Shown here piece after piece: positions 1 to 64,000 of a DNA stretch of 64,000 bases. Made by a program: the position numbers and the translations under genes. Every line of letters starts with the position of its first letter. Positions within the stretch are counted from its first letter, which is position 1. Source of the stretch: Escherichia phage vB_EcoM_P8; the sequence record PV390659.2. The stretch is one strand, 5' to 3'. The notes beneath the pieces were generated by a model. It worked only from the letters and a program-made list of their open reading frames with translations, did no database searches and was not told where the DNA came from.

Positions 1-972
1 CCTAAATTCACACAAGTAAATAATAGTTCAACTTTTAAATTACGGTTTAGATGCCCTGTTTGTGGAGATTCAAAAACCGACCAAAATAAAGCTCGTGGAT
101 GGTATTATGGCGATAATAATGAAGGAAATATTCATTGCTATAACTGTAACTATCATGCACCAATCGGAATATATTTAAAGGAGTTTGAACCTGATTTATA
201 TCGTGAGTATATCTTTGAAATAAGAAAAGAAAAAGGTAAAAGTCGTCCAGTAGAAAAACCTAAAGAACTTCCTAAACAACCCGAGAAGAAAATAATTAAA
301 TCTCTTCCGTCATGCATTAGATTAGATAAACTGACGGAAGACCATCCAATTATAAAATACGTAAAAGCTCGTTGTATTCCAAAGGATAAATGGAAATATC
401 TTTGGTTTACAACCGAATGGCCTAAATTAGTTAATAGTATAGCACCAGGAACATATAAAAAGGAAATACCTGAGCCTCGTCTTGTTATTCCAATTTATAA
501 TGCTAATGGAAAAGCTGAGTCTTTTCAAGGACGTGCATTAAAGAAAGATGCTCCTCAAAAATATATCACCATCAAAGCTTATCCTGAGGCAACAAAAATC
601 TATGGTGTTGAACGAGTTAAAGATGGTGATGTATATGTTCTAGAAGGACCTATAGATTCACTTTTTATTGAAAATGGTATAGCTATTACAGGCGGTCAAT
701 TAGACCTAGAAATTGTTCCATTTAAAGATAGACGAGTATGGGTTTTGGATAATGAACCTCGTCATCCTGATACTATTAAACGAATGACTAAATTAGTTGA
801 CGCAGGAGAAAGGGTTATGTTTTGGGATAAATCTCCCTGGAAATCAAAAGATGTTAATGATATGATTAGAAAGGAAGGTGCAACCCCTGAACAAATTATG
901 GAATATATGAAAAATAATATTGCCCAAGGGTTGATGGCTAAAATGCGGCTATCTAAATATGCTAAGATTTAA
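1..972 (+). CDS. 61: DNA primase gp61 (5' end lies outside window)
   Basis: Frame-1 ORF open from base 1; translation PKFTQVNNSSTFKLRFRCPVCGDSKTDQNKARGWYY... with CxxC zinc-ribbon matches T4 gp61 as recalled. Confidence 0.9.
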   Translation, partial: PKFTQVNNSSTFKLRFRCPVCGDSKTDQNKARGWYYGDNNEGNIHCYNCNYHAPIGIYLKEFEPDLYREYIFEIRKEKGKSRPVEKPKELPKQPEKKIIKSLPSCIRLDKLTEDHPIIKYVKARCIPKDKWKYLWFTTEWPKLVNSIAPGTYKKEIPEPRLVIPIYNANGKAESFQGRALKKDAPQKYITIKAYPEATKIYGVERVKDGDVYVLEGPIDSLFIENGIAITGGQLDLEIVPFKDRRVWVLDNEPRHPDTIKRMTKLVDAGERVMFWDKSPWKSKDVNDMIRKEGATPEQIMEYMKNNIAQGLMAKMRLSKYAKI

Positions 973-1169
973 ATTAATCCAACTAAAGCAAATGCTAAAT
1001 CTACGAATGTATCGAGAGTAATTACTGGAATACTAACGCCATGAGCAATAGCAATTGGCGATAAAATAAAGTTCCATAGTAAAATTCCTATCATAGCAGA
1101 AATAGTAAAAGCTATACGTTTTTTATTACCTTTTATGGCATTAACAAGTGCCATTAATTTTTGTACCAT
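969..1169 (-). CDS. hypothetical small membrane protein (2 predicted TM helices), antisense to flanking genes
   Basis: 66-codon ORF; AAGGAGG 6 nt upstream of ATG on minus strand; hydrophobic; overlaps gene 61 stop by 4 nt. Confidence 0.45.
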   Translation of the reverse strand: MVQKLMALVNAIKGNKKRIAFTISAMIGILLWNFILSPIAIAHGVSIPVITLDTFVDLAFALVGLI

Positions 1170-1218
1170 GCGTCGTCCTCCTTTAAATTAAATATTTATC
1201 GCAAATTTTACAAAATTT

Positions 1219-1250
1219 GTTTACTTTCTCAGCTTGCTGTGGTATTATAA
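1219..1250 (+). promoter_or_regulatory. T4-type early promoter (GTTTAC -35, TATTAT -10) with stem-loop
   Basis: GTTTAC at 1219, 18-nt spacer, -10 inside CTCAGC/GCTGAG inverted repeat. Confidence 0.5.
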
Positions 1251-1273
1251 AATAAACTGCTGAGGATAATATA

Positions 1274-2613
<1,340 letters not shown>

Positions 2614-2673
2614 CTGCTTATATATTCAAATGATATAATTATTTAACTTATTAATGAATTGAAAGGAAAAATA

Positions 2674-3192
2674 ATGGCATACTTTAATGAATGTTCACAG
2701 CTGATCGAAGGCGCTGATAAAGCTCAAAATGAATACTGGGATATTCTCGGTGATGAAAAAGACCCGCTGCAGGTTATGCTTGATATGCAGAAATCTCTGC
2801 AGGTTCGTTTAGCTAAAGATAAACCTGAATATAACCGTCATCCTGATGATTTGGCTACTGCAGGTGAAGTTGTTGATTGGCTGCGTAATCAGAAAGATTA
2901 TATTGACGATGAATTCCGTGAACTTCTAACTTCTCTTGGCGGTATGAGCAATGGCGAAAAAGATGCATCTGCTGTATGGAAGCCTTGGAAGTCACAGCAT
3001 GGTGAACGCCGTGAAACTCTAATTACTGATTTGTCTCCACAAGACCAGTTGGAAATTAAATTCGAAATGATTGATATTCTTCATTTCGTTCTGAACATGT
3101 TCCAAGGTCTCGGCCTTACTGCTGAAGAAATCTTTAAACTTTATTATCTGAAGAATGCTGAAAACTTCGCTCGTCAAGACCGAGGTTATTAA
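2674..3192 (+). CDS. 56: dCTP pyrophosphatase gp56
   Basis: MAYFNECSQLIEGADKAQNEYWDILGDEKDPLQV... matches T4 gp56; ATG at 2674 with SD, upstream track start is TTG. Confidence 0.9.
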   Translation: MAYFNECSQLIEGADKAQNEYWDILGDEKDPLQVMLDMQKSLQVRLAKDKPEYNRHPDDLATAGEVVDWLRNQKDYIDDEFRELLTSLGGMSNGEKDASAVWKPWKSQHGERRETLITDLSPQDQLEIKFEMIDILHFVLNMFQGLGLTAEEIFKLYYLKNAENFARQDRGY

Positions 3193-3236
3193 TAGCTCGT
3201 TTATTTAAACGACGACTTAAAAGCCGCGAGAATTAT

Positions 3237-3244
3237 TATAAATA
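3237..3244 (+). promoter_or_regulatory. late promoter (TATAAATA) for soc
   Basis: Exact TATAAATA about 30 nt upstream of soc ATG. Confidence 0.7.
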
Positions 3245-3274
3245 ATCATGTAATTTAAATAAAAGGAGAATTAC

Positions 3275-3520
3275 ATGGCTAGTACTCGCGGTTATGTTAA
3301 TATCAAAACGTTTGAGCAGAAATTAGATGGAAATAAGAAAATTGAAGGAAAGGAAATTTCTGTAGCTTTCCCTCTTTATTCTGACGTTCACAAAATTTCT
3401 GGCGCTCATTACCAGACATTCCCTTCAGAAAAAGCAGCATATACTACTGTATATGAAGAAAATCAACGTACTGAATGGATTGCCGCAAACGAAGATTTGT
3501 GGAAAGTAACTGGTGGTTAA
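3275..3520 (+). CDS. soc: small outer capsid protein Soc
   Basis: 80 aa MASTRGYVNIKTFEQKLDGNKKIEGKEISVAFPLYSDVHK... matches T4 Soc; late promoter TATAAATA upstream. Confidence 0.95.
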   Translation: MASTRGYVNIKTFEQKLDGNKKIEGKEISVAFPLYSDVHKISGAHYQTFPSEKAAYTTVYEENQRTEWIAANEDLWKVTGG

Positions 3521-3528
3521 TAATTCAA

Positions 3529-3552
3529 GGACTCCTTCGGGAGTCCTTTTTT
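3529..3552 (+). terminator. rho-independent terminator after soc
   Basis: GGACTCC-TTCG-GGAGTCC followed by TTTTTT. Confidence 0.75.
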
Positions 3553-3562
3553 CATTTTACTG

Positions 3563-3592
3563 GTTTACTTTCCAAAATGAGTATGGTATAAT
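3563..3592 (+). promoter_or_regulatory. T4-type early promoter
   Basis: GTTTAC, 18-nt spacer, TATAAT. Confidence 0.55.
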
Positions 3593-3618
3593 AAAATTAT
3601 CTTATAGAGGAGAGCACT

Positions 3619-3831
3619 ATGTTAAATCGCTGGATTAAACCAAATGAAGACCTTCAGAAGGTTCTTGATAAAGCTATCTCTGATAAATGGGGTATGAAAA
3701 GCTGGGATTGTGATATCGTCACGCATTCATTCATGATGCATGCAGATGGTTCAGTCGAGTTCAATGCTGAAATGCGATACACTGACTGGGGTGGATTTCA
3801 AAGAGTCGAATTTCAAAGAGGCTTTTTGTAA
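3619..3831 (+). CDS. hypothetical protein (soc.1 position)
   Basis: 70 aa ORF with SD AGAGGAGAG; downstream of early promoter. Confidence 0.6.
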   Translation: MLNRWIKPNEDLQKVLDKAISDKWGMKSWDCDIVTHSFMMHADGSVEFNAEMRYTDWGGFQRVEFQRGFL

Positions 3832-4172
3832 TGTTTATCTTCAATTGGTTTAAAAGTTTCTTTACGGATTTTTTCTCTACGACTCCTGGAGAAGGTGTAG
3901 TTCCTATTTCAAATGACTACCTTCCTTTAACTGTAGTTGAATATGTTTATATGGGAGATGGAACAGTAGAAGCAGTTACTATGACTTATGAAGAAGCCCA
4001 GGAATATTATAAAAATCCCTGGCGCTGGTCAACACCTACTACATCATCTAATACACAGAATATACAGTCTAATTCTGATTCATATGATACTAATGTTCCT
4101 GTTCATGTATGGACGGGTGATTCATGTGGAAGTTCTTGTGATTCTAGTTGTTCATCTACATCTTGTGATTGA
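3831..4172 (+). CDS. hypothetical protein, Ser/Cys-rich C-terminus (soc.2 position)
   Basis: 113 aa; TAATG overlap with upstream ORF. Confidence 0.55.
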
Positions 4173-4180
4173 GGAAAATT

Positions 4181-4666
4181 ATGGAAGCGATTTTGTTTGA
4201 AATGTATATTAGCAGTAATAGTTTGTCGTTTGCTAAAGATATTCCAATTACAGTAGCAGTAATGATTGATAAGGGTTATTGTGACCCAATGTATCTAGTA
4301 GAAAATTTCGTTTCAATGCCAGTTCCAGAAGATGCTGAAATAAAGCTTAAAAAGATTGGTATTATTGAAACTGTACCAAATATTCCGTTTAGAGCAATTG
4401 AAGCATTTACTAAATCCGAATACATTAATGTTAGTGCAGAACAATATAATGATAAACCTTTATCTTTCTATTCGTATGATTCATTATATAGTTGGAAAAT
4501 AGATAAAGGAAATAAATTTATAATTGCGAGTGAAGATGCTTTATCATACTTTATTTCTTCTGTATGGAATAGTTTACATCCAAATTTGCTAAAAATTCAT
4601 GAATTTGATGATGCTCCTACTGTTGTTTTAGGTAAAACAAATGAAAGTTCTGAAGAAAATGTTTGA
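4181..4666 (+). CDS. mrh: hypothetical protein, 161 aa (mrh position and length)
   Basis: ATG with GAGGA SD; length matches T4 Mrh as recalled; assignment is positional. Confidence 0.45.
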
Positions 4667-4844
4667 ATGGTTCAATAGACCAAACTCAATGTACATTGAT
4701 GATGGTTGGGTTGAACAGGCAAATAAAGAAATGCAGAACGAATCAGAAGAATGGATGAAATCAATGATTAGTGCCGAGAAAGAAAAGAAATTAGAACGCT
4801 CAGCGCTTAAATTGATGAGAGACATCTATGGGGATAAATCGTGA
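4641..4844 (+). CDS. hypothetical protein
   Basis: 67 aa ORF overlapping previous gene end. Confidence 0.45.
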
Positions 4845-4852
4845 ACAGAGAT

Positions 4853-5005
4853 ATGACGCTAGAAGAGGCCAAGGCTAAAGCAAATGAAGCATTGGATTTG
4901 CTTCTTAAAATCGGTAGTAAAATGATGGAAGAAAATGAAAAATATATCCAGGAAAACAAAATTCCTGACGGTCCATTAGTAGGCAAGAGGAAATCGAATG
5001 ATTGA
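4853..5005 (+). CDS. hypothetical small protein
   Basis: 50-codon ORF filling gap; GTGA/ATGA coupling at both ends. Confidence 0.3.
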
Positions 5006-5468
5006 AGTAGCAAAACATTATTCAATAGAATTTATGTCTAAAGAAGGTAAATCAGTAAATACACTTGATAAAAAATGCTCATTAATTATTCCTTTAGCAG
5101 AAAATCCAGATATTTTAATTAAAGATATAAAAGAAAGAAAATATCCAGAAAATGTTATTCTAATTATAAAGCATACTGAAGATATTTTGCAGAATACTGA
5201 TTCACCATTTTCTTCTTCTGAAGCTTTAACTATTAAAGGCTATAAAAGAGCTCATGAATATGGTCTTTTTGACCTGTTTGAAGACGATAAAGTTAAATTA
5301 GCGAGTCAACCTTCTAAAAGTAAAACATTCATTATTGAAGATATTAAAGATATAAATGCATTTGTTAAGATGGTCTGGGCTCATTTTGATGTTGGACTAC
5401 GCTGGAGAATGTCCGAAGAAGAAAGAAAGATTATTGAAGCTAATCGTTATTTTGGTTTTTACCGCTAG
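4998..5468 (+). CDS. hypothetical protein
   Basis: 156 aa ORF, co-directional, tight packing. Confidence 0.55.
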
Positions 5469-5476
5469 GAATTAAT

Positions 5477-5659
5477 ATGGATTTATTTGAGATGTTAGAA
5501 GATAATCATTCTACGAATATCCAGAATGATTCTAGTGATTATAAGAAAGAGTACCGTATAGTATTACAGAATTATGGAATTGAAGCCCCAGATGCTCTTC
5601 TAGAAGAACTAGCTTCATACCATCTTGACCCTCCGCCCTGGGCTCCCTGGGCAAAATAA
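5477..5659 (+). CDS. hypothetical small acidic protein
   Basis: 60 aa ORF. Confidence 0.4.
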   Translation: MDLFEMLEDNHSTNIQNDSSDYKKEYRIVLQNYGIEAPDALLEELASYHLDPPPWAPWAK

Positions 5660-5670
5660 TTCAAAAAGTT

Positions 5671-5700
5671 GTTTACTTTCCTTCCTAACAATGATATGAT
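5671..5700 (+). promoter_or_regulatory. T4-type early promoter upstream of modB
   Basis: GTTTAC, 18-nt spacer, TATGAT. Confidence 0.5.
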
Positions 5701-5726
5701 AGTTTCTGAAGTATATGGAGGCTATC

Positions 5727-6350
5727 ATGATTATTAATCTCGCAGATGTTGAACAGTTATCTATAAAAGCTGAAAGTGTCGATTTTCAATATGATATGTA
5801 TAAAAAGGTCTGTGAAAAATTTACTGACTTTGAACAGTCAGTTCTTTGGCAGTGTATGGAAGCCAAAAAGAATGAAGCTCTTCATCGGCAGTTGAATAAA
5901 ATCGTTAAAAAGCATTTAACTAAATCGCCGTATCAGCTATATCGTGGTATATCAAAATCGACAAAAGAACTCATTAAAGATTTACAAGTTGGAGAAGTGT
6001 TTTCAACGAACAGAGTAGATTCATTTACTACTAGTTTGCATACAGCGTGTTCTTTTTCTTATGCTGAATATTTCACTGAAATAGTACTTCGCTTAAAAAC
6101 TGATAAAGCTTTTAATTACTCTGACCATATCAGCGATATTATACTTTCTTCTCCTAATACTGAGTTTAAGTATACATATGAAGATACTGATGGATTAGAT
6201 TCAGAACGTACTGATAACTTAATGATGATTGTGCGTGAACAAGAATGGATGATTCCAATTGGAAAGTATAAAATAACTTCTATTTCAAAAGAAAAATTAC
6301 ACGATTCATTTGGAACATTTAAAGTGTATGATATTGAGGTAGTTGAATGA
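5727..6350 (+). CDS. modB: ADP-ribosyltransferase ModB
   Basis: 207 aa from ATG 5727 (GGAGG SD); R-S-ExE ART motifs (YRG, STTS, EQEWMIP); first of tandem pair as in T4. Confidence 0.75.
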   Translation: MIINLADVEQLSIKAESVDFQYDMYKKVCEKFTDFEQSVLWQCMEAKKNEALHRQLNKIVKKHLTKSPYQLYRGISKSTKELIKDLQVGEVFSTNRVDSFTTSLHTACSFSYAEYFTEIVLRLKTDKAFNYSDHISDIILSSPNTEFKYTYEDTDGLDSERTDNLMMIVREQEWMIPIGKYKITSISKEKLHDSFGTFKVYDIEVVE

Positions 6351-6949
6351 AATATTCAGCAATGCAATTAAAAGATTTTAAAATCAAATCAATGGATGCA
6401 TCGGTGCGTGCTTCTATTCGTGAAGAATTACTTTCTGAAGGATTTAATTTATCCGAAATTGAACTTTTAATTCATTGTATTACTAATAAGCCAGACGATC
6501 ATTCTTGGTTAAATGAAATAATCAAATCTCGTTTGGTTCCAAACGATAAACCTCTTTGGAGAGGTGTTCCAGTTGAGACTAAACAGGTGTTAAATCAAGG
6601 AATTGATATTATTACATTTGATAAAGTAGTATCAGCTTCATATGATAAAAATATAGCTCTGCATTTTGCTTCTGGATTAGAATACAACACGCAAGTTATT
6701 TTTGAATTCAAAGCTCCTATGGTATTTAATTTTCAGGAGTATGCTATAAAAGCTCTACGTTGTAAAGAATACAGTCCAAGTTTTAAGTTTCCGGATAGTC
6801 ATCGCTATCGTAATATGGAATTAGTTTCAGATGAACAAGAAGTAATGATACCAGCTGGAAGTGTATTTAGAATTGCAGATAGATATGAGTATAAAAAGTA
6901 TTCAACATACACTATCTATACTCTTGATTTTGAAGGATTTAATCTATAA
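6347..6949 (+). CDS. modA: ADP-ribosyltransferase ModA
   Basis: 200 aa; motifs LWRGV, SASY, EQEVMIP; ATGA overlap with modB. Confidence 0.75.
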   Translation: MKYSAMQLKDFKIKSMDASVRASIREELLSEGFNLSEIELLIHCITNKPDDHSWLNEIIKSRLVPNDKPLWRGVPVETKQVLNQGIDIITFDKVVSASYDKNIALHFASGLEYNTQVIFEFKAPMVFNFQEYAIKALRCKEYSPSFKFPDSHRYRNMELVSDEQEVMIPAGSVFRIADRYEYKKYSTYTIYTLDFEGFNL

Positions 6950-7065
6950 TGGAAGGACTTAGATTCATTATACCATGAAAGTTTTAAAGCATTTTTCATA
7001 AAGTTGTTTACAAGCTGAAGTAAAAATGTTATAGTATAAGTAGTTAACCCGTCCGTGAGAAAAAT

Positions 7066-7812
7066 ATGAAACTGTCTAAAAATCAAATTCGTAAAATTAC
7101 ACGTCGTTTAGAGCATACTCAGGCATCTGCCAAAAGACGTTCTAAAGATTTTAACTTAGACTTCAATTACATTAAGAACATTTTAGATCAGAAAGTTTGT
7201 GCTTACTCGGGAGAACCTTTTGATAATCGTATTGAAGGAGAGAAATTATCATTAGAACGTTTTGATAATAACGTTGGATACATTAAAGGGAATGTTATTG
7301 CAGTAAAGAAAAAGTACAATACATTTCGTTCTGATTATACTTTAGAAGAGTTGATTGAAAAGCGTGATTTATTTGCTTTGCGAATTGGTCGTTCATCTGC
7401 GAAAAAAGTTCATAAACTAAATTTAGATGAAAAGAAATGGGCTAAAATCAAAAAGACTTATAATCAAATTAAAGCTATACAGAAAAAACGTGAAAACCGA
7501 ATTGAGCACATTTCTCAGCTTTCTAAATCAAAACAAACTTCTGACGTTAAGCTAACGATTATAGCACTCAAAGCTCGTATTGATGGTTCACGTATAGCAG
7601 AAGGCGCTGAAGTTGTTAAACTGAACGTTCTTCTTAAAGGCTCGGATTGGAAAACTGTGAAAAAGTTGTCAGAAGCAGAAATGCAATATGATATGTGTGA
7701 TAAAATTATTCAAGGTGTAGAGCGGTATCAAAACTTGTCTTTTATTGATAAACTTAAACTGAAAAGAGGATACCCGCTAAATTGTTCAATTTTTAAACTT
7801 ATCCGAGGATAA
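7066..7812 (+). CDS. hypothetical basic protein (srd position)
   Basis: 248 aa; lies between modA and dda.1 where T4 carries srd; no motif confirmation. Confidence 0.5.
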   Translation: MKLSKNQIRKITRRLEHTQASAKRRSKDFNLDFNYIKNILDQKVCAYSGEPFDNRIEGEKLSLERFDNNVGYIKGNVIAVKKKYNTFRSDYTLEELIEKRDLFALRIGRSSAKKVHKLNLDEKKWAKIKKTYNQIKAIQKKRENRIEHISQLSKSKQTSDVKLTIIALKARIDGSRIAEGAEVVKLNVLLKGSDWKTVKKLSEAEMQYDMCDKIIQGVERYQNLSFIDKLKLKRGYPLNCSIFKLIRG

Positions 7813-7813
7813 T

Positions 7814-8125
7814 ATGTTTTATGTATATGCGATAGTGTATAGAGATAAAGATGGATTTGCGGTGCCTGTTCCTCTTGATGAACATCGTCCTGCTGTATTT
7901 TTTGAAAGGGAGATTGCTGATAAAGTATTTACTACTCTTAAAGAGCAGTATCGACTAGCTTTAGGTATGGGAATTCCGAGATTAGTTGAGACTCCACGCA
8001 AGTTTTGGTTTAATAAAATAGAAGTTAAACATGTTAAGCCTGATGTAGACACGCAAAGATTATATCGGCGAATTTTAGATACTGGGCGTATTGTTAGTAT
8101 ACCAATTGCAGGGAATTTACGATGA
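7814..8125 (+). CDS. hypothetical protein (dda.1 position)
   Basis: 103 aa, ATGA-coupled to dda. Confidence 0.55.
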   Translation: MFYVYAIVYRDKDGFAVPVPLDEHRPAVFFEREIADKVFTTLKEQYRLALGMGIPRLVETPRKFWFNKIEVKHVKPDVDTQRLYRRILDTGRIVSIPIAGNLR

Positions 8126-9441
8126 CATTTGATGATTTGACAGAAGGCCAGAAAAATGCCTTTAACATCGTTATGAGGGCTATTAAAGAAAAGAAACATC
8201 ATGTAACTATTAATGGACCTGCTGGTACCGGTAAGACTACTCTTACTAAGTTCATCATTGAAGCTTTAATATCTACAGGCGAAACTGGAATTATTTTAGC
8301 AGCTCCTACACATGCAGCTAAAAAGATTCTTTCAAAACTGTCAGGGAAAGAAGCGAGTACTATTCACAGTATTCTTAAAATTAACCCAGTAACATACGAA
8401 GAAAACGTTCTTTTTGAACAAAAAGAAATACCTGATTTAGCTAAATGCAGGGTATTAATCTGCGATGAAGTGTCAATGTATGATAGAAAGCTATTTAAAA
8501 TTTTGCTTTCAACTATCCCGCCGTGGTGTACTATAATTGGAATAGGCGATAATAAGCAAATTAGACCTGTTGACCCAGGAGAAAACACTGCTTATATCAG
8601 TCCATTCTTTACGCACAAAGATTTTTATCAATGTGAACTCACTGAAGTTAAACGCAGTAATGCTCCTATTATTGATGTAGCTACTGATGTTCGTAACGGT
8701 AAGTGGATTTATGATAAAATTATTGACGGACATGGAGTACGTGGATTTACCGGTGATACCGCTTTACGCGATTTTATGGTAAATTATTTTTCAATCGTAA
8801 AATCACTAGATGATTTGTTTGAAAATCGTGTAATGGCATTTACGAATAAATCTGTTGATAAGTTAAATAACATTATTCGCAAAAAGATTTTTGAAACTGA
8901 TAAAGATTTTATCGTTGGTGAAATTATTGTAATGCAGGAACCATTAATTAAAACATATAAAATTGATGGAAAGCCTGTGTCAGAAATTATTTTTAATAAC
9001 GGACAATTAGTTCGTATTATAGAAGCGGAGTATACATCGACGTTTGTTAAAGCTCGTGGTGTTTCTGGAGAATATCTAATTCGTCATTGGGATTTAACAG
9101 TAGAAACTTACGGCGATGATGAATATTATCGTGAAAAGATTAAAATAATTTCATCTGATGAAGAGCTGTATAAGTTTAACTTATTTTTAGGTAAAACGGC
9201 AGAAACTTATAAAAATTGGAATAAAGGTGGAAAAGCTCCGTGGAGTGATTTTTGGGATGCTAAATCGCAGTTTAGTAAAGTGAAAGCACTTCCTGCATCA
9301 ACATTCCATAAAGCTCAGGGCATGTCTGTAGACCGTGCTTTTATCTATACGCCTTGTATCCATTATACAGATGCTGAACTAGCTCAGCAGCTTCTTTATG
9401 TTGGTGTCACTCGTGGTCGTTATGATGTGTTTTACGTATGA
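8122..9441 (+). CDS. dda: Dda DNA helicase (SF1B)
   Basis: 439 aa; Walker A GPAGTGKT; matches T4 Dda. Confidence 0.95.
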   Translation: MTFDDLTEGQKNAFNIVMRAIKEKKHHVTINGPAGTGKTTLTKFIIEALISTGETGIILAAPTHAAKKILSKLSGKEASTIHSILKINPVTYEENVLFEQKEIPDLAKCRVLICDEVSMYDRKLFKILLSTIPPWCTIIGIGDNKQIRPVDPGENTAYISPFFTHKDFYQCELTEVKRSNAPIIDVATDVRNGKWIYDKIIDGHGVRGFTGDTALRDFMVNYFSIVKSLDDLFENRVMAFTNKSVDKLNNIIRKKIFETDKDFIVGEIIVMQEPLIKTYKIDGKPVSEIIFNNGQLVRIIEAEYTSTFVKARGVSGEYLIRHWDLTVETYGDDEYYREKIKIISSDEELYKFNLFLGKTAETYKNWNKGGKAPWSDFWDAKSQFSKVKALPASTFHKAQGMSVDRAFIYTPCIHYTDAELAQQLLYVGVTRGRYDVFYV

Positions 9442-9462
9442 TTAAATTCGAGGAAGCTATTC

Positions 9463-9708
9463 GTGGAAATAACTAAAGACCAGTTTTATCTACTTCAAGA
9501 TAAAGTGAGCGAAATTTATGAAATAGCTTATAGTAAAAATCGCAAAAACGTGAAAATTGAATCGGGAAAGTTAATGCTTCAATTGGAAGAAATTGAACGA
9601 GATTTGATTGCATTAGAATTCTTTTGCGGTGAAGTGAAAACTGTTACAATCAGTGATTATGTTTTAGGTGAAATTAGCCATCTTTATAAGGCGGTTATTA
9701 ATGATTGA
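9463..9708 (+). CDS. hypothetical protein
   Basis: 81 aa, GTG start with GAGGA SD. Confidence 0.4.
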   Translation: MEITKDQFYLLQDKVSEIYEIAYSKNRKNVKIESGKLMLQLEEIERDLIALEFFCGEVKTVTISDYVLGEISHLYKAVIND

Positions 9709-9943
9709 ATTAAGTTTGCATCAGTTTAAATCTCTTATGGCAAATGTTAAAGCTGTCATTCAAGAAAATTCAGGACCTGATAATGTTACTATTCGCGAAA
9801 AAGCTTTAAAGATAGTATACAGTCTTGAAGAGATACAAAAAGATATTGAATCTATGGCAAAATTTATTGATGAGCCCATTAATAAAGTTTATATCCAAGA
9901 TTATACTGTAGGTCAAATTCGTGATTTAGCGAGGAAAATTTAA
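9701..9943 (+). CDS. hypothetical protein
   Basis: 80 aa from ATG 9701 (ATGATTGA overlap). Confidence 0.45.
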   Translation: MIELSLHQFKSLMANVKAVIQENSGPDNVTIREKALKIVYSLEEIQKDIESMAKFIDEPINKVYIQDYTVGQIRDLARKI

Positions 9944-10626
9944 TGTTTGATTTTATTATAGATTTTGAAACAATGGGAAGCGGTGAAAAGGCAGCTGTTA
10001 TTGATTTGGCTGTTATTGCCTTTGACCCTAATCCAGAAGTAGTTGAAACATTCGATGAATTAGTTTCACGCGGCATTAAAATCAAGTTTGATTTAAAAAG
10101 CCAAAAAGGACATCGTCTTTTTACTAAAAGCACTATCGAATGGTGGAAAAATCAGTCTCCTGAAGCTCGAAAAAATATTGCGCCATCAGATGAAGATGTA
10201 AGCACTATCGATGGTATTGTAAAATTTAATGATTACATCAATGCGCATAATATCGATCCTTGGAAATCTCAGGGTTGGTGCCGTGGAATGTCGTTTGATT
10301 TTCCAATTTTAGTCGATCTCATTCGCGATATTCAACGTCTTAACGGCGTTTCCGAGAATGAGCTTGACACGTTTAAGTTAGAACCATGTAAATTCTGGAA
10401 TCAGCGTGATATTCGTACCAGAATTGAAGCACTTCTTCTTGTTCGTGATATGACCACATGTCCTCTTCCAAAGGGAACTTTAGATGGATTCGTTGCACAT
10501 GATTCTATTCATGACTGTGCGAAAGACATCCTGATGATGAAGTATGCTTTGCGATATGCTATGGGTCTTGAAGATGCTCCGTCAGAGGAAGAGTGCGATC
10601 CTCTGTCTCTTCCAACAAAACGATAA
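9943..10626 (+). CDS. dexA: exonuclease A DexA (DnaQ-like 3'-5' exonuclease)
   Basis: 227 aa; MFDFIIDFETMG (DxE exo motif); matches T4 DexA. Confidence 0.85.
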   Translation: MFDFIIDFETMGSGEKAAVIDLAVIAFDPNPEVVETFDELVSRGIKIKFDLKSQKGHRLFTKSTIEWWKNQSPEARKNIAPSDEDVSTIDGIVKFNDYINAHNIDPWKSQGWCRGMSFDFPILVDLIRDIQRLNGVSENELDTFKLEPCKFWNQRDIRTRIEALLLVRDMTTCPLPKGTLDGFVAHDSIHDCAKDILMMKYALRYAMGLEDAPSEEECDPLSLPTKR

Positions 10627-10632
10627 AAAGTT

Positions 10633-10662
10633 GTTTACTTCCTCGGTTAGTTGTGGTATTAT
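10633..10662 (+). promoter_or_regulatory. T4-type early promoter
   Basis: GTTTAC, 18-nt spacer, TATTAT; leader closely resembles the one at 1219-1270. Confidence 0.55.
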
Positions 10663-10689
10663 AACATCATAGCTACTGAGGATAATAAA

Positions 10690-11190
10690 ATGAAAATTTA
10701 TCGTGTTGAATCATCTTTTAGTATTCTTAATTATGAAGATGCTATAACAATACGTCGAAATCTTTGTGTTCAAATAACGCCGTACAGGAGTATAATAGAT
10801 TCATGGAGCGAAGAGTGGTTATTACACGTAGGTTATGATAGACCTAATTTTATGCATCATAGCGATAATAATAAAAGAATTCCTTTACCACACGAAGATA
10901 AACTATTAGTTAAAAACGCTAATATAGTAATTAATACTAAGTTCAAGAAAGATTATGTTGGAGTAGAATATCATATTCCAGGATGGTTTATAGCTCTTTA
11001 TCATTTTGCTTTCGCTAGTGAATATGATATGATGAGATGGTTCACACGAGAAGAACGTGAAGAATTATCTTCTAAAGGATTTTATCTTGCTGTATATGAA
11101 GTTCCTGAAGATGAAGTTATCATTGGCGGGCACCAAGTAATGTTCCGCAAATCGCATGCTGAACTCGTAGATTTTATTGAAATGAGATAA
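10690..11190 (+). CDS. hypothetical protein
   Basis: ATG 10690 with SD GAGGATAAT after early promoter; upstream track start is TTG. Confidence 0.55.
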   Translation: MKIYRVESSFSILNYEDAITIRRNLCVQITPYRSIIDSWSEEWLLHVGYDRPNFMHHSDNNKRIPLPHEDKLLVKNANIVINTKFKKDYVGVEYHIPGWFIALYHFAFASEYDMMRWFTREEREELSSKGFYLAVYEVPEDEVIIGGHQVMFRKSHAELVDFIEMR

Positions 11191-11192
11191 AT

Positions 11193-11735
11193 ATGAAATT
11201 TAATTATAATCCTGAATACACACCAAACCCGGTAGCTAAACTGATTGATTTTGATGTTGTAAGCACTTATGTATGCCCTGTTAAACCACTGGAAATTAAG
11301 GAACCTACTATGACTACCGCTATTGAAATCGGCAAAACCTACAAATTGGTTGAACCTGAAATTAAAACTAAGGCCTTGATTTCTGGTTATAAAACTCTGA
11401 CTGATGTTTTTGGCGAAGGCGAATTTATTGTTGAAGAATTTGCCAAAAGTGGCTGGTTTGCCAAATCTTACGTCATTCACGGTCGTCGTTTAGACAATAA
11501 CAAAATAGAGAAAATCCTGGTTTATGAAGCAGAGTTCATCCTGTTCCAAGAAGTTGAAGAACAAGACCCTACCGACCTTTTAACTCGTGCTGTAGCTATC
11601 AAGACCCCATTTATTTCGGTCTATGGTTGGGTAACAGACCAATGGATTGAAGATGGCGTTGAACTTCTGAATGTTGTGCATGCAGGCGATTTTAGTGTAG
11701 TACCTCGTAGTGCGGTGGTAGCTATTTTAAATTAA
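11193..11735 (+). CDS. hypothetical protein, paralog A of tandem pair
   Basis: 180 aa; C-terminal TDQWIEDGVELLNVVHAG shared with next gene. Confidence 0.6.
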   Translation: MKFNYNPEYTPNPVAKLIDFDVVSTYVCPVKPLEIKEPTMTTAIEIGKTYKLVEPEIKTKALISGYKTLTDVFGEGEFIVEEFAKSGWFAKSYVIHGRRLDNNKIEKILVYEAEFILFQEVEEQDPTDLLTRAVAIKTPFISVYGWVTDQWIEDGVELLNVVHAGDFSVVPRSAVVAILN

Positions 11736-11737
11736 TA

Positions 11738-11767
11738 GTTTACAAACTCTTGGGATCAGAGTATAAT
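11738..11767 (+). promoter_or_regulatory. T4-type early promoter
   Basis: GTTTAC, 18-nt spacer, TATAAT. Confidence 0.55.
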
Positions 11768-11811
11768 GGTCCCGTGGAGTATAAAATCTTTTTAACAAGT
11801 GAGAGATAACT

Positions 11812-12309
11812 ATGATTATTAATATTGGTGAAATTGCTCGTGTATCTGATAAATCCCGTTCTAAAGCAGCAGGAAAATTGGTCGAAATTGTAAGCATTCA
11901 GCTTAAACATGGCGTTAAAGATGAAGATTCTGAAGTAAAAGTGCGTATCATTCCTAAAGATGGAAAGTCTAAACCTCAGTTTGGCTATGTTCGTGCGAAA
12001 TTTCTTGAGTCTGCTTTTTTGAAAGCTGTTCCTGCTAAAGGAATTGAAACGATTGATACTTCGCATGTAGGCGTAGACTTTAAGTGGAAACTCGGTCAAG
12101 CTATTAAGTTCGTCGCTCCTTATGAATTTGAATTTACCGAAGACGAAGAAGGGGTTGTTCAAAAACGTCGTACTCGCGCTATGTGTGCATACATTACCGA
12201 TCAATGGGTAGAAGATGGCGTTAAGTTGTACAACGCGGTATTTTTAGGAACATACAAAGCCATTCCTGAAAGTTGGATTAAACACTATAGCAAAGCCCGC
12301 TGTGCATAA
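11812..12309 (+). CDS. hypothetical protein, paralog B of tandem pair
   Basis: 165 aa; C-terminal ITDQWVEDGVKLYNAVFLG. Confidence 0.6.
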   Translation: MIINIGEIARVSDKSRSKAAGKLVEIVSIQLKHGVKDEDSEVKVRIIPKDGKSKPQFGYVRAKFLESAFLKAVPAKGIETIDTSHVGVDFKWKLGQAIKFVAPYEFEFTEDEEGVVQKRRTRAMCAYITDQWVEDGVKLYNAVFLGTYKAIPESWIKHYSKARCA

Positions 12310-12406
12310 AGTTTAAAATTTTTTCATAAAACTATATACATCAGTAGTTGATTATGGTACTATATCAATATCAACTACTGATACAGAAAATAACTTGGAG
12401 AATAAA

Positions 12407-12676
12407 ATGGAAAACTTAATTATCATCGAACAATCTTTCAACGATTATGGTATGGCTTATGGTTATCGTGCGATAATGGAAGATTCTCGTGGATGTGTTA
12501 TCGATATTGCTGAATGTAAAGATTTACTGCAGCTTTTGAAGATTGTTCGCAAAAATTGGGATTGTGAAAACATTAAAGTTCGTGTTGTAACGGAAGAAGA
12601 AACTGTTTTTCATGATGTAAAATTTGCCAAAGGTGCTGCTACTCTTCTGAAACGCATCACTCCAATGTTCAATTAA
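12407..12676 (+). CDS. hypothetical protein
   Basis: 89 aa from ATG 12407 with GGAG SD. Confidence 0.5.
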   Translation: MENLIIIEQSFNDYGMAYGYRAIMEDSRGCVIDIAECKDLLQLLKIVRKNWDCENIKVRVVTEEETVFHDVKFAKGAATLLKRITPMFN

Positions 12677-12689
12677 CGAGGAAATTGTA

Positions 12690-12905
12690 ATGAAACGTAA
12701 AATTGTTCAGAACTGCACTAATGACGAATTTGAAGATGTGTTATTCGATCCAGATTTGGTAGTAGTTCAAAAGGAACACACTGCTAAGTTTACTCACTTG
12801 ACTTCGGTTTATGTGTATGAAAAGGTTGGGGATAAACAACCAATTTACGGTGTATTTCGTGAAATCACTGAAGACGGTACGACTTACTGGAAGGAAATTT
12901 ATTAA
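12690..12905 (+). CDS. hypothetical protein
   Basis: 71 aa ORF. Confidence 0.5.
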
Positions 12906-13330
12906 TGGCTATTAAATTTGAAGTTAATAAATGGTATCAATTTAAAAATAAACAAGCTCAAGAAAAATTTATTAAATATCATACTGAAAACGGAATTTAT
13001 GCACGACGTTTAGGTATGGAACCTTTTAAAGTTATAGATATTGACTATCTTGGTCGTCCTACTAAAATTGTGACATCTACTGGAATATTGGCATTATCCT
13101 CCGGTAAAGATATTTTGGATGAAGATTTTATTTGGCTTTCTACTAGCGAAGCTGAATTCTTTGATGAAGTTGAAAATCCATACCAGGCAGCTGAAGAGCA
13201 AGAGCAGGAAGAGAAAGAGCAAGAACAAATAGAAGATTTCACAGAATTTCCTGTCATGAAAGTTACTATTGAAAATAATGAACAGGCATGGTCCTTGTAT
13301 CAGATGTTGAAAGCACACTTTAAGGAATAA
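12905..13330 (+). CDS. hypothetical acidic protein
   Basis: 141 aa, TAATG-coupled. Confidence 0.55.
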
Positions 13331-13332
13331 TT

Positions 13333-13509
13333 ATGCCAATGTATGATTATAAATGCCAATCCGAAGATTGCGGGCATGAATATGAAAAAATTAAAAAGAT
13401 TTCTGAACGAGAAAATGATGTTTGCCCTAAATGTCATCGTTTGTCTACTCGTCGGCCTTCTGCTCCTAAGCATGTGAATGGTGGATTTTACGACTTACTT
13501 AAAGGGTAA
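13333..13509 (+). CDS. small zinc-ribbon protein (CxxC...CxxC)
   Basis: 58 aa ORF absent from track (<60 aa); AAGGA SD; MPMYDYKCQSEDCGHEYE...CPKCH. Confidence 0.5.
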   Translation: MPMYDYKCQSEDCGHEYEKIKKISERENDVCPKCHRLSTRRPSAPKHVNGGFYDLLKG

Positions 13510-13511
13510 TT

Positions 13512-13883
13512 ATGTTTAAAATCGGTAAGAAATATCGTGTTCGCGAAGGCAAAGAAAAGAAATATCTACTTTCTTCTATTTATAGGAATAGTTCTATTAA
13601 TACTGTAATATCTACAAGCGAATTTATCGTTGAAGATATGAAAGGTCATAATGTTACAATGATTAGTACAGCATCTGGAAATGATGGAAAAATTCTTCAT
13701 AGTTTTCAGAGTAATGTTCTAATTTATGATGAAGAATTTGACTTCTTCGAAGAAGTTACAGAAGATTTTGATTTTGAATGCACTATCACTATGAAATCTG
13801 GCGACCCTCTTTCTTTTACAGTTAAAGATGAAAGAAGTCGCTTGAGAATTATTAGTCTTCTTCAAGCCATTAAATTTGAGTGA
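13512..13883 (+). CDS. hypothetical protein
   Basis: 123 aa ORF. Confidence 0.55.
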   Translation: MFKIGKKYRVREGKEKKYLLSSIYRNSSINTVISTSEFIVEDMKGHNVTMISTASGNDGKILHSFQSNVLIYDEEFDFFEEVTEDFDFECTITMKSGDPLSFTVKDERSRLRIISLLQAIKFE

Positions 13884-14148
13884 AATTATGAAATATGTTA
13901 ATCGTTCTATCGCGGCATTAGTATTAGCAGTATCTTTAGTAGGATGTACTGATGCTGATAATGCAACCAAAGTTTTGTCTTCAAGTGGGTTTACTAATAT
14001 TGAAATCACTGGATACAATTGGTTTGGTTGCTCTGAAAATGATTTCCAACACACTGGATTTCGTGCTATTGGACCTACTGGGCAGAAAGTAGAAGGAACC
14101 GTGTGTTCTGGTCTATTCTTCAAGGATTCGACTATCCGTTTTAAATAA
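13876..14148 (+). CDS. putative lipoprotein
   Basis: Signal peptide plus lipobox LVGC at residues 21-24; 90 aa; hairpin terminator follows. Confidence 0.55.
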   Translation: MSEIMKYVNRSIAALVLAVSLVGCTDADNATKVLSSSGFTNIEITGYNWFGCSENDFQHTGFRAIGPTGQKVEGTVCSGLFFKDSTIRFK

Positions 14149-14170
14149 AAGGCCTTCGGGCCTTTAGCTT
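14148..14170 (+). terminator. terminator-like hairpin
   Basis: AAAGGCC-TTCG-GGCCTTT; weak U-tract. Confidence 0.4.
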
Positions 14171-14217
14171 TATGATTACCGGAGTATAATATTCCCAAAA
14201 CCAAACGAGGATAAGTG

Positions 14218-16035
14218 ATGATTAAGAATGAAATTAAAATTCTGAGCGATATTGAACATATCAAAAAGCGTAGCGGCATGTACATTGGTTCTTCTGCTAA
14301 TGAAATGCATGAGCGCTTTCTGTTTGGTAAATGGGAAAGTGTTCAGTATGTACCTGGTCTTGTTAAGCTTATTGATGAAATTATCGATAACTCGGTAGAT
14401 GAAGGTATTCGTACTAAGTTTAAATTCGCAAATAAAATTAATGTTACTATCAAAAACAATCAAGTAACAGTTGAAGATAACGGTCGTGGTATTCCACAGG
14501 CGATGGTTAAAACACCTACTGGTGAAGAAATTCCTGGTCCAGTTGCTGCATGGACTATTCCAAAAGCAGGTGGTAACTTTGGTGATGATAAAGAACGCGT
14601 CACTGGCGGTATGAACGGTGTTGGTTCTAGTTTAACTAACATTTTTTCTGTGATGTTTGTCGGTGAAACTGGCGACGGTCAAAATAATATTGTGGTTCGT
14701 TGTTCAAATGGCATGGAAAATAAATCATGGGAAACTATTCCTGGAAAATGGAAAGGAACTCGCGTTACTTTCATTCCTGATTTTATGTCATTTGAAACTA
14801 ATGAGCTATCTCAAGTTTATCTTGACATTACACTAGATCGTCTCCAGACACTTGCAGTAGTTTATCCTGATATTCAATTTACCTTTAATGGTAAAAAGGT
14901 TCAGGGTAATTTTAAGAAATATGCACGCCAATATGATGAACATGCTATCGTTCAAGAACAAGAAAACTGTTCTATTGCGGTTGGTCGTTCACCCGATGGT
15001 TTTCGTCAATTAACATACGTCAATAACATTCATACTAAGAATGGTGGCCATCACATTGACTGTGTTATGGATGATATTTGTGAAGACCTTATTCCACAAA
15101 TCAAACGTAAATTTAAAATTGACGTAACTAAAGCACGTGTTAAAGAATGTTTGACTATCGTTATGTTTGTTCGTGATATGAAAAACATGCGATTTGATTC
15201 TCAAACTAAAGAGCGTCTGACTTCTCCATTTGGTGAAATCCGTAGTCATATTCAGCTTGATGCTAAAAAGATTTCACGTGCTATTTTAAATAATGAAGCA
15301 ATTTTAATGCCAATCATTGAAGCTGCCTTGGCTCGTAAATTGGCGGCAGAAAAAGCAGCAGAAACTAAAGCAGCTAAAAAGGCTTCTAAAGCTAAGGTTC
15401 ATAAACATATTAAAGCGAATCTTTGTGGTAAAGATGCTGACACTACTCTTTTCTTGACTGAGGGTGATTCCGCTATCGGATATCTTATTGATGTTCGTGA
15501 TAAAGAACTTCATGGTGGTTATCCATTACGTGGTAAAGTTCTCAACAGTTGGGGTATGTCATATGCTGATATGCTTAAAAACAAAGAACTGTTTGATATT
15601 TGCGCAATCACTGGATTAGTTCTTGGTGAAAAAGCCGAAAACTTGAATTATCATAATATTGCTATTATGACTGACGCTGACCACGATGGTCTAGGAAGCA
15701 TTTATCCTTCTCTGCTCGGATTTTTCAGTAATTGGCCAGAACTGTTTGAACAAGGAAGAATTCGCTTTGTCAAAACTCCTGTAATCATCGCTCAGGTCGG
15801 TAAAAAACAAGAATGGTTTTATACAGTCGCTGAATATGAGAGTGCTAAAGATGCTCTACCTAAACATAGCATCCGTTATATTAAGGGACTTGGCTCTTTG
15901 GAAAAATCTGAATATCGTGAGATGATTCAAAACCCAGTATATGATGTTGTTAAACTTCCTGAGAACTGGAAAGAGCTTTTTGAAATGCTTATGGGAGATA
16001 ATGCTGATCTTCGTAAAGAATGGATGAGCCAGTAG
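14218..16035 (+). CDS. 39: DNA topoisomerase II large subunit, uninterrupted 39+60 fusion type
   Basis: 605 aa; GHKL ATPase N-terminus MIKNEIKILSDIEH..., Toprim C-terminus ...IAIMTDADHDG...; single ORF. Confidence 0.9.
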   Translation: MIKNEIKILSDIEHIKKRSGMYIGSSANEMHERFLFGKWESVQYVPGLVKLIDEIIDNSVDEGIRTKFKFANKINVTIKNNQVTVEDNGRGIPQAMVKTPTGEEIPGPVAAWTIPKAGGNFGDDKERVTGGMNGVGSSLTNIFSVMFVGETGDGQNNIVVRCSNGMENKSWETIPGKWKGTRVTFIPDFMSFETNELSQVYLDITLDRLQTLAVVYPDIQFTFNGKKVQGNFKKYARQYDEHAIVQEQENCSIAVGRSPDGFRQLTYVNNIHTKNGGHHIDCVMDDICEDLIPQIKRKFKIDVTKARVKECLTIVMFVRDMKNMRFDSQTKERLTSPFGEIRSHIQLDAKKISRAILNNEAILMPIIEAALARKLAAEKAAETKAAKKASKAKVHKHIKANLCGKDADTTLFLTEGDSAIGYLIDVRDKELHGGYPLRGKVLNSWGMSYADMLKNKELFDICAITGLVLGEKAENLNYHNIAIMTDADHDGLGSIYPSLLGFFSNWPELFEQGRIRFVKTPVIIAQVGKKQEWFYTVAEYESAKDALPKHSIRYIKGLGSLEKSEYREMIQNPVYDVVKLPENWKELFEMLMGDNADLRKEWMSQ

Positions 16036-16064
16036 TTTACTTTACCACAAGGATGTGGTATAAT
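16035..16064 (+). promoter_or_regulatory. T4-type early promoter upstream of rIIA.1/rIIA
   Basis: GTTTAC, 18-nt spacer, TATAAT. Confidence 0.55.
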
Positions 16065-16089
16065 TAATTGGGCAAATGAGGACATTGAA

Positions 16090-16293
16090 ATGAAATCATA
16101 CAGAGTAAATTTAGAACTTTTTGATAAAGCAGTTCATCGAGAATATAGAATCATTCAACGCTTTTTCGATATGGGAGAAGCCGAAGAGTTTAAAAACCGC
16201 TTTAAGGATATTAGAGATAAAATTCAATCCGACACCGCAACTAAAGATGAACTACTAGAAGTTGCTGAAGTTATTAAACGCAATATGAATTAA
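16090..16293 (+). CDS. hypothetical protein (rIIA.1 position)
   Basis: 67 aa after early promoter. Confidence 0.5.
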
Positions 16294-16303
16294 TGAGGAA
16301 ATT

Positions 16304-18481
16304 ATGATTATCACCACTGAAAAAGAAACAATTCTTGGCAATGGTTCTAAATCAAAAGCATTTAGCATCACAGCATCTCCTAAAGTATTTAAAATTCTGT
16401 CATCTGATTTGTATACAAACAAGATTCGCGCAGTAGTCCGTGAATTGATTACCAACATGATTGATGCCCATGCTCTTAATGGAAATCCTGAAAAATTTAT
16501 CATTCAAGTTCCAGGACGATTAGATCCGCGATTTGTTTGCCGAGATTTTGGTCCAGGTATGAGCGATTTTGATATTCAGGGTGATGATAATTCTCCTGGG
16601 TTGTATAATTCATACTTTAGTTCATCTAAGGCTGAATCTAATGATTTCATTGGTGGATTTGGTTTAGGTTCTAAATCTCCGTTTAGTTATACTGATACAT
16701 TTAGTATTACTTCATATCATAAAGGTGAAATTCGTGGTTATGTAGCTTACATGGATGGTGACGGTCCGCAGATTAAACCTACATTCGTAAAAGAAATGGG
16801 TCCAGACGATAAAACTGGCATTGAAATCGTAGTTCCGGTTGAAGAAAAAGACTTTAGAAACTTTGCTTATGAAGTTTCTTATATCATGCGACCATTCAAA
16901 GATTTGGCTATTATTAATGGTCTTGACCGCGAAATTGATTATTTTCCGGATTTTGATGACTATTACGGTGTAAATCCAGAAAGATACTGGCCAGATCGTG
17001 GTGGATTGTACGCTATCTATGGTGGTATTGTTTATCCTATTGATGGTGTTATTAGAGACCGTAACTGGTTAAGCATTCGCAATGAAGTGAATTATATTAA
17101 GTTTCCAATGGGTTCACTTGATATTGCTCCATCGCGTGAGGCTCTTTCGCTGGATGATCGTACTCGTAAAAATATTATTGAGCGTGTTAAAGAGCTCAGT
17201 GAGCAGGCATTTAATGAAGATGTAAAACGATTTAAAGAATCTACATCTCCTCGTCATACATACCGTGAATTGATGAAGATGGGGTATTCTGCTCGAGATT
17301 ATATGATTAGTAATTCAGTCAAATTTACGACTAAAAATCTGTCATATAAAAAGATGCAGAGCATGTTTGAACCTGACAGTAAGTTATGCAATGCAGGGGT
17401 TGTGTATGAAGTAAATCTTGACCCTCGACTGAAACGCATTAAGCAAAGTCATGAAACTTCAGCCGTTGCATCAAGCTATCGTCTGTTTGGTATTAATACG
17501 ACAAAAATTAATATTGTTATTGATAATACTAAAAATCGTGTTAATATTGTCCGTGGATTAGCACGCGCGTTAGATGATAGTGAATTTAATAACGCATTAA
17601 ATATTCATCACAATGAGCGGCTTCTGTTTATTAATCCAGAAGTAGAATCGCAGATTGATTTGCTTCCTGATATTATGGCAATGTTTGAAAGTGATGAAGT
17701 TAACATTCATTATTTGTCAGAAATCGAAGCTTTAGTTAAAAGTTATATTCCAAAGGCAGTAAAAAGTACAGCTCCTCGTCCTAAAACTGCTACTGCATTT
17801 AAGTTTGAAATTAAAGACGGGCGCTGGGAAAAAGAGGAATTGTTTACACTTACGTCAGAAGCAGATGAAATTACTGGTTATGTAGCATACATGCATCGTT
17901 CTGATATTTTCTCTATGGATGGTACTACATCGCTTTGTCATCCATCTACGAATATTTTGATTCGTATGGCTAATCTTATTGGCATTAATGAATTTTATGT
18001 TATTCGTCCACTTTTACAGAAAAAGGTAAAAGAACTTGGTCAGTGTCAATGTATTTTTGAAACTTTGCGTGATTTATATGTAGATGCTTTTGATGATGTA
18101 GATTATGATAAGTATGTAGGTTATTCAAGTTCAGCTAAACGATATATTGATAAAATTATCAAGTATCCTGAGTTAGATTTTATGATGAAGTACTTCAGTG
18201 TAGATGAAGTTTCCGAAGAATATACACGACTCGCTAATATGGTTAGTTCATTACAGGGTGTATATTTCAACGGTGGAAAAGATACCATCGGTCATGACAT
18301 CTGGACGGTAACTAATCTTTTTGATGTATTATCAAATAATGCTTCAAAAAACAGTGATAAAATGGTTGCTGAGTTTACCAAGAAATTCCGTATTGTTTCC
18401 GACTTCATCGGTTATCGCAATTCTTTAAGTGATGATGAAGTTTCCCAAATCGCTAAAACTATGAAGGCCCTTGCGGCCTAA
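16304..18481 (+). CDS. rIIA: rIIA protein
   Basis: 725 aa, same length as T4 rIIA; N-terminal ATPase-like region. Confidence 0.9.
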
Positions 18482-18492
18482 TAAGGAAAATT

Positions 18493-19431
18493 ATGTACAA
18501 TATTAAATGCCTGACCAAAAACGAACAAGCTGAAATTGTTAAATTGTATTCAAGTGGTAATTATACCCAACAGGAATTGGCTGATTGGCAAGGTGTATCG
18601 GTTGACACAATCCGTCGTGTTTTGAAAAATGCTGAAGAAGCTGAGCGCTCCAAAGTTACCATTAGCGGTGACATTACAGTTACAGTTAAGAGCGATGCAG
18701 CTATTGCTCCAGTTGCTAAATCTGACATTATTTGGAATGCATCTAAAAAATTCATTTCAATTACTGTTGACGGTGTAACTTATAACGCAACTCCTAATAC
18801 TCATTCAAACTTCCAAGAAATTCTTAATCTGCTTGTTGCAGATAAATTGGAAGAAGCAGCGCAAAAAATTAACGTTCGTCGCGCTGTTGAAAAATATATT
18901 TCCGGTGATGTTCGAATTGAAGGTGGAAGCTTGTTCTATCAAAATATTGAATTGCGATCTGGTTTAGTTGATCGTATTCTTGATTCGATGGAAAAAGGCG
19001 AAAACTTTGAATTTTATTTTCCGTTCTTGGAAAATCTGCTGGAAAACCCAAGCCAAAAAGCAGTATCTCGACTCTTTGATTTTTTGGTAGCAAACGATAT
19101 TGAAATTACAGAAGACGGTTACTTCTATGCTTGGAAAGTAGTTCGCAGTAATTACTTTGACTGTCATTCAAATACTTTTGATAACAGTCCTGGCGAAGTA
19201 GTTAAAATGCCACGTACTCGTGTGAATGACGATGATACACAAACTTGTTCTCGTGGTCTGCATGTGTGTTCTAAATCTTATATTCGTCACTTTGGCAGTT
19301 CAACCAGCCGAGTTGTAAAAGTTAAAGTACATCCTCGCGATGTAGTATCAATTCCGATTGATTACAACGATGCTAAAATGCGTACCTGCCAATACGAAGT
19401 AGTTGAAGACGTTACTGAACAATTTAAATAA
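18493..19431 (+). CDS. rIIB: rIIB protein
   Basis: 312 aa, same length and position as T4 rIIB. Confidence 0.9.
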   Translation: MYNIKCLTKNEQAEIVKLYSSGNYTQQELADWQGVSVDTIRRVLKNAEEAERSKVTISGDITVTVKSDAAIAPVAKSDIIWNASKKFISITVDGVTYNATPNTHSNFQEILNLLVADKLEEAAQKINVRRAVEKYISGDVRIEGGSLFYQNIELRSGLVDRILDSMEKGENFEFYFPFLENLLENPSQKAVSRLFDFLVANDIEITEDGYFYAWKVVRSNYFDCHSNTFDNSPGEVVKMPRTRVNDDDTQTCSRGLHVCSKSYIRHFGSSTSRVVKVKVHPRDVVSIPIDYNDAKMRTCQYEVVEDVTEQFK

Positions 19432-19459
19432 GGGCTTCGGCCCTTAACTAAGGAAAATT

Positions 19460-19654
19460 ATGTTAGGTTATCAAGCACGAGTAAAAGAAGAATACGATCA
19501 ATTAATGCTCAAAATTAATGCACTGAGCAAATTTTTAGAAAGCACAAAGTTTCTAACGATTAATGAAGTTGAACAAGAATTACTGCTTTCACAGTTCATC
19601 TCAATGAAATCTTACGCAGATTGTTTAGAAAAAAGAATTGCACAATTCAAATAA
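19460..19654 (+). CDS. hypothetical protein
   Basis: 64 aa between two hairpins. Confidence 0.45.
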   Translation: MLGYQARVKEEYDQLMLKINALSKFLESTKFLTINEVEQELLLSQFISMKSYADCLEKRIAQFK

Positions 19655-19657
19655 AAT

Positions 19658-19680
19658 AAGGTGCTTCGGCCCTTTTGTTT
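19658..19680 (+). terminator. terminator-like hairpin
   Basis: GGTGC-TTCG-GCCC followed by TTTTGTTTT. Confidence 0.4.
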
Positions 19681-19692
19681 TAAGGAAAAAAT

Positions 19693-20022
19693 ATGATTTA
19701 TTGTATGAATATCGGTGATTCCGACATAAAAGAGATTAAACTGCACGGAAATCATCACGCTAATATTGTGTACTGCAATAAATTTGAGTTTGGTCACGAA
19801 AAACTTGGGTTTCTTTACTGTAATGATGTTATAGTCATGGATAAAAAGGAACTCGATGATCTCGACCATGAGTCTTTAGATGAAAATGATCGAATTTATT
19901 ATGGCACTCTTAAAATATATAACGCTTATCTCAGCGGTAAAAAGGAAAGTCTAAATGCAGAAAACGAATCCGGGTTTACAGAGACTATTTCAGATTCCGA
20001 CATTTACCCTATCGAACAATGA
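19693..20022 (+). CDS. hypothetical protein
   Basis: 109 aa; overlaps next ORF by 68 nt. Confidence 0.45.
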   Translation: MIYCMNIGDSDIKEIKLHGNHHANIVYCNKFEFGHEKLGFLYCNDVIVMDKKELDDLDHESLDENDRIYYGTLKIYNAYLSGKKESLNAENESGFTETISDSDIYPIEQ

Positions 20023-20512
20023 TTTGACTAGTGAAATGAAGGTCAAAATTGCTGATACAGCAAGATACTCTTTAAAACAAAATCCAAATCAGGATAAAGC
20101 AGAAGTTATCGAAAGATGCCGTATCGCGGTGTACGCAGAGTTTTTTGTAGCAGATTGGTTAAGCGGGTATGTTAACAAAGGCCAAGAGGATGTTAATGAC
20201 CCGTATACATACGCATGGGATGTATTGGCGCATCCAAGATATTGCGGGCTTCGTGTAGAAGTTAAGACACACCAAACTGACTCACGTTGGATTTCGGTAA
20301 CAACCGGATGCAGCGGAGAGTATCCATACGGTTCTGGAATAAATCTAGGGCCCATTCTGAATCATCAAGTCGCTGACTGTATAATTATATTCAACGCTAA
20401 AGAAATTCATCCAGGTGTCATCCAGTACACTCCGAAGTTCATCGGTGATAGAGAAGACCTTCGTAAGGTTGTAAGAAAAAGCAACTACAACGGATGGTAT
20501 CTTTCCATTTAA
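19955..20512 (+). CDS. denB: endonuclease IV DenB
   Basis: 185 aa equals T4 DenB length; position after rIIB; start uncertain (possible downstream ATG 20035). Confidence 0.65.
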   Translation: MQKTNPGLQRLFQIPTFTLSNNDLTSEMKVKIADTARYSLKQNPNQDKAEVIERCRIAVYAEFFVADWLSGYVNKGQEDVNDPYTYAWDVLAHPRYCGLRVEVKTHQTDSRWISVTTGCSGEYPYGSGINLGPILNHQVADCIIIFNAKEIHPGVIQYTPKFIGDREDLRKVVRKSNYNGWYLSI

Positions 20513-20528
20513 AAATTTTCACAAAACG

Positions 20529-20558
20529 GTTTACATACCACAAGGACTGTGGTACTAT
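20529..20558 (+). promoter_or_regulatory. T4-type early promoter (repeated cassette)
   Basis: GTTTAC, 18-nt spacer, TACTAT; cassette CACAAAACGGTTTACA...GGTACTATACAACTATC recurs at 24171 and 40845. Confidence 0.55.
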
Positions 20559-20585
20559 ACAACTATCAGCTACGGAGGAGTAAAA

Positions 20586-20849
20586 ATGAAATTTAAATTT
20601 TATTACGCTAAACATAAAATAACTGATGAGTTTGTGTCAGTTGAATATTCTAGCGATGATGAAGGTATGATTTATACTCGCTTAGGGTTATCGCGCTGGG
20701 AGTCTGATACGCCTTATTTTTCAACTCCCGAAGAAATTACACGTTTAGTTAATGGTCATATGAATGACCACTGGGATGTAATTCTTTCAGATAGTCTTAA
20801 AGCAGCTATTAATAGTAATGAAATGAAAATCGCTGAGATTGAACTATGA
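20586..20849 (+). CDS. hypothetical protein
   Basis: 87 aa after early promoter. Confidence 0.5.
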   Translation: MKFKFYYAKHKITDEFVSVEYSSDDEGMIYTRLGLSRWESDTPYFSTPEEITRLVNGHMNDHWDVILSDSLKAAINSNEMKIAEIEL

Positions 20850-20932
20850 GTTCATTATGGTGGTGTTTTGTTTGGTTAATTAGTATTCCATTAATTTGTT
20901 TAACATTTACTTTTGTGATGAGGTTATTATGA
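20846..20932 (+). CDS. tiny hydrophobic peptide
   Basis: 28 codons, ATGA-coupled, one TM-like segment. Confidence 0.3.
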   Translation: MSSLWWCFVWLISIPLICLTFTFVMRLL

Positions 20933-21027
20933 AAATTTTGAATTCTGTACTTATTGCTTGTGCGTGGTGGGTTGCACAAGTTTCGGCAGTAGTGATTGGT
21001 ATTCACATTTATTACGAATATTTTTAA
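20929..21027 (+). CDS. tiny hydrophobic peptide
   Basis: 32 codons, ATGA-coupled. Confidence 0.3.
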   Translation: MKILNSVLIACAWWVAQVSAVVIGIHIYYEYF

Positions 21028-21034
21028 AAAAGTT

Positions 21035-21064
21035 GTTTACAAGACTGTTCCTCTGTGGTATTAT
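21035..21064 (+). promoter_or_regulatory. T4-type early promoter within stem-loop
   Basis: GTTTAC, 18-nt spacer, TATTAT; flanked by CTGTTCCTC/GAGGAACAG 9-bp inverted repeat. Confidence 0.55.
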
Positions 21065-21092
21065 TACCCTATCAACTACGGAGGAACAGAAA

Positions 21093-21206
21093 ATGAAAAA
21101 GATTGTTAAAGCTATATGGAATGTAGTTATAATACTAGTAGTTTTGAGTATATTCCCAATCGTTTTAATGATTGATGTATTAAACGCTTACTTTGGATTT
21201 ATGTGA
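21093..21206 (+). CDS. small membrane peptide
   Basis: 37 aa; GGAGGAACAG SD after promoter; longer track ORF uses upstream non-ATG start. Confidence 0.4.
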   Translation: MKKIVKAIWNVVIILVVLSIFPIVLMIDVLNAYFGFM

Positions 21207-21213
21207 GGAAAAT

Positions 21214-21411
21214 ATGAAGCGTAAACGTAGTGCTTTTACATTTATGGAATGGTTTTTCGATAATATTTTTCCAGCTTTATTCATTTTCATGCTGATTTTC
21301 GCCTTGGGTTCAGTTGTGGTTGGAATCTATTTGATGGCGGTTGTCGGAATGGACATTCATCAAAATGGCTTAAAATCTGTGGTTGAAACAATTTGGAATG
21401 GTGTAAAATGA
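21214..21411 (+). CDS. small membrane protein
   Basis: 65 aa from ATG with GAGGAAAAT SD; 2 TM-like segments. Confidence 0.45.
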   Translation: MKRKRSAFTFMEWFFDNIFPALFIFMLIFALGSVVVGIYLMAVVGMDIHQNGLKSVVETIWNGVK

Positions 21412-21518
21412 TGAATTTGCTGAGTGGTTGGTTTTATATTCTTATGTTTTACATTGGTGCAAATTTCCCATACTGGATGGGATGGTCAACAACTGCGTTT
21501 GGATTTTATACTCCTTGA
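21408..21518 (+). CDS. tiny hydrophobic peptide
   Basis: 36 codons, ATGA-coupled. Confidence 0.3.
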   Translation: MMNLLSGWFYILMFYIGANFPYWMGWSTTAFGFYTP

Positions 21519-21526
21519 GGTGAATT

Positions 21527-21742
21527 ATGAAAATTTTTAAAGATGTAAAGGTCGGTGAAATTTTCTGTTTAGATAATGGTGATCAGTTAATTCGTATTTC
21601 ACCTCTTAAAAGCACTAGCGAGAAAATGACAGTTAACGCTACTTTAGCAAATAACAGTAATGAACGTTTCTGTATTGAAAATGATACTGAAACTTATACC
21701 GTAGAAGAGTTCTGGGAATTGAGCGTCGACTGCGACGATTAA
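21527..21742 (+). CDS. hypothetical protein
   Basis: 71 aa. Confidence 0.5.
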   Translation: MKIFKDVKVGEIFCLDNGDQLIRISPLKSTSEKMTVNATLANNSNERFCIENDTETYTVEEFWELSVDCDD

Positions 21743-21801
21743 TTTATCGGCCGTGTGTATTCATGCGGCCTTGGAGTAGAAAATAATTAGAGGAAAATAA
21801 C

Positions 21802-22257
21802 ATGAAATATATGACTGTTACTGATTTGAATAATGCAGGCGCAACTGTTATTGGTACAATCAAGGGCGGTGAATGGGTTTTTGGAACTCCACATAAAGAC
21901 ATTTTGTCTAACCCTGGATTTTACTTTTTAGTAAGCAAATTTGGTGGTCCATTTGATAGTCCGTGTGTATCTGCGCGATTTTATGTAGGTAATCAGCGTT
22001 CTAAGCAAGGATTCAGTGCAGTTCTAAGTCATATTCGCCAGCGTCGATCTCAGCTTGCGCGTACTATTGCAAATAACAATGTTCCATACACGGTATTTTA
22101 TCTACCTGCTTCTAAGATGAAACCTCTGACGACGGGATTTGGAAAAGGTCAGTTAGCTTTAGCGTTTACTCGTAATCATCATTCTGAGTATCAAACGCTT
22201 GAAGAAATGAATCGTCTGTTGGCTGATAACTTTAAATTTGTTTTGCAGGCATACTAA
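21802..22257 (+). CDS. ndd: nucleoid disruption protein Ndd
   Basis: 151 aa [23 protein letters not shown]... matches T4 Ndd as recalled. Confidence 0.8.
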
Positions 22258-22337
22258 TGAGTAATTTCCATAACGAACATGTAATGCAGTTCTATCGTAA
22301 CAATCTTAAAACTAAAGGCGTCTTCGGACGCCAGTGA
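22257..22337 (+). CDS. stp: Stp peptide (anti-restriction; activator of PrrC anticodon nuclease in T4)
   Basis: 26 aa [26 protein letters not shown] identical to recalled T4 Stp; TAATG-coupled to ndd. Confidence 0.85.
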
Positions 22338-22344
22338 GGAAAAT

Positions 22345-22503
22345 ATGAATATTGCAAAACTATTAGGAGTTATTTCATTTATTTGTTGGATAGTAGCATG
22401 TGTTTTAACTATCTGTATCGATGCTAGCAGTGTGTTTTCACAAGCTTTAGCTCAGGGTATGTGTGCATATTTAACATTTGTGTTGTTATCTACCAATGAT
22501 TAA
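22345..22503 (+). CDS. ac: small membrane protein Ac (acridine sensitivity)
   Basis: 52 aa hydrophobic, position between stp and 52. Confidence 0.6.
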   Translation: MNIAKLLGVISFICWIVACVLTICIDASSVFSQALAQGMCAYLTFVLLSTND

Positions 22504-22637
22504 GAAAATCTTGGGCTATTCATTAGCCCTTGCTACTTTATTGGTAGCACTATATTATGGAGTAATGTTCGGATTAATTCAAGTCGTGCTTTTCATTTCT
22601 GATGTTATTATGGCACTACATTCACTAGTATGGTAAA
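22497..22637 (+). CDS. small membrane peptide (52.1 position)
   Basis: 46 codons, overlaps ac end. Confidence 0.35.
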
Positions 22638-22640
22638 TTT

Positions 22641-23969
22641 ATGCAACTGAATAATCGCGATTTAAAAAGTATCATTGATAATGAAGCATTGGCTTATGCT
22701 ATGTACACGGTTGAAAATCGTGCTATTCCAAATATGATTGATGGATTTAAGCCAGTTCAACGGTTTGTTATTGCTCGAGCCCTTGATTTAGCACGAGGAA
22801 ATAAAGATAAGTTTCACAAACTTGCTTCTATTGCAGGTGGTGTAGCTGACCTCGGATATCATCATGGTGAAAACTCTGCACAAGATGCGGGGGCTTTGAT
22901 GGCTAACACTTGGAATAATAACTTTCCTTTGTTAGATGGTCAAGGAAACTTTGGTTCTCGTACCGTTCAAAAAGCAGCGGCAAGTCGTTATATTTTTGCT
23001 CGTGTAAGTAAAAATTTCTATAGCGTATATAAAGATACTGAATATGCTCCGGTACATCAAGATAAAGAACACATTCCGCCTGCTTTCTATTTGCCTATTA
23101 TTCCTACTGTTCTTCTTAATGGTGTTTCCGGTATTGCAACTGGTTATGCAACTTACATTCTTCCTCATAGTGTTTCTTCTGTCAAGAAAGCTGTACTACA
23201 AGCTCTTCAAGGAAAGAAAGTAACTAAACCGAAGGTAGAATTCCCAGAATTTCGTGGTGAAGTCGTTGAAATTGACGGTCAATATGAAATTCGTGGAACG
23301 TACAAGTTTACTTCACGAACTCAAATGCATATCACTGAGATTCCGTATAAGTATGATCGTGAAACTTATGTGAGTAAAATCTTAGACCCGCTTGAAGATA
23401 AAGGCTTCATTACGTGGGATGATGCTTGTGGTGAGCATGGTTTTGGCTTTAAAATTAAATTCCGCAAAGAATACTCTTTGAGCAATAACGAAGAAGAACG
23501 CCATGCAAAAATTATGAAAGACTTTGGGTTGATTGAGCGTCGTTCCCAAAATATTACAGTCATCAACGAGAAAGGAAAGCTACAAGTTTACGATAACGTA
23601 GTTGATTTAATCAAAGACTTCGTTGAAGTTCGTAAAACTTATGTCCAAAAACGAATTGATAACAAAATCAAAGAAACTGAATCAGCATTTCGTTTAGCCT
23701 TTGCCAAGGCACATTTCATTAAGAAAGTAATTTCAGGTGAAATTGTTGTGCAAGGTAAAACTCGCAAAGAACTGACCGAAGAACTTTCTAAAATTGATAT
23801 GTATTCTTCTTATGTTGATAAACTAGTTGGAATGAATATTTTTCATATGACTTCCGACGAAGCAAAGAAACTTGCTGAAGAAGCTAAAGCTAAAAAAGAA
23901 GAAAACGAATATTGGAAAACTACTGATGTAGTTACAGAATACACCAAAGATTTAGAGGAAATCAAATGA
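22641..23969 (+). CDS. 52: DNA topoisomerase II medium subunit gp52 (GyrA-like)
   Basis: 442 aa; MQLNNRDLKSIIDNEALAYAMYTVENRAIP... matches T4 gp52. Confidence 0.95.
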   Translation: MQLNNRDLKSIIDNEALAYAMYTVENRAIPNMIDGFKPVQRFVIARALDLARGNKDKFHKLASIAGGVADLGYHHGENSAQDAGALMANTWNNNFPLLDGQGNFGSRTVQKAAASRYIFARVSKNFYSVYKDTEYAPVHQDKEHIPPAFYLPIIPTVLLNGVSGIATGYATYILPHSVSSVKKAVLQALQGKKVTKPKVEFPEFRGEVVEIDGQYEIRGTYKFTSRTQMHITEIPYKYDRETYVSKILDPLEDKGFITWDDACGEHGFGFKIKFRKEYSLSNNEEERHAKIMKDFGLIERRSQNITVINEKGKLQVYDNVVDLIKDFVEVRKTYVQKRIDNKIKETESAFRLAFAKAHFIKKVISGEIVVQGKTRKELTEELSKIDMYSSYVDKLVGMNIFHMTSDEAKKLAEEAKAKKEENEYWKTTDVVTEYTKDLEEIK

Positions 23970-24115
23970 GTCCATTCATAGGTATTACAAGCGCGGCATT
24001 AGTATCTGGTAGCATTTTACTGGCGGGTTTAGGTGTTGTTCCAGCCGTAGCAGGAGGTCTTCTTGCGTTCGGCATTCAACGTGTTATCATGACAGTTATC
24101 ACAGTCATGCAGTAA
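23966..24115 (+). CDS. small membrane peptide
   Basis: 49 aa, ATGA-coupled to 52, followed by terminator. Confidence 0.4.
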   Translation: MSPFIGITSAALVSGSILLAGLGVVPAVAGGLLAFGIQRVIMTVITVMQ

Positions 24116-24120
24116 TTTTA

Positions 24121-24150
24121 GGGAGAGCCTCGGCTCTCCCTTTTTATTTT
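24121..24150 (+). terminator. rho-independent terminator after gene 52 block
   Basis: GGGAGAGCC/GGCTCTCCC stem followed by TTTTTATTTT. Confidence 0.7.
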
Positions 24151-24170
24151 AAAATTTTTTTCACAAAACG

Positions 24171-24200
24171 GTTTACAACCAAAGCATACTGTGGTACTAT
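24171..24200 (+). promoter_or_regulatory. T4-type early promoter upstream of motA
   Basis: GTTTAC, 18-nt spacer, TACTAT. Confidence 0.55.
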
Positions 24201-24241
24201 ACAACTATCAACTACTGATACAGAATTACGGAGATTAGAAA

Positions 24242-24877
24242 ATGTCTAAAGTAACTTACATCATCAAAGCTTCTAACGATGTTCTGAATGAAAAAACTGC
24301 TGCGATTTTAATTACCATTGCTAAGAAAGATTTCATTACAGCTGCAGAAGTTCGTGAGGTGCATCCAGATTTAGGTAATGCAGTAGTTAATAGTAATATT
24401 GGGGTATTGATTAAAAAAGGCCTGGTAGAGAAATCGGGTGATGGATTAATCATTACTGGTGAAGCTCAGGATATTATTTCAAATGCAGCAACTTTATACG
24501 CACAGGAAAATGCTCCGGAACTGCTGAAAAAACGAGCAACTCGTAAAGCTCGCGAGATTACTTCTGATATGGAAGAAGATAAAGACTTCATGCTAAAACT
24601 TTTAGATGAAAATGGATTTGTTCTTAAAAAGGTTGAAACTTATCGTAGTAACTATCTTGCTATTTTAGAAAAACGCACCCACGGAATTCGTAATTTTGAA
24701 ATTAATAACAATGGAAATATGCGAATTTTTGGATACAAAATGATGGAACATCATATTCAGAAATTTACTGACATTGGTATGTCATGTAAAATCGCTAAAA
24801 ACGGTAATGTGTATCTTGACATTAAACGCTCAGCAGAAAACATTGAAGCTGTAATCGCCGTAGCATCTGAACTGTGA
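24242..24877 (+). CDS. motA: middle transcription activator MotA
   Basis: 211 aa MSKVTYIIKASNDVLNEKTAAILITIAKKDFITAAE... matches T4 MotA. Confidence 0.9.
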   Translation: MSKVTYIIKASNDVLNEKTAAILITIAKKDFITAAEVREVHPDLGNAVVNSNIGVLIKKGLVEKSGDGLIITGEAQDIISNAATLYAQENAPELLKKRATRKAREITSDMEEDKDFMLKLLDENGFVLKKVETYRSNYLAILEKRTHGIRNFEINNNGNMRIFGYKMMEHHIQKFTDIGMSCKIAKNGNVYLDIKRSAENIEAVIAVASEL

Positions 24878-24887
24878 GGAATAAATA

Positions 24888-25217
24888 ATGAACAAGTTAG
24901 AAATTATCAATGAACTTCGTCGTTGTGCAGAACCCACTCAAGAGGGGTGGGATATTTGGTACCATGGAGCTTATCTTGGAACCATCGTAAAGATTAAGAC
25001 TGGCAAATACATGATTATTCGTGAAAGTAAAGATGCTCCAGTAGGTATTCGCAATAATTTCATGGCAGCGATAAGTTCCTTTACAGATTCAGCTTACGAA
25101 ATTTACCTTGCTGATTATAAAGAATTCCAGGAATCTCAACCAGTTATTCGCTCAATTGGTGTTAACAAAGCTCAACAGAAAACTTTGTGGCAGCGTATTA
25201 AAGGATGGTTTAAATGA
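24888..25217 (+). CDS. hypothetical protein
   Basis: 109 aa. Confidence 0.5.
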
Positions 25218-25675
25218 ATCCATTTATTAATCGTTTAAAAATGCTGAATGTTCCTTTATATCGTGAAACTCCAGAAAGTCTTGTTCAAAAATTTAAAGCG
25301 CATGGTTATAAATGCACAGAAGAAGATATTCTGAAAGAAGTTCCTGAAATCTGTTGGCAGACTGCGTACTGGGATGAAAACCAAAAGTATCAACGACGAA
25401 TTGTCTGTGCAGCTAATCGTTTTAAATTAAAAGATGGACGAACTCTTGTTATTCCAGGTGCTCGTCATTATTCTAAAGATATGGCAGAAGTTTTAGATGT
25501 AGTTAAACCTCAATTAGTTACTCAGCAAGTTTGTGATGATGACCAAGGGTTTATTGACCAATATAGTAATTATTGGACACGTGAAGAAGCAATGATTATT
25601 GCAACTTATGCTGGACAAGTGCGTATTGAACGTGGTGGTAGTGAAAAAGAACTTTACTCTGAGGACCTTTACTAA
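25214..25675 (+). CDS. hypothetical protein
   Basis: 153 aa, ATGA-coupled. Confidence 0.55.
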
Positions 25676-25971
25676 TGAATATTAAAAAGTTTCAAATTGA
25701 TGGAATTATGAATCAAATCCAGGCATTGGAATATGCCAATAAAATGATGTCAACTAATTGGGGAATTTATGCCAATGAACCGGGATTTAAGTTCTGTAAT
25801 ATGGAATTCACTAAAAAGCTCGTAGGAAAAGATTATGTATGTCCATTTAGTTCTCCAGTAAATGGAATGTTAAAACCTGCTTTACGCGATCTTTATATTG
25901 CGATGAACGAAGAAATGATAAAAGAACTAAAACGTCAACTGAAGGTGATTCAATTTGGCCAGGGAAATTAA
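25675..25971 (+). CDS. hypothetical protein
   Basis: 98 aa. Confidence 0.5.
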   Translation: MNIKKFQIDGIMNQIQALEYANKMMSTNWGIYANEPGFKFCNMEFTKKLVGKDYVCPFSSPVNGMLKPALRDLYIAMNEEMIKELKRQLKVIQFGQGN

Positions 25972-26173
25972 TTCAAAATCCGATTATTTTAACTCTCTCA
26001 ATGATAAAGATAAAAATCTAATACGGCATTTTATTGTTGAGATGGGATATACTGACACACGTGATTTAAGAGAACATATATTTGAATGTGGTGTAGCTAA
26101 AAAGTTTTCATTCACATGCAAATGTTTAAGAGAGGTAATTCAGCACTATGAACAATTTAGTCGCAAAACATAA
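25955..26173 (+). CDS. hypothetical protein
   Basis: 72 aa. Confidence 0.45.
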   Translation: MAREINSKSDYFNSLNDKDKNLIRHFIVEMGYTDTRDLREHIFECGVAKKFSFTCKCLREVIQHYEQFSRKT

Positions 26174-26256
26174 TTTTAATAAAGCTTCTGTCCATAAAGA
26201 TAAGAAGAAAGCGTTTAAAGAATCTAATCGCAAACAGAAACATAAGGGGAAGGTCT

Positions 26257-26535
26257 ATGATTATTGATTCTCAATCTGTGGTTCAATATACAATCAAAAT
26301 TGATATTCTAGAAAAGCTATATAAGCTTCTACCAAATTTATACCACTCAATTGTTAATGAATTAGTTGAAGAATTACATCTCGAGAATAATGATTTCTTG
26401 GTTGGAACTTATAAAGACCTCTCAAAAGCAGGATATTTTTACGTAATTCCAGCTCCAGGAAAAAGTATTGATGATGTATTAAAAACTATAATGATTTATG
26501 TCCATGATTACGAAATTGAAGATTATTTTGAATGA
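26257..26535 (+). CDS. arn: anti-restriction nuclease protein Arn
   Basis: 92 aa equals T4 Arn length; position upstream of asiA. Confidence 0.65.
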   Translation: MIIDSQSVVQYTIKIDILEKLYKLLPNLYHSIVNELVEELHLENNDFLVGTYKDLSKAGYFYVIPAPGKSIDDVLKTIMIYVHDYEIEDYFE

Positions 26536-26684
26536 GTCATAATCTTGAAATGGTAATCGAGCATAATGTAGCTCAGGAACGTAAGTCGTTCAAGGAATTC
26601 GTAGAAAAAATTTTTGAAGAAAATAACACAGACCAGTTTACAAATCAAGTGTCTGATGATATTATAATAAAGTCAACTAATTGA
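26532..26684 (+). CDS. hypothetical small protein
   Basis: 50 codons, ATGA-coupled. Confidence 0.35.
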   Translation: MSHNLEMVIEHNVAQERKSFKEFVEKIFEENNTDQFTNQVSDDIIIKSTN

Positions 26685-26696
26685 GTGGTATAGTTA

Positions 26697-26969
26697 ATGA
26701 ATAAAAACATTGATACAGTTCGTGAAATTATTACTGTTGCGTCTATTTTGATTAAATTTTCCAGAGAAGATATTGTTGAGAATCGTGCTAATTTTATCGC
26801 ATTTCTGAATGAGATTGGAGTAACGCATGAAGGTAGAAAGTTAAATCAGAATTCATTCCGTAAAATTGTTTCTGAATTAACCCAAGAAGATAAGAAAACC
26901 CTCATCGACGAATTCAACGAGGGTTTTGAGGGTGTATATCGATATCTAGAGATGTATACGAACAAATAA
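26697..26969 (+). CDS. asiA: anti-sigma70 factor AsiA
   Basis: 90 aa MNKNIDTVREIITVASILIKFSREDIVENRANFIAFLNEIGVTHEG... matches T4 AsiA. Confidence 0.9.
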   Translation: MNKNIDTVREIITVASILIKFSREDIVENRANFIAFLNEIGVTHEGRKLNQNSFRKIVSELTQEDKKTLIDEFNEGFEGVYRYLEMYTNK

Positions 26970-27626
26970 TTATTTAGCCCTTCCTAATATTCTGGCCGCC
27001 TGAGAACATATTGATTCAAGGCGGTCATTACTTATATGATCATTTCTATACCAGTACATGGTTATTGTTCCAGCATAGATATTATCCAAGTTAAAATATG
27101 GACAACTGTACATGTAATTTATTTCGGGAGTAGGCTTTTTAGTTGGTAAAAAAGCAAATTTTGAGTTGGAATAATAATGACGTCCATTTAAATGAACTGC
27201 ATATTCATCCATAGTTTTATCAACAGGATATCCTCCAAGTGATTTTTCGCTTATTGTTGAAGGTAATTTTCCTTCATATGCTATAATATCAACAAAATAG
27301 TTTAAGTTTTTAGGGCGGAAAGAATACACCGCACTAAAGTCTGCCTCAGATGATATGTGAACTATCTGGAGTTGTTCCAGGGCGACAGATTCAAAGCGTG
27401 CATTTCTTTCCTTTTCAATAATTTCACTGTATGTTTCATACTTTGATTGCTTATAGTACTCAAAGAAACTATCTCCCCTATACCAAACAATCGCCATTAT
27501 AAACAAAAGAATTACGACAGCTACCCGGGAAGCAAGAACTTTCCCGGTAGCGTTATCTTTGAACAAGCGATCTAGAACACCCAACAGAATATCAGAGGGC
27601 GAAAATGATATTCTAGGTGCTGCCAT
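26970..27626 (-). CDS. t: holin T
   Basis: 218 aa; MAAPRISFSPSDILLGVLDRLFKDNATGKVLASRVAVVILLF... matches T4 holin. Confidence 0.9.
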   Translation of the reverse strand: MAAPRISFSPSDILLGVLDRLFKDNATGKVLASRVAVVILLFIMAIVWYRGDSFFEYYKQSKYETYSEIIEKERNARFESVALEQLQIVHISSEADFSAVYSFRPKNLNYFVDIIAYEGKLPSTISEKSLGGYPVDKTMDEYAVHLNGRHYYSNSKFAFLPTKKPTPEINYMYSCPYFNLDNIYAGTITMYWYRNDHISNDRLESICSQAARILGRAK

Positions 27627-27656
27627 AGACCCTCCTTTTAAGGATATTTATTCAAA

Positions 27657-28433
27657 TTATACTCTTGGACCATATATTGCTCCAACGTTTTGCCACGTTG
27701 GCGTAGACCCTATGACGGCATAACCAGCAGCTCCGCCATCGTATTCATATCCTTGACCACGAATATTACATCTACCTCCTGCGGAGCCAACTTCACCACC
27801 AGACCCGCCGCTATAGATACCGTTCACAGACCCTGCGCCAGGCGCAGAAATAGTACCGGCAGTTGCTCCTGATTGCATATCAATAGATCCGCCCGGCGCG
27901 CCAAACGGACGACCGCCACCACCGCCAAATGTCAATCTCATTTGTGAAAAAGGAGAATAATATCCGCCACCGCCGCCGCCACCGCCGCCAGCAATAGCTC
28001 CGCCATTATTAATTCTTAGTCTCCCACCAATATCATTTTGAATACAATGACCTCCAGCTGAGCCAGGACTATTGCTACCGCCATTCCCGCCACGGCCATA
28101 CATCGTTACACCGTGTATATTCAGTTGAACATATTCATTTGGTGTATCTCCGTACATGAAGAATAAAGGAACATCTTTAGAATATGATACTAAATCTCCG
28201 GTGATATTAAACACTATAGGTGCACTACCTGCCTCAAAACATCTATCTCGGAACCATTGACCATTGAAGTTATGGTCTGCTCCAAGCGTGTGAATTATTT
28301 CAACAGATCGACCTATCATATTACTCATCCAAAACGGAATGCCCATTCTTAATCGTTGGGCCGCGCCACCCATCCAATTTTGTCCTGTATTAACTACTGC
28401 AGACGATCCTACCCACGGTCCTGTTACTGCCAT
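27657..28433 (-). CDS. 38: long tail fiber tip adhesin gp38, T2-type with glycine-rich motifs
   Basis: About 258 aa from ATG 28433; conserved N-terminus; GGGGGGGGG and GGSGG runs separating variable segments. Confidence 0.85.
27780..28100 (-). repeat. glycine-rich (GGN)n coding repeats inside gene 38
   Basis: Runs of GCC/ACC/GCG triplets on plus strand encoding poly-Gly motifs that separate variable segments. Confidence 0.7.
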
Positions 28434-28444
28434 ATAAACCCCCA

Positions 28445-28460
28445 AGGGGCCGAAGCCCCT
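28445..28460 (-). terminator. intergenic hairpin between genes 37 and 38
   Basis: AGGGGC-CGAA-GCCCCT; no clean U-tract on minus strand. Confidence 0.3.
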
Positions 28461-28464
28461 CTTA

Positions 28465-31400
28465 TTATTTTAACAATGATTTAACTAATGCTTTAAGTTC
28501 TTCGATTTCTGATTTAAGTTCTGCAATTTCTGCAGTATGCTCATTGATTGCAGCTGTATTTAAACCAATTACACCGTTATAGTTCAAACGAAGTAAAGCT
28601 TCACCATCAGGGTCACCTTCAACTAATTCAGGTAAAATAGCTTGAACTTCTTGAGCTATCAAACCGGCGTTAGGTTCCCATTTCTGATTTCCTTCTTCAT
28701 CTAGGCCTCGCTTCTGCATATAAGTGTAACCGTTAATTTTAGAAAGCTTCTCAGAAGCATTTTCAAATTTAACAAGGTCTTTTTTAACACGAATATCAGA
28801 ACGGACATAAACATCGCGGACAAATGTGGAATAGGCATCGCTTTGTTGGACTAAATGACCAAAAGAAATAATAGCTCTTCCTTGTTCAGTCCACAAAGCA
28901 CCAGTGGTATCCCAAAGACCTTCATGGAGATGGTAAGCGGACGACCATGAAGCAATATGCATTCCATTTGCAACCATGTTAATACGACCGTCACCGCCAT
29001 GAACTAACCCAGTGTCATTATCACCAATAACAACACATGCGCCTGTCCATGCAGGGTCACCTCCACCAGCTGATATTCTTACTCCAGCTTTAACCATGTC
29101 AGGAACGTACATGTTTCCATTATGGTGGAATTCGAAGATAGCTTGCGGATCGCTAGCATTTTCCTGGTTACCAACACGGATAATAGCCTGAGCCCATTGG
29201 TTAGTGATACGGCGCATACCGAAATCAACACCAGATACGTATCCTTCATTCGTAATAACAGATTTTCCTTTAATAATAGGATAATAGCAGTCATTGCCGA
29301 CGTAGCCAAAATCTACAAATATCGGCGCTTCTTGTCGCCATTGGTTTGCCCAATCGCCAGCTTGGTGCGCAGTCCACTGTGTACCGTTTATATGAAGGCG
29401 GTCTCTATTAAAATTAAATGTTCCTTGACCTTGAGGAGAAAGCGATATTTCGCCGTTATTTGTTATGTATACACCGCCTTGTGTAATGTAACTGTAAAAA
29501 CCTAGACCATTATCGCCGCCGCCTTTGCCTATATACCAGTTACCTGTACCACCTACATCACTACGGATGTGCGATGAAGCACCCACGCCTGCAGTTAAAA
29601 CAAGAGCATCATTGCCTGCCGATAAAGTCAATTTACCGGTCATCGTGTCGCCTTCTTTCGAAACACGAGTCGCAATAGCATCGCGAATATTTGTAGTATC
29701 ACCGGCAGAAGTAAACGGTTTCCAAATATCAGACCAGATATTACCATTTCGAGCAATAGTAGCTTCACCACCACCGACCTGAACGTTATCCGGGAAGTTA
29801 ACAGTACCGTCTTGATTAAAACGAGACGTATGGCCTTGTGATCCATCTTCTTTGATATGGTGTAAAACAAATGTACCCGAATTAATTTCAGTACCTAAAG
29901 ACCAAACCGCTTTACTGTTTAAAAACTTCTGTTTAACAATAGGATAATATTTGTTTATAGCATCATCATCATCAATTTCCTGGAAAATAGGAGCTGCTTG
30001 AACATACTGAATATCATAACCACCAGCGCCTGCACCGTGACCAGTAAATTTAATATAGCCGTTTGCTGCGAACGTATTGTAACTTGATTGTAAATCTGGA
30101 ATAGTAACTTTACCAGTATCTAAAGCCATACTAAACGGGCGAAGTGGACCGATATCGCCATGTTTACCTTCACCGTAAGCAGTTGGAATAATATGAAGAC
30201 TGCCTTCTGAACGTCTAAAAATGGCTCCATAATCTGCATTCCAAATGCGAAGCGCATTCACTGCTCCAGATGAAATTTCGCCTGTTGTGTGAACTCCTCT
30301 ATTTCCAGCAGTAACACCGGATGATTCAAATGAACCATTGACGTTCATTTCTACTTCACCGGTAGTAAGTCTTTGAATATAACTCATCCAGCTAGTTGCG
30401 TCAGAAATTTCCATGACATTTTTACGATTACCTACACTAGGATTAGTAAACGTATTACCCCATACAGAAATTGTCATATTATCAACTGAACTGCTACCAG
30501 TTGTGTTACCTCTAAACATCAGCGTAGAAGCATTATTACGACCATCAATATTAACAGAACCACCAATAACGTCAATATTACCGGGAGTAACTAACAAACC
30601 GCCGTGAGTATTAATGTTTGTAGTACCTTTACCACGGAAATAGTGATGATAATTACCACCTTGATAATAACCTAAAAGAGTCTGACCGTCGCCATACGCG
30701 TTATTATCATGATAAGTAACAACAGTGGCTAATGCATAGTTTTCTGTCGGTGGCGTTGTCATAAGAATCCCATCCGGAGAATAACCCATAACCATTTTTC
30801 TAAGGCTTTGTGTTTCCGCAGGACCGTAAATGAAAGTTCTTGTTCCGTTGTTTACTGTATGAAAATATCCGTCCTGATGCCATTTAAATCCGGTATCATT
30901 ATCACCAAGAGCAATTGAAGCAGTCCCTAATTCAGAATATCCTTTAGAGCCGCCCGGAAGACCTATAGAAATAGAATGGCCTGCTTTCAATCCACCGGAC
31001 CAGGTAAACGACCAAAGATAGGCATCTAACCCGTCACCGGCGTACCAGGTTATCCCGTCGTTATCTTTAACTTCATGGAATATACCAGATCCTACGGCAT
31101 TTCGCATAACACGGAGGTGGTTAATAGCCGTTTCGCTTTCTGCCAACGGAGTGTTATTTGCTAATGAATAGATATCATAATCGCCTGTCTTCTTCCCATT
31201 TGTAATAACTTTATCGGTCAGAATTTGTGGAGACGAAATAGATTTCCATGCTGATACTTCAGGTGAAGTAAATAGGCCACTGCCTGAAAATGCATAGGTG
31301 CTTTCATCACCAGCGGCGTAGTCTTGAACGCGGATATTAACTACTTGCGTAGTTAATCCATCATTAGCCGGGGCATAAATGATTCCACGTTCGCGGCTAT

Positions 31401-31779
31401 TGCCATCGAAAAAACGAACATGCGATGTACCTGAACTTTTTGTAATAAGTTCTCCACCCTCAGTCATAATCTGCCCGGCGGCAATAATATCGCGAGTTAC
31501 TCGAGCAATACCAGTTAAATTGAAATCACCGGTTTGAGTGAAGGTACCATTTAAAGTATAATCACCAGTTTGATTATAGTTTCCTATATGAATAACATTC
31601 CCGTCAATGCTACCGCCTTTAGCAAAACCAAGATCAATGATATTTCCTTGGTCATCTTTAGTAAAAAGTACGCGGTCTTTTAAGTTTATAGCCAATTCAC
31701 CTTCGGCTAATACTGAAGCGGCAGGACGTGCTCCTGCAGTTTTGCTTCTTTTAAATTGTATTTGTTTTAAAGTAGCCAT
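28465..31779 (-). CDS. 37: long tail fiber distal subunit gp37 with C-terminal intramolecular-chaperone-like domain
   Basis: 1104 aa; N-terminus [23 protein letters not shown]...; C-terminus has S-D-x-R-x-K and GLIAQEVQ plus coiled coil. Confidence 0.9.
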
Positions 31780-31787
31780 AAGTCCTC

Positions 31788-32444
31788 TTAATAATAGCCG
31801 AAATCTTGAACAGAATCCTTAATAACAATTTGATCAAATCGTGGAACATGTGAGGGTTGAGATGCAGGATTCTGTGAAAAAAGGTTTGGCGCAGTTAAAT
31901 TTCCTGTCATAGTATCTCCAGAGCGTAATACCCTAGAGTTTGCGTTTGCTGTAACAATATTTATTGCTCCATCAACATAATCTTTCCGTGTAAGGTCATA
32001 ATTATTTACTGGAGATAATGAAGCTGCGCGTATTTGTGATGCTTCAATTACACCCTTTGAGCTAATATCTCCATTTCGCGTGTTAATTACTACAGTTCTA
32101 CCTGCTGTTCCTTGTGATGATTTAAAACCAATACCATACCACGAAACAATATCCATATTTGTAGTATCATACGTGGCATTATCACCAGGACCAGCAAAAA
32201 TACCATTGTCACCTGACCCTGCACCAGGAACAGTCATTCCTTTATTAAAAATTACTTTATTTAAATACGTACCACCATTAGCTTTAGAAACGAAATCGTT
32301 ATCAGTAGCTTGTGGTTTATTATATTCTGAATATATTTTAAATGATTTATAGAGTACATCGTCACCGGCTGGATTCAATGGAAAATTTCCTTGATGCCAA
32401 ATGACAGAGCCTCCAGTTGTTGAACCTACTTTTAAATCAGCCAT
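31788..32444 (-). CDS. 36: long tail fiber distal connector gp36
   Basis: 218 aa; position and size; late promoter upstream. Confidence 0.85.
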   Translation of the reverse strand: MADLKVGSTTGGSVIWHQGNFPLNPAGDDVLYKSFKIYSEYNKPQATDNDFVSKANGGTYLNKVIFNKGMTVPGAGSGDNGIFAGPGDNATYDTTNMDIVSWYGIGFKSSQGTAGRTVVINTRNGDISSKGVIEASQIRAASLSPVNNYDLTRKDYVDGAINIVTANANSRVLRSGDTMTGNLTAPNLFSQNPASQPSHVPRFDQIVIKDSVQDFGYY

Positions 32445-32467
32445 TGTATGCCCCTTTATTTTAATAG

Positions 32468-32475
32468 TATTTATA
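32468..32475 (-). promoter_or_regulatory. late promoter (TATAAATA) for gene 36
   Basis: TATAAATA on minus strand between terminator and gene 36 start. Confidence 0.6.
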
Positions 32476-32501
32476 AAGAAAAAGGGAACCCGAAGGCTCC
32501 C
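32476..32501 (-). terminator. rho-independent terminator between genes 35 and 36
   Basis: On minus strand GGGAGCC-TTCG-GGTTCCC (one G-U pair) followed by UUUUUCUUU. Confidence 0.55.
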
Positions 32502-32506
32502 TCAAT

Positions 32507-33622
32507 TTAAACTTCTCTAAATTCTTGCCCAAACACTTTACCAGTTTTAGACGATGCTTGCGTAGGAAGTACCATTATATCCGGAGGTGAAGCAGATTCA
32601 CAGACATAATTAACTCGAATACCATTGACGCCAAATTCAGCAGGTTTTGAAATTCCGCCATTTCTTGATACTTCAGAAAAGCTTAAATTTCTCATGCCGC
32701 CTTGACCAGCTTGAGCAGTTCTTTGTGCATATATTGTAAATCCTACTGCGTTTTCTGGAATAACTACATAATCTTCCTTTAATTCCCATGACCCAGCTTG
32801 TCCAGTAAACTCAGCATGTGTTGAAGAAATATATCCATTCGATTCATCATAAAAACGGATAGATATATTTGTAGTTCCAAGCGCAAGTAAATCGGCATCA
32901 GCATATAACTGTGCTTTAAGATAAAGAACATCGCCAGGAATTAAATTATAATCAGATAATTTACTTATCGCGGATGAAGTTGGTAAACGTGCAATTTCGT
33001 TATTAGTTCCACCAACCGCTGACATAAATTGCTCAACGCTTTCATATGTTCTTTTAGGAAATCCTGTAGCTCCAACGTCTTCTAAACTATCAAATACAAC
33101 ATCTAAAATAGTTTGATAATCATCTGTGCTTTTTCTATTGCTTAATTTAACATGTTCTAATGCAATAGCTCTTTTAGAAGAAGTGTAAAAAGCAGCATAT
33201 GATACGTCAAATCTTGACAATATAGAATCAGATGGAAAAGCAGACGTTCCTGTGGCTCTTAGCCAAGATACTACCTCAGGAGGAAAATTAACCTTTCCAC
33301 TAGTTAATATAGCAACAAGTCTATTATTCGTCAAAGAGTTCATGAAACCAACAAAAGCAGCTGATGTAGTATCATTTGAAGTCGAAAAAGCATATGACTT
33401 ACTATCAACTAATGCTCCTGTAGAAGGGTCAAAAACTCTTAAATGAAGACCTGTATTAAATGTTTGGCTTCCGATAGGATTATCCTGAAATTTGACATAT
33501 GGTCCTGCTGTAGAAAGCGGGCAAGAACCCGCTATGCTTATTTTATATCTTACTGAATTGCTTTCCGATAAAAATGGCGTTTGGACATATCCTTGTCCAA
33601 ACTCTGCCATAAATTTTTCCAT
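32507..33622 (-). CDS. 35: long tail fiber hinge gp35
   Basis: 371 aa; position and size. Confidence 0.85.
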   Translation of the reverse strand: MEKFMAEFGQGYVQTPFLSESNSVRYKISIAGSCPLSTAGPYVKFQDNPIGSQTFNTGLHLRVFDPSTGALVDSKSYAFSTSNDTTSAAFVGFMNSLTNNRLVAILTSGKVNFPPEVVSWLRATGTSAFPSDSILSRFDVSYAAFYTSSKRAIALEHVKLSNRKSTDDYQTILDVVFDSLEDVGATGFPKRTYESVEQFMSAVGGTNNEIARLPTSSAISKLSDYNLIPGDVLYLKAQLYADADLLALGTTNISIRFYDESNGYISSTHAEFTGQAGSWELKEDYVVIPENAVGFTIYAQRTAQAGQGGMRNLSFSEVSRNGGISKPAEFGVNGIRVNYVCESASPPDIMVLPTQASSKTGKVFGQEFREV

Positions 33623-33630
33623 AATACCTC

Positions 33631-36600
33631 TTATTCAACCCATTCAAATTTAACCGTTTTATTCACTGGGTCAGGAATAATACGAACATTACCAATTCGT
33701 AAGAAATCACGAATAGTAAGATTCCCCATTATAGCATTATCAGATGGTAAAGCACCAATATCAGATGGCTGAGGAGGGTTACCCCCATCAAATACCTGAA
33801 CAAAACTTGACCAAGAGTTTTTAGTTTTCTGCCATGTACGCGTCCAGCGAGTGGTGCGCGCTTCTGGGGTCGTTGGATAAGTAATCCAATCTTGGTAAAG
33901 CGAATCGAGTGTGTTACCAAACTGAGTCAACGTACCAGGAGATTTAACCTCTTCGCCGCGTTCTAAGTATGGAAGACCAGTCACTTCATTAGTTTTTTCA
34001 ACCATCTTAAAATAACCCGGGAATTGGTTATAAGTGGCTGAATCATTAATATCGATTGACCAGAATCCTACAGTATCAGATGTTGGCGCACGAGTATATA
34101 AATCAGAGGTTTTAGTACCCTGAGAACGAATTCTCGAGTTGACAGTTAAACCACCTGAAGTTATAGTAGCACCTTTGGCAATGATTAAGCTTTCACCAAT
34201 TGTAACCTGACCAGATTGATTATTAATAGCTAAAGGACGTAATCCATTAAATCCACCAGTCTGATCGCCAGATGCAGTAAGCATAAAATAGGTGTTAGCA
34301 GCATCATTGCGAATAAAGAATCCATAATCACCGTTTATTGCTCTAAAAGCATTCGACGATTTACTGATAAATTCGCCATTAGCAGTAACTGAACTACCGA
34401 ATGTTGCAACGCCATTCGCATTCAATGTTCCTGAAGCATTCACATTTATCGGTGTTACTGTACCATTAATGCTAAATGCTATATTACCATCTTTATTGCG
34501 TTGAGAATAAAAGTGATAAGATGTGTCATCACTAACTTCAAATACAGTAGAACGTGTTGTATCTGACCCGCCACCAAACTGATTTCCCCAAACTGTGATA
34601 TTCATCGTCTGTGCTGGGTTAGTTCCAGTTTGAGGTCCTTTCTCAAAAATCAGACGAGTTGCTGTTCCAGTATTAGAAATAGTTAATGTGCTATTTGCCG
34701 AAACTGATCCACCAAACGTAGCAGTACTAGATGATACAAGAGGGGCACTCAGATTCGTTTGTTGGGTTAAGGTTAGTGAACCATTAACCGTTTGTGCAAT
34801 ATCCCTACGAATGAACTGAGATGAATCTAGACCATCCAGTAAATTACTATCTACGGCTTTTGCTTTTAACGGCAAATAATTTGCTAATACACGGTTTAAT
34901 TCATATGGCGATACTGCATAGCTATTTTTCTCGTACAATTCTAATGACTGCGTTGAACCAACTGTATCATTACCAACGAATGTAATTGAACCAGATGAAG
35001 TTTTAACAAAACCTCTTACCAGAGTAGTAGCTGCCCAAGTAGGTTCACTCTGCACAATCCATTTTAAATTTTTTGGAGATACAGCAGTATTTGCTGACGT
35101 TCCAGCTACAGTTTCAGACTGAGTTGCAACTTTAATAACGCCTTCCTGTGCTTCAGTAGATTTAGTACCTAAAAGCTTTTTAGGAGTTATTAAAACATTA
35201 TCTAATGTTCCTGCAGCAGCTTCAACTTGTGTAGCTACACGAAGTGTACCACGCTGAGTCTCATTTGCTTCAAGAATATTAAGGGTATAATGGTCCCAGA
35301 GAGTTCCTGATTCAACTAATCCAGATAGAGCAACAACAGAAGTACGATCAGTACTATTAAATCTGGTTTTAATTTTTAATGGTGTAGAGATACGAGTATC
35401 GTCGACGCCTGCGTCGAATTCAACTTGCGTAGCAATTTCAGCTATACCACTTAAACTTTCAGTTGCTTTACGGTCATTTAAAGTTTTAGGAGTGACTGCA
35501 CGGGTATAATCAGTTCCTGTATTAACTTCACTTTGCGTAGCAATTTCAATTAAACCAATTCTTCCATCAGTTGATGTCTTTTTATGTAACGTTTCTGGCG
35601 TTACAACCGCATTTGCCCATCCTTCTTGGCTTTGTCCAGCAATTACTTCACTTTCGACTGCTAGAATTACTGCACCTTGTTGCGTTGGAGTAGCTTTATA
35701 CTGATCCAAAGCTTTAGGCGAAACAACTAAATTATTAGTGTTTTTATTATAAACGTTTGTACCATTTAATTCACGACTAGAAGCTGGAGTAGCTCCTGCA
35801 GTAGATACAAAGGTTACAATACCAGATAATGACTCAGAACCTTGTCGAGCTTGAAGCTTTTTAGGAGTGATGATTGTAGTATCATCAGTACCTGTGTTAG
35901 TTTCTTGCTGCGTCGCAATTTCAGCAACACCTCTACGAGTTTCTGTGGCAGTTCTTTCATTCAGCTTTTTAGGAGTGACGATAATATCATCAGCAAAAGA
36001 GAATGTAGTATCCTGGTTCACTTGGGCAGTAGTTGCTATTCTTGCGATACCTCTACGAGTTTCTGTAGCAGTACGGTTAGCTAATGTTTCTGGTGTAATT
36101 GCTAATTCTTTTTGTGGAGAATTTTCTAAATCGACGTTAGCTTGAGCTTGTGTAGCTAAAGCAATTACGCCTAATCTTGCTCTAGTAGAATCATTTAAAG
36201 AATCAACTCTTTCAACTGTTGGCACGTTTTGCTGCACCACCCAGTATTTTTCATCAGAATCTTCTATATAAGCAAGCTGTAAAACTGGAACATAATTGGT
36301 TTCGCCGTTAAAAACTAATTCTTGAACAGTCACCCATTCAGCTTCAGGTGGATATTCTGAACGTTTTGGGAATTGCAGCAATTGAACTGAAGAAGCAATT
36401 TTATCTTCACCGGCAGCTTTGATTTTAACTGTTTGTCCTTTTCTCATATAATTCATGGAAATTTTAACAGTATCACCAATGGAAATATCGGTTGGAAGCT
36501 GAAGTTCAATTGTTTGGGTTGTTCCGTTATTCGCTCCAAATACCATAACTTCTTCATTTGGACGAATACTAGAATTAGTTGTTATAATACGTAAACGTGC

Positions 36601-37500
36601 TTTACTATCCCCGTCAAACAATCTCCACAATTTTTCATTATCATCATACAACAAGAAACCATCAATCGATGTACGGCCTTCAATGGAATGAGTTCCAACT
36701 TCTTGCACTGAAGTTGTTTCATCGTATGTAGTAACAATTGTATGATAAAGTGGATTTAGTTTATCTAAATCGACGAAATTAATAATATCGCCATGATTAG
36801 CAAATCTCGGAAGTTTAATATTAATCGCCGCGGCTGAAGTAAATCTGCGCACGATAAAATCGTTAGATTGCGCTTGATAAAGACTTGCCGGCGTCACAAC
36901 CACAGCTTCTCTGCTATAATCAGCAACATACATTTGCCACAGACGATTACTAAAAATTAAAACTATCTGCGATTTTGGATGAGTCATTAGTACTGAACGT
37001 ACTTGTTCGCCTCTGAAGTTTACAATACTTTGCACTGGAGCTACAATTAAAACTTGGTTAACACCAGGTTTTCCTCCAATGTCTTGGAGAACGATAGTAT
37101 CTCCATCAATTGGGGAAGATGGTAAAGTAAATGTAATGTCATTACCAGCTGCAGTATCAACTGAAATTGATTCGCCTGACTTTAATTGATAAGGTCCTGA
37201 TGAAACAGTTGTCCAATTAGCATCAGTACGTAATGCTCTCCAACGCACGCTATTAAAAGCTCCTGCTGGTTTTGGAATATCATTTATAGCAGCCCAAAAG
37301 CGGTTATCATAAATGATTACAAAATCTTTTAAATATCCACGAGTTGGATCGTATTGTTGAACTGTGTTTTCTTGAATTAAGTAATCAACGTTAACACCGT
37401 CAGTTCCTACGGTACGATCAGCTAAAGCTACGTTGATTATTTTATCGCCACCTGCGTCCAGACCGTCTTCTGCTCTGAACTTTCTTTTAATCTCGGCCAT
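33631..37500 (-). CDS. 34: long tail fiber proximal subunit gp34
   Basis: 1289 aa equals T4 gp34 length; MAEIKRKFRAEDGLDAGGDKIINVALADRT...; internal TPKKL..ATE..G.AEIAT repeats. Confidence 0.95.
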   Translation of the reverse strand: MAEIKRKFRAEDGLDAGGDKIINVALADRTVGTDGVNVDYLIQENTVQQYDPTRGYLKDFVIIYDNRFWAAINDIPKPAGAFNSVRWRALRTDANWTTVSSGPYQLKSGESISVDTAAGNDITFTLPSSPIDGDTIVLQDIGGKPGVNQVLIVAPVQSIVNFRGEQVRSVLMTHPKSQIVLIFSNRLWQMYVADYSREAVVVTPASLYQAQSNDFIVRRFTSAAAINIKLPRFANHGDIINFVDLDKLNPLYHTIVTTYDETTSVQEVGTHSIEGRTSIDGFLLYDDNEKLWRLFDGDSKARLRIITTNSSIRPNEEVMVFGANNGTTQTIELQLPTDISIGDTVKISMNYMRKGQTVKIKAAGEDKIASSVQLLQFPKRSEYPPEAEWVTVQELVFNGETNYVPVLQLAYIEDSDEKYWVVQQNVPTVERVDSLNDSTRARLGVIALATQAQANVDLENSPQKELAITPETLANRTATETRRGIARIATTAQVNQDTTFSFADDIIVTPKKLNERTATETRRGVAEIATQQETNTGTDDTTIITPKKLQARQGSESLSGIVTFVSTAGATPASSRELNGTNVYNKNTNNLVVSPKALDQYKATPTQQGAVILAVESEVIAGQSQEGWANAVVTPETLHKKTSTDGRIGLIEIATQSEVNTGTDYTRAVTPKTLNDRKATESLSGIAEIATQVEFDAGVDDTRISTPLKIKTRFNSTDRTSVVALSGLVESGTLWDHYTLNILEANETQRGTLRVATQVEAAAGTLDNVLITPKKLLGTKSTEAQEGVIKVATQSETVAGTSANTAVSPKNLKWIVQSEPTWAATTLVRGFVKTSSGSITFVGNDTVGSTQSLELYEKNSYAVSPYELNRVLANYLPLKAKAVDSNLLDGLDSSQFIRRDIAQTVNGSLTLTQQTNLSAPLVSSSTATFGGSVSANSTLTISNTGTATRLIFEKGPQTGTNPAQTMNITVWGNQFGGGSDTTRSTVFEVSDDTSYHFYSQRNKDGNIAFSINGTVTPINVNASGTLNANGVATFGSSVTANGEFISKSSNAFRAINGDYGFFIRNDAANTYFMLTASGDQTGGFNGLRPLAINNQSGQVTIGESLIIAKGATITSGGLTVNSRIRSQGTKTSDLYTRAPTSDTVGFWSIDINDSATYNQFPGYFKMVEKTNEVTGLPYLERGEEVKSPGTLTQFGNTLDSLYQDWITYPTTPEARTTRWTRTWQKTKNSWSSFVQVFDGGNPPQPSDIGALPSDNAIMGNLTIRDFLRIGNVRIIPDPVNKTVKFEWVE

Positions 37501-37533
37501 TCTCCCGGCTCCTATTGTGTTTTCAATAATAAG

Positions 37534-37541
37534 TATTTATA
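37534..37541 (-). promoter_or_regulatory. late promoter (TATAAATA) for gene 34
   Basis: TATAAATA on minus strand about 35 nt upstream of gene 34 start; divergent from rnh early promoter. Confidence 0.65.
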
Positions 37542-37544
37542 CTT

Positions 37545-37574
37545 GTTTACTTTAAGATTCGGATGGTATATAAT
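37545..37574 (+). promoter_or_regulatory. T4-type early promoter upstream of rnh
   Basis: GTTTAC, 18-nt spacer, TATAAT. Confidence 0.55.
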
Positions 37575-37603
37575 AGAAATCTCACTAATTGAACGAGGTT
37601 CAT

Positions 37604-38521
37604 ATGGATTTAGAAATGATGCTGGATGAAGATTACAAAGAAGGAATCTGCTTAATTGACTTTAGTCAAATTGCGCTTTCAACTGCTTTAGTAAACTTCC
37701 CAGATAAAGAAAAAATTAATTTATCAATGGTTCGTCATTTGATATTGAACTCAATTAAGTTTAATGTCAAAAAAGCAAAAACTCTTGGATACACTAAAAT
37801 TGTGTTGTGTATTGATAATGCGAAATCTGGATATTGGCGTCGTGATTTTGCTTATTATTATAAGAAAAACCGTGGAAAAGCACGAGAAGAATCTACTTGG
37901 GATTGGGAAGGTTATTTTGAATCCAGTCATAAAGTTATAGATGAATTGAAAGCTTATATGCCATACATTGTTATGGATATTGATAAGTATGAAGCAGATG
38001 ACCACATTGCTGTTCTTGTTAAAAAGTTCTCTTTAGAAGGACATAAAATTTTAATCATTTCATCGGATGGTGACTTTACTCAACTTCATAAGTATCCAAA
38101 TGTTAAGCAATGGTCACCGATGCATAAGAAATGGGTTAAAATTAAAAGCGGTTCTGCTGAAATTGACTGCATGACTAAAATCCTTAAAGGTGATAAAAAG
38201 GATAACGTCGCTTCAGTTAAAGTACGATCTGACTTTTGGTTTACCAGAGTTGAAGGCGAACGAACTCCTTCAATGAAAACATCTATTGTTGAAGCTATTG
38301 CTAATGACCGTGAGCAAGCTAAGGTGCTTCTCACTGAATCTGAATATAATCGATATAAAGAAAATTTAGTTCTAATTGATTTTGATTATATTCCTGATAA
38401 TATTGCTTCAAACATTGTGAATTACTATAATTCATATAAATTACCACCGCGTGGCAAAATTTATTCATATTTTGTAAAAGCGGGTCTTTCTAAATTAACT
38501 AATAGCATTAATGAATTTTGA
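37604..38521 (+). CDS. rnh: RNase H (5'-3' exonuclease / flap endonuclease)
   Basis: 305 aa from ATG 37604; MDLEMMLDEDYKEGICLIDFSQIA... matches T4 Rnh. Confidence 0.9.
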   Translation: MDLEMMLDEDYKEGICLIDFSQIALSTALVNFPDKEKINLSMVRHLILNSIKFNVKKAKTLGYTKIVLCIDNAKSGYWRRDFAYYYKKNRGKAREESTWDWEGYFESSHKVIDELKAYMPYIVMDIDKYEADDHIAVLVKKFSLEGHKILIISSDGDFTQLHKYPNVKQWSPMHKKWVKIKSGSAEIDCMTKILKGDKKDNVASVKVRSDFWFTRVEGERTPSMKTSIVEAIANDREQAKVLLTESEYNRYKENLVLIDFDYIPDNIASNIVNYYNSYKLPPRGKIYSYFVKAGLSKLTNSINEF

Positions 38522-38529
38522 GGTGAATA

Positions 38530-38799
38530 ATGGCTAAAAAAGAAATGGTTGAATTTGATGAAGCTATCCATGGCGAAGACTTGGCTAAATTTATTAAAGA
38601 AGCATCTGATCATAAACTGAAAATTTCTGGTTATAATGAATTGATTAAAGATATTCGAATTCGTGCCAAAGATGAACTTGGCGTTGATGGTAAGATGTTT
38701 AATCGTCTATTAGCTTTGTATCATAAAGATAACCGTGATGTGTTTGAAGCTGAAACCGAAGAGGTAGTTGAACTTTATGACACAGTTTTCTCTAAATGA
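38530..38799 (+). CDS. dsbA: dsDNA-binding protein DsbA
   Basis: 89 aa; matches T4 DsbA length and position. Confidence 0.8.
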   Translation: MAKKEMVEFDEAIHGEDLAKFIKEASDHKLKISGYNELIKDIRIRAKDELGVDGKMFNRLLALYHKDNRDVFEAETEEVVELYDTVFSK

Positions 38800-39115
38800 T
38801 ATTCGTCCGGTCGATGAGACCGGTCTTTCAGAAAAAGAACTTTCAATTAAGAAAGAAAAGGATGAAATAGCAAAGCTTCTTGACCGCCAAGAAAATGGAT
38901 TTATTATTGAAAAAATGGTAGAAGAGTTTGGAATGAGTTATCTTGAAGCTACAACAGCATTCTTGGAAGAAAATTCTATTCCTGAAACTCAATTTGCTAA
39001 ATTTATTCCTTCGGGTATAATTGAAAAAATTCAGTCAGAAGCTATTGACGAAAATCTTTTACGTCCTTCTGTTGTTCGTTGTGAAAAAACTAATACATTA
39101 GATTTTCTACTATGA
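38777..39115 (+). CDS. 33: late transcription co-activator gp33
   Basis: 112 aa MTQFSLNDIRPVDETGLSEKELSIKKEKDEIAKLL... matches T4 gp33. Confidence 0.85.
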   Translation: MTQFSLNDIRPVDETGLSEKELSIKKEKDEIAKLLDRQENGFIIEKMVEEFGMSYLEATTAFLEENSIPETQFAKFIPSGIIEKIQSEAIDENLLRPSVVRCEKTNTLDFLL

Positions 39116-39765
39116 TTAAACTCCGCATGCCTGCTGGTGGTGAAAGATACATTGATGGTAAATCAGTTTATAAATTATACTTAATGATAAAACAACATAT
39201 GAATGGAAAGTATGATGTAATTAAGTATAATTGGTGCATGCGGGTGTCTGATGCCGCTTATCAAAAGCGAAGGGATAAGTATTTTTTCCAGAAGTTATCA
39301 GAAAAATATAAATTAAAGGAACTTGCTTTAATCTTTATAAGCAATCTTGTTGCTAACCAAGATGCTTGGATTGGTGACATCTCTGACGCTGATGCACTTG
39401 TGTTTTATCGTGAATATATCGGACGCTTAAAGCAAATTAAATTTAAGTTTGAAGAAGATATTCGCAACATTTATTATTTTAGTAAAAAAGTTGAAGTTTC
39501 TGCTTTTAAAGAAATCTTTGAGTATAATCCAAAAGTTCAATCAAGTTATATTTTTAAACTACTTCAATCGAATATAATTTCGTTTGAGACGTTTATCTTG
39601 CTTGATTCGTTTTTAAATATAATCGATAAACATGATGAACAGACTGATAATTTAGTCTGGAATAATTATTCTATAAAGTTAAAGGCTTATAGAAAAATTT
39701 TAAATATTGATTCGCAGAAAGCTAAAAGTGTTTTCATTGAAACTGTGAAATCCTGCAAGTATTAA
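39112..39765 (+). CDS. 59: helicase loader gp59
   Basis: 217 aa MIKLRMPAGGERYIDGKSVYKLYL... matches T4 gp59. Confidence 0.9.
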   Translation: MIKLRMPAGGERYIDGKSVYKLYLMIKQHMNGKYDVIKYNWCMRVSDAAYQKRRDKYFFQKLSEKYKLKELALIFISNLVANQDAWIGDISDADALVFYREYIGRLKQIKFKFEEDIRNIYYFSKKVEVSAFKEIFEYNPKVQSSYIFKLLQSNIISFETFILLDSFLNIIDKHDEQTDNLVWNNYSIKLKAYRKILNIDSQKAKSVFIETVKSCKY

Positions 39766-39773
39766 TTGCTTAT

Positions 39774-39781
39774 TATAAATA
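39774..39781 (+). promoter_or_regulatory. candidate late promoter upstream of gene 32
   Basis: TATAAATA about 85 nt upstream of gene 32 ATG. Confidence 0.4.
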
Positions 39782-39798
39782 GATTATAATTATCTCAC

Positions 39799-39864
39799 TG
39801 ACCAGCTATGAGGTCATACATCGTCATAGCACCAACTGTTAATTAAATTAAAAAGGAAATAAAA
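39799..39864 (+). promoter_or_regulatory. gene 32 translational operator: H-type pseudoknot plus AU-rich leader
   Basis: GACC(39800-03)/GGTC(39812-15) and GCTATGA(39805-11)/TCATAGC(39824-30) interleaved stems, then AT-rich run to ATG 39865. Confidence 0.7.
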
Positions 39865-40773
39865 ATGTTTAAACGTAAATCTACTGCTGAACTCGCTGCA
39901 CAAATGGCTAAACTGGCTGGAAATAAAGGTGGTTTTTCTTCTGAAGATAAAGGCGAGTGGAAACTGAAACTCGATAATGCGGGTAACGGTCAAGCAGTAA
40001 TTCGTTTTCTTCCGTCTAAAAATGATGAACAAGCACCATTCGCAATTCTTGTAAATCACGGTTTCAAGAAAAATGGTAAATGGTATATTGAAAACTGTTC
40101 ATCTACCCACGGTGATTACGATTCTTGCCCAGTATGTCAGTACATCAGTAAAAATGATTTGTACAACACTGACAATAAAGAGTATGGTCTTGTTAAACGT
40201 AAAACTTCTTACTGGGCTAACATTCTTGTTGTAAAAGACCCAGCTGCTCCAGAAAATGAAGGTAAAGTATTTAAATATCGTTTCGGTAAGAAAATCTGGG
40301 ATAAAATCAACGCAATGATTGCAGTTGATGTTGAAATGGGTGAAACCCCAGTTGATGTAACTTGTCCGTGGGAAGGTGCTAACTTTGTACTGAAAGTTAA
40401 ACAAGTTTCTGGTTTTAGTAACTACGACGAATCTAAATTCCTGAATCAATCTGCGATTCCAAACATTGATGATGAATCTTTCCAGAAAGAACTGTTCGAA
40501 CAAATGGTTGACCTTTCTGAAATGACTTCTAAAGATAAATTCAAATCGTTTGAAGAACTGAGCACTAAGTTCAGTCAAGTTATGGGAACTGCTGCTATGG
40601 GTGGTGCCGCTGCAACTGCCGCTAAGAAAGCTGATAAAGTTGCTGATGATTTGGATGCATTCAATGTTGATGACTTCAAAACAAAAACTGAAGATGATTT
40701 TATGAGCTCAAGCTCTGGCAGTTCATCTAGTGCTGATGACACGGACCTGGATGACCTTTTGAATGACCTTTAA
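39865..40773 (+). CDS. 32: single-stranded DNA-binding protein gp32
   Basis: [17 protein letters not shown]...; acidic Ser-rich C-terminus; upstream pseudoknot operator. Confidence 0.95.
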
Positions 40774-40795
40774 TAGATTATATTACTAATTAATT

Positions 40796-40819
40796 GGGGA
40801 CCCTAGAGGTCCCCTTTTT
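40796..40819 (+). terminator. rho-independent terminator after gene 32
   Basis: GGGGACC-CTAGA-GGTCCCC followed by TTTTT. Confidence 0.75.
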
Positions 40820-40844
40820 ATTTCAAAATTTTTTTCACAAAACT

Positions 40845-40874
40845 GTTTACATCTCTGTTCTTCCATGGTACTAT
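40845..40874 (+). promoter_or_regulatory. T4-type early promoter
   Basis: GTTTAC, 18-nt spacer, TACTAT. Confidence 0.55.
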
Positions 40875-40917
40875 ACAACTATCGGCAATACTGCTGACGA
40901 TTAAAGAGGAAAATAAT

Positions 40918-41145
40918 ATGGCTAAAGTTGATATTGACATCGTTGATTTTGAATATATTGAAGAAATTATTCGTAATCGTTATCCTGAACTTAGTATCAC
41001 AAGCGTACAAGATTCTAAGTTTTGGAGTATTCAAATCGTTATTGAAGGTCCTCTTGAAAACCTCACCCGCTTTATGGCTAATGAATACTGTGATGGTATG
41101 GATTCTGAAGACGCAGAATTTTACATGGGACTGATTGAACAATAA
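40918..41145 (+). CDS. hypothetical acidic protein (not a GIY-YIG segG)
   Basis: 75 aa with AGAGGAAAAT SD after early promoter. Confidence 0.5.
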
Positions 41146-41180
41146 CTATCAAGCCCCCTATCAAAATGAGGAAAATCAAA

Positions 41181-41567
41181 ATGGAAATTGGCAAAAAATA
41201 TGAGTTAAATCCACATCGTATTAAATCTTTCATTGATATTAGTTCATCAAATGCTAATATGGTCGGCATCATTCAAGAAAATGGTGGTTGGTTTGAAGTT
41301 AAATCAATATCAAGTTTAGATGGCTTTGATTATGTAACTGAAATCATTTGTGCTAATGGCGAAATCTATAATGATGATGGTATGGGTGATGATTATTTTG
41401 AACTTAGTGAAGAAGAGTTTTACTGTTTCCGCGAGTATAAAGAACCAACTTCTGAAGAAGATGAAGTCGAAGATAAGATTTCTGGCGTAACAAAAATTCA
41501 CTGCATTGTAGACGAAAACAATGTAGATGAAATCATTGAACTTTTGCGAAAAACTTTCAAAAAGTAG
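41181..41567 (+). CDS. hypothetical acidic protein
   Basis: 128 aa from ATG 41181 (GAGGA SD); alternative start 41166. Confidence 0.5.
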   Translation: MEIGKKYELNPHRIKSFIDISSSNANMVGIIQENGGWFEVKSISSLDGFDYVTEIICANGEIYNDDGMGDDYFELSEEEFYCFREYKEPTSEEDEVEDKISGVTKIHCIVDENNVDEIIELLRKTFKK

Positions 41568-41596
41568 TTTACAGAAGGGTAGTAGTGTGATACTAT
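41567..41596 (+). promoter_or_regulatory. T4-type early promoter
   Basis: GTTTAC, 18-nt spacer, TACTAT. Confidence 0.5.
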
Positions 41597-41621
41597 TACC
41601 CTATCAACTAAGGAGAATAAA

Positions 41622-41864
41622 ATGAGATTACAACGTCAGAGCATTAAAGATTCAGAAGTTAGAGGTAAATGGTATTTTAATATCATCGGTAAAGATTCTG
41701 AACTTGTTGAAAAAGCTGAACGTCTTTTGCGTGATATGGGATGGGAAGATGAATGTGATGGATGCCCTCTTTATGAGGATGGAGAAAGCGCAGGATTCTG
41801 GATTTACCATTCTGACGTTGAACAGTTTAAAGCTGATTGGAAAATTGTGAAAAAGTCTGTTTGA
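41622..41864 (+). CDS. hypothetical protein
   Basis: 80 aa with TAAGGAGAAT SD after promoter. Confidence 0.5.
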   Translation: MRLQRQSIKDSEVRGKWYFNIIGKDSELVEKAERLLRDMGWEDECDGCPLYEDGESAGFWIYHSDVEQFKADWKIVKKSV

Positions 41865-41874
41865 GGAAAATATT

Positions 41875-42210
41875 ATGTCTGACATTCACGTAACTGGAAT
41901 TTCACAAGTAAACATTCGCTGCCAATTTAAAACTGTACCTGGGGTGACTCATATTACTTTATCACATGACCCATATTCTCGTGGAACACAGTTAACTGGT
42001 GTAATTAAGTTTTTCGGTGGAATTGGCGGAAACGAATTTACTATAGGCGATGACGAAATTGTTGGTTGTAAATTAAAAGTTCAGAAGGGAGTGTTAGAAC
42101 TTTTTAGTGATGAAGTTTTTGATGAAATCTCACGAGCAGTTAATAAAGGAATGTTAACGTTAATTAAAATGATTAAAGCCAGTGGATATGTTCCCGATCC
42201 TTTATATTAG
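41875..42210 (+). CDS. hypothetical protein
   Basis: 111 aa. Confidence 0.5.
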   Translation: MSDIHVTGISQVNIRCQFKTVPGVTHITLSHDPYSRGTQLTGVIKFFGGIGGNEFTIGDDEIVGCKLKVQKGVLELFSDEVFDEISRAVNKGMLTLIKMIKASGYVPDPLY

Positions 42211-42218
42211 GAGATAAT

Positions 42219-43247
<1,029 letters not shown>

Positions 43248-43248
<1 letters not shown>

Positions 43249-44108
43249 TGAAACAATACCAATTTTTAATTAAAGATATCCTGGAAAATGGTTACGAAAC
43301 CGATGACCGAACAGGCACAGGAACAATTGCTTTGTTTGGTACTAAATTACGCTGGGATTTAACTAAAGGTTTTCCTGCGGTAACAACTAAAAAATTAGCA
43401 TGGAAAGCCTGTATTGCTGAGCTAATATGGTTTTTATCGGGAAGCACAAATGTCAATGATTTGCGATTAATTCAACATGATTCATTAATTCAAGGCAAAA
43501 CAGTCTGGGATGAAAATTACGAAAATCAAGCAAAAGATTTAGGATACCATAGCGGTGAACTTGGTCCAATTTATGGAAAACAGTGGCGCGATTTTGGTGG
43601 CGTAGATCAAATTATAGAAGTTGTTGAACGTATTAAAAAACTGCCAAATGATAGACGTCAAATTGTTTCAGCATGGAATCCGGCAGAACTTAAGCAAATG
43701 GCATTACCGCCTTGTCATATGTTCTATCAGTTTAATGTGCGTAATGGCTATTTGGATCTGCAGTGGTATCAACGTTCGGTAGATGTTTTCCTCGGTCTTC
43801 CATTTAATATTGCATCATATGCTACGTTAGTTCATATTGTAGCTAAGATGTGTAATCTTATTCCAGGAGATTTGATATTTTCTGGTGGTAATACTCATAT
43901 CTATATGAATCACGTAGAACAATGTAAAGAAATTTTGCGTCGTGAACCTATGGATTTATGCGAATTACAATTAAAATTTCCAGATGAATTTGATGAATGG
44001 GACACAGAATCGCAGGTATTTTGGTTGAGTCAATTCGCAAAGCCGCATAATTTTGTTCTTAACAACTATGTATCTCACCCTCCTATTAAAGGAAAAATGG
44101 CGGTGTAA
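43248..44108 (+). CDS. td: thymidylate synthase, intron-less
   Basis: 286 aa from MKQYQ; uninterrupted through the active-site region PPCH. Confidence 0.9.
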
Positions 44109-44131
44109 TTTTAATTTAATTGAGAGGATAT

Positions 44132-44395
44132 ATGATTTTACGATTTAAGGATACTTCTGGTGTCGTTCTTTTTACACTTCCTAACCCAAGTGAGTTAGAA
44201 GTTCCAGGACCAAATCAGCCTATTATCATTTATGGCAAAAAATATTATACTCATAAAATGACCCGTGAGTATTTTGATAATAAAATTTCCACAGTTAAAA
44301 CTTCTTCTGACTGTTATTATGATATTACTGTTTTAACGGAAAAACAATATGACGAATTATTACCGCGCGGGCCGTCTATGCCAGGTAGTGAATAA
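44132..44395 (+). CDS. hypothetical protein
   Basis: 87 aa from ATG with GAGAGGA SD; overlaps next ORF in a different frame. Confidence 0.45.
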
Positions 44396-44675
44396 ATATA
44401 AATCCGACTTTGATGTTAATATTCACCGTGGTACATTTTGGGGAAATTACGTCGGTAAAGATGCTGGCAGCCGGGAGGCTGCCATTGAATTATTCAAAAA
44501 AGATTTTATACGTCGAATTAAATCCGGAGAAATAACTAAAGCACATTTAGAGCCTTTACGTGGAATGAGGCTAGGATGCACATGTAAACCAAAGCCGTGT
44601 CATGGTGATATAATAGCTCATATAGTTAACCGATTGTTTAAAGACGATTTTCAAGTTGAGGACTTATGCAATTAA
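44349..44675 (+). CDS. hypothetical Cys/His-motif protein (DUF4326-like, tentative)
   Basis: 108 aa; [21 protein letters not shown]...[11 protein letters not shown]; start uncertain; stop overlaps nrdA start. Confidence 0.5.
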
Positions 44676-46930
44676 TTAATGTTATCAAAAGTAGTGGTGT
44701 TTCTCAGAGCTTTGACCCGCAAAAAATTATTAAAGTTTTATCTTGGGCAGCTGAAGGAACATCTGTAGATCCTTATGAATTATATGAAAATATTAAATCA
44801 TATCTCCGTGATGGAATGACAACTGATGACATTCAGACTATTGTCATTAAGGCTGCTGCGAATTCTATTTCAGTTGAAGAGCCTGATTATCAATATGTAG
44901 CTGCACGCTGTTTAATGTTCGCTCTTCGTAAGCATGTTTACGGGCAATATGAGCCCCGTTCATTTATTGATCACATTTCTTACTGTGTAAATGAAGGTAA
45001 ATACGACCCTGAATTGTTATCAAAATATTCTGCAGAAGAAATTACATTTTTAGAATCAAAAATTAAGCACGAGCGGGATATGGAATTTACTTATTCCGGG
45101 GCGATGCAATTAAAAGAAAAATATCTAGTTAAAGATAAAACCACTGGTCAAATTTATGAAACTCCGCAGTTTGCATTTATGACTATTGGAATGGCATTGC
45201 ATCAAGATGAACCTGTTGATAGATTAAAACATGTTATTCGTTTTTATGAAGCAGTATCTACTCGACAGATTTCATTACCAACTCCTATTATGGCTGGTTG
45301 CCGTACTCCAACTCGGCAGTTTAGTTCATGCGTTGTTATTGAGGCAGGTGATTCGCTGAAGTCTATCAATAAGGCTTCCGCTTCAATTGTTGAATATATC
45401 TCCAAACGAGCTGGAATCGGCATTAACGTTGGTATGATTCGTGCCGAAGGTTCTAAGATTGGCACAGGTGAAGTGCGTCATACTGGTGTTATTCCTTTTT
45501 GGAAACATTTTCAGACTGCTGTTAAATCATGTTCACAGGGCGGAATTCGTGGCGGCGCTGCTACTGCTTATTATCCTATTTGGCATTTGGAAGTTGAAAA
45601 TCTTCTCGTTTTGAAAAATAACAAAGGCGTAGAAGAAAACCGTATCCGTCATATGGATTATGGTGTTCAGCTGAATGACCTAATGATGGAACGATTCGGA
45701 AAGAACGATTACATTACTTTGTTTAGTCCGCATGAAATGGGTGGCGAACTTTATTATTCTTATTTTAAAGACCAAGACCGCTTCCGTGAATTGTACGAAG
45801 CTGCAGAAAAAGACCCTAATATTCGTAAAAAGCGTATTAAAGCTCGTGAACTATTTGAATTGCTCATGACTGAACGTTCAGGAACAGCAAGGATTTATGT
45901 ACAGTTCATTGATAATACGAATAACTATACTCCATTTATTCGTGAAAAGGCACCTATTCGCCAGAGTAACTTGTGTTGTGAAATTGCTATTCCAACAAAT
46001 GATGTGAATAGTCCTGATGCCGAAATTGGATTGTGTACGTTATCTGCATTTGTGTTAGATAACTTCGATTGGCAAGACCAAGATAAAATTAATGAATTAG
46101 CAGAAGTTCAAGTTCGTGCTCTTGATAATCTTTTGGATTACCAAGGATATCCAGTTCCTGAAGCAGAAAAAGCTAAAAAGCGTCGAAATCTTGGTGTAGG
46201 TGTTACTAACTATGCAGCTTGGCTGGCAAGTAATTTTGCTTCTTATGAAGATGCTAACGATTTAACACATGAACTATTTGAGAGATTACAGTATGGACTC
46301 ATTAAAGCATCCATTAAACTCGCCAAAGAAAAAGGACCTTGCGAATATTATTCAGACACTCGTTGGTCTCGAGGCGAATTACCTATCGACTGGTACAATA
46401 AAAAGATTGACCAAATCGCAGCTCCAAAATACGTTTGTGACTGGTCGTCGCTGCGGGAAGACCTTAAGCTCTTTGGCATCCGTAATAGCACATTATCAGC
46501 ACTTATGCCATGTGAGTCATCTTCCCAAGTTTCTAACAGTACAAACGGTATCGAGCCTCCACGTGGACCAGTCTCTGTTAAAGAGTCAAAAGAGGGTTCC
46601 TTTAATCAAGTCGTGCCCAATATTGAGCATAACATAGACTTATATGATTATACGTGGAAATTAGCTAAGAAAGGTAATAAACCTTATCTTACACAGGTAG
46701 CTATTATGCTTAAATGGGTGTGTCAATCAGCTTCAGCGAATACATATTATGACCCGCAGATTTTTCCAAAAGGAAAGGTTCCAATGTCTGTGATGATTGA
46801 TGACCTTTTGTACTTTTGGTATTTTGGCGGAAAAAATTTCTATTATCATAATACCCGCGATGGTTCTGGTACTGATGATTATGAAATAGAAACTCCAAAA
46901 GCTGAAGATTGTTCATCCTGTAAATTATGA
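44666..46930 (+). CDS. nrdA: ribonucleotide reductase large subunit NrdA
   Basis: 754 aa equals T4 NrdA length; ATP-cone N-terminus, catalytic Cys motifs. Confidence 0.95.
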   Translation: MQLINVIKSSGVSQSFDPQKIIKVLSWAAEGTSVDPYELYENIKSYLRDGMTTDDIQTIVIKAAANSISVEEPDYQYVAARCLMFALRKHVYGQYEPRSFIDHISYCVNEGKYDPELLSKYSAEEITFLESKIKHERDMEFTYSGAMQLKEKYLVKDKTTGQIYETPQFAFMTIGMALHQDEPVDRLKHVIRFYEAVSTRQISLPTPIMAGCRTPTRQFSSCVVIEAGDSLKSINKASASIVEYISKRAGIGINVGMIRAEGSKIGTGEVRHTGVIPFWKHFQTAVKSCSQGGIRGGAATAYYPIWHLEVENLLVLKNNKGVEENRIRHMDYGVQLNDLMMERFGKNDYITLFSPHEMGGELYYSYFKDQDRFRELYEAAEKDPNIRKKRIKARELFELLMTERSGTARIYVQFIDNTNNYTPFIREKAPIRQSNLCCEIAIPTNDVNSPDAEIGLCTLSAFVLDNFDWQDQDKINELAEVQVRALDNLLDYQGYPVPEAEKAKKRRNLGVGVTNYAAWLASNFASYEDANDLTHELFERLQYGLIKASIKLAKEKGPCEYYSDTRWSRGELPIDWYNKKIDQIAAPKYVCDWSSLREDLKLFGIRNSTLSALMPCESSSQVSNSTNGIEPPRGPVSVKESKEGSFNQVVPNIEHNIDLYDYTWKLAKKGNKPYLTQVAIMLKWVCQSASANTYYDPQIFPKGKVPMSVMIDDLLYFWYFGGKNFYYHNTRDGSGTDDYEIETPKAEDCSSCKL

Positions 46931-46981
46931 TATAATTTGACTCACGGACGAGTCACTATCTATTAACTAAGCGGAAAATTT

Positions 46982-48160
46982 ATGAGCACAGTTTTTAATA
47001 CAAATCCAGTTGATGTTTTAAAAGAACCTATGTTCTTCGGTTCAGGTCTTGGTATTGCGCGTTATGATATTCAACGTCATAAAGTTTTTGAAGATTTAAC
47101 CGAAAAGCAGTTGTCATTTTTCTGGCGTCCTGAAGAAGTAAACTTGATGATGGATGCTGCACAATTTAACAAGCTTCCTCAGTATCAGCAAGATATTTTT
47201 ACTAATAACCTGAAGTATCAATCACTTTTGGATAGCATTCAGGGTCGTGCACCGTCTGCTGTACTTATGTCGTTAATTTCAGACCCAAGTCTTGATACAT
47301 GGGTTGCTACATGGACTTTTAGTGAAACTATTCACAGTCGTTCATATACTCATATCATGCGAAATCTTTATACTGATCCATCAAAGGTATTTGATGAGAT
47401 TGTATTAGATGAAGATATTATGAAACGTGCTGAGTCCATTGGTCGTTATTACGATGATGTTCTCAATAAGACCCGTGAATGGGAAAATGCTAAAGAATTT
47501 GTAGAACTAGCTAAAGAATCTCCTGATGCTGATTTTCGTTTAAATCGAGCTATTAAACAAGAAGCCGAAGCTAAACGAGCACTAATGAAATCTCTTTATC
47601 TTTGCCTTCATGTAATCAACGCATTGGAAGCTATTCGTTTTTACGTATCTTTCGCATGTACCTTTAACTTCCATAAAAACATGGAAATCATGGAAGGTAA
47701 TGCTAAGATTATGAAGTTTATTGCGCGTGATGAGCAACTTCATCTTAAAGGCACTCAATATATTATTCGTCAACTTCAACTTGGCACTGACGGTGATGAA
47801 TGGGTTAAAATTGCTCAAGAGTGTGAACAAGAAGCAGTTGATATTTTCATGGAAGTTAACCGTCAAGAAAAAGACTGGGCAGTTCATTTATTTAAAGATG
47901 GCGATGTTCCTGGATTAAATACAAATAGCATGTGGAGCTTTATTGATTACTTAACTGTATCTCGTATGAAACAGTGCGGTCTTCCATGCCCAATTACCGA
48001 TGCTCCGGTTAAACATCCATATCCTTGGATTCGTGAATACCTTAATTCTGATAATGTTCAATCCGCGCCGCAAGAAGTAGAACTGTCATCTTACCTTGTT
48101 GCACAGATTGATAATGATGTTGATGATAAAGTTATGATGAGTTTTAAAAAATATTTTTAA
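46982..48160 (+). CDS. nrdB: ribonucleotide reductase small subunit NrdB, intron-less
   Basis: 392 aa continuous ORF; directly follows nrdA with 51 nt gap. Confidence 0.95.
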   Translation: MSTVFNTNPVDVLKEPMFFGSGLGIARYDIQRHKVFEDLTEKQLSFFWRPEEVNLMMDAAQFNKLPQYQQDIFTNNLKYQSLLDSIQGRAPSAVLMSLISDPSLDTWVATWTFSETIHSRSYTHIMRNLYTDPSKVFDEIVLDEDIMKRAESIGRYYDDVLNKTREWENAKEFVELAKESPDADFRLNRAIKQEAEAKRALMKSLYLCLHVINALEAIRFYVSFACTFNFHKNMEIMEGNAKIMKFIARDEQLHLKGTQYIIRQLQLGTDGDEWVKIAQECEQEAVDIFMEVNRQEKDWAVHLFKDGDVPGLNTNSMWSFIDYLTVSRMKQCGLPCPITDAPVKHPYPWIREYLNSDNVQSAPQEVELSSYLVAQIDNDVDDKVMMSFKKYF

Positions 48161-48164
48161 GGAG

Positions 48165-48186
48165 TGGGCCGCAAGGCCCATTTTAT
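48165..48186 (+). terminator. terminator-like hairpin after nrdB
   Basis: TGGGCC-GCAA-GGCCCA followed by TTTTATT. Confidence 0.55.
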
Positions 48187-48187
48187 T

Positions 48188-49775
<1,588 letters not shown>

Positions 49776-49836
49776 GCTGTTTACAAGTCCCTCGTGATGT
49801 GTTACAGTAGTCTTACTGACATAACATGAGGACTTT

Positions 49837-50343
49837 ATGATGGATTTGCAGCTTATTACTACTGAGATGGTCGTTGAAGCATACGGTGATACTACAGATG
49901 GGATTTCTGTATTTAAAGGAAATCGTCGAGTTGGATATATCACCGATCTTAAGAAAGATTTAGCTAAGCAAGTCAAGCGGAAAACGACCATTAAAGAATA
50001 TCGAAATCGTCGTCTTGAGCAAGCCCGTGATATGCTTCCTGACGCAGTTGAGGAGATGAAAGTCTTTTTAGAAAATCAGCTTGCGAAATATGATTGTGAT
50101 GTGTTCATTAATCAGACTCAACCTAATGTTCATATTAACAACTGTAAATGCTATATCATCGTTAATCCTTTGACGGGAAAACATCGTCTTGGAATTAGTA
50201 ATCCAAATCGTAGCGCATCAGATATGGCAGAAGATGTTGAGGCATGCTTTAAAATTTCTAAATCTCCTGCTGAACATCATATTTTAATTAACGGTCTTTC
50301 TCAAGACGATATTATAGAGGTTATTAAAACTTTATGCAATTAA
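49837..50343 (+). CDS. alc: Alc (host transcription unfolding/termination) protein
   Basis: 167 aa equals T4 Alc length; position between 63 and pseT block. Confidence 0.65.
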   Translation: MMDLQLITTEMVVEAYGDTTDGISVFKGNRRVGYITDLKKDLAKQVKRKTTIKEYRNRRLEQARDMLPDAVEEMKVFLENQLAKYDCDVFINQTQPNVHINNCKCYIIVNPLTGKHRLGISNPNRSASDMAEDVEACFKISKSPAEHHILINGLSQDDIIEVIKTLCN

Positions 50344-50687
50344 GTAATACGACAGCAGGCTTGCTATTAATTGTAATTGCATTGGGCGGAACTTCTTTAA
50401 TTTTAAAAAATAAAATTGAAAGATTAGAAACGTCTGTTGTAGAAATTACAAAAACGGCCAATGAAAACGCTTTAGCATTAAATAATTTGCGAATTCAGTA
50501 TAATTATATTGATGCGATGAATAATAAAAATCGTGAGGCAATTGCTGCTATTGAGCGTGAAAATGAAAAACTGTGCAAAGACGCAAAGAAGGCGGATGTG
50601 GTGGCTCATAAGCCAGGATTGGTTGAAAAACAAATCAACAACTCCTTCAACAAGTTCGCAGAAGACATCCAGGACCTTTCTAAATGA
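50334..50687 (+). CDS. i-spanin-like protein (N-terminal TM plus coiled coil)
   Basis: 117 aa; hydrophobic N-terminus, helical charged remainder; pseT.3 position. Confidence 0.6.
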   Translation: MQLSNTTAGLLLIVIALGGTSLILKNKIERLETSVVEITKTANENALALNNLRIQYNYIDAMNNKNREAIAAIERENEKLCKDAKKADVVAHKPGLVEKQINNSFNKFAEDIQDLSK

Positions 50688-50983
50688 TTAAACTATCAGC
50701 AGTAATATTATCTATTGGTCTTCTAGTTGGTTGTTCGACAAAGCCTCTAGAAGTAAAGAAAGAAACAGTTCATCCTAATTGGCCTGTACAAATAAAGTCA
50801 TATGATGAAGCTAAACTATCTTGGCAAGTTAAAGTTATTGATGGTAAAGCTTGGGTCGGTATGCCATTCGAAGATTCCCAGGAATTTCGTATTTGGCTTA
50901 ATGATGTAAAACGATATGTGCATGATCAGAAAACTATGATATGTTATTATCGCCAAGAGTTAAAAGAGGATAAATGCAAATGA
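50684..50983 (+). CDS. o-spanin-like outer-membrane lipoprotein
   Basis: 99 aa; lipobox LVGCS; ATGA-coupled; pseT.2 position. Confidence 0.6.
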   Translation: MIKLSAVILSIGLLVGCSTKPLEVKKETVHPNWPVQIKSYDEAKLSWQVKVIDGKAWVGMPFEDSQEFRIWLNDVKRYVHDQKTMICYYRQELKEDKCK

Positions 50984-51206
50984 TTTCATGGCATCAATTT
51001 GAACATCTCAAAGGATTGATTTATGAATCCGAGATGGCTGCAATGATTTATGGACGCCAGATTCAGCGGTTAGAATCTTTACCTCCAACTAATGATGTTT
51101 TATTAGCTCAATCTCGGGCTAATCTTAAAAATGAATACCAAAATAAGTGGGGTAAAGCATCTAAAGACCTGCATGATTATATTCAATCATTAGTTGAGAA
51201 AAATAA

Positions 51207-51210
<4 letters not shown>
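50974..51210 (+). CDS. hypothetical protein
   Basis: 78 aa. Confidence 0.45.
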
Positions 51211-52413
<1,203 letters not shown>

Positions 52414-52414
<1 letters not shown>

Positions 52415-52611
52415 TGGCGTGGCATCATGAAACTTGGTCTATTGTTATTGTAAATAGCGGTTTAGTTGGTACTAGTAATGGGCAATTTTGTGTATTCACT
52501 AGTGAAATCAGAGCTTGGGAGGAATGTCTTAAATTAAGAGAAAAGAATCCTGATGTTGAACTAACAGTAAAGAAAACTAAACTGCCTTTACCATGGAAAA
52601 CTTATGAATAA
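52414..52611 (+). CDS. hypothetical protein
   Basis: 65 aa, TAATG-coupled to pseT. Confidence 0.4.
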
Positions 52612-52804
52612 CATAGAAAAGATTTATCGACTTTGTGATAAAATTGAAAAAGAAAAGAAATATCTATTTTGTTTATGGCCTATTGTTGATGGAAGAGTAG
52701 ACTTAGATATTCTTGATTATGAAACAGAAGACATAGTAGATGGTTCAACTTTTGATAATGCGTTGGATGTTATTAATTGGCTTGAAGAAAATTATGTGAG
52801 GTGA
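52604..52804 (+). CDS. hypothetical protein
   Basis: 66 aa. Confidence 0.45.
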   Translation: MNNIEKIYRLCDKIEKEKKYLFCLWPIVDGRVDLDILDYETEDIVDGSTFDNALDVINWLEENYVR

Positions 52805-52806
52805 AT

Positions 52807-53082
52807 ATGTTTCCGACTTATTCTAAAATCGTAGAAGTAGTGTTTAGTCAAATTATCGCTAATAATATGTTTGAAAAGCTTGATAACGCAGCCGAGCTTC
52901 GAATTCATGCTCAAGTGACTCATGTATTGAACACTTTGCTTCCAGACCAGGTGGATTCTATTGCAATTACGCTGTATCCGGGTTCCGCGCATATCATTGT
53001 CGTATTTGGTCTTGATGCTGAGCTAGTCATCAAAGGTGATATTCGCTTTGAATCACAGACATCAGAATTCAAGGCAATTTAA
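52807..53082 (+). CDS. hypothetical protein
   Basis: 91 aa from ATG 52807 with GAGG SD. Confidence 0.5.
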   Translation: MFPTYSKIVEVVFSQIIANNMFEKLDNAAELRIHAQVTHVLNTLLPDQVDSIAITLYPGSAHIIVVFGLDAELVIKGDIRFESQTSEFKAI

Positions 53083-53084
53083 TA

Positions 53085-53128
53085 GTTTACTTTTTGGTAG
53101 AGTTGTGATATTATAGCTCTACCAAAAA
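53085..53128 (+). promoter_or_regulatory. early promoter embedded in 12-bp perfect stem-loop (PeSL-like)
   Basis: GTTTAC at 53085; TTTTTGGTAGAG(53091-102)/CTCTACCAAAAA(53117-128) enclosing -10 TATTAT. Confidence 0.6.
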
Positions 53129-53145
53129 CAAATGAGGAAATTGAA

Positions 53146-53382
53146 ATGCTAAGTGAAAAACCAATTACTGTTAAAGAATTTCAAGAAAAAGTTAAACTAT
53201 TTGCTCAGGAATTGGTAAATAAGGTTTCTGAACGATTTCCTGAAACATCGGTTCGTGTTATTACCGAAACTCCTCGTTCAGTATTAGTAATTGTGAATCC
53301 AGGTGATGGTGACCAAATAACACATCTTAAACTGGATTTTGATGGATTAGTTGAAGCACAAAGGGTGTATGGCGTACTATGA
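53146..53382 (+). CDS. hypothetical protein
   Basis: 78 aa after early promoter. Confidence 0.5.
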   Translation: MLSEKPITVKEFQEKVKLFAQELVNKVSERFPETSVRVITETPRSVLVIVNPGDGDQITHLKLDFDGLVEAQRVYGVL

Positions 53383-53717
53383 TGAATTTAACTGATATAA
53401 TTGATAATTGTCTTGAAAATGATACTGGCGATCATAGAGCGCTTGATTCTGAAACAGCACAGTTCATTAGAATAACTTTAATGAATGATACTCTAGTGAA
53501 TAGCATTCATCCTTCTGTGTATGATGCTATTATTGTGACGAAGTATCCAGTTGAGCTTCACAAAAAGATGGCTGGTGCAATTTTCATTGATAAGAAAAAC
53601 CGCTTTAAAGATGGGCAGAATATAATTAGTTCTGTTATTAAAAGTATAACTAAACTTCGTCACGAAATTTATCGTGTTGAAACTGCTAAATCTGCTTATC
53701 TGGTGATTATGAAATGA
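53379..53717 (+). CDS. hypothetical protein
   Basis: 112 aa. Confidence 0.5.
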   Translation: MMNLTDIIDNCLENDTGDHRALDSETAQFIRITLMNDTLVNSIHPSVYDAIIVTKYPVELHKKMAGAIFIDKKNRFKDGQNIISSVIKSITKLRHEIYRVETAKSAYLVIMK

Positions 53718-54295
53718 AAGCGAGTACAGTACTTCAAATTGCATATTTAGTATCACAAGAATCAAAATGTTGCTCCTGGAAGGTAGGAGCAGTAATTGAA
53801 AAGAATGGACGTATTATTTCTACCGGATATAATGGTTCACCTGCCGGGGGTGTGAATTGCTGCGATTATGCTGCTGAGCAAGGTTGGTTGCTGAATAAGC
53901 CTAAACATACTATCATTCAAGGTCATAAGCCTGAATGTGTATCATTTGGTTCAACTGATCGTTTTGTCTTGGCGAAAGAACATCGCAGCGCTCACTCTGA
54001 ATGGTCGTCTAAAAATGAAATTCATGCTGAACAAAATGCGATTTTGTTTGCTGCACGAAATGGTTCTTCAATTGAAGGTGCTACTATGTATGTAACACTT
54101 TCTCCTTGCCCAGATTGTGCAAAAGCAATAGCTCAATCTGGAATTAAAAAGCTAGTTTATTGCGAAACATACGATAAAAATAAACCTGGCTGGGATGATA
54201 TTCTGCGAAATGCAGGTATTGAAGTGTTTAATGTTCCTAAGAAAAACTTGAATAAGTTAAACTGGGAAAATATCAACGAATTCTGTGGTGAATAA
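53714..54295 (+). CDS. cd: dCMP deaminase
   Basis: 193 aa; HAEQNAI...PCPDCA zinc-binding deaminase motifs. Confidence 0.9.
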   Translation: MKASTVLQIAYLVSQESKCCSWKVGAVIEKNGRIISTGYNGSPAGGVNCCDYAAEQGWLLNKPKHTIIQGHKPECVSFGSTDRFVLAKEHRSAHSEWSSKNEIHAEQNAILFAARNGSSIEGATMYVTLSPCPDCAKAIAQSGIKKLVYCETYDKNKPGWDDILRNAGIEVFNVPKKNLNKLNWENINEFCGE

Positions 54296-54531
54296 TGAAA
54301 TTTCGTTTGGTACAGCTCACAGCAATTAGTTCTTATTCTAACGAGAACATTTCATTTGCTGTAGAGTATAAGAAATATTTTTTCTCTAAATGGAAGCAGT
54401 ATTATAAGTCAGAATGGGTTTGTATTGATAGACCTTATAGTTGGAAATCTGATTTAGAAAAATGCCAAAAGTTGCTTTCCACTCTTAAAGAACGTGGAAC
54501 AACCCATATTAAAACTGTGATAGGCAAATAA
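54295..54531 (+). CDS. hypothetical protein
   Basis: 78 aa. Confidence 0.5.
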   Translation: MKFRLVQLTAISSYSNENISFAVEYKKYFFSKWKQYYKSEWVCIDRPYSWKSDLEKCQKLLSTLKERGTTHIKTVIGK

Positions 54532-54840
54532 ATGAAACTGACGACTGAACAAAAAGTAGCAATTCGTGAAATTTTGAAAACTAAATTGTCCATGGGTATT
54601 TCAAACGTGGTTTTTGAAAAGTCTGATGGTACTATTCGTACTATGAAAGGTACTCGTGATGCAGACTTTATGCCAACCATGCAAACCGGTAAATTGACTG
54701 AATCTACTCGGAAAGAATCTACTGATATGATTCCAGTATTTGATGTTGAACTCGGTGCATGGCGAGGTTTTTCTATTGACAAATTGATTTCCGTTAATGG
54801 CATGAAAGTTGAGCATTTGCTTCAATTTATTGGTAAATAA
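54532..54840 (+). CDS. hypothetical protein
   Basis: 102 aa. Confidence 0.5.
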   Translation: MKLTTEQKVAIREILKTKLSMGISNVVFEKSDGTIRTMKGTRDADFMPTMQTGKLTESTRKESTDMIPVFDVELGAWRGFSIDKLISVNGMKVEHLLQFIGK

Positions 54841-54896
54841 ATGCTTTAAGAATTATTTGTTATTATTAATTCATCTGTTAACAAAAAGGAAAAACG

Positions 54897-55232
54897 ATGT
54901 CTGAAGTACAACAGCTACCAATTCGTGCTGTCGGTGAATATGTTATTTTAGTTTCTGAACCTGCACAAGCCGGTGATGAAGAAGTTACAGAATCAGGACT
55001 TATTATCGGTAAACGTGTCCAAGGTGAAGTTCCTGAACTGTGTGTAGTTCACTCTGTTGGTCCTGATGTTCCTGAAGGTTTCTGCGAAGTTGGTGATTTG
55101 ACTTCTCTTCCAGTTGGTCAAATTCGAAACGTTCCGCATCCTTTTGTAGCTCTGGGTCTTAAGCAGCCAAAAGAAATTAAACAAAAATTCGTTACTTGTC
55201 ACTATAAAGCTATTCCGTGTCTTTATAAGTGA
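54897..55232 (+). CDS. 31: co-chaperonin gp31 (GroES analogue)
   Basis: 111 aa [40 protein letters not shown]... matches T4 gp31. Confidence 0.9.
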
Positions 55233-55240
55233 TATAAATA
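55233..55240 (+). promoter_or_regulatory. candidate late promoter upstream of rIII
   Basis: TATAAATA about 140 nt upstream of rIII. Confidence 0.35.
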
Positions 55241-55379
55241 ATAATATGAATTGGGTGTCGGAATAATAAGTTAACCGAACAATTCTATGTGGTAGTCTAC
55301 AACTGAGAGATCTGTCGAAAGAAGATGAAATTCAGAAGAACGTGACTACCGAGTTTTAATCTCTAACGAGAATTTTTAA

Positions 55380-55628
55380 ATGATTAAACAATTACAACAC
55401 GCTCTTGAACTGCAACGAAACGCATGGAATAATGGTCACGAAAACTATGGCGCATCTATTGATGTTGAAGCCGAAGCCCTTGAAATCCTGCGTTATTTCA
55501 AACATCTGAATCCTGCTCAAACTGCATTAGCTGCTGAGCTCCAGGAAAAAGATGAACTTAAATATGCTAAGCCTCTGGCTTCTGCTGCACGAAAAGCAGT
55601 TCGTCACTTTGTGGTAACACTGAAGTAA
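55380..55628 (+). CDS. rIII: rIII lysis-inhibition accessory protein
   Basis: 82 aa; size and position. Confidence 0.8.
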   Translation: MIKQLQHALELQRNAWNNGHENYGASIDVEAEALEILRYFKHLNPAQTALAAELQEKDELKYAKPLASAARKAVRHFVVTLK

Positions 55629-56026
55629 TTTATTGGAGATTCACTGCCCTAGTGTGAGCTAAAATCGAGGAGCCGTCGAACTGTCTGATTAATGATTTGC
55701 GAATAATTATAGTTTTAAGACCCCGACAGTTTTACGGTGTACCTCTTGAATGTTATTCTTATAGCGGCAAGTGCATGCTACCCCGAGGTGATGGCCAATC
55801 GGGAGTACGCCTCAAGGCCTATATATCCATCAGTATATATCTTATCCTCGAGAAATCGAACCCGGAACCTTTAAGCTAACGGTGTGCAACAGATAAGAGC
55901 TATAAGGTATGATGACGGGTTTATGGTTATCCTGGTCGTTAAATATTCAAAAACCTATGTTCCCCTTGAGGGCTTGCGCAGGCAATGCCAATAAGTCCTG
56001 CATTTTCATTTAAAAGAGAATTTATA
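55629..56026. other. 398-bp non-coding, relatively GC-rich region with multiple inverted repeats
   Basis: No ORF with RBS on either strand; e.g. TCTTATC(55840-46)/GATAAGA(55893-99), CCGTCGAACTGTC/GACAGTTTTACGG near 55672-55737. Confidence 0.5.
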
Positions 56027-56203
56027 ATGGCAAAACAAGCTAAAGCAAAGAAAGCAGTTGAAAAGAAAGTTGGTGATTCTAAACGCGCTGGTTACAAGCG
56101 TGGGTCGAACTCTCGTATCAATCAAACTGTTGAGAAGATCATGCGCCGAGCACGTGCGGTTCTTCGAGATGATGCTTCTCGTTTTGGTAAGCAGAAAGCA
56201 TAA
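56027..56203 (+). CDS. hypothetical small basic protein (30.9 position)
   Basis: 58 aa MAKQAKAKKAVEKKVGDSKRAGYKRGSN...; terminator follows. Confidence 0.5.
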   Translation: MAKQAKAKKAVEKKVGDSKRAGYKRGSNSRINQTVEKIMRRARAVLRDDASRFGKQKA

Positions 56204-56208
56204 GTTGA

Positions 56209-56232
56209 GGACTCCTTCGGGAGTCCTTTTTT
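56209..56232 (+). terminator. rho-independent terminator, same hairpin sequence as the soc terminator
   Basis: GGACTCC-TTCG-GGAGTCC followed by TTTTTT. Confidence 0.75.
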
Positions 56233-56256
56233 ATTTTCCAAAGATTACACAAAGTT

Positions 56257-56286
56257 GTTTACAGTATAGTTCCTTTGTGATAGTAT
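56257..56286 (+). promoter_or_regulatory. T4-type early promoter with stem-loop
   Basis: GTTTAC, 18-nt spacer, TAGTAT; TCCTTTGT/ACAAAGGA inverted repeat. Confidence 0.5.
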
Positions 56287-56313
56287 TATCTCATACAAAC
56301 AAAGGAGAATAAA

Positions 56314-56646
56314 ATGAAAACGATTAATCTGAACGCTACAGTTAAAACTAAATGCTTCAACGGTAAATATGATGAAACTATGTGGTTCTTAATGGCAGTT
56401 GAAGGTGATATTATTGAAGTAGAAACAACAGAAGGTATGGGAACAGATTTCACCTTTACAATTCAAGTTCATAATTTCTTTACTGGTTGGATTTATGAAT
56501 TGAATACAGTAATCGTTGGAAAAATTGAACAAAATGAATTAGGTGAATGGTATTATGTTACAGCTCGCCAACGTGCCGAACGCTTAATTGAGAAGATGAA
56601 AAAAGTTGGTAAACTTGACATGCAGCACTGGAAAGTAGTAAAATAA
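56314..56646 (+). CDS. hypothetical protein
   Basis: 110 aa after early promoter with hairpin. Confidence 0.5.
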   Translation: MKTINLNATVKTKCFNGKYDETMWFLMAVEGDIIEVETTEGMGTDFTFTIQVHNFFTGWIYELNTVIVGKIEQNELGEWYYVTARQRAERLIEKMKKVGKLDMQHWKVVK

Positions 56647-56648
56647 TT

Positions 56649-56690
56649 GTTTACTTTGGTACAGGATATGATATTATATACCTGTACCGC
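56649..56690 (+). promoter_or_regulatory. T4-type early promoter with stem-loop
   Basis: GTTTAC at 56649; GGTACAGG/CCTGTACC around -10. Confidence 0.5.
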
Positions 56691-56714
56691 AATTAAACAT
56701 CTCGGAGAATAAAA

Positions 56715-57080
56715 ATGAATTACATCAACTTTGAACGTAAATATGTTTCTAACGGTATTGCAGGTTCTATTGATACTATCTGCCTTTGGAAACATCAAAA
56801 TGGATCAGTATGCGAAATTGAACAGTATATGACTCCTAACTACGTTTATATGCGATTTGAAAATGGCATCACGGTTTCAATCACGAAAGAAGGTTCTTCT
56901 TTTAAAATCGCATTGGATGATGATTTTCGTCAACGCGATTTAGGGACTCATCCTTGCTGGAATGGCGTTAATCGCAAGCTTCTGGTTAAAACTTGGATTC
57001 GTCATATTCTGAGTAACAGAGCTAAACCTGAGCATCTTGAAGCAATCTTTGATGTAGTTCTTAACGAATTTGATATTTAA
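56715..57080 (+). CDS. hypothetical protein
   Basis: 121 aa after early promoter with hairpin. Confidence 0.5.
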   Translation: MNYINFERKYVSNGIAGSIDTICLWKHQNGSVCEIEQYMTPNYVYMRFENGITVSITKEGSSFKIALDDDFRQRDLGTHPCWNGVNRKLLVKTWIRHILSNRAKPEHLEAIFDVVLNEFDI

Positions 57081-57121
57081 AATAAAATGAGGGGCTTCGG
57101 CCCCTTACTGAGGAAAATACT

Positions 57122-57409
57122 ATGTTTATGACTACTTATTTTGATACCCGCAAAAATTTCTGTGAAGTGGTTTTCTCTAAGGCACCTAAAGACCTTCCTG
57201 CTCATTTGCAGCCTACTAGTGAATCGATTAAAAACTATGTTAATGTAGTCTGCCCTTTAGAGTTCCGTACTGTAAATGGCCGCGATACTTTAGCTATCAC
57301 TAAACTTAATCGTGAAATTGACATTGACCCTTCAATTGCGCGTGAAATTAACATTTCTGATATTGGCGGCGGTAATGTTAAATCGCATGGTTTTCAGATG
57401 AGGTTCTAA
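57122..57409 (+). CDS. hypothetical protein
   Basis: 95 aa. Confidence 0.5.
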   Translation: MFMTTYFDTRKNFCEVVFSKAPKDLPAHLQPTSESIKNYVNVVCPLEFRTVNGRDTLAITKLNREIDIDPSIAREINISDIGGGNVKSHGFQMRF

Positions 57410-57606
57410 TGAAATTCTTTTTAGGTCAAACTGTTGAATTAAAGGGAGTTGGTATACCTGGATTAATTTCTAAGGTTCTACCTCCATTTAAATGGAGTGG
57501 TATTCAAATAAAAGAGGCTTATATTGTTTCCTGGGTAGATGGAAATGAAGACCTTCGTATGGGTGATGAATTATCTCCTATTTACGGATTAAAGGAATTA
57601 GTATGA
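57409..57606 (+). CDS. hypothetical protein
   Basis: 65 aa. Confidence 0.4.
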   Translation: MKFFLGQTVELKGVGIPGLISKVLPPFKWSGIQIKEAYIVSWVDGNEDLRMGDELSPIYGLKELV

Positions 57607-57809
57607 ATATAATTAATAAGATTTTTGGAATTCAGTACATTAAGGTCACATATAAAGTAACGTATAAAGGTCCGTATACCGATGAATATGAAGAGCCGCA
57701 AGTTCAGTCTATTATATTAGAAAAGGACCCTAACTGGCCAGTTGAATTTCGTCTTCCTTGCTATGGTCATTGGGCTGATGTTGAAATTATAAGTATTGAA
57801 AATGTCTGA
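57603..57809 (+). CDS. hypothetical protein
   Basis: 68 aa. Confidence 0.4.
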   Translation: MNIINKIFGIQYIKVTYKVTYKGPYTDEYEEPQVQSIILEKDPNWPVEFRLPCYGHWADVEIISIENV

Positions 57810-58260
57810 GTTAGAGATAAGAAGCAATTTTAGATGGCCATCATGCGCATTAAGTAATTTCGCCCAATGGCCTTTCGTTATGGATGGTATTCAATTTGGA
57901 GGTCTCGAAGGATTCCTCCAAGGATGCAAGGTGAAAAATGTTGAACAACAGCGTCGTATATTTGGGTTATCCGGGCTTGCCGCCCAACAAGCTGGAAGGT
58001 CTTATGCTAGAGCTCAGGACCGTGGCACGTTGTTCTGGCTTGGAACTCCGTTTTCAAGATATTCCGAAGCATGGAAAGAATTATACACAAATGCATATTT
58101 TGAAGCAGCGATCCAAAACAGGGGCTTTCGCGATGCATTACAAGCCTCGAAAGGAAAAGTTTTGAAGCACAGCATGGCTAGTGGTCTAACAAAAGATGAT
58201 ACAATACTAACCGAAGCTGAATTTATTGATGTGTTAAATCTATTAAGAGACTCTCTATGA
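57796..58260 (+). CDS. conserved hypothetical protein (30.3 position; possibly NADAR/YbiA-like)
   Basis: 154 aa; domain assignment is recollection only. Confidence 0.5.
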   Translation: MKMSELEIRSNFRWPSCALSNFAQWPFVMDGIQFGGLEGFLQGCKVKNVEQQRRIFGLSGLAAQQAGRSYARAQDRGTLFWLGTPFSRYSEAWKELYTNAYFEAAIQNRGFRDALQASKGKVLKHSMASGLTKDDTILTEAEFIDVLNLLRDSL

Positions 58261-59120
58261 AGCCTACTATTTTGACTGATATTGATGGAGTATGTTTAAG
58301 CTGGCAATCAGGCCTTCCTTATTTTGCTCAGAAATATAATCTTCCGTTAGAACATATTTTAAAAATGATCCAAGATGAGAAATTTATTTCTCCGGGTAAA
58401 CTCTTTAATTGTGATGAAGAACTTGGTGTCAAGTTAATTGAAAAATACAATCGTTCAGATTTTATTCGTTACTTGTCTCCGTATAAAGATGCTCTGTGTG
58501 TAATTAACAAATTAAAAGAAGATTATAATTTTGTAGCTGTTACAGCATTGGGTGATTCTATTGACGCTCTGTTGAATCGTCAATTTAATTTGAATGCTCT
58601 TTTTCCTGGTGCCTTCTCAGAAGTAATGATGTGTGGTCATGATTCTTCAAAAGAAGAGTTGTTCAAAAAGGCAAAAGAGAAATATAACGTAATTTGTTAC
58701 ATTGACGATCTCGCTCACCATTGCGATCATGCGAGTGAAATATTAAATGTTCCTGTTTATTGGATGGCGCGAGGAGAGCGTGACAATATTCCAAAAACTG
58801 CGCAGCGAGTTTATACATGGAATGATGTAGAAAATAAGCTTTTTTCGCCGAAGGAAAATAAAGAAAGTTTTGATAGTGAAAAAGCTATAAAAGATGTAAT
58901 TGAGAAGATGGTTAAAAACGATTCTTTTCGTTGGAACACTACCTGGAGAACTCCTGGATTTAATCCGTATAACCCATATTATACACATCCATATAATCCA
59001 TATTATACACACCCGTATCATATGAATCCATTCCATACGTGGAGTTATACTAAGCCTGGTGATGCAGGGTATTTTAATAGATTTACTAGTGGTGATAATA
59101 TTTTCCAAGGAGCATTCTAA
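58257..59120 (+). CDS. HAD-superfamily hydrolase-like protein with Pro/Tyr-rich C-terminal repeat
   Basis: 287 aa; N-terminal DIDGV (HAD motif I); C-terminal NPYYTHPY x2. Confidence 0.55.
   Translation: MKPTILTDIDGVCLSWQSGLPYFAQKYNLPLEHILKMIQDEKFISPGKLFNCDEELGVKLIEKYNRSDFIRYLSPYKDALCVINKLKEDYNFVAVTALGDSIDALLNRQFNLNALFPGAFSEVMMCGHDSSKEELFKKAKEKYNVICYIDDLAHHCDHASEILNVPVYWMARGERDNIPKTAQRVYTWNDVENKLFSPKENKESFDSEKAIKDVIEKMVKNDSFRWNTTWRTPGFNPYNPYYTHPYNPYYTHPYHMNPFHTWSYTKPGDAGYFNRFTSGDNIFQGAF
58965..59020 (+). repeat. 24-nt tandem duplication in coding sequence (NPYYTHPY x2)
   Basis: CCATATTATACACATCC at 58974 and CCATATTATACACACCC at 58998. Confidence 0.6.
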
Positions 59121-59389
59121 TGTTTGTCGTTCACACTATTTATGAAAATGAAGGTAATACTACACGTGATTACGGTCACGTAAATCAATTTTTTAGATGC
59201 AATCCAGAATTCCGAGCTCAAAAAGACGAACGAATTTTTAAAAAATGTGTAGAGCAAGGTTTCATTTACGTCAAGCACTGGATGCAAGGAAATAAAGTTA
59301 GAACTACATATCATAAGTCTTTGCCTGAGCTTAATGATGAATTGATTTATAATAGAGCTGTAAACCAAACTTTGAAGGATGAGCAATGA
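59120..59389 (+). CDS. hypothetical protein (30.1 position)
   Basis: 89 aa. Confidence 0.5.
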   Translation: MFVVHTIYENEGNTTRDYGHVNQFFRCNPEFRAQKDERIFKKCVEQGFIYVKHWMQGNKVRTTYHKSLPELNDELIYNRAVNQTLKDEQ

Positions 59390-60849
59390 TTCTTAAAATT
59401 CTGAATGAAATAGCATCTATTGGATCAACTAAGCAGAAGCAAGCAATTCTTGAAAAGAATAAAGATAATGAATTGCTTAAACGGGTATATCGTCTGACTT
59501 ATTCTCGTGGGTTACAGTATTATATCAAGAAATGGCCTAAACCTGGTATTGCTACCCAGAGTTTTGGAATGCTGACTATTACCGATATGCTTGACTTCAT
59601 TGAATTCACGTTAGCTACTCGGAAATTGACCGGAAATGCTGCAATTGAGGAATTGACTGGATATATCACCGATGGTAAAAAGGATGATGTTGAAGTTTTG
59701 CGTCGAGTGATGATGCGAGACCTTGAATGCGGTGCTTCAGTATCTATTGCAAACAAAGTTTGGCCAGGTTTAATTCCTGAACAACCTCAAATGCTGGCAA
59801 GTTCTTATGATGAAAAGGGCATTAGTAAGAATATCAAGTTTCCAGCTTTTGCACAGTTAAAAGCAGATGGAGCTCGGTGTTTTGCTGAAGTCCGAGGTGA
59901 TGAATTAGATGATGTTCGTCTTTTATCACGAGCTGGTAATGAATATCTAGGATTAGATCTTCTTAAGGAAGAGTTAATCAAAATGACTGCTGAAGCCCGC
60001 CAGATTCATCCAGAAGGTGTGTTAATTGATGGCGAATTGGTATACCATGAGCAAGTTAAAAAGGAACCAGAAGGCCTAGATTTTCTTTTTGATGCTTATC
60101 CTGAAATTAGTAAAGCTAAAGAATTCGCCGAAGTAGCGGAATCTCGTACTGCTTCTAATGGAATCGCCAATAAATCCTTAAAAGGAACCATTTCTGAAAA
60201 AGAAGCTCAATGCATGAAGTTTCAGGTCTGGGATTATGTCCCGTTGATAGAAATATACGGTCTTCCGGCGTTTCGTTTAAAATATGATGTACGTTTTTCT
60301 AAACTAGAACAAATGACATCAGGATATGATAAAGTAATTTTAATTGAAAACCAGGTAGTAAATAACCTAGATGAAGCTAAGGTAATTTATAAAAAGTATA
60401 TTGACCAAGGTCTTGAAGGTATTATTCTCAAAAATACCGATGGATTGTGGGAAAATGCTCGTTCAAAAAATCTCTATAAATTTAAAGAAGTAATTGATGT
60501 TGATTTAAAAATTGTAGGAATTTATCCTCACCGTAAAGACCCTACTAAAGCAGGTGGATTTATTCTTGAATCAGAGTGTGGAAAAATTAAAGTAAATGCT
60601 GGTTCAGGCTTAAAAGATAAAGCCGGTGTAAAATCACATGAACTTGACCGTACTCGCATTATGGAAAACCAAAATTATTATATTGGAAAAATTCTAGAGT
60701 GCGAATGCAACGGTTGGCTAAAATCTGATGGCCGCACTGATTACGTTAAATTATTTCTTCCGATTGCGATTCGTTTACGTGAAGATAAAACTAAAGCTAA
60801 TACATTCGAGGATGTATTTGGTGATTTTCATGAGGTAACTGGTCTATGA
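59386..60849 (+). CDS. 30: ATP-dependent DNA ligase
   Basis: 487 aa equals T4 ligase length; MILKILNEIASIGSTKQKQAILEKNKDNELLKRVYRLTY...; adenylation motif KADGAR (AQLKADGARCF). Confidence 0.95.
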   Translation: MILKILNEIASIGSTKQKQAILEKNKDNELLKRVYRLTYSRGLQYYIKKWPKPGIATQSFGMLTITDMLDFIEFTLATRKLTGNAAIEELTGYITDGKKDDVEVLRRVMMRDLECGASVSIANKVWPGLIPEQPQMLASSYDEKGISKNIKFPAFAQLKADGARCFAEVRGDELDDVRLLSRAGNEYLGLDLLKEELIKMTAEARQIHPEGVLIDGELVYHEQVKKEPEGLDFLFDAYPEISKAKEFAEVAESRTASNGIANKSLKGTISEKEAQCMKFQVWDYVPLIEIYGLPAFRLKYDVRFSKLEQMTSGYDKVILIENQVVNNLDEAKVIYKKYIDQGLEGIILKNTDGLWENARSKNLYKFKEVIDVDLKIVGIYPHRKDPTKAGGFILESECGKIKVNAGSGLKDKAGVKSHELDRTRIMENQNYYIGKILECECNGWLKSDGRTDYVKLFLPIAIRLREDKTKANTFEDVFGDFHEVTGL

Positions 60850-61034
60850 AAGCTTACTTAGAAACAATTGTCGTTGCTCAAAAAGAAGGTGGAGATGTTT
60901 CTACTTCTGTATCACAAATTATGATTGAATTTATAGATGCATATGCTTATAATAAATTCACAGAAACATTTGATGCCTATGAAAAAGGTCCAAAGTTTGA
61001 AATATACCGTACTCTCTTACCAATAGATTATTAA
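60846..61034 (+). CDS. hypothetical protein
   Basis: 62 aa, ATGA-coupled to ligase. Confidence 0.45.
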   Translation: MKAYLETIVVAQKEGGDVSTSVSQIMIEFIDAYAYNKFTETFDAYEKGPKFEIYRTLLPIDY

Positions 61035-61057
61035 AGGCCTTCGGGCCTTTAATTTTA
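61033..61057 (+). terminator. terminator-like hairpin after ligase block
   Basis: AAAGGCC-TTCG-GGCCTTT followed by AATTTTAT. Confidence 0.45.
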
Positions 61058-61063
61058 TAAATA
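61056..61063 (+). promoter_or_regulatory. late promoter (TATAAATA) for alt
   Basis: Exact TATAAATA about 25 nt upstream of alt ATG. Confidence 0.6.
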
Positions 61064-61086
61064 GAATAAACACTAGAGAGGCTATG

Positions 61087-63180
61087 ATGGAACTTATTAC
61101 AGAATTATTTGACGAAGATACTACTCTTCCAATTACAAACTTAAATCCAAAGAAGAAAATACCGCAAATTTTTTCAGTTCATGTTGATGACGCAATTGAA
61201 CAACCAGGCTTTCGTTTATGTACCTATACATCTGGAGGTGATACTAATCGCGATTTAAAAATGGGCGATAAAATGATGCATATTGTTCCTTTTACATTAA
61301 CTGCTAAAGGTTCAATTGCTAAATTAAAAGGTCTCGGTCCAAGCCCAATTAATTACATTAATTCAGTTTTTACTGTTGCAATGCAGACGATGCGTCAGTA
61401 TAAAATTGATGCCTGCATGCTCCGTATTCTTAAGTCTAAAACTGCTGGTCAAGCTCGACAAATTCAAGTTATTGCTGATAGACTTATCCGTAGTCGTTCG
61501 GGTGGCAGATACGTCCTTCTTAAAGAACTCTGGGATTACGATAAAAAGTATGCATATATTCTTATACATCGCAAAAATGTATCACTAGAAGACATTCCAG
61601 GAGTTCCGGAAATTAGTACCGAGCTCTTTACTAAAGTTGAATCGAAAGTCGGCGATGTTTATATCAATAAAGATACTGGAGCTCAAGTAACTAAAAATGA
61701 GGCAATTGCAGCATCTATTGCACAAGAAAATGATAAACGTTCTGACCAAGCTGTTATTGTTAAAGTTAAAATTTCCCGTAGAGCAATTGCGCAAAGTCAA
61801 TCATTAGAATCTTCTAGATTTGAAAGCGAATTATTCCAGAAGTATGAATCTACTGCAGCTAATTTCAATAAACCTGCTACAGCTCCTTTAATTCCCGAAG
61901 CAGAAGAAATGAAGCTTGGAATTAATTCATTAGCTTCTAAAACTAAGGCAGCAAAAATTATTGCCGAAGGAACCGCAGATGAACTTCATTATGACTATAA
62001 ATTCTTTTCAAAAAGTGAGGTTAATGAAGTTTCTGAAAAAATTAAAGATGTAATTCTTAATGCGATTAAAAATGAACCGACTACTTCAATAAAATGTTTA
62101 GAGAAATACGCAGCAGCTGTTAATCAATTATTTGAAGAATATAAAGATAATTGGCTTGATAAACATAATAAAACCCGTAAAGGACAGCCAGATGAAGTCT
62201 GGGAAGAAATGACTAAAAATTCCTGGAACGCAGCAAAAACTAAATTCCTCAAAAGAATGATTTACAGCTTTTCTGGAATTGGTGCAGGTCCAATGATTGA
62301 TATTACTATTGCCCGTGATGGTTCTAAATATACTCCATCACAAAAGCGCGGCATTAGAGAGTATTGTGGTTCAGGATATACTGACATCAATAATCTTCTT
62401 TTGGGTCGTTACAATCCAGAACGATATGATGTAATGAGTGAAAAAGAAATTGAATCTGCTATAAATAACTTAGATTCAGCTTTTGAAAACGGTGACCGTA
62501 TACCAGAAGGCATTACAGTTTATCGTGCTCAAAGCATGACTGCTCCTATATACGAAGCACTAGTTAAAAATAAAGTGTTCTATTTCAGAAATTTTGTATC
62601 TACTTCTTTAACTCCTATCATTTTTGGACGTTTTGGAATTACACATGCTGGTATTGGTCTTTTAGAACCAGAAGCTCGTAACGAATTGACAGTTGATAAA
62701 AATGAAGAAGGAATAACTATTAATCCAAACGAAATAAGAGCGTATAAAGAAAATCCTGAATACGTTAAAGTTCAAATAGGATGGGCAATTGATGGAGCTC
62801 ATAAAGTTAATGTTGTATATCCAGGAAGTCTCGGAATAGCAACAGAAGCTGAAGTAATTCTACCACGCGGATTGATGGTCAAAGTTAATAAAATAACTGA
62901 TGCTTCTAATAATGATGGAACAACATCTAATAATACAAAACTCATTCAAGCTGAAGTTATGACTACGGAAGAACTCACCGAATCAGTCATTTATGACGGT
63001 GACCGTCTAATGGAAACTGGTGAAGTAGTTGCAATGACAGGTGATATTGAAATAGAAGACAGAGTTGACTTTGCATCATTTGTTTCATCAAATGTTAAAC
63101 AAAAAGTAGAATCATCTCTTGGAATTATTGCATCTTGCATAGATATTGCAAACATGCCTTACAAGTTCGTTCAAGGATAA
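61087..63180 (+). CDS. alt: ADP-ribosyltransferase Alt (virion-packaged)
   Basis: 697 aa from MELITELFDEDTTLPITNLNPKKKIPQIF...; late promoter TATAAATA upstream. Confidence 0.85.
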   Translation: MELITELFDEDTTLPITNLNPKKKIPQIFSVHVDDAIEQPGFRLCTYTSGGDTNRDLKMGDKMMHIVPFTLTAKGSIAKLKGLGPSPINYINSVFTVAMQTMRQYKIDACMLRILKSKTAGQARQIQVIADRLIRSRSGGRYVLLKELWDYDKKYAYILIHRKNVSLEDIPGVPEISTELFTKVESKVGDVYINKDTGAQVTKNEAIAASIAQENDKRSDQAVIVKVKISRRAIAQSQSLESSRFESELFQKYESTAANFNKPATAPLIPEAEEMKLGINSLASKTKAAKIIAEGTADELHYDYKFFSKSEVNEVSEKIKDVILNAIKNEPTTSIKCLEKYAAAVNQLFEEYKDNWLDKHNKTRKGQPDEVWEEMTKNSWNAAKTKFLKRMIYSFSGIGAGPMIDITIARDGSKYTPSQKRGIREYCGSGYTDINNLLLGRYNPERYDVMSEKEIESAINNLDSAFENGDRIPEGITVYRAQSMTAPIYEALVKNKVFYFRNFVSTSLTPIIFGRFGITHAGIGLLEPEARNELTVDKNEEGITINPNEIRAYKENPEYVKVQIGWAIDGAHKVNVVYPGSLGIATEAEVILPRGLMVKVNKITDASNNDGTTSNNTKLIQAEVMTTEELTESVIYDGDRLMETGEVVAMTGDIEIEDRVDFASFVSSNVKQKVESSLGIIASCIDIANMPYKFVQG

Positions 63181-63183
63181 ATC

Positions 63184-64000
63184 ATGGAACTTATTACAGA
63201 ATTATTTGACGGCGCTTCGGCGCCGGTTGTTAACTTAAATCCCAAGCATAAAATACCTCAAATTTTTGCTATTCAAGCCGGTGAAGAAAGCGTGCTTCCT
63301 GGATTTAGATTTTGTACATACACCTCTGGCGGTGATACAAATAAAAACGTTAAGCCAGGCGATAAAATGATGCATATCGTAATGATAGGTGTCAATGAAA
63401 AGCTATCATTAGTTAAACTTAAAAACTTAGGTGGAAATCCAATTGGTGTCATTAATGCGGTTTTTGATACTGCTCTTCAAACAATGAAACAGTATAAAAT
63501 TGACGCATGCCTGTTCCGCGTACTAAAGAGTAAAACAAACGGTGCAGCTCGTCAAATGCAAGTTATTGCCGACCGTTTAGTACGTACCAAAGGAGCAGGT
63601 CGATATGTTCTTTTAAAGGAAATCTGGGACTATGATAAAAAGTATGCATATATTATGGTTTACCGTAAAAATGCTAATTTAGAAGACATTCCAGGTGTAC
63701 CTCCTATTTCAACTGAGTTATTCACAAAAGTTGAATCAAAGGTTGGTGATGTTTATGTAGACGTTAAAACAGGTAATGCTGTTCATAAAGCTGTCGCTGT
63801 TGCTGCTTCTATTGCCTTAGAAAATGATAAGCGCACGGATCAAGCTGTTATTCAGAAAACTAAAATTAGTCGTCGATTAGCAGCACAAGCTCAATACTCT
63901 ACTGTCGATGCTTCACTTCAGGGTGATAGCTTCGCTGCTAAGAAATATCAAGAGTTTGAATCTAAAGTTCCGGTATATAAAGCAGAAGGACCAATGAACT
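63184..64000 (+). CDS. Alt paralog (3' end lies outside window)
   Basis: Open to window end; MELITELFDGASAPVVNLNPKHKIPQIF... paralogous to alt N-terminus. Confidence 0.75.
   Translation, partial: MELITELFDGASAPVVNLNPKHKIPQIFAIQAGEESVLPGFRFCTYTSGGDTNKNVKPGDKMMHIVMIGVNEKLSLVKLKNLGGNPIGVINAVFDTALQTMKQYKIDACLFRVLKSKTNGAARQMQVIADRLVRTKGAGRYVLLKEIWDYDKKYAYIMVYRKNANLEDIPGVPPISTELFTKVESKVGDVYVDVKTGNAVHKAVAVAASIALENDKRTDQAVIQKTKISRRLAAQAQYSTVDASLQGDSFAAKKYQEFESKVPVYKAEGPMN

Follow-up and report, generated by a model that had tools for sequence, protein, structure and literature searches.

What occupies the 398 bp between rIII and gene 30.9 in a T4-like phage, a member of the group that serves as the reference system of phage molecular biology? 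In the window analysed here (64,000 nt of Escherichia phage vB_EcoM_P8, PV390659.2), rIII, which encodes the lysis-inhibition accessory protein (55380-55628, + strand; phrog_1457, E = 4.7e-44, and named rIII in many annotated records), ends at 55628, and the ATG of gene 30.9 (56027-56203, + strand) lies at 56027, leaving a spacer at 55629-56026. The product of 30.9 is a very basic protein of 58 aa (pI 11.4) whose translation (MAKQAK...) is identical to T4 gp30.9; it belongs to phrog_1427, of unknown function, and has no Pfam match. An earlier sequence-only reading had singled out this interval as unusually long, richer in GC than its surroundings and devoid of any open reading frame preceded by a ribosome-binding site, and on each of these points, as on its exact length and position, it was right. 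The median intergenic gap on a crude ORF map of the window is 59.5 bp, with only six internal gaps longer than 150 bp; the spacer is among the longest and has the highest GC of these (0.416, against 0.356 for the window and 0.29-0.35 for the other long gaps), rising to 0.464 in its central 153 bases (55757-55909; module B, described below, with 1-3 flanking bases). The only ORFs within it have TTG or GTG starts and 34-60 codons' worth of amino acids, and none is credible.

The transcriptional setting is consistent with a spacer that is carried along with its neighbors. An exact match to the T4-type late-promoter consensus (TATAAATA, 55233-55240, + strand) stands upstream of rIII; eight such sites occur in the window, no more than expected by chance, and we take the function of this one from its position and from the known expression of rIII in T4. 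It is a likely source of late transcripts through the spacer. The rIII-30.9 unit is ended by a strong intrinsic terminator, a UUCG-loop hairpin with a T run (56207-56237, + strand), after which comes an early-type promoter (56258-56286). A consensus scan found no promoter-like or terminator-like site inside 55629-56026.

Three long-range inverted repeats had been reported in the spacer, and all three are present as described, with different fates. TCTTATC/GATAAGA (55840-55846 / 55892-55898) is a real covarying helix, P5 of module B. The repeat CCGTCGAACTGTC/GACAGTTTTACGG (I1, 55673-55685 / 55725-55737) could plausibly form a long hairpin, though comparison of relatives lends it little support. 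As a long-range helix, CCTCAAGG/CCTTGAGG (55810-55817 / 55964-55971) was rejected for want of conservation in relatives, and it appears to be a chance match; its right arm, CCTTGAGG, is part of a local hairpin, CCCC-UUGA-GGG (module D). It is important to note that single-sequence folding energies were in no part significantly different from those of shuffled sequences (z = -1.35, -1.42 and +0.54), so that the evidence for structure is comparative and not thermodynamic.

The spacer is best explained as a chain of independently folding RNA modules on rIII-30.9 transcripts. The earlier reading treated the interval as a single unit, but the region resolves into at least six separable modules; its suggestion of a small structured RNA is supported, strongly so for the central 149 nt and reasonably for an adjacent pseudoknot. 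This central module B (55758-55906, + strand) is the core of our finding, an RNA whose seven helices are complemented by a kissing interaction of 6 bp between two loops. Its closing helix P1 (55758-55765 / 55899-55906), which covaries, opens into a four-way junction with the P2-P3 arm, P4 and the P5 domain. P2 pairs GGC (55766-55768) with GCC (55817-55819), the P3 arm spans 55777-55810, and P4 joins 55820-55825 to 55834-55839. Within the P5 domain a further, three-way junction connects P5, P6 (55848-55859, closed by a GAAA loop) and P7 (55860-55864 / 55880-55885, with the conserved loop GAACCUUUAAGCUAA), all of these helices being on the + strand. The kissing interaction ties the end of the P3 hairpin to that of P4, with L3 (UGAUGG, 55789-55794) as the 5' partner and L4 (CCAUCA, 55827-55832) as the 3' partner.

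Comparative alignment across T4-like relatives, which the sequence-only reading had proposed as a check, carries this fold. Of the 899 pair cells contributed by 21 distinct copies, 96.8% are paired; both sides have changed in 28 of 43 pairs, several of these compensatory changes being inherited events counted repeatedly because the sequences are fairly close relatives (effective number 1.57 in the model). None of 500 shuffles reached this pairing, slid registers were 29-41% paired, and the covariation score of 0.404 compares with 0.154 for shuffles (0/500 reaching it) and 0.035-0.070 for slid registers; the compensatory changes of module B thus exceed those of the controls, as is expected of a conserved structured RNA. 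RNAalifold found 38 pairs independently, 26 of them with compensatory changes. The kissing loops form exactly six Watson-Crick pairs in 10 of 10 distinct loop combinations, against an average of 3.5 bp in mismatched combinations, and occur in five versions (UGAUGG/CCAUCA, CGAUGG/CCAUCG, CUAUGG/CCAUAG, CAAUGA/UCAUUG and UGCAUU/AAUGCA). This contact alone stood out when further tertiary pairs were sought by mutual information, other conserved segments being uninformative because they are invariant. Invariant columns make up 30 of 57 unpaired positions and 22 of 86 paired ones, and the approximately 30 invariant unpaired nucleotides lie in the junctions and the P7 loop. The alignment has 49 G-U cells and a single A-C cell, which assigns the fold to the + strand, and the P6 loops are GNRA on that strand (GAAA, GUAA). 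A covariance model, R1, scores the copy in the window at 184.9 bits and finds no other there. Judged from these alignments, the fold of module B, its strand and its non-coding nature can be regarded as shown. A promoter of its own was considered, as the 5' strand of P1 is AT-rich and -10-like in some phages, but the helical covariation of P1 means that it must lie inside the RNA.

The same alignments bear on two explanations that would dispense with an RNA altogether. A decayed or unannotated protein-coding gene, one of the early suggestions, is already contradicted by them, and we give it almost no credence: TTG/GTG ORFs of 45-60 aa do overlap module B in the window, and 'hypothetical protein' features overlie its match in many Klebsiella phage records, but these ORFs have no ribosome-binding site, all six frames contain stops in 32 of 32 distinct homologues, the differences in length among these copies (140-152 nt) are not codon-sized, substitutions are compensatory, paired across helices and free of three-base periodicity, and no ORF was found at the position of the spacer in relatives. 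An element acting as DNA, whether as a single-stranded fold or as a site of protein binding or recombination (for instance a cassette junction, an origin or the target of homing), would draw on the comparison of relatives, in which the spacer is a hotspot of small-module gain, loss and reordering among T4-like phages; G-T wobbles are also tolerated in DNA hairpins, and single-stranded + strand DNA would be compatible with the strand asymmetry. We nonetheless hold such an element to be very improbable, because the 49:1 ratio of G-U to A-C, together with the GNRA tetraloops, the four-way junction and the kissing loop of 6 bp, is the signature of selection on RNA, because iterons are lacking and the only terminal inverted repeat is P1, itself a covarying helix, and because orientation always follows the direction of transcription. 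The replication or recombination site that had been entertained for this interval accordingly finds no direct support, apart from its being a place where modules are swapped.

Module B matches no known RNA family. The Rfam scan that had been recommended was run (Rfam 15, cmscan, E up to 10) on 1.7 kb around the spacer and gave no match inside 55629-56026; on the 406-base spacer only two chance-level matches were returned (E = 4.9 and 7.4), neither overlapping module B. There is no match at gathering score in the whole window, and none at E up to 1 in the JD18, PKM.Lu, Cronus, K41P2 and T4 loci. ARAGORN detects no tRNA or tmRNA anywhere in the window, which disposes of the tRNA possibility, and the hairpins brought together by the kissing contact are the first and the second, which do not correspond to D- and T-like arms. 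A full-text literature search found no published description of module B. Homology to rnaC and rnaD of T4 was rejected, as model R1 has no match in T4 69500-74500, where these RNAs lie with tRNAs, and the sequences are unrelated and differently located. Similarly, a likeness of the 3' domain to SAM-I (CUUAUC...ACCCGG.AACC...GGUG.GC...GAUAAG) was set aside, given that the P5 sequence is not conserved, the pairing differs and there is no SAM-clan match. Module B is best explained as a member of a previously uncatalogued family of structured RNAs of ~145 nt in T4-like phages of Enterobacterales.

Other phage RNAs offer instructive parallels. ROOL, GOLLD and T4 rnaC/rnaD are likewise structured, non-coding RNAs of unknown function borne by phages or prophages, lying inside transcription units and dispensable in some members of their groups; module B, however, has no sequence or model similarity to them, is not beside tRNA genes, and is far smaller than ROOL or GOLLD. 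In architecture it resembles the purine (L2-L3) and lysine (L2-L3, 6 bp) riboswitches, which also have a closing helix, a junction with invariant unpaired nucleotides and two neighboring hairpins laid parallel through a kissing interaction, but it differs from them in lacking a fixed downstream gene, an expression platform and an Rfam match, in the freedom of its kissing sequence to vary, and in its extra three-way-junction domain (P5-P7). In size class, closing helix, tertiary loop contacts and patchy, horizontal spread among phages it also recalls the hammerhead, twister, pistol and HDV-like theta ribozymes, whereas their conserved cores are absent and their models unmatched.

Module B was found in 407 phage records, with one copy per genome, and in most T4-like genera it is kept between rIII and 30.9. 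Neither T4 nor T6 carries it; at the corresponding slot they have nothing or else another module, 44 nt long, and the lack of module B in T4 itself is probably why it has been overlooked. Identity between genera is 80-95.5% for module B and 66-76% for rIII; this comparison shows it, at the level of sequence, to be conserved above the local background of its flanking genes. Two displaced locations are especially informative. In Slopekvirus, module B lies beside the uvsY operon facing a convergent helicase gene; it is preceded by the gene of a DUF2685 protein and by a short ORF without assignment, and no same-strand gene follows it. In PKM.Lu.22.1, an unrelated 76-kb phage, it begins 5 nt past a stop codon, upstream of a UUCG terminator, and is flanked by a sigma factor and phrog_6599. 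It is the sole sequence common to PKM.Lu.22.1 and the 64-kb window; no homologues of rIII, 30.9, 30.8 or any other window protein were found in that phage, so that a partner gene transferred together with module B was rejected, as was a shared family flanking the displaced copies, since the flanks in Slopekvirus and PKM.Lu.22.1 have none in common. By this distribution, module B is shown to be independent of rIII and 30.9 and to have spread horizontally. The suggestion of a mobile-element remnant was right insofar as the core module has moved between phages and wrong as to a remnant, for what moved is an intact, selected RNA. No true match turned up in 185,579 genomes of bacterial species or in 5,426 of E. 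coli (in the bacterial scan, none to the strict pattern and seven to the half-pattern, all rejected by the model), although the collection scans demanded exact conserved motifs that distant relatives, bacterial ones included, could escape.

The remaining modules of the spacer are smaller. Upstream of module B, module F is a hairpin (GAGAUUCAC-UGCCCUAGU-GUGUGAGCU, 55637-55660, + strand) predicted in the minimum free energy (MFE) fold, with relatives in Jiaodavirus, Mosigvirus and PEi20-type phages and a copy downstream of module B in PKM.Lu.22.1; read by eye, its stems vary among CAC/GUG, CGC/GCG and UGC/GCA. Module A (55667-55745, + strand) is a long imperfect hairpin, CCGUCGAACUGUC...GACAGUUUUACGG, that contains repeat I1 in the MFE fold (z = -1.42, not significant) and is confined to Tequatrovirus, T4 included, and Mosigvirus; one compensatory change was seen (CCGU/ACGG to CCAU/AUGG, in L021), and the sequences are too much alike to give more than weak support. 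Immediately downstream of module B, module C (55907-55959, + strand) is an H-type pseudoknot with a stem of GAC (55914-55916) and GUC (55935-55937), more pairs above these, a conserved linker CGUUAAAUAUUCAAAAA, and a loop GGUU (55925-55928) that pairs with AACC (55952-55955), 4 bp only in the window. Its stem covaries (UA 11 / AU 7 / GC 1 and CG 11 / GC 5 / UA 3) and the loop pairing is kept across versions (GGUU/AACC, AGGUU/AACCU, GUAGU/ACUAC, UUGUGAG/CUCACAA and UUAGUAGUU/AACUACUAA). Module C is present in T4 and lies upstream of module B in some genera and downstream in others. It is comparable to the T4 gene 32 leader pseudoknot, which is also H-type, likewise has an A/U-rich stretch after it, belongs to the 5' region of a T4 gene of the early or middle class and is conserved across T4-like phages, but it differs in sequence and gene and can lie far from 30.9, even upstream of module B.

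Module D (55962-55978, + strand) is the hairpin CCCC-UUGA-GGG followed by CUUGCG; its motif GUACCCnnnnGGGGCUUG recurs on either side of module B in JD18, PS2, K41P2, PS49, EcS1 and Kos305. A MotA-type middle promoter in module D (GCTTG) was rejected by eye, as no acceptable -10 box is present. The hairpin-loop pseudoknot of modules C and D and the linker GUUAAAUA recall, as we see it, the pistol ribozyme (RF02679), but cmscan gave no match at E up to 10 and P2 is not conserved in the Karamvirus copies. Module E (55978-56011, + strand), read by eye, is a hairpin GCAGG...CCUGC followed by AUUUUCAUUU, whose stem is swapped for GGGAGC/GCUCCC, GAGAG/CUCUC and others in other genera; it was not called as a terminator by the consensus scan, and could act as a weak terminator or else form a structure in the 30.9 leader. 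In T4 and T6, modules C, D and E precede 30.9 with no module B. Promoter early stem-loop (PeSL) elements, which combine a terminator hairpin with an early promoter and mediate modular shuffling in T4-type genomes (PMC2839356, PMC4122927), resemble the spacer modules in being short, non-coding and sited in hyperplastic regions, and in differing in order and presence from one close relative to another, but module B has no promoter and a complex covarying fold, and the nearest PeSL-type unit, at 56207-56286, is outside the spacer.

What, then, might module B do? We give about an even chance to its being an autonomous accessory non-coding RNA that recognizes a conserved host factor or ligand, and three other RNA-level explanations have to be weighed against this. 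In one of them, which we consider rather unlikely, module B together with modules A and C-F is a cis-acting mRNA element, an intercistronic or 3'-UTR structure governing the fate of its carrier transcript; it might block RNase E scanning or 3' exonucleases and so uncouple the decay of rIII and 30.9, or modulate downstream termination or translation. Module B is indeed always in sense orientation within a transcription unit, often starts 3-20 nt past a stop codon, lacks a promoter and terminator of its own, stands among hairpins and a pseudoknot of which several are present in T4 without it, and in most T4-like genera keeps the rIII-to-30.9 neighborhood expected of an operon cis element. A simple stabilizer, however, needs no ~30 invariant unpaired nucleotides, four-way junction and kissing loop, ordinary GC hairpins serve elsewhere in the window (e.g. 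56207-56228), and the flanking genes are wholly different in Slopekvirus and PKM.Lu.22.1, the former having no same-strand gene after module B. A self-cleaving ribozyme of a new class, cutting the polycistronic transcript at a fixed site to leave defined RNA ends, would fit the size, P1, the junction with invariant unpaired nucleotides and the loop-loop contact, all of them usual features of small self-cleaving ribozymes. Phage genomes commonly carry ribozymes of this kind, which spread horizontally, and both the patchiness of module B's distribution and its passage to an unrelated phage are consistent with this. Since no Rfam ribozyme model matches the 406-base spacer at E up to 10 and the core motifs of hammerhead, twister, pistol and hatchet are not recognizable by eye, we regard this as distinctly improbable.

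A ligand-sensing aptamer that would regulate 30.9 through hairpins D and E is a highly unlikely reading, despite the junction and distal kissing loop reminiscent of purine and lysine aptamers, the position upstream of 30.9 in most genera, and the U-rich-tailed hairpin of module E ahead of that gene. Modules C, D and E stand before 30.9 in T4 and T6 without any module B; module C changes sides among genera, leaving no fixed expression platform; and what follows module B is C, D, F or H according to genus, none of them an overlapping platform. There is moreover no 30.9 near module B in Slopekvirus or PKM.Lu.22.1, where in the latter a terminator precedes the next gene, so that the constant 5'-leader association of a riboswitch with its regulated gene is lacking, as is an Rfam riboswitch match.

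Under the accessory-RNA reading, module B would be made within longer early and late transcripts, with no evident promoter or terminator of its own, and would fold as a self-contained domain of its carrier transcript. Rather than regulating gene 30.9, it would serve as an accessory RNA gene, active in trans or at whatever site it occupies, and the invariant nucleotides of its junctions and loop would specifically bind a partner conserved across enterobacterial hosts; candidates are a host protein or nuclease, for which module B might serve as decoy or sponge, and a small ligand. That module B is better conserved than its neighbors and was passed alone to an unrelated phage family implies a specific partner and a selectable, RNA-borne function. 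We hypothesize more tentatively, as a possible if doubtful extension, that module B represents a new class of RNA accessory gene that moves horizontally, a compact aptamer or decoy RNA or a new ribozyme, with which lytic phages neutralize or exploit a conserved enterobacterial factor, for instance a nuclease, a signalling nucleotide, or a defence protein that binds RNA or is guided by it. Alternatively, L3 and L4 could pair between molecules and so assemble module B multimers.

If either of these is true, module B would be a protein-free counter-defence or host-takeover device in the best-studied group of phages. Near-isogenic pairs make its function testable, with vB_EcoM_BMB16, JS98 and SP18 carrying it and T4 and T6 without it; the slot tolerates natural insertion and deletion, and the kissing loop is a clean target for a mutation/compensation design. 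The result also corrects the hypothetical-protein annotations over module B in GenBank, and the rIII-30.9 spacer of T4 itself is now seen to hold a conserved pseudoknot, module C.

The spacer downstream of rIII lies in a Tequatrovirus genome segment, to which Escherichia phage vB_EcoM_BMB16 is 100% identical over the query, with the + strand gene order cd, 31, rIII (55380-55628), spacer, 30.9 (56027-56203), 30.8 and onward. The sequence-only reading had singled out this gap as unusually long, richer in GC than its flanks and free of any ORF preceded by a ribosome-binding site, and we agree on each point: at 55629-56026 it measures exactly 398 bp, is one of the six longest internal gaps in the window (median gap 59.5 bp, both on a crude ORF map), has the highest GC of those six (0.42, and 0.46 at its centre, where the window averages 0.356 and the remaining long gaps 0.29-0.35), and holds no credible ORF. 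The three inverted repeats named in that reading are all present. One of them, CCTCAAGG/CCTTGAGG (55810-55817 and 55964-55971), survives as sequence but not as a long-range helix, since no relative conserves the pairing and its downstream arm falls in a module that forms its own local hairpin (module D). Elsewhere on the crude ORF map, ATG-started ORFs are also missing from 318-783, 20850-21213 and 44109-44348 (240-466 bp), the first two overlapped by short TTG/GTG ORFs alone; in contrast to the rIII-30.9 spacer these gaps are AT-rich (0.29-0.34 GC). Across the whole window, no sequence scores at or above the gathering threshold of any Rfam family.

We aligned the spacer with those of T4, Klebsiella phage JD18 and Kosakonia phage 305. 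In the T4 spacer, 244 bp long, a block of some 150 bp is missing whose sequence is nearly the same in the window, JD18 and Kosakonia 305; the sequence flanking this block is unalignable between the window and the latter two phages. From wider comparison among phages, the spacer reads as a composite of modules: a small hairpin (F, 55637-55660), a long imperfect hairpin (A, 55667-55745), module B (55758-55906), a pseudoknot (C, 55907-55959), a hairpin CCCC-UUGA-GGG plus CUUGCG (D, 55962-55978), and a hairpin with a U-rich tail (E, 55978-56011), followed by the ribosome-binding site and then the start codon of 30.9; A, D, E and F stand on weaker footing, having few sequence variants and being compared by eye. 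Both order and subset differ between phages: F-A-C-D-E in T4, the same in T6 with a different 44-nt module in the slot of B, that 44-nt module and then C-D-E in ESh15, C-F-B-D-E in JD18, B-C-D-E in Kosakonia 305, and B-F-terminator in phage PKM.Lu.22.1. The slot holding module B is a polymorphic cassette site; the interval matching 55757-55907 carries the module of about 44 nt, CUAUCAUGCGUCAGAAAAGUGUUAUCUGUGUAAGUCUUGGUG, in T6 and ESh15 (loci L054 and L056) and is empty in T4. The module D motif GUACCC-nnnn-GGGGCUUG recurs on either side of B in many genera (L002, L005, L007, L009, L022 and other loci), and a hairpin AUGUUGCC-GNAA-GGCAAGUUAAA comes before B in Kosakonia 305 and PG7 and after it in L028; the small hairpins around B seem to be shuffled as the larger modules are.

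Module B is almost certainly a genuine structured non-coding RNA of 149 nt, as judged from copies gathered from GenBank phages, IMG/VR and metagenomes, 21 distinct ones of which were aligned. A small structured RNA was among the possibilities raised by the sequence-only reading, with covariation across T-even relatives as the proposed check, and the covariation is there. RNAalifold returned 38 pairs, 26 with compensatory double changes; after addition of five pairs extending the P3 arm (43 pairs, a count that also took in one P3-tip pair, columns 42-47, inside the L3 loop), 96.8% of 899 cells are paired and the covariation score stands at 0.404; shuffles score 0.154, and 0 of 500 reach the observed value. 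Sliding the partner by 1-3 columns as a control left 29-41% paired, with scores of 0.035-0.070. Both sides change in 28 of the 43 pairs (106 cells), a cell count that overstates independent events because the copies are fairly close kin (effective sequence number 1.57); this kinship weighs less on how many pair types occur and on the five kissing-loop versions described below. Six of the seven named helices covary (P1 and P3-P7), P2 (GGC/GCC) being invariant; helix boundaries in the P3 arm vary slightly by lineage, and the alignment is imperfect there. Stem cells include 49 G-U and 1 A-C, and the P6 loops on the + strand are GAAA or GUAA; it is therefore the + strand, with the same sense as the flanking genes, that folds.

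Outside the nested structure, mutual information points to one column in the P3 loop and one in the P4 loop (CG 19, UA 10). These loops, L3 and L4, carry exactly six complementary bases, perfectly matched in 10 of 10 loop combinations among all distinct copies and in five versions (UGAUGG/CCAUCA, CGAUGG/CCAUCG, CUAUGG/CCAUAG, CAAUGA/UCAUUG and UGCAUU/AAUGCA), while loops swapped across lineages match at an average of 3.5 bases. This pattern identifies a predicted kissing-loop interaction, which we draw as intramolecular and which might also form between molecules. Invariant columns make up 30 of 57 unpaired versus 22 of 86 paired positions, including the stretches GGCAAG.GCAUG, GGCCUA, CC.GGA.CC and GCUAAC.GUG.GCAAC, so the strongest constraint on B would fall on single-stranded positions, the pattern expected of an RNA with specific contacts to a ligand, a protein or other parts of its own fold. 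Compared with five other genera, the window shows 80-95.5% identity in B and 66-76% in rIII. In Escherichia phage EcS1 (L022) the P7 loop is 7 bases longer, a variable 5-nt segment (UUUAA elsewhere) being replaced by 12 nt, AGCCUAUGGCCA, so an extra element is tolerated at this position; the 12-nt segment is similar to another part of this RNA, the junction segment CCUCAUGGCC.

Module B appears to be a new RNA family. The Rfam check suggested by the sequence-only reading found no model in Rfam 15 that fits B or C in any lineage, ARAGORN found nothing, and full-text literature searches retrieved no description of an RNA in the rIII-30.9 spacer. A covariance model of B gives the window copy 184.9 bits, recovers a single copy per locus and detects no further one in the window, the T4 spacer or the T4 tRNA/rnaC/rnaD region; rnaC and rnaD, stable RNAs of T4, are unrelated to B.

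B is present in 407 of 50,697 phage records, one copy per genome, with named hosts in Escherichia, Shigella, Klebsiella, Enterobacter, Yersinia, Salmonella, Citrobacter, Serratia, Erwinia and Raoultella, and a divergent version occurs in about 20 more Slopekvirus-type records. It is absent from T4 and T6, and is found in about a quarter of spacer-matching Escherichia T4-like records (130 vs about 560). Its place in most genera is between rIII and 30.9, but Slopekvirus and PKM.Lu.22.1 depart from this. In Slopekvirus B comes after the uvsY operon, with a convergent helicase gene opposite. In PKM.Lu.22.1, a 76-kb Grimontviridae phage missing rIII, 30.9 and 30.8, B starts 5 nt past the stop codon of an unrelated gene and is followed by module F and a UUCG-loop terminator; B is the sole nucleotide similarity between that genome and the 64-kb window (about a third of the vB_EcoM_P8 genome), and no homologue of any window protein was found there. 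B thus travels on its own, does not depend on gp30.9, and presumably also functions independently. In scans that depend on exact conserved motifs or blastn-level similarity, and that distant relatives could escape, a strict pattern had 0 matches in 185,579 bacterial species genomes, seven loose-pattern matches all failed the covariance model, and 5,426 E. coli genomes yielded no copy.

The evidence on B, all of it comparative, establishes a self-contained, strongly selected predicted RNA fold on the sense strand of the transcription unit, independent of its neighbours. Upstream of rIII is a late-promoter consensus, TATAAATA (55233-55240); the stretch from rIII to 30.9 has no terminator-like site, and a strong terminator (56207-56228) follows 30.9. 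From this layout, the transcripts expected to carry B are the rIII-30.9 mRNAs and longer ones made by early read-through. Because B is dispensable (T4 is without it), is portable to an unrelated phage sharing no protein with the window, and is most constrained where single-stranded, we favour, at roughly even odds, an accessory RNA gene in which invariant nucleotides of the junctions and loops would recognise a partner conserved across enterobacterial hosts. This partner might be a protein or nuclease, with B as decoy or sponge, or a small ligand.

Foremost among the alternatives, if unlikely, is an element acting in cis on the stability or processing of the host transcript. In its architecture, a junction plus a distal loop-loop contact, B resembles both small ribozymes and riboswitch aptamers; a new self-cleaving ribozyme is nevertheless rather improbable, as B shows no known ribozyme core, and a riboswitch for 30.9 is more doubtful still, as B has neither a constant downstream gene nor a fixed expression platform. 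We consider a DNA-level site very improbable, and a coding remnant scarcely credible at all, every frame being stopped in 32 of 32 distinct copies, on both strands, at lengths of 140-152 nt. The same stops leave unsupported the 'hypothetical protein' features that some records, many of them of Klebsiella phages, place over B.

Without exception, gene 30.9 comes right after the structured modules C-E. Its product has 58 aa, is extremely basic (pI 11.4), carries a conserved SKRAGYKRGSN motif and matches no Pfam family; an RNA-binding role is conceivable. Several phage records name it '1,4-alpha-glucan (glycogen) branching enzyme, GH-13-type', a label that its small size makes untenable. Beyond it, a UUCG-loop terminator leads directly into an early-type promoter (TTTACA, 17 bp, TAGTAT; 56207-56286), an arrangement like that of the PeSL cassettes, to which modular shuffling of T4-type genomes has been attributed (PMC2839356).

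Module C (about 740-800 in the T4 locus) is a covarying H-type pseudoknot, in which the hairpin loop pairs with a segment beyond a conserved A-rich linker, CGUUAAAUAU.CAAAAC. Two variable stem pairs covary (UA 11, AU 7, GC 1; CG 11, GC 5, UA 3), and the loop pairing, just 4 bp (GGUU/AACC) in the window and T4, is kept between genera despite quite different sequences. In Jiaodavirus, Muldoonvirus and PEi20-type phages C comes before B, and in Tequatrovirus, Mosigvirus, Karamvirus, Kanagawavirus and Roskildevirus after it; C is therefore a unit separate from B. It occupies the rIII-30.9 spacer of most T4-like genera and of T4 itself, where it can be tested at once.
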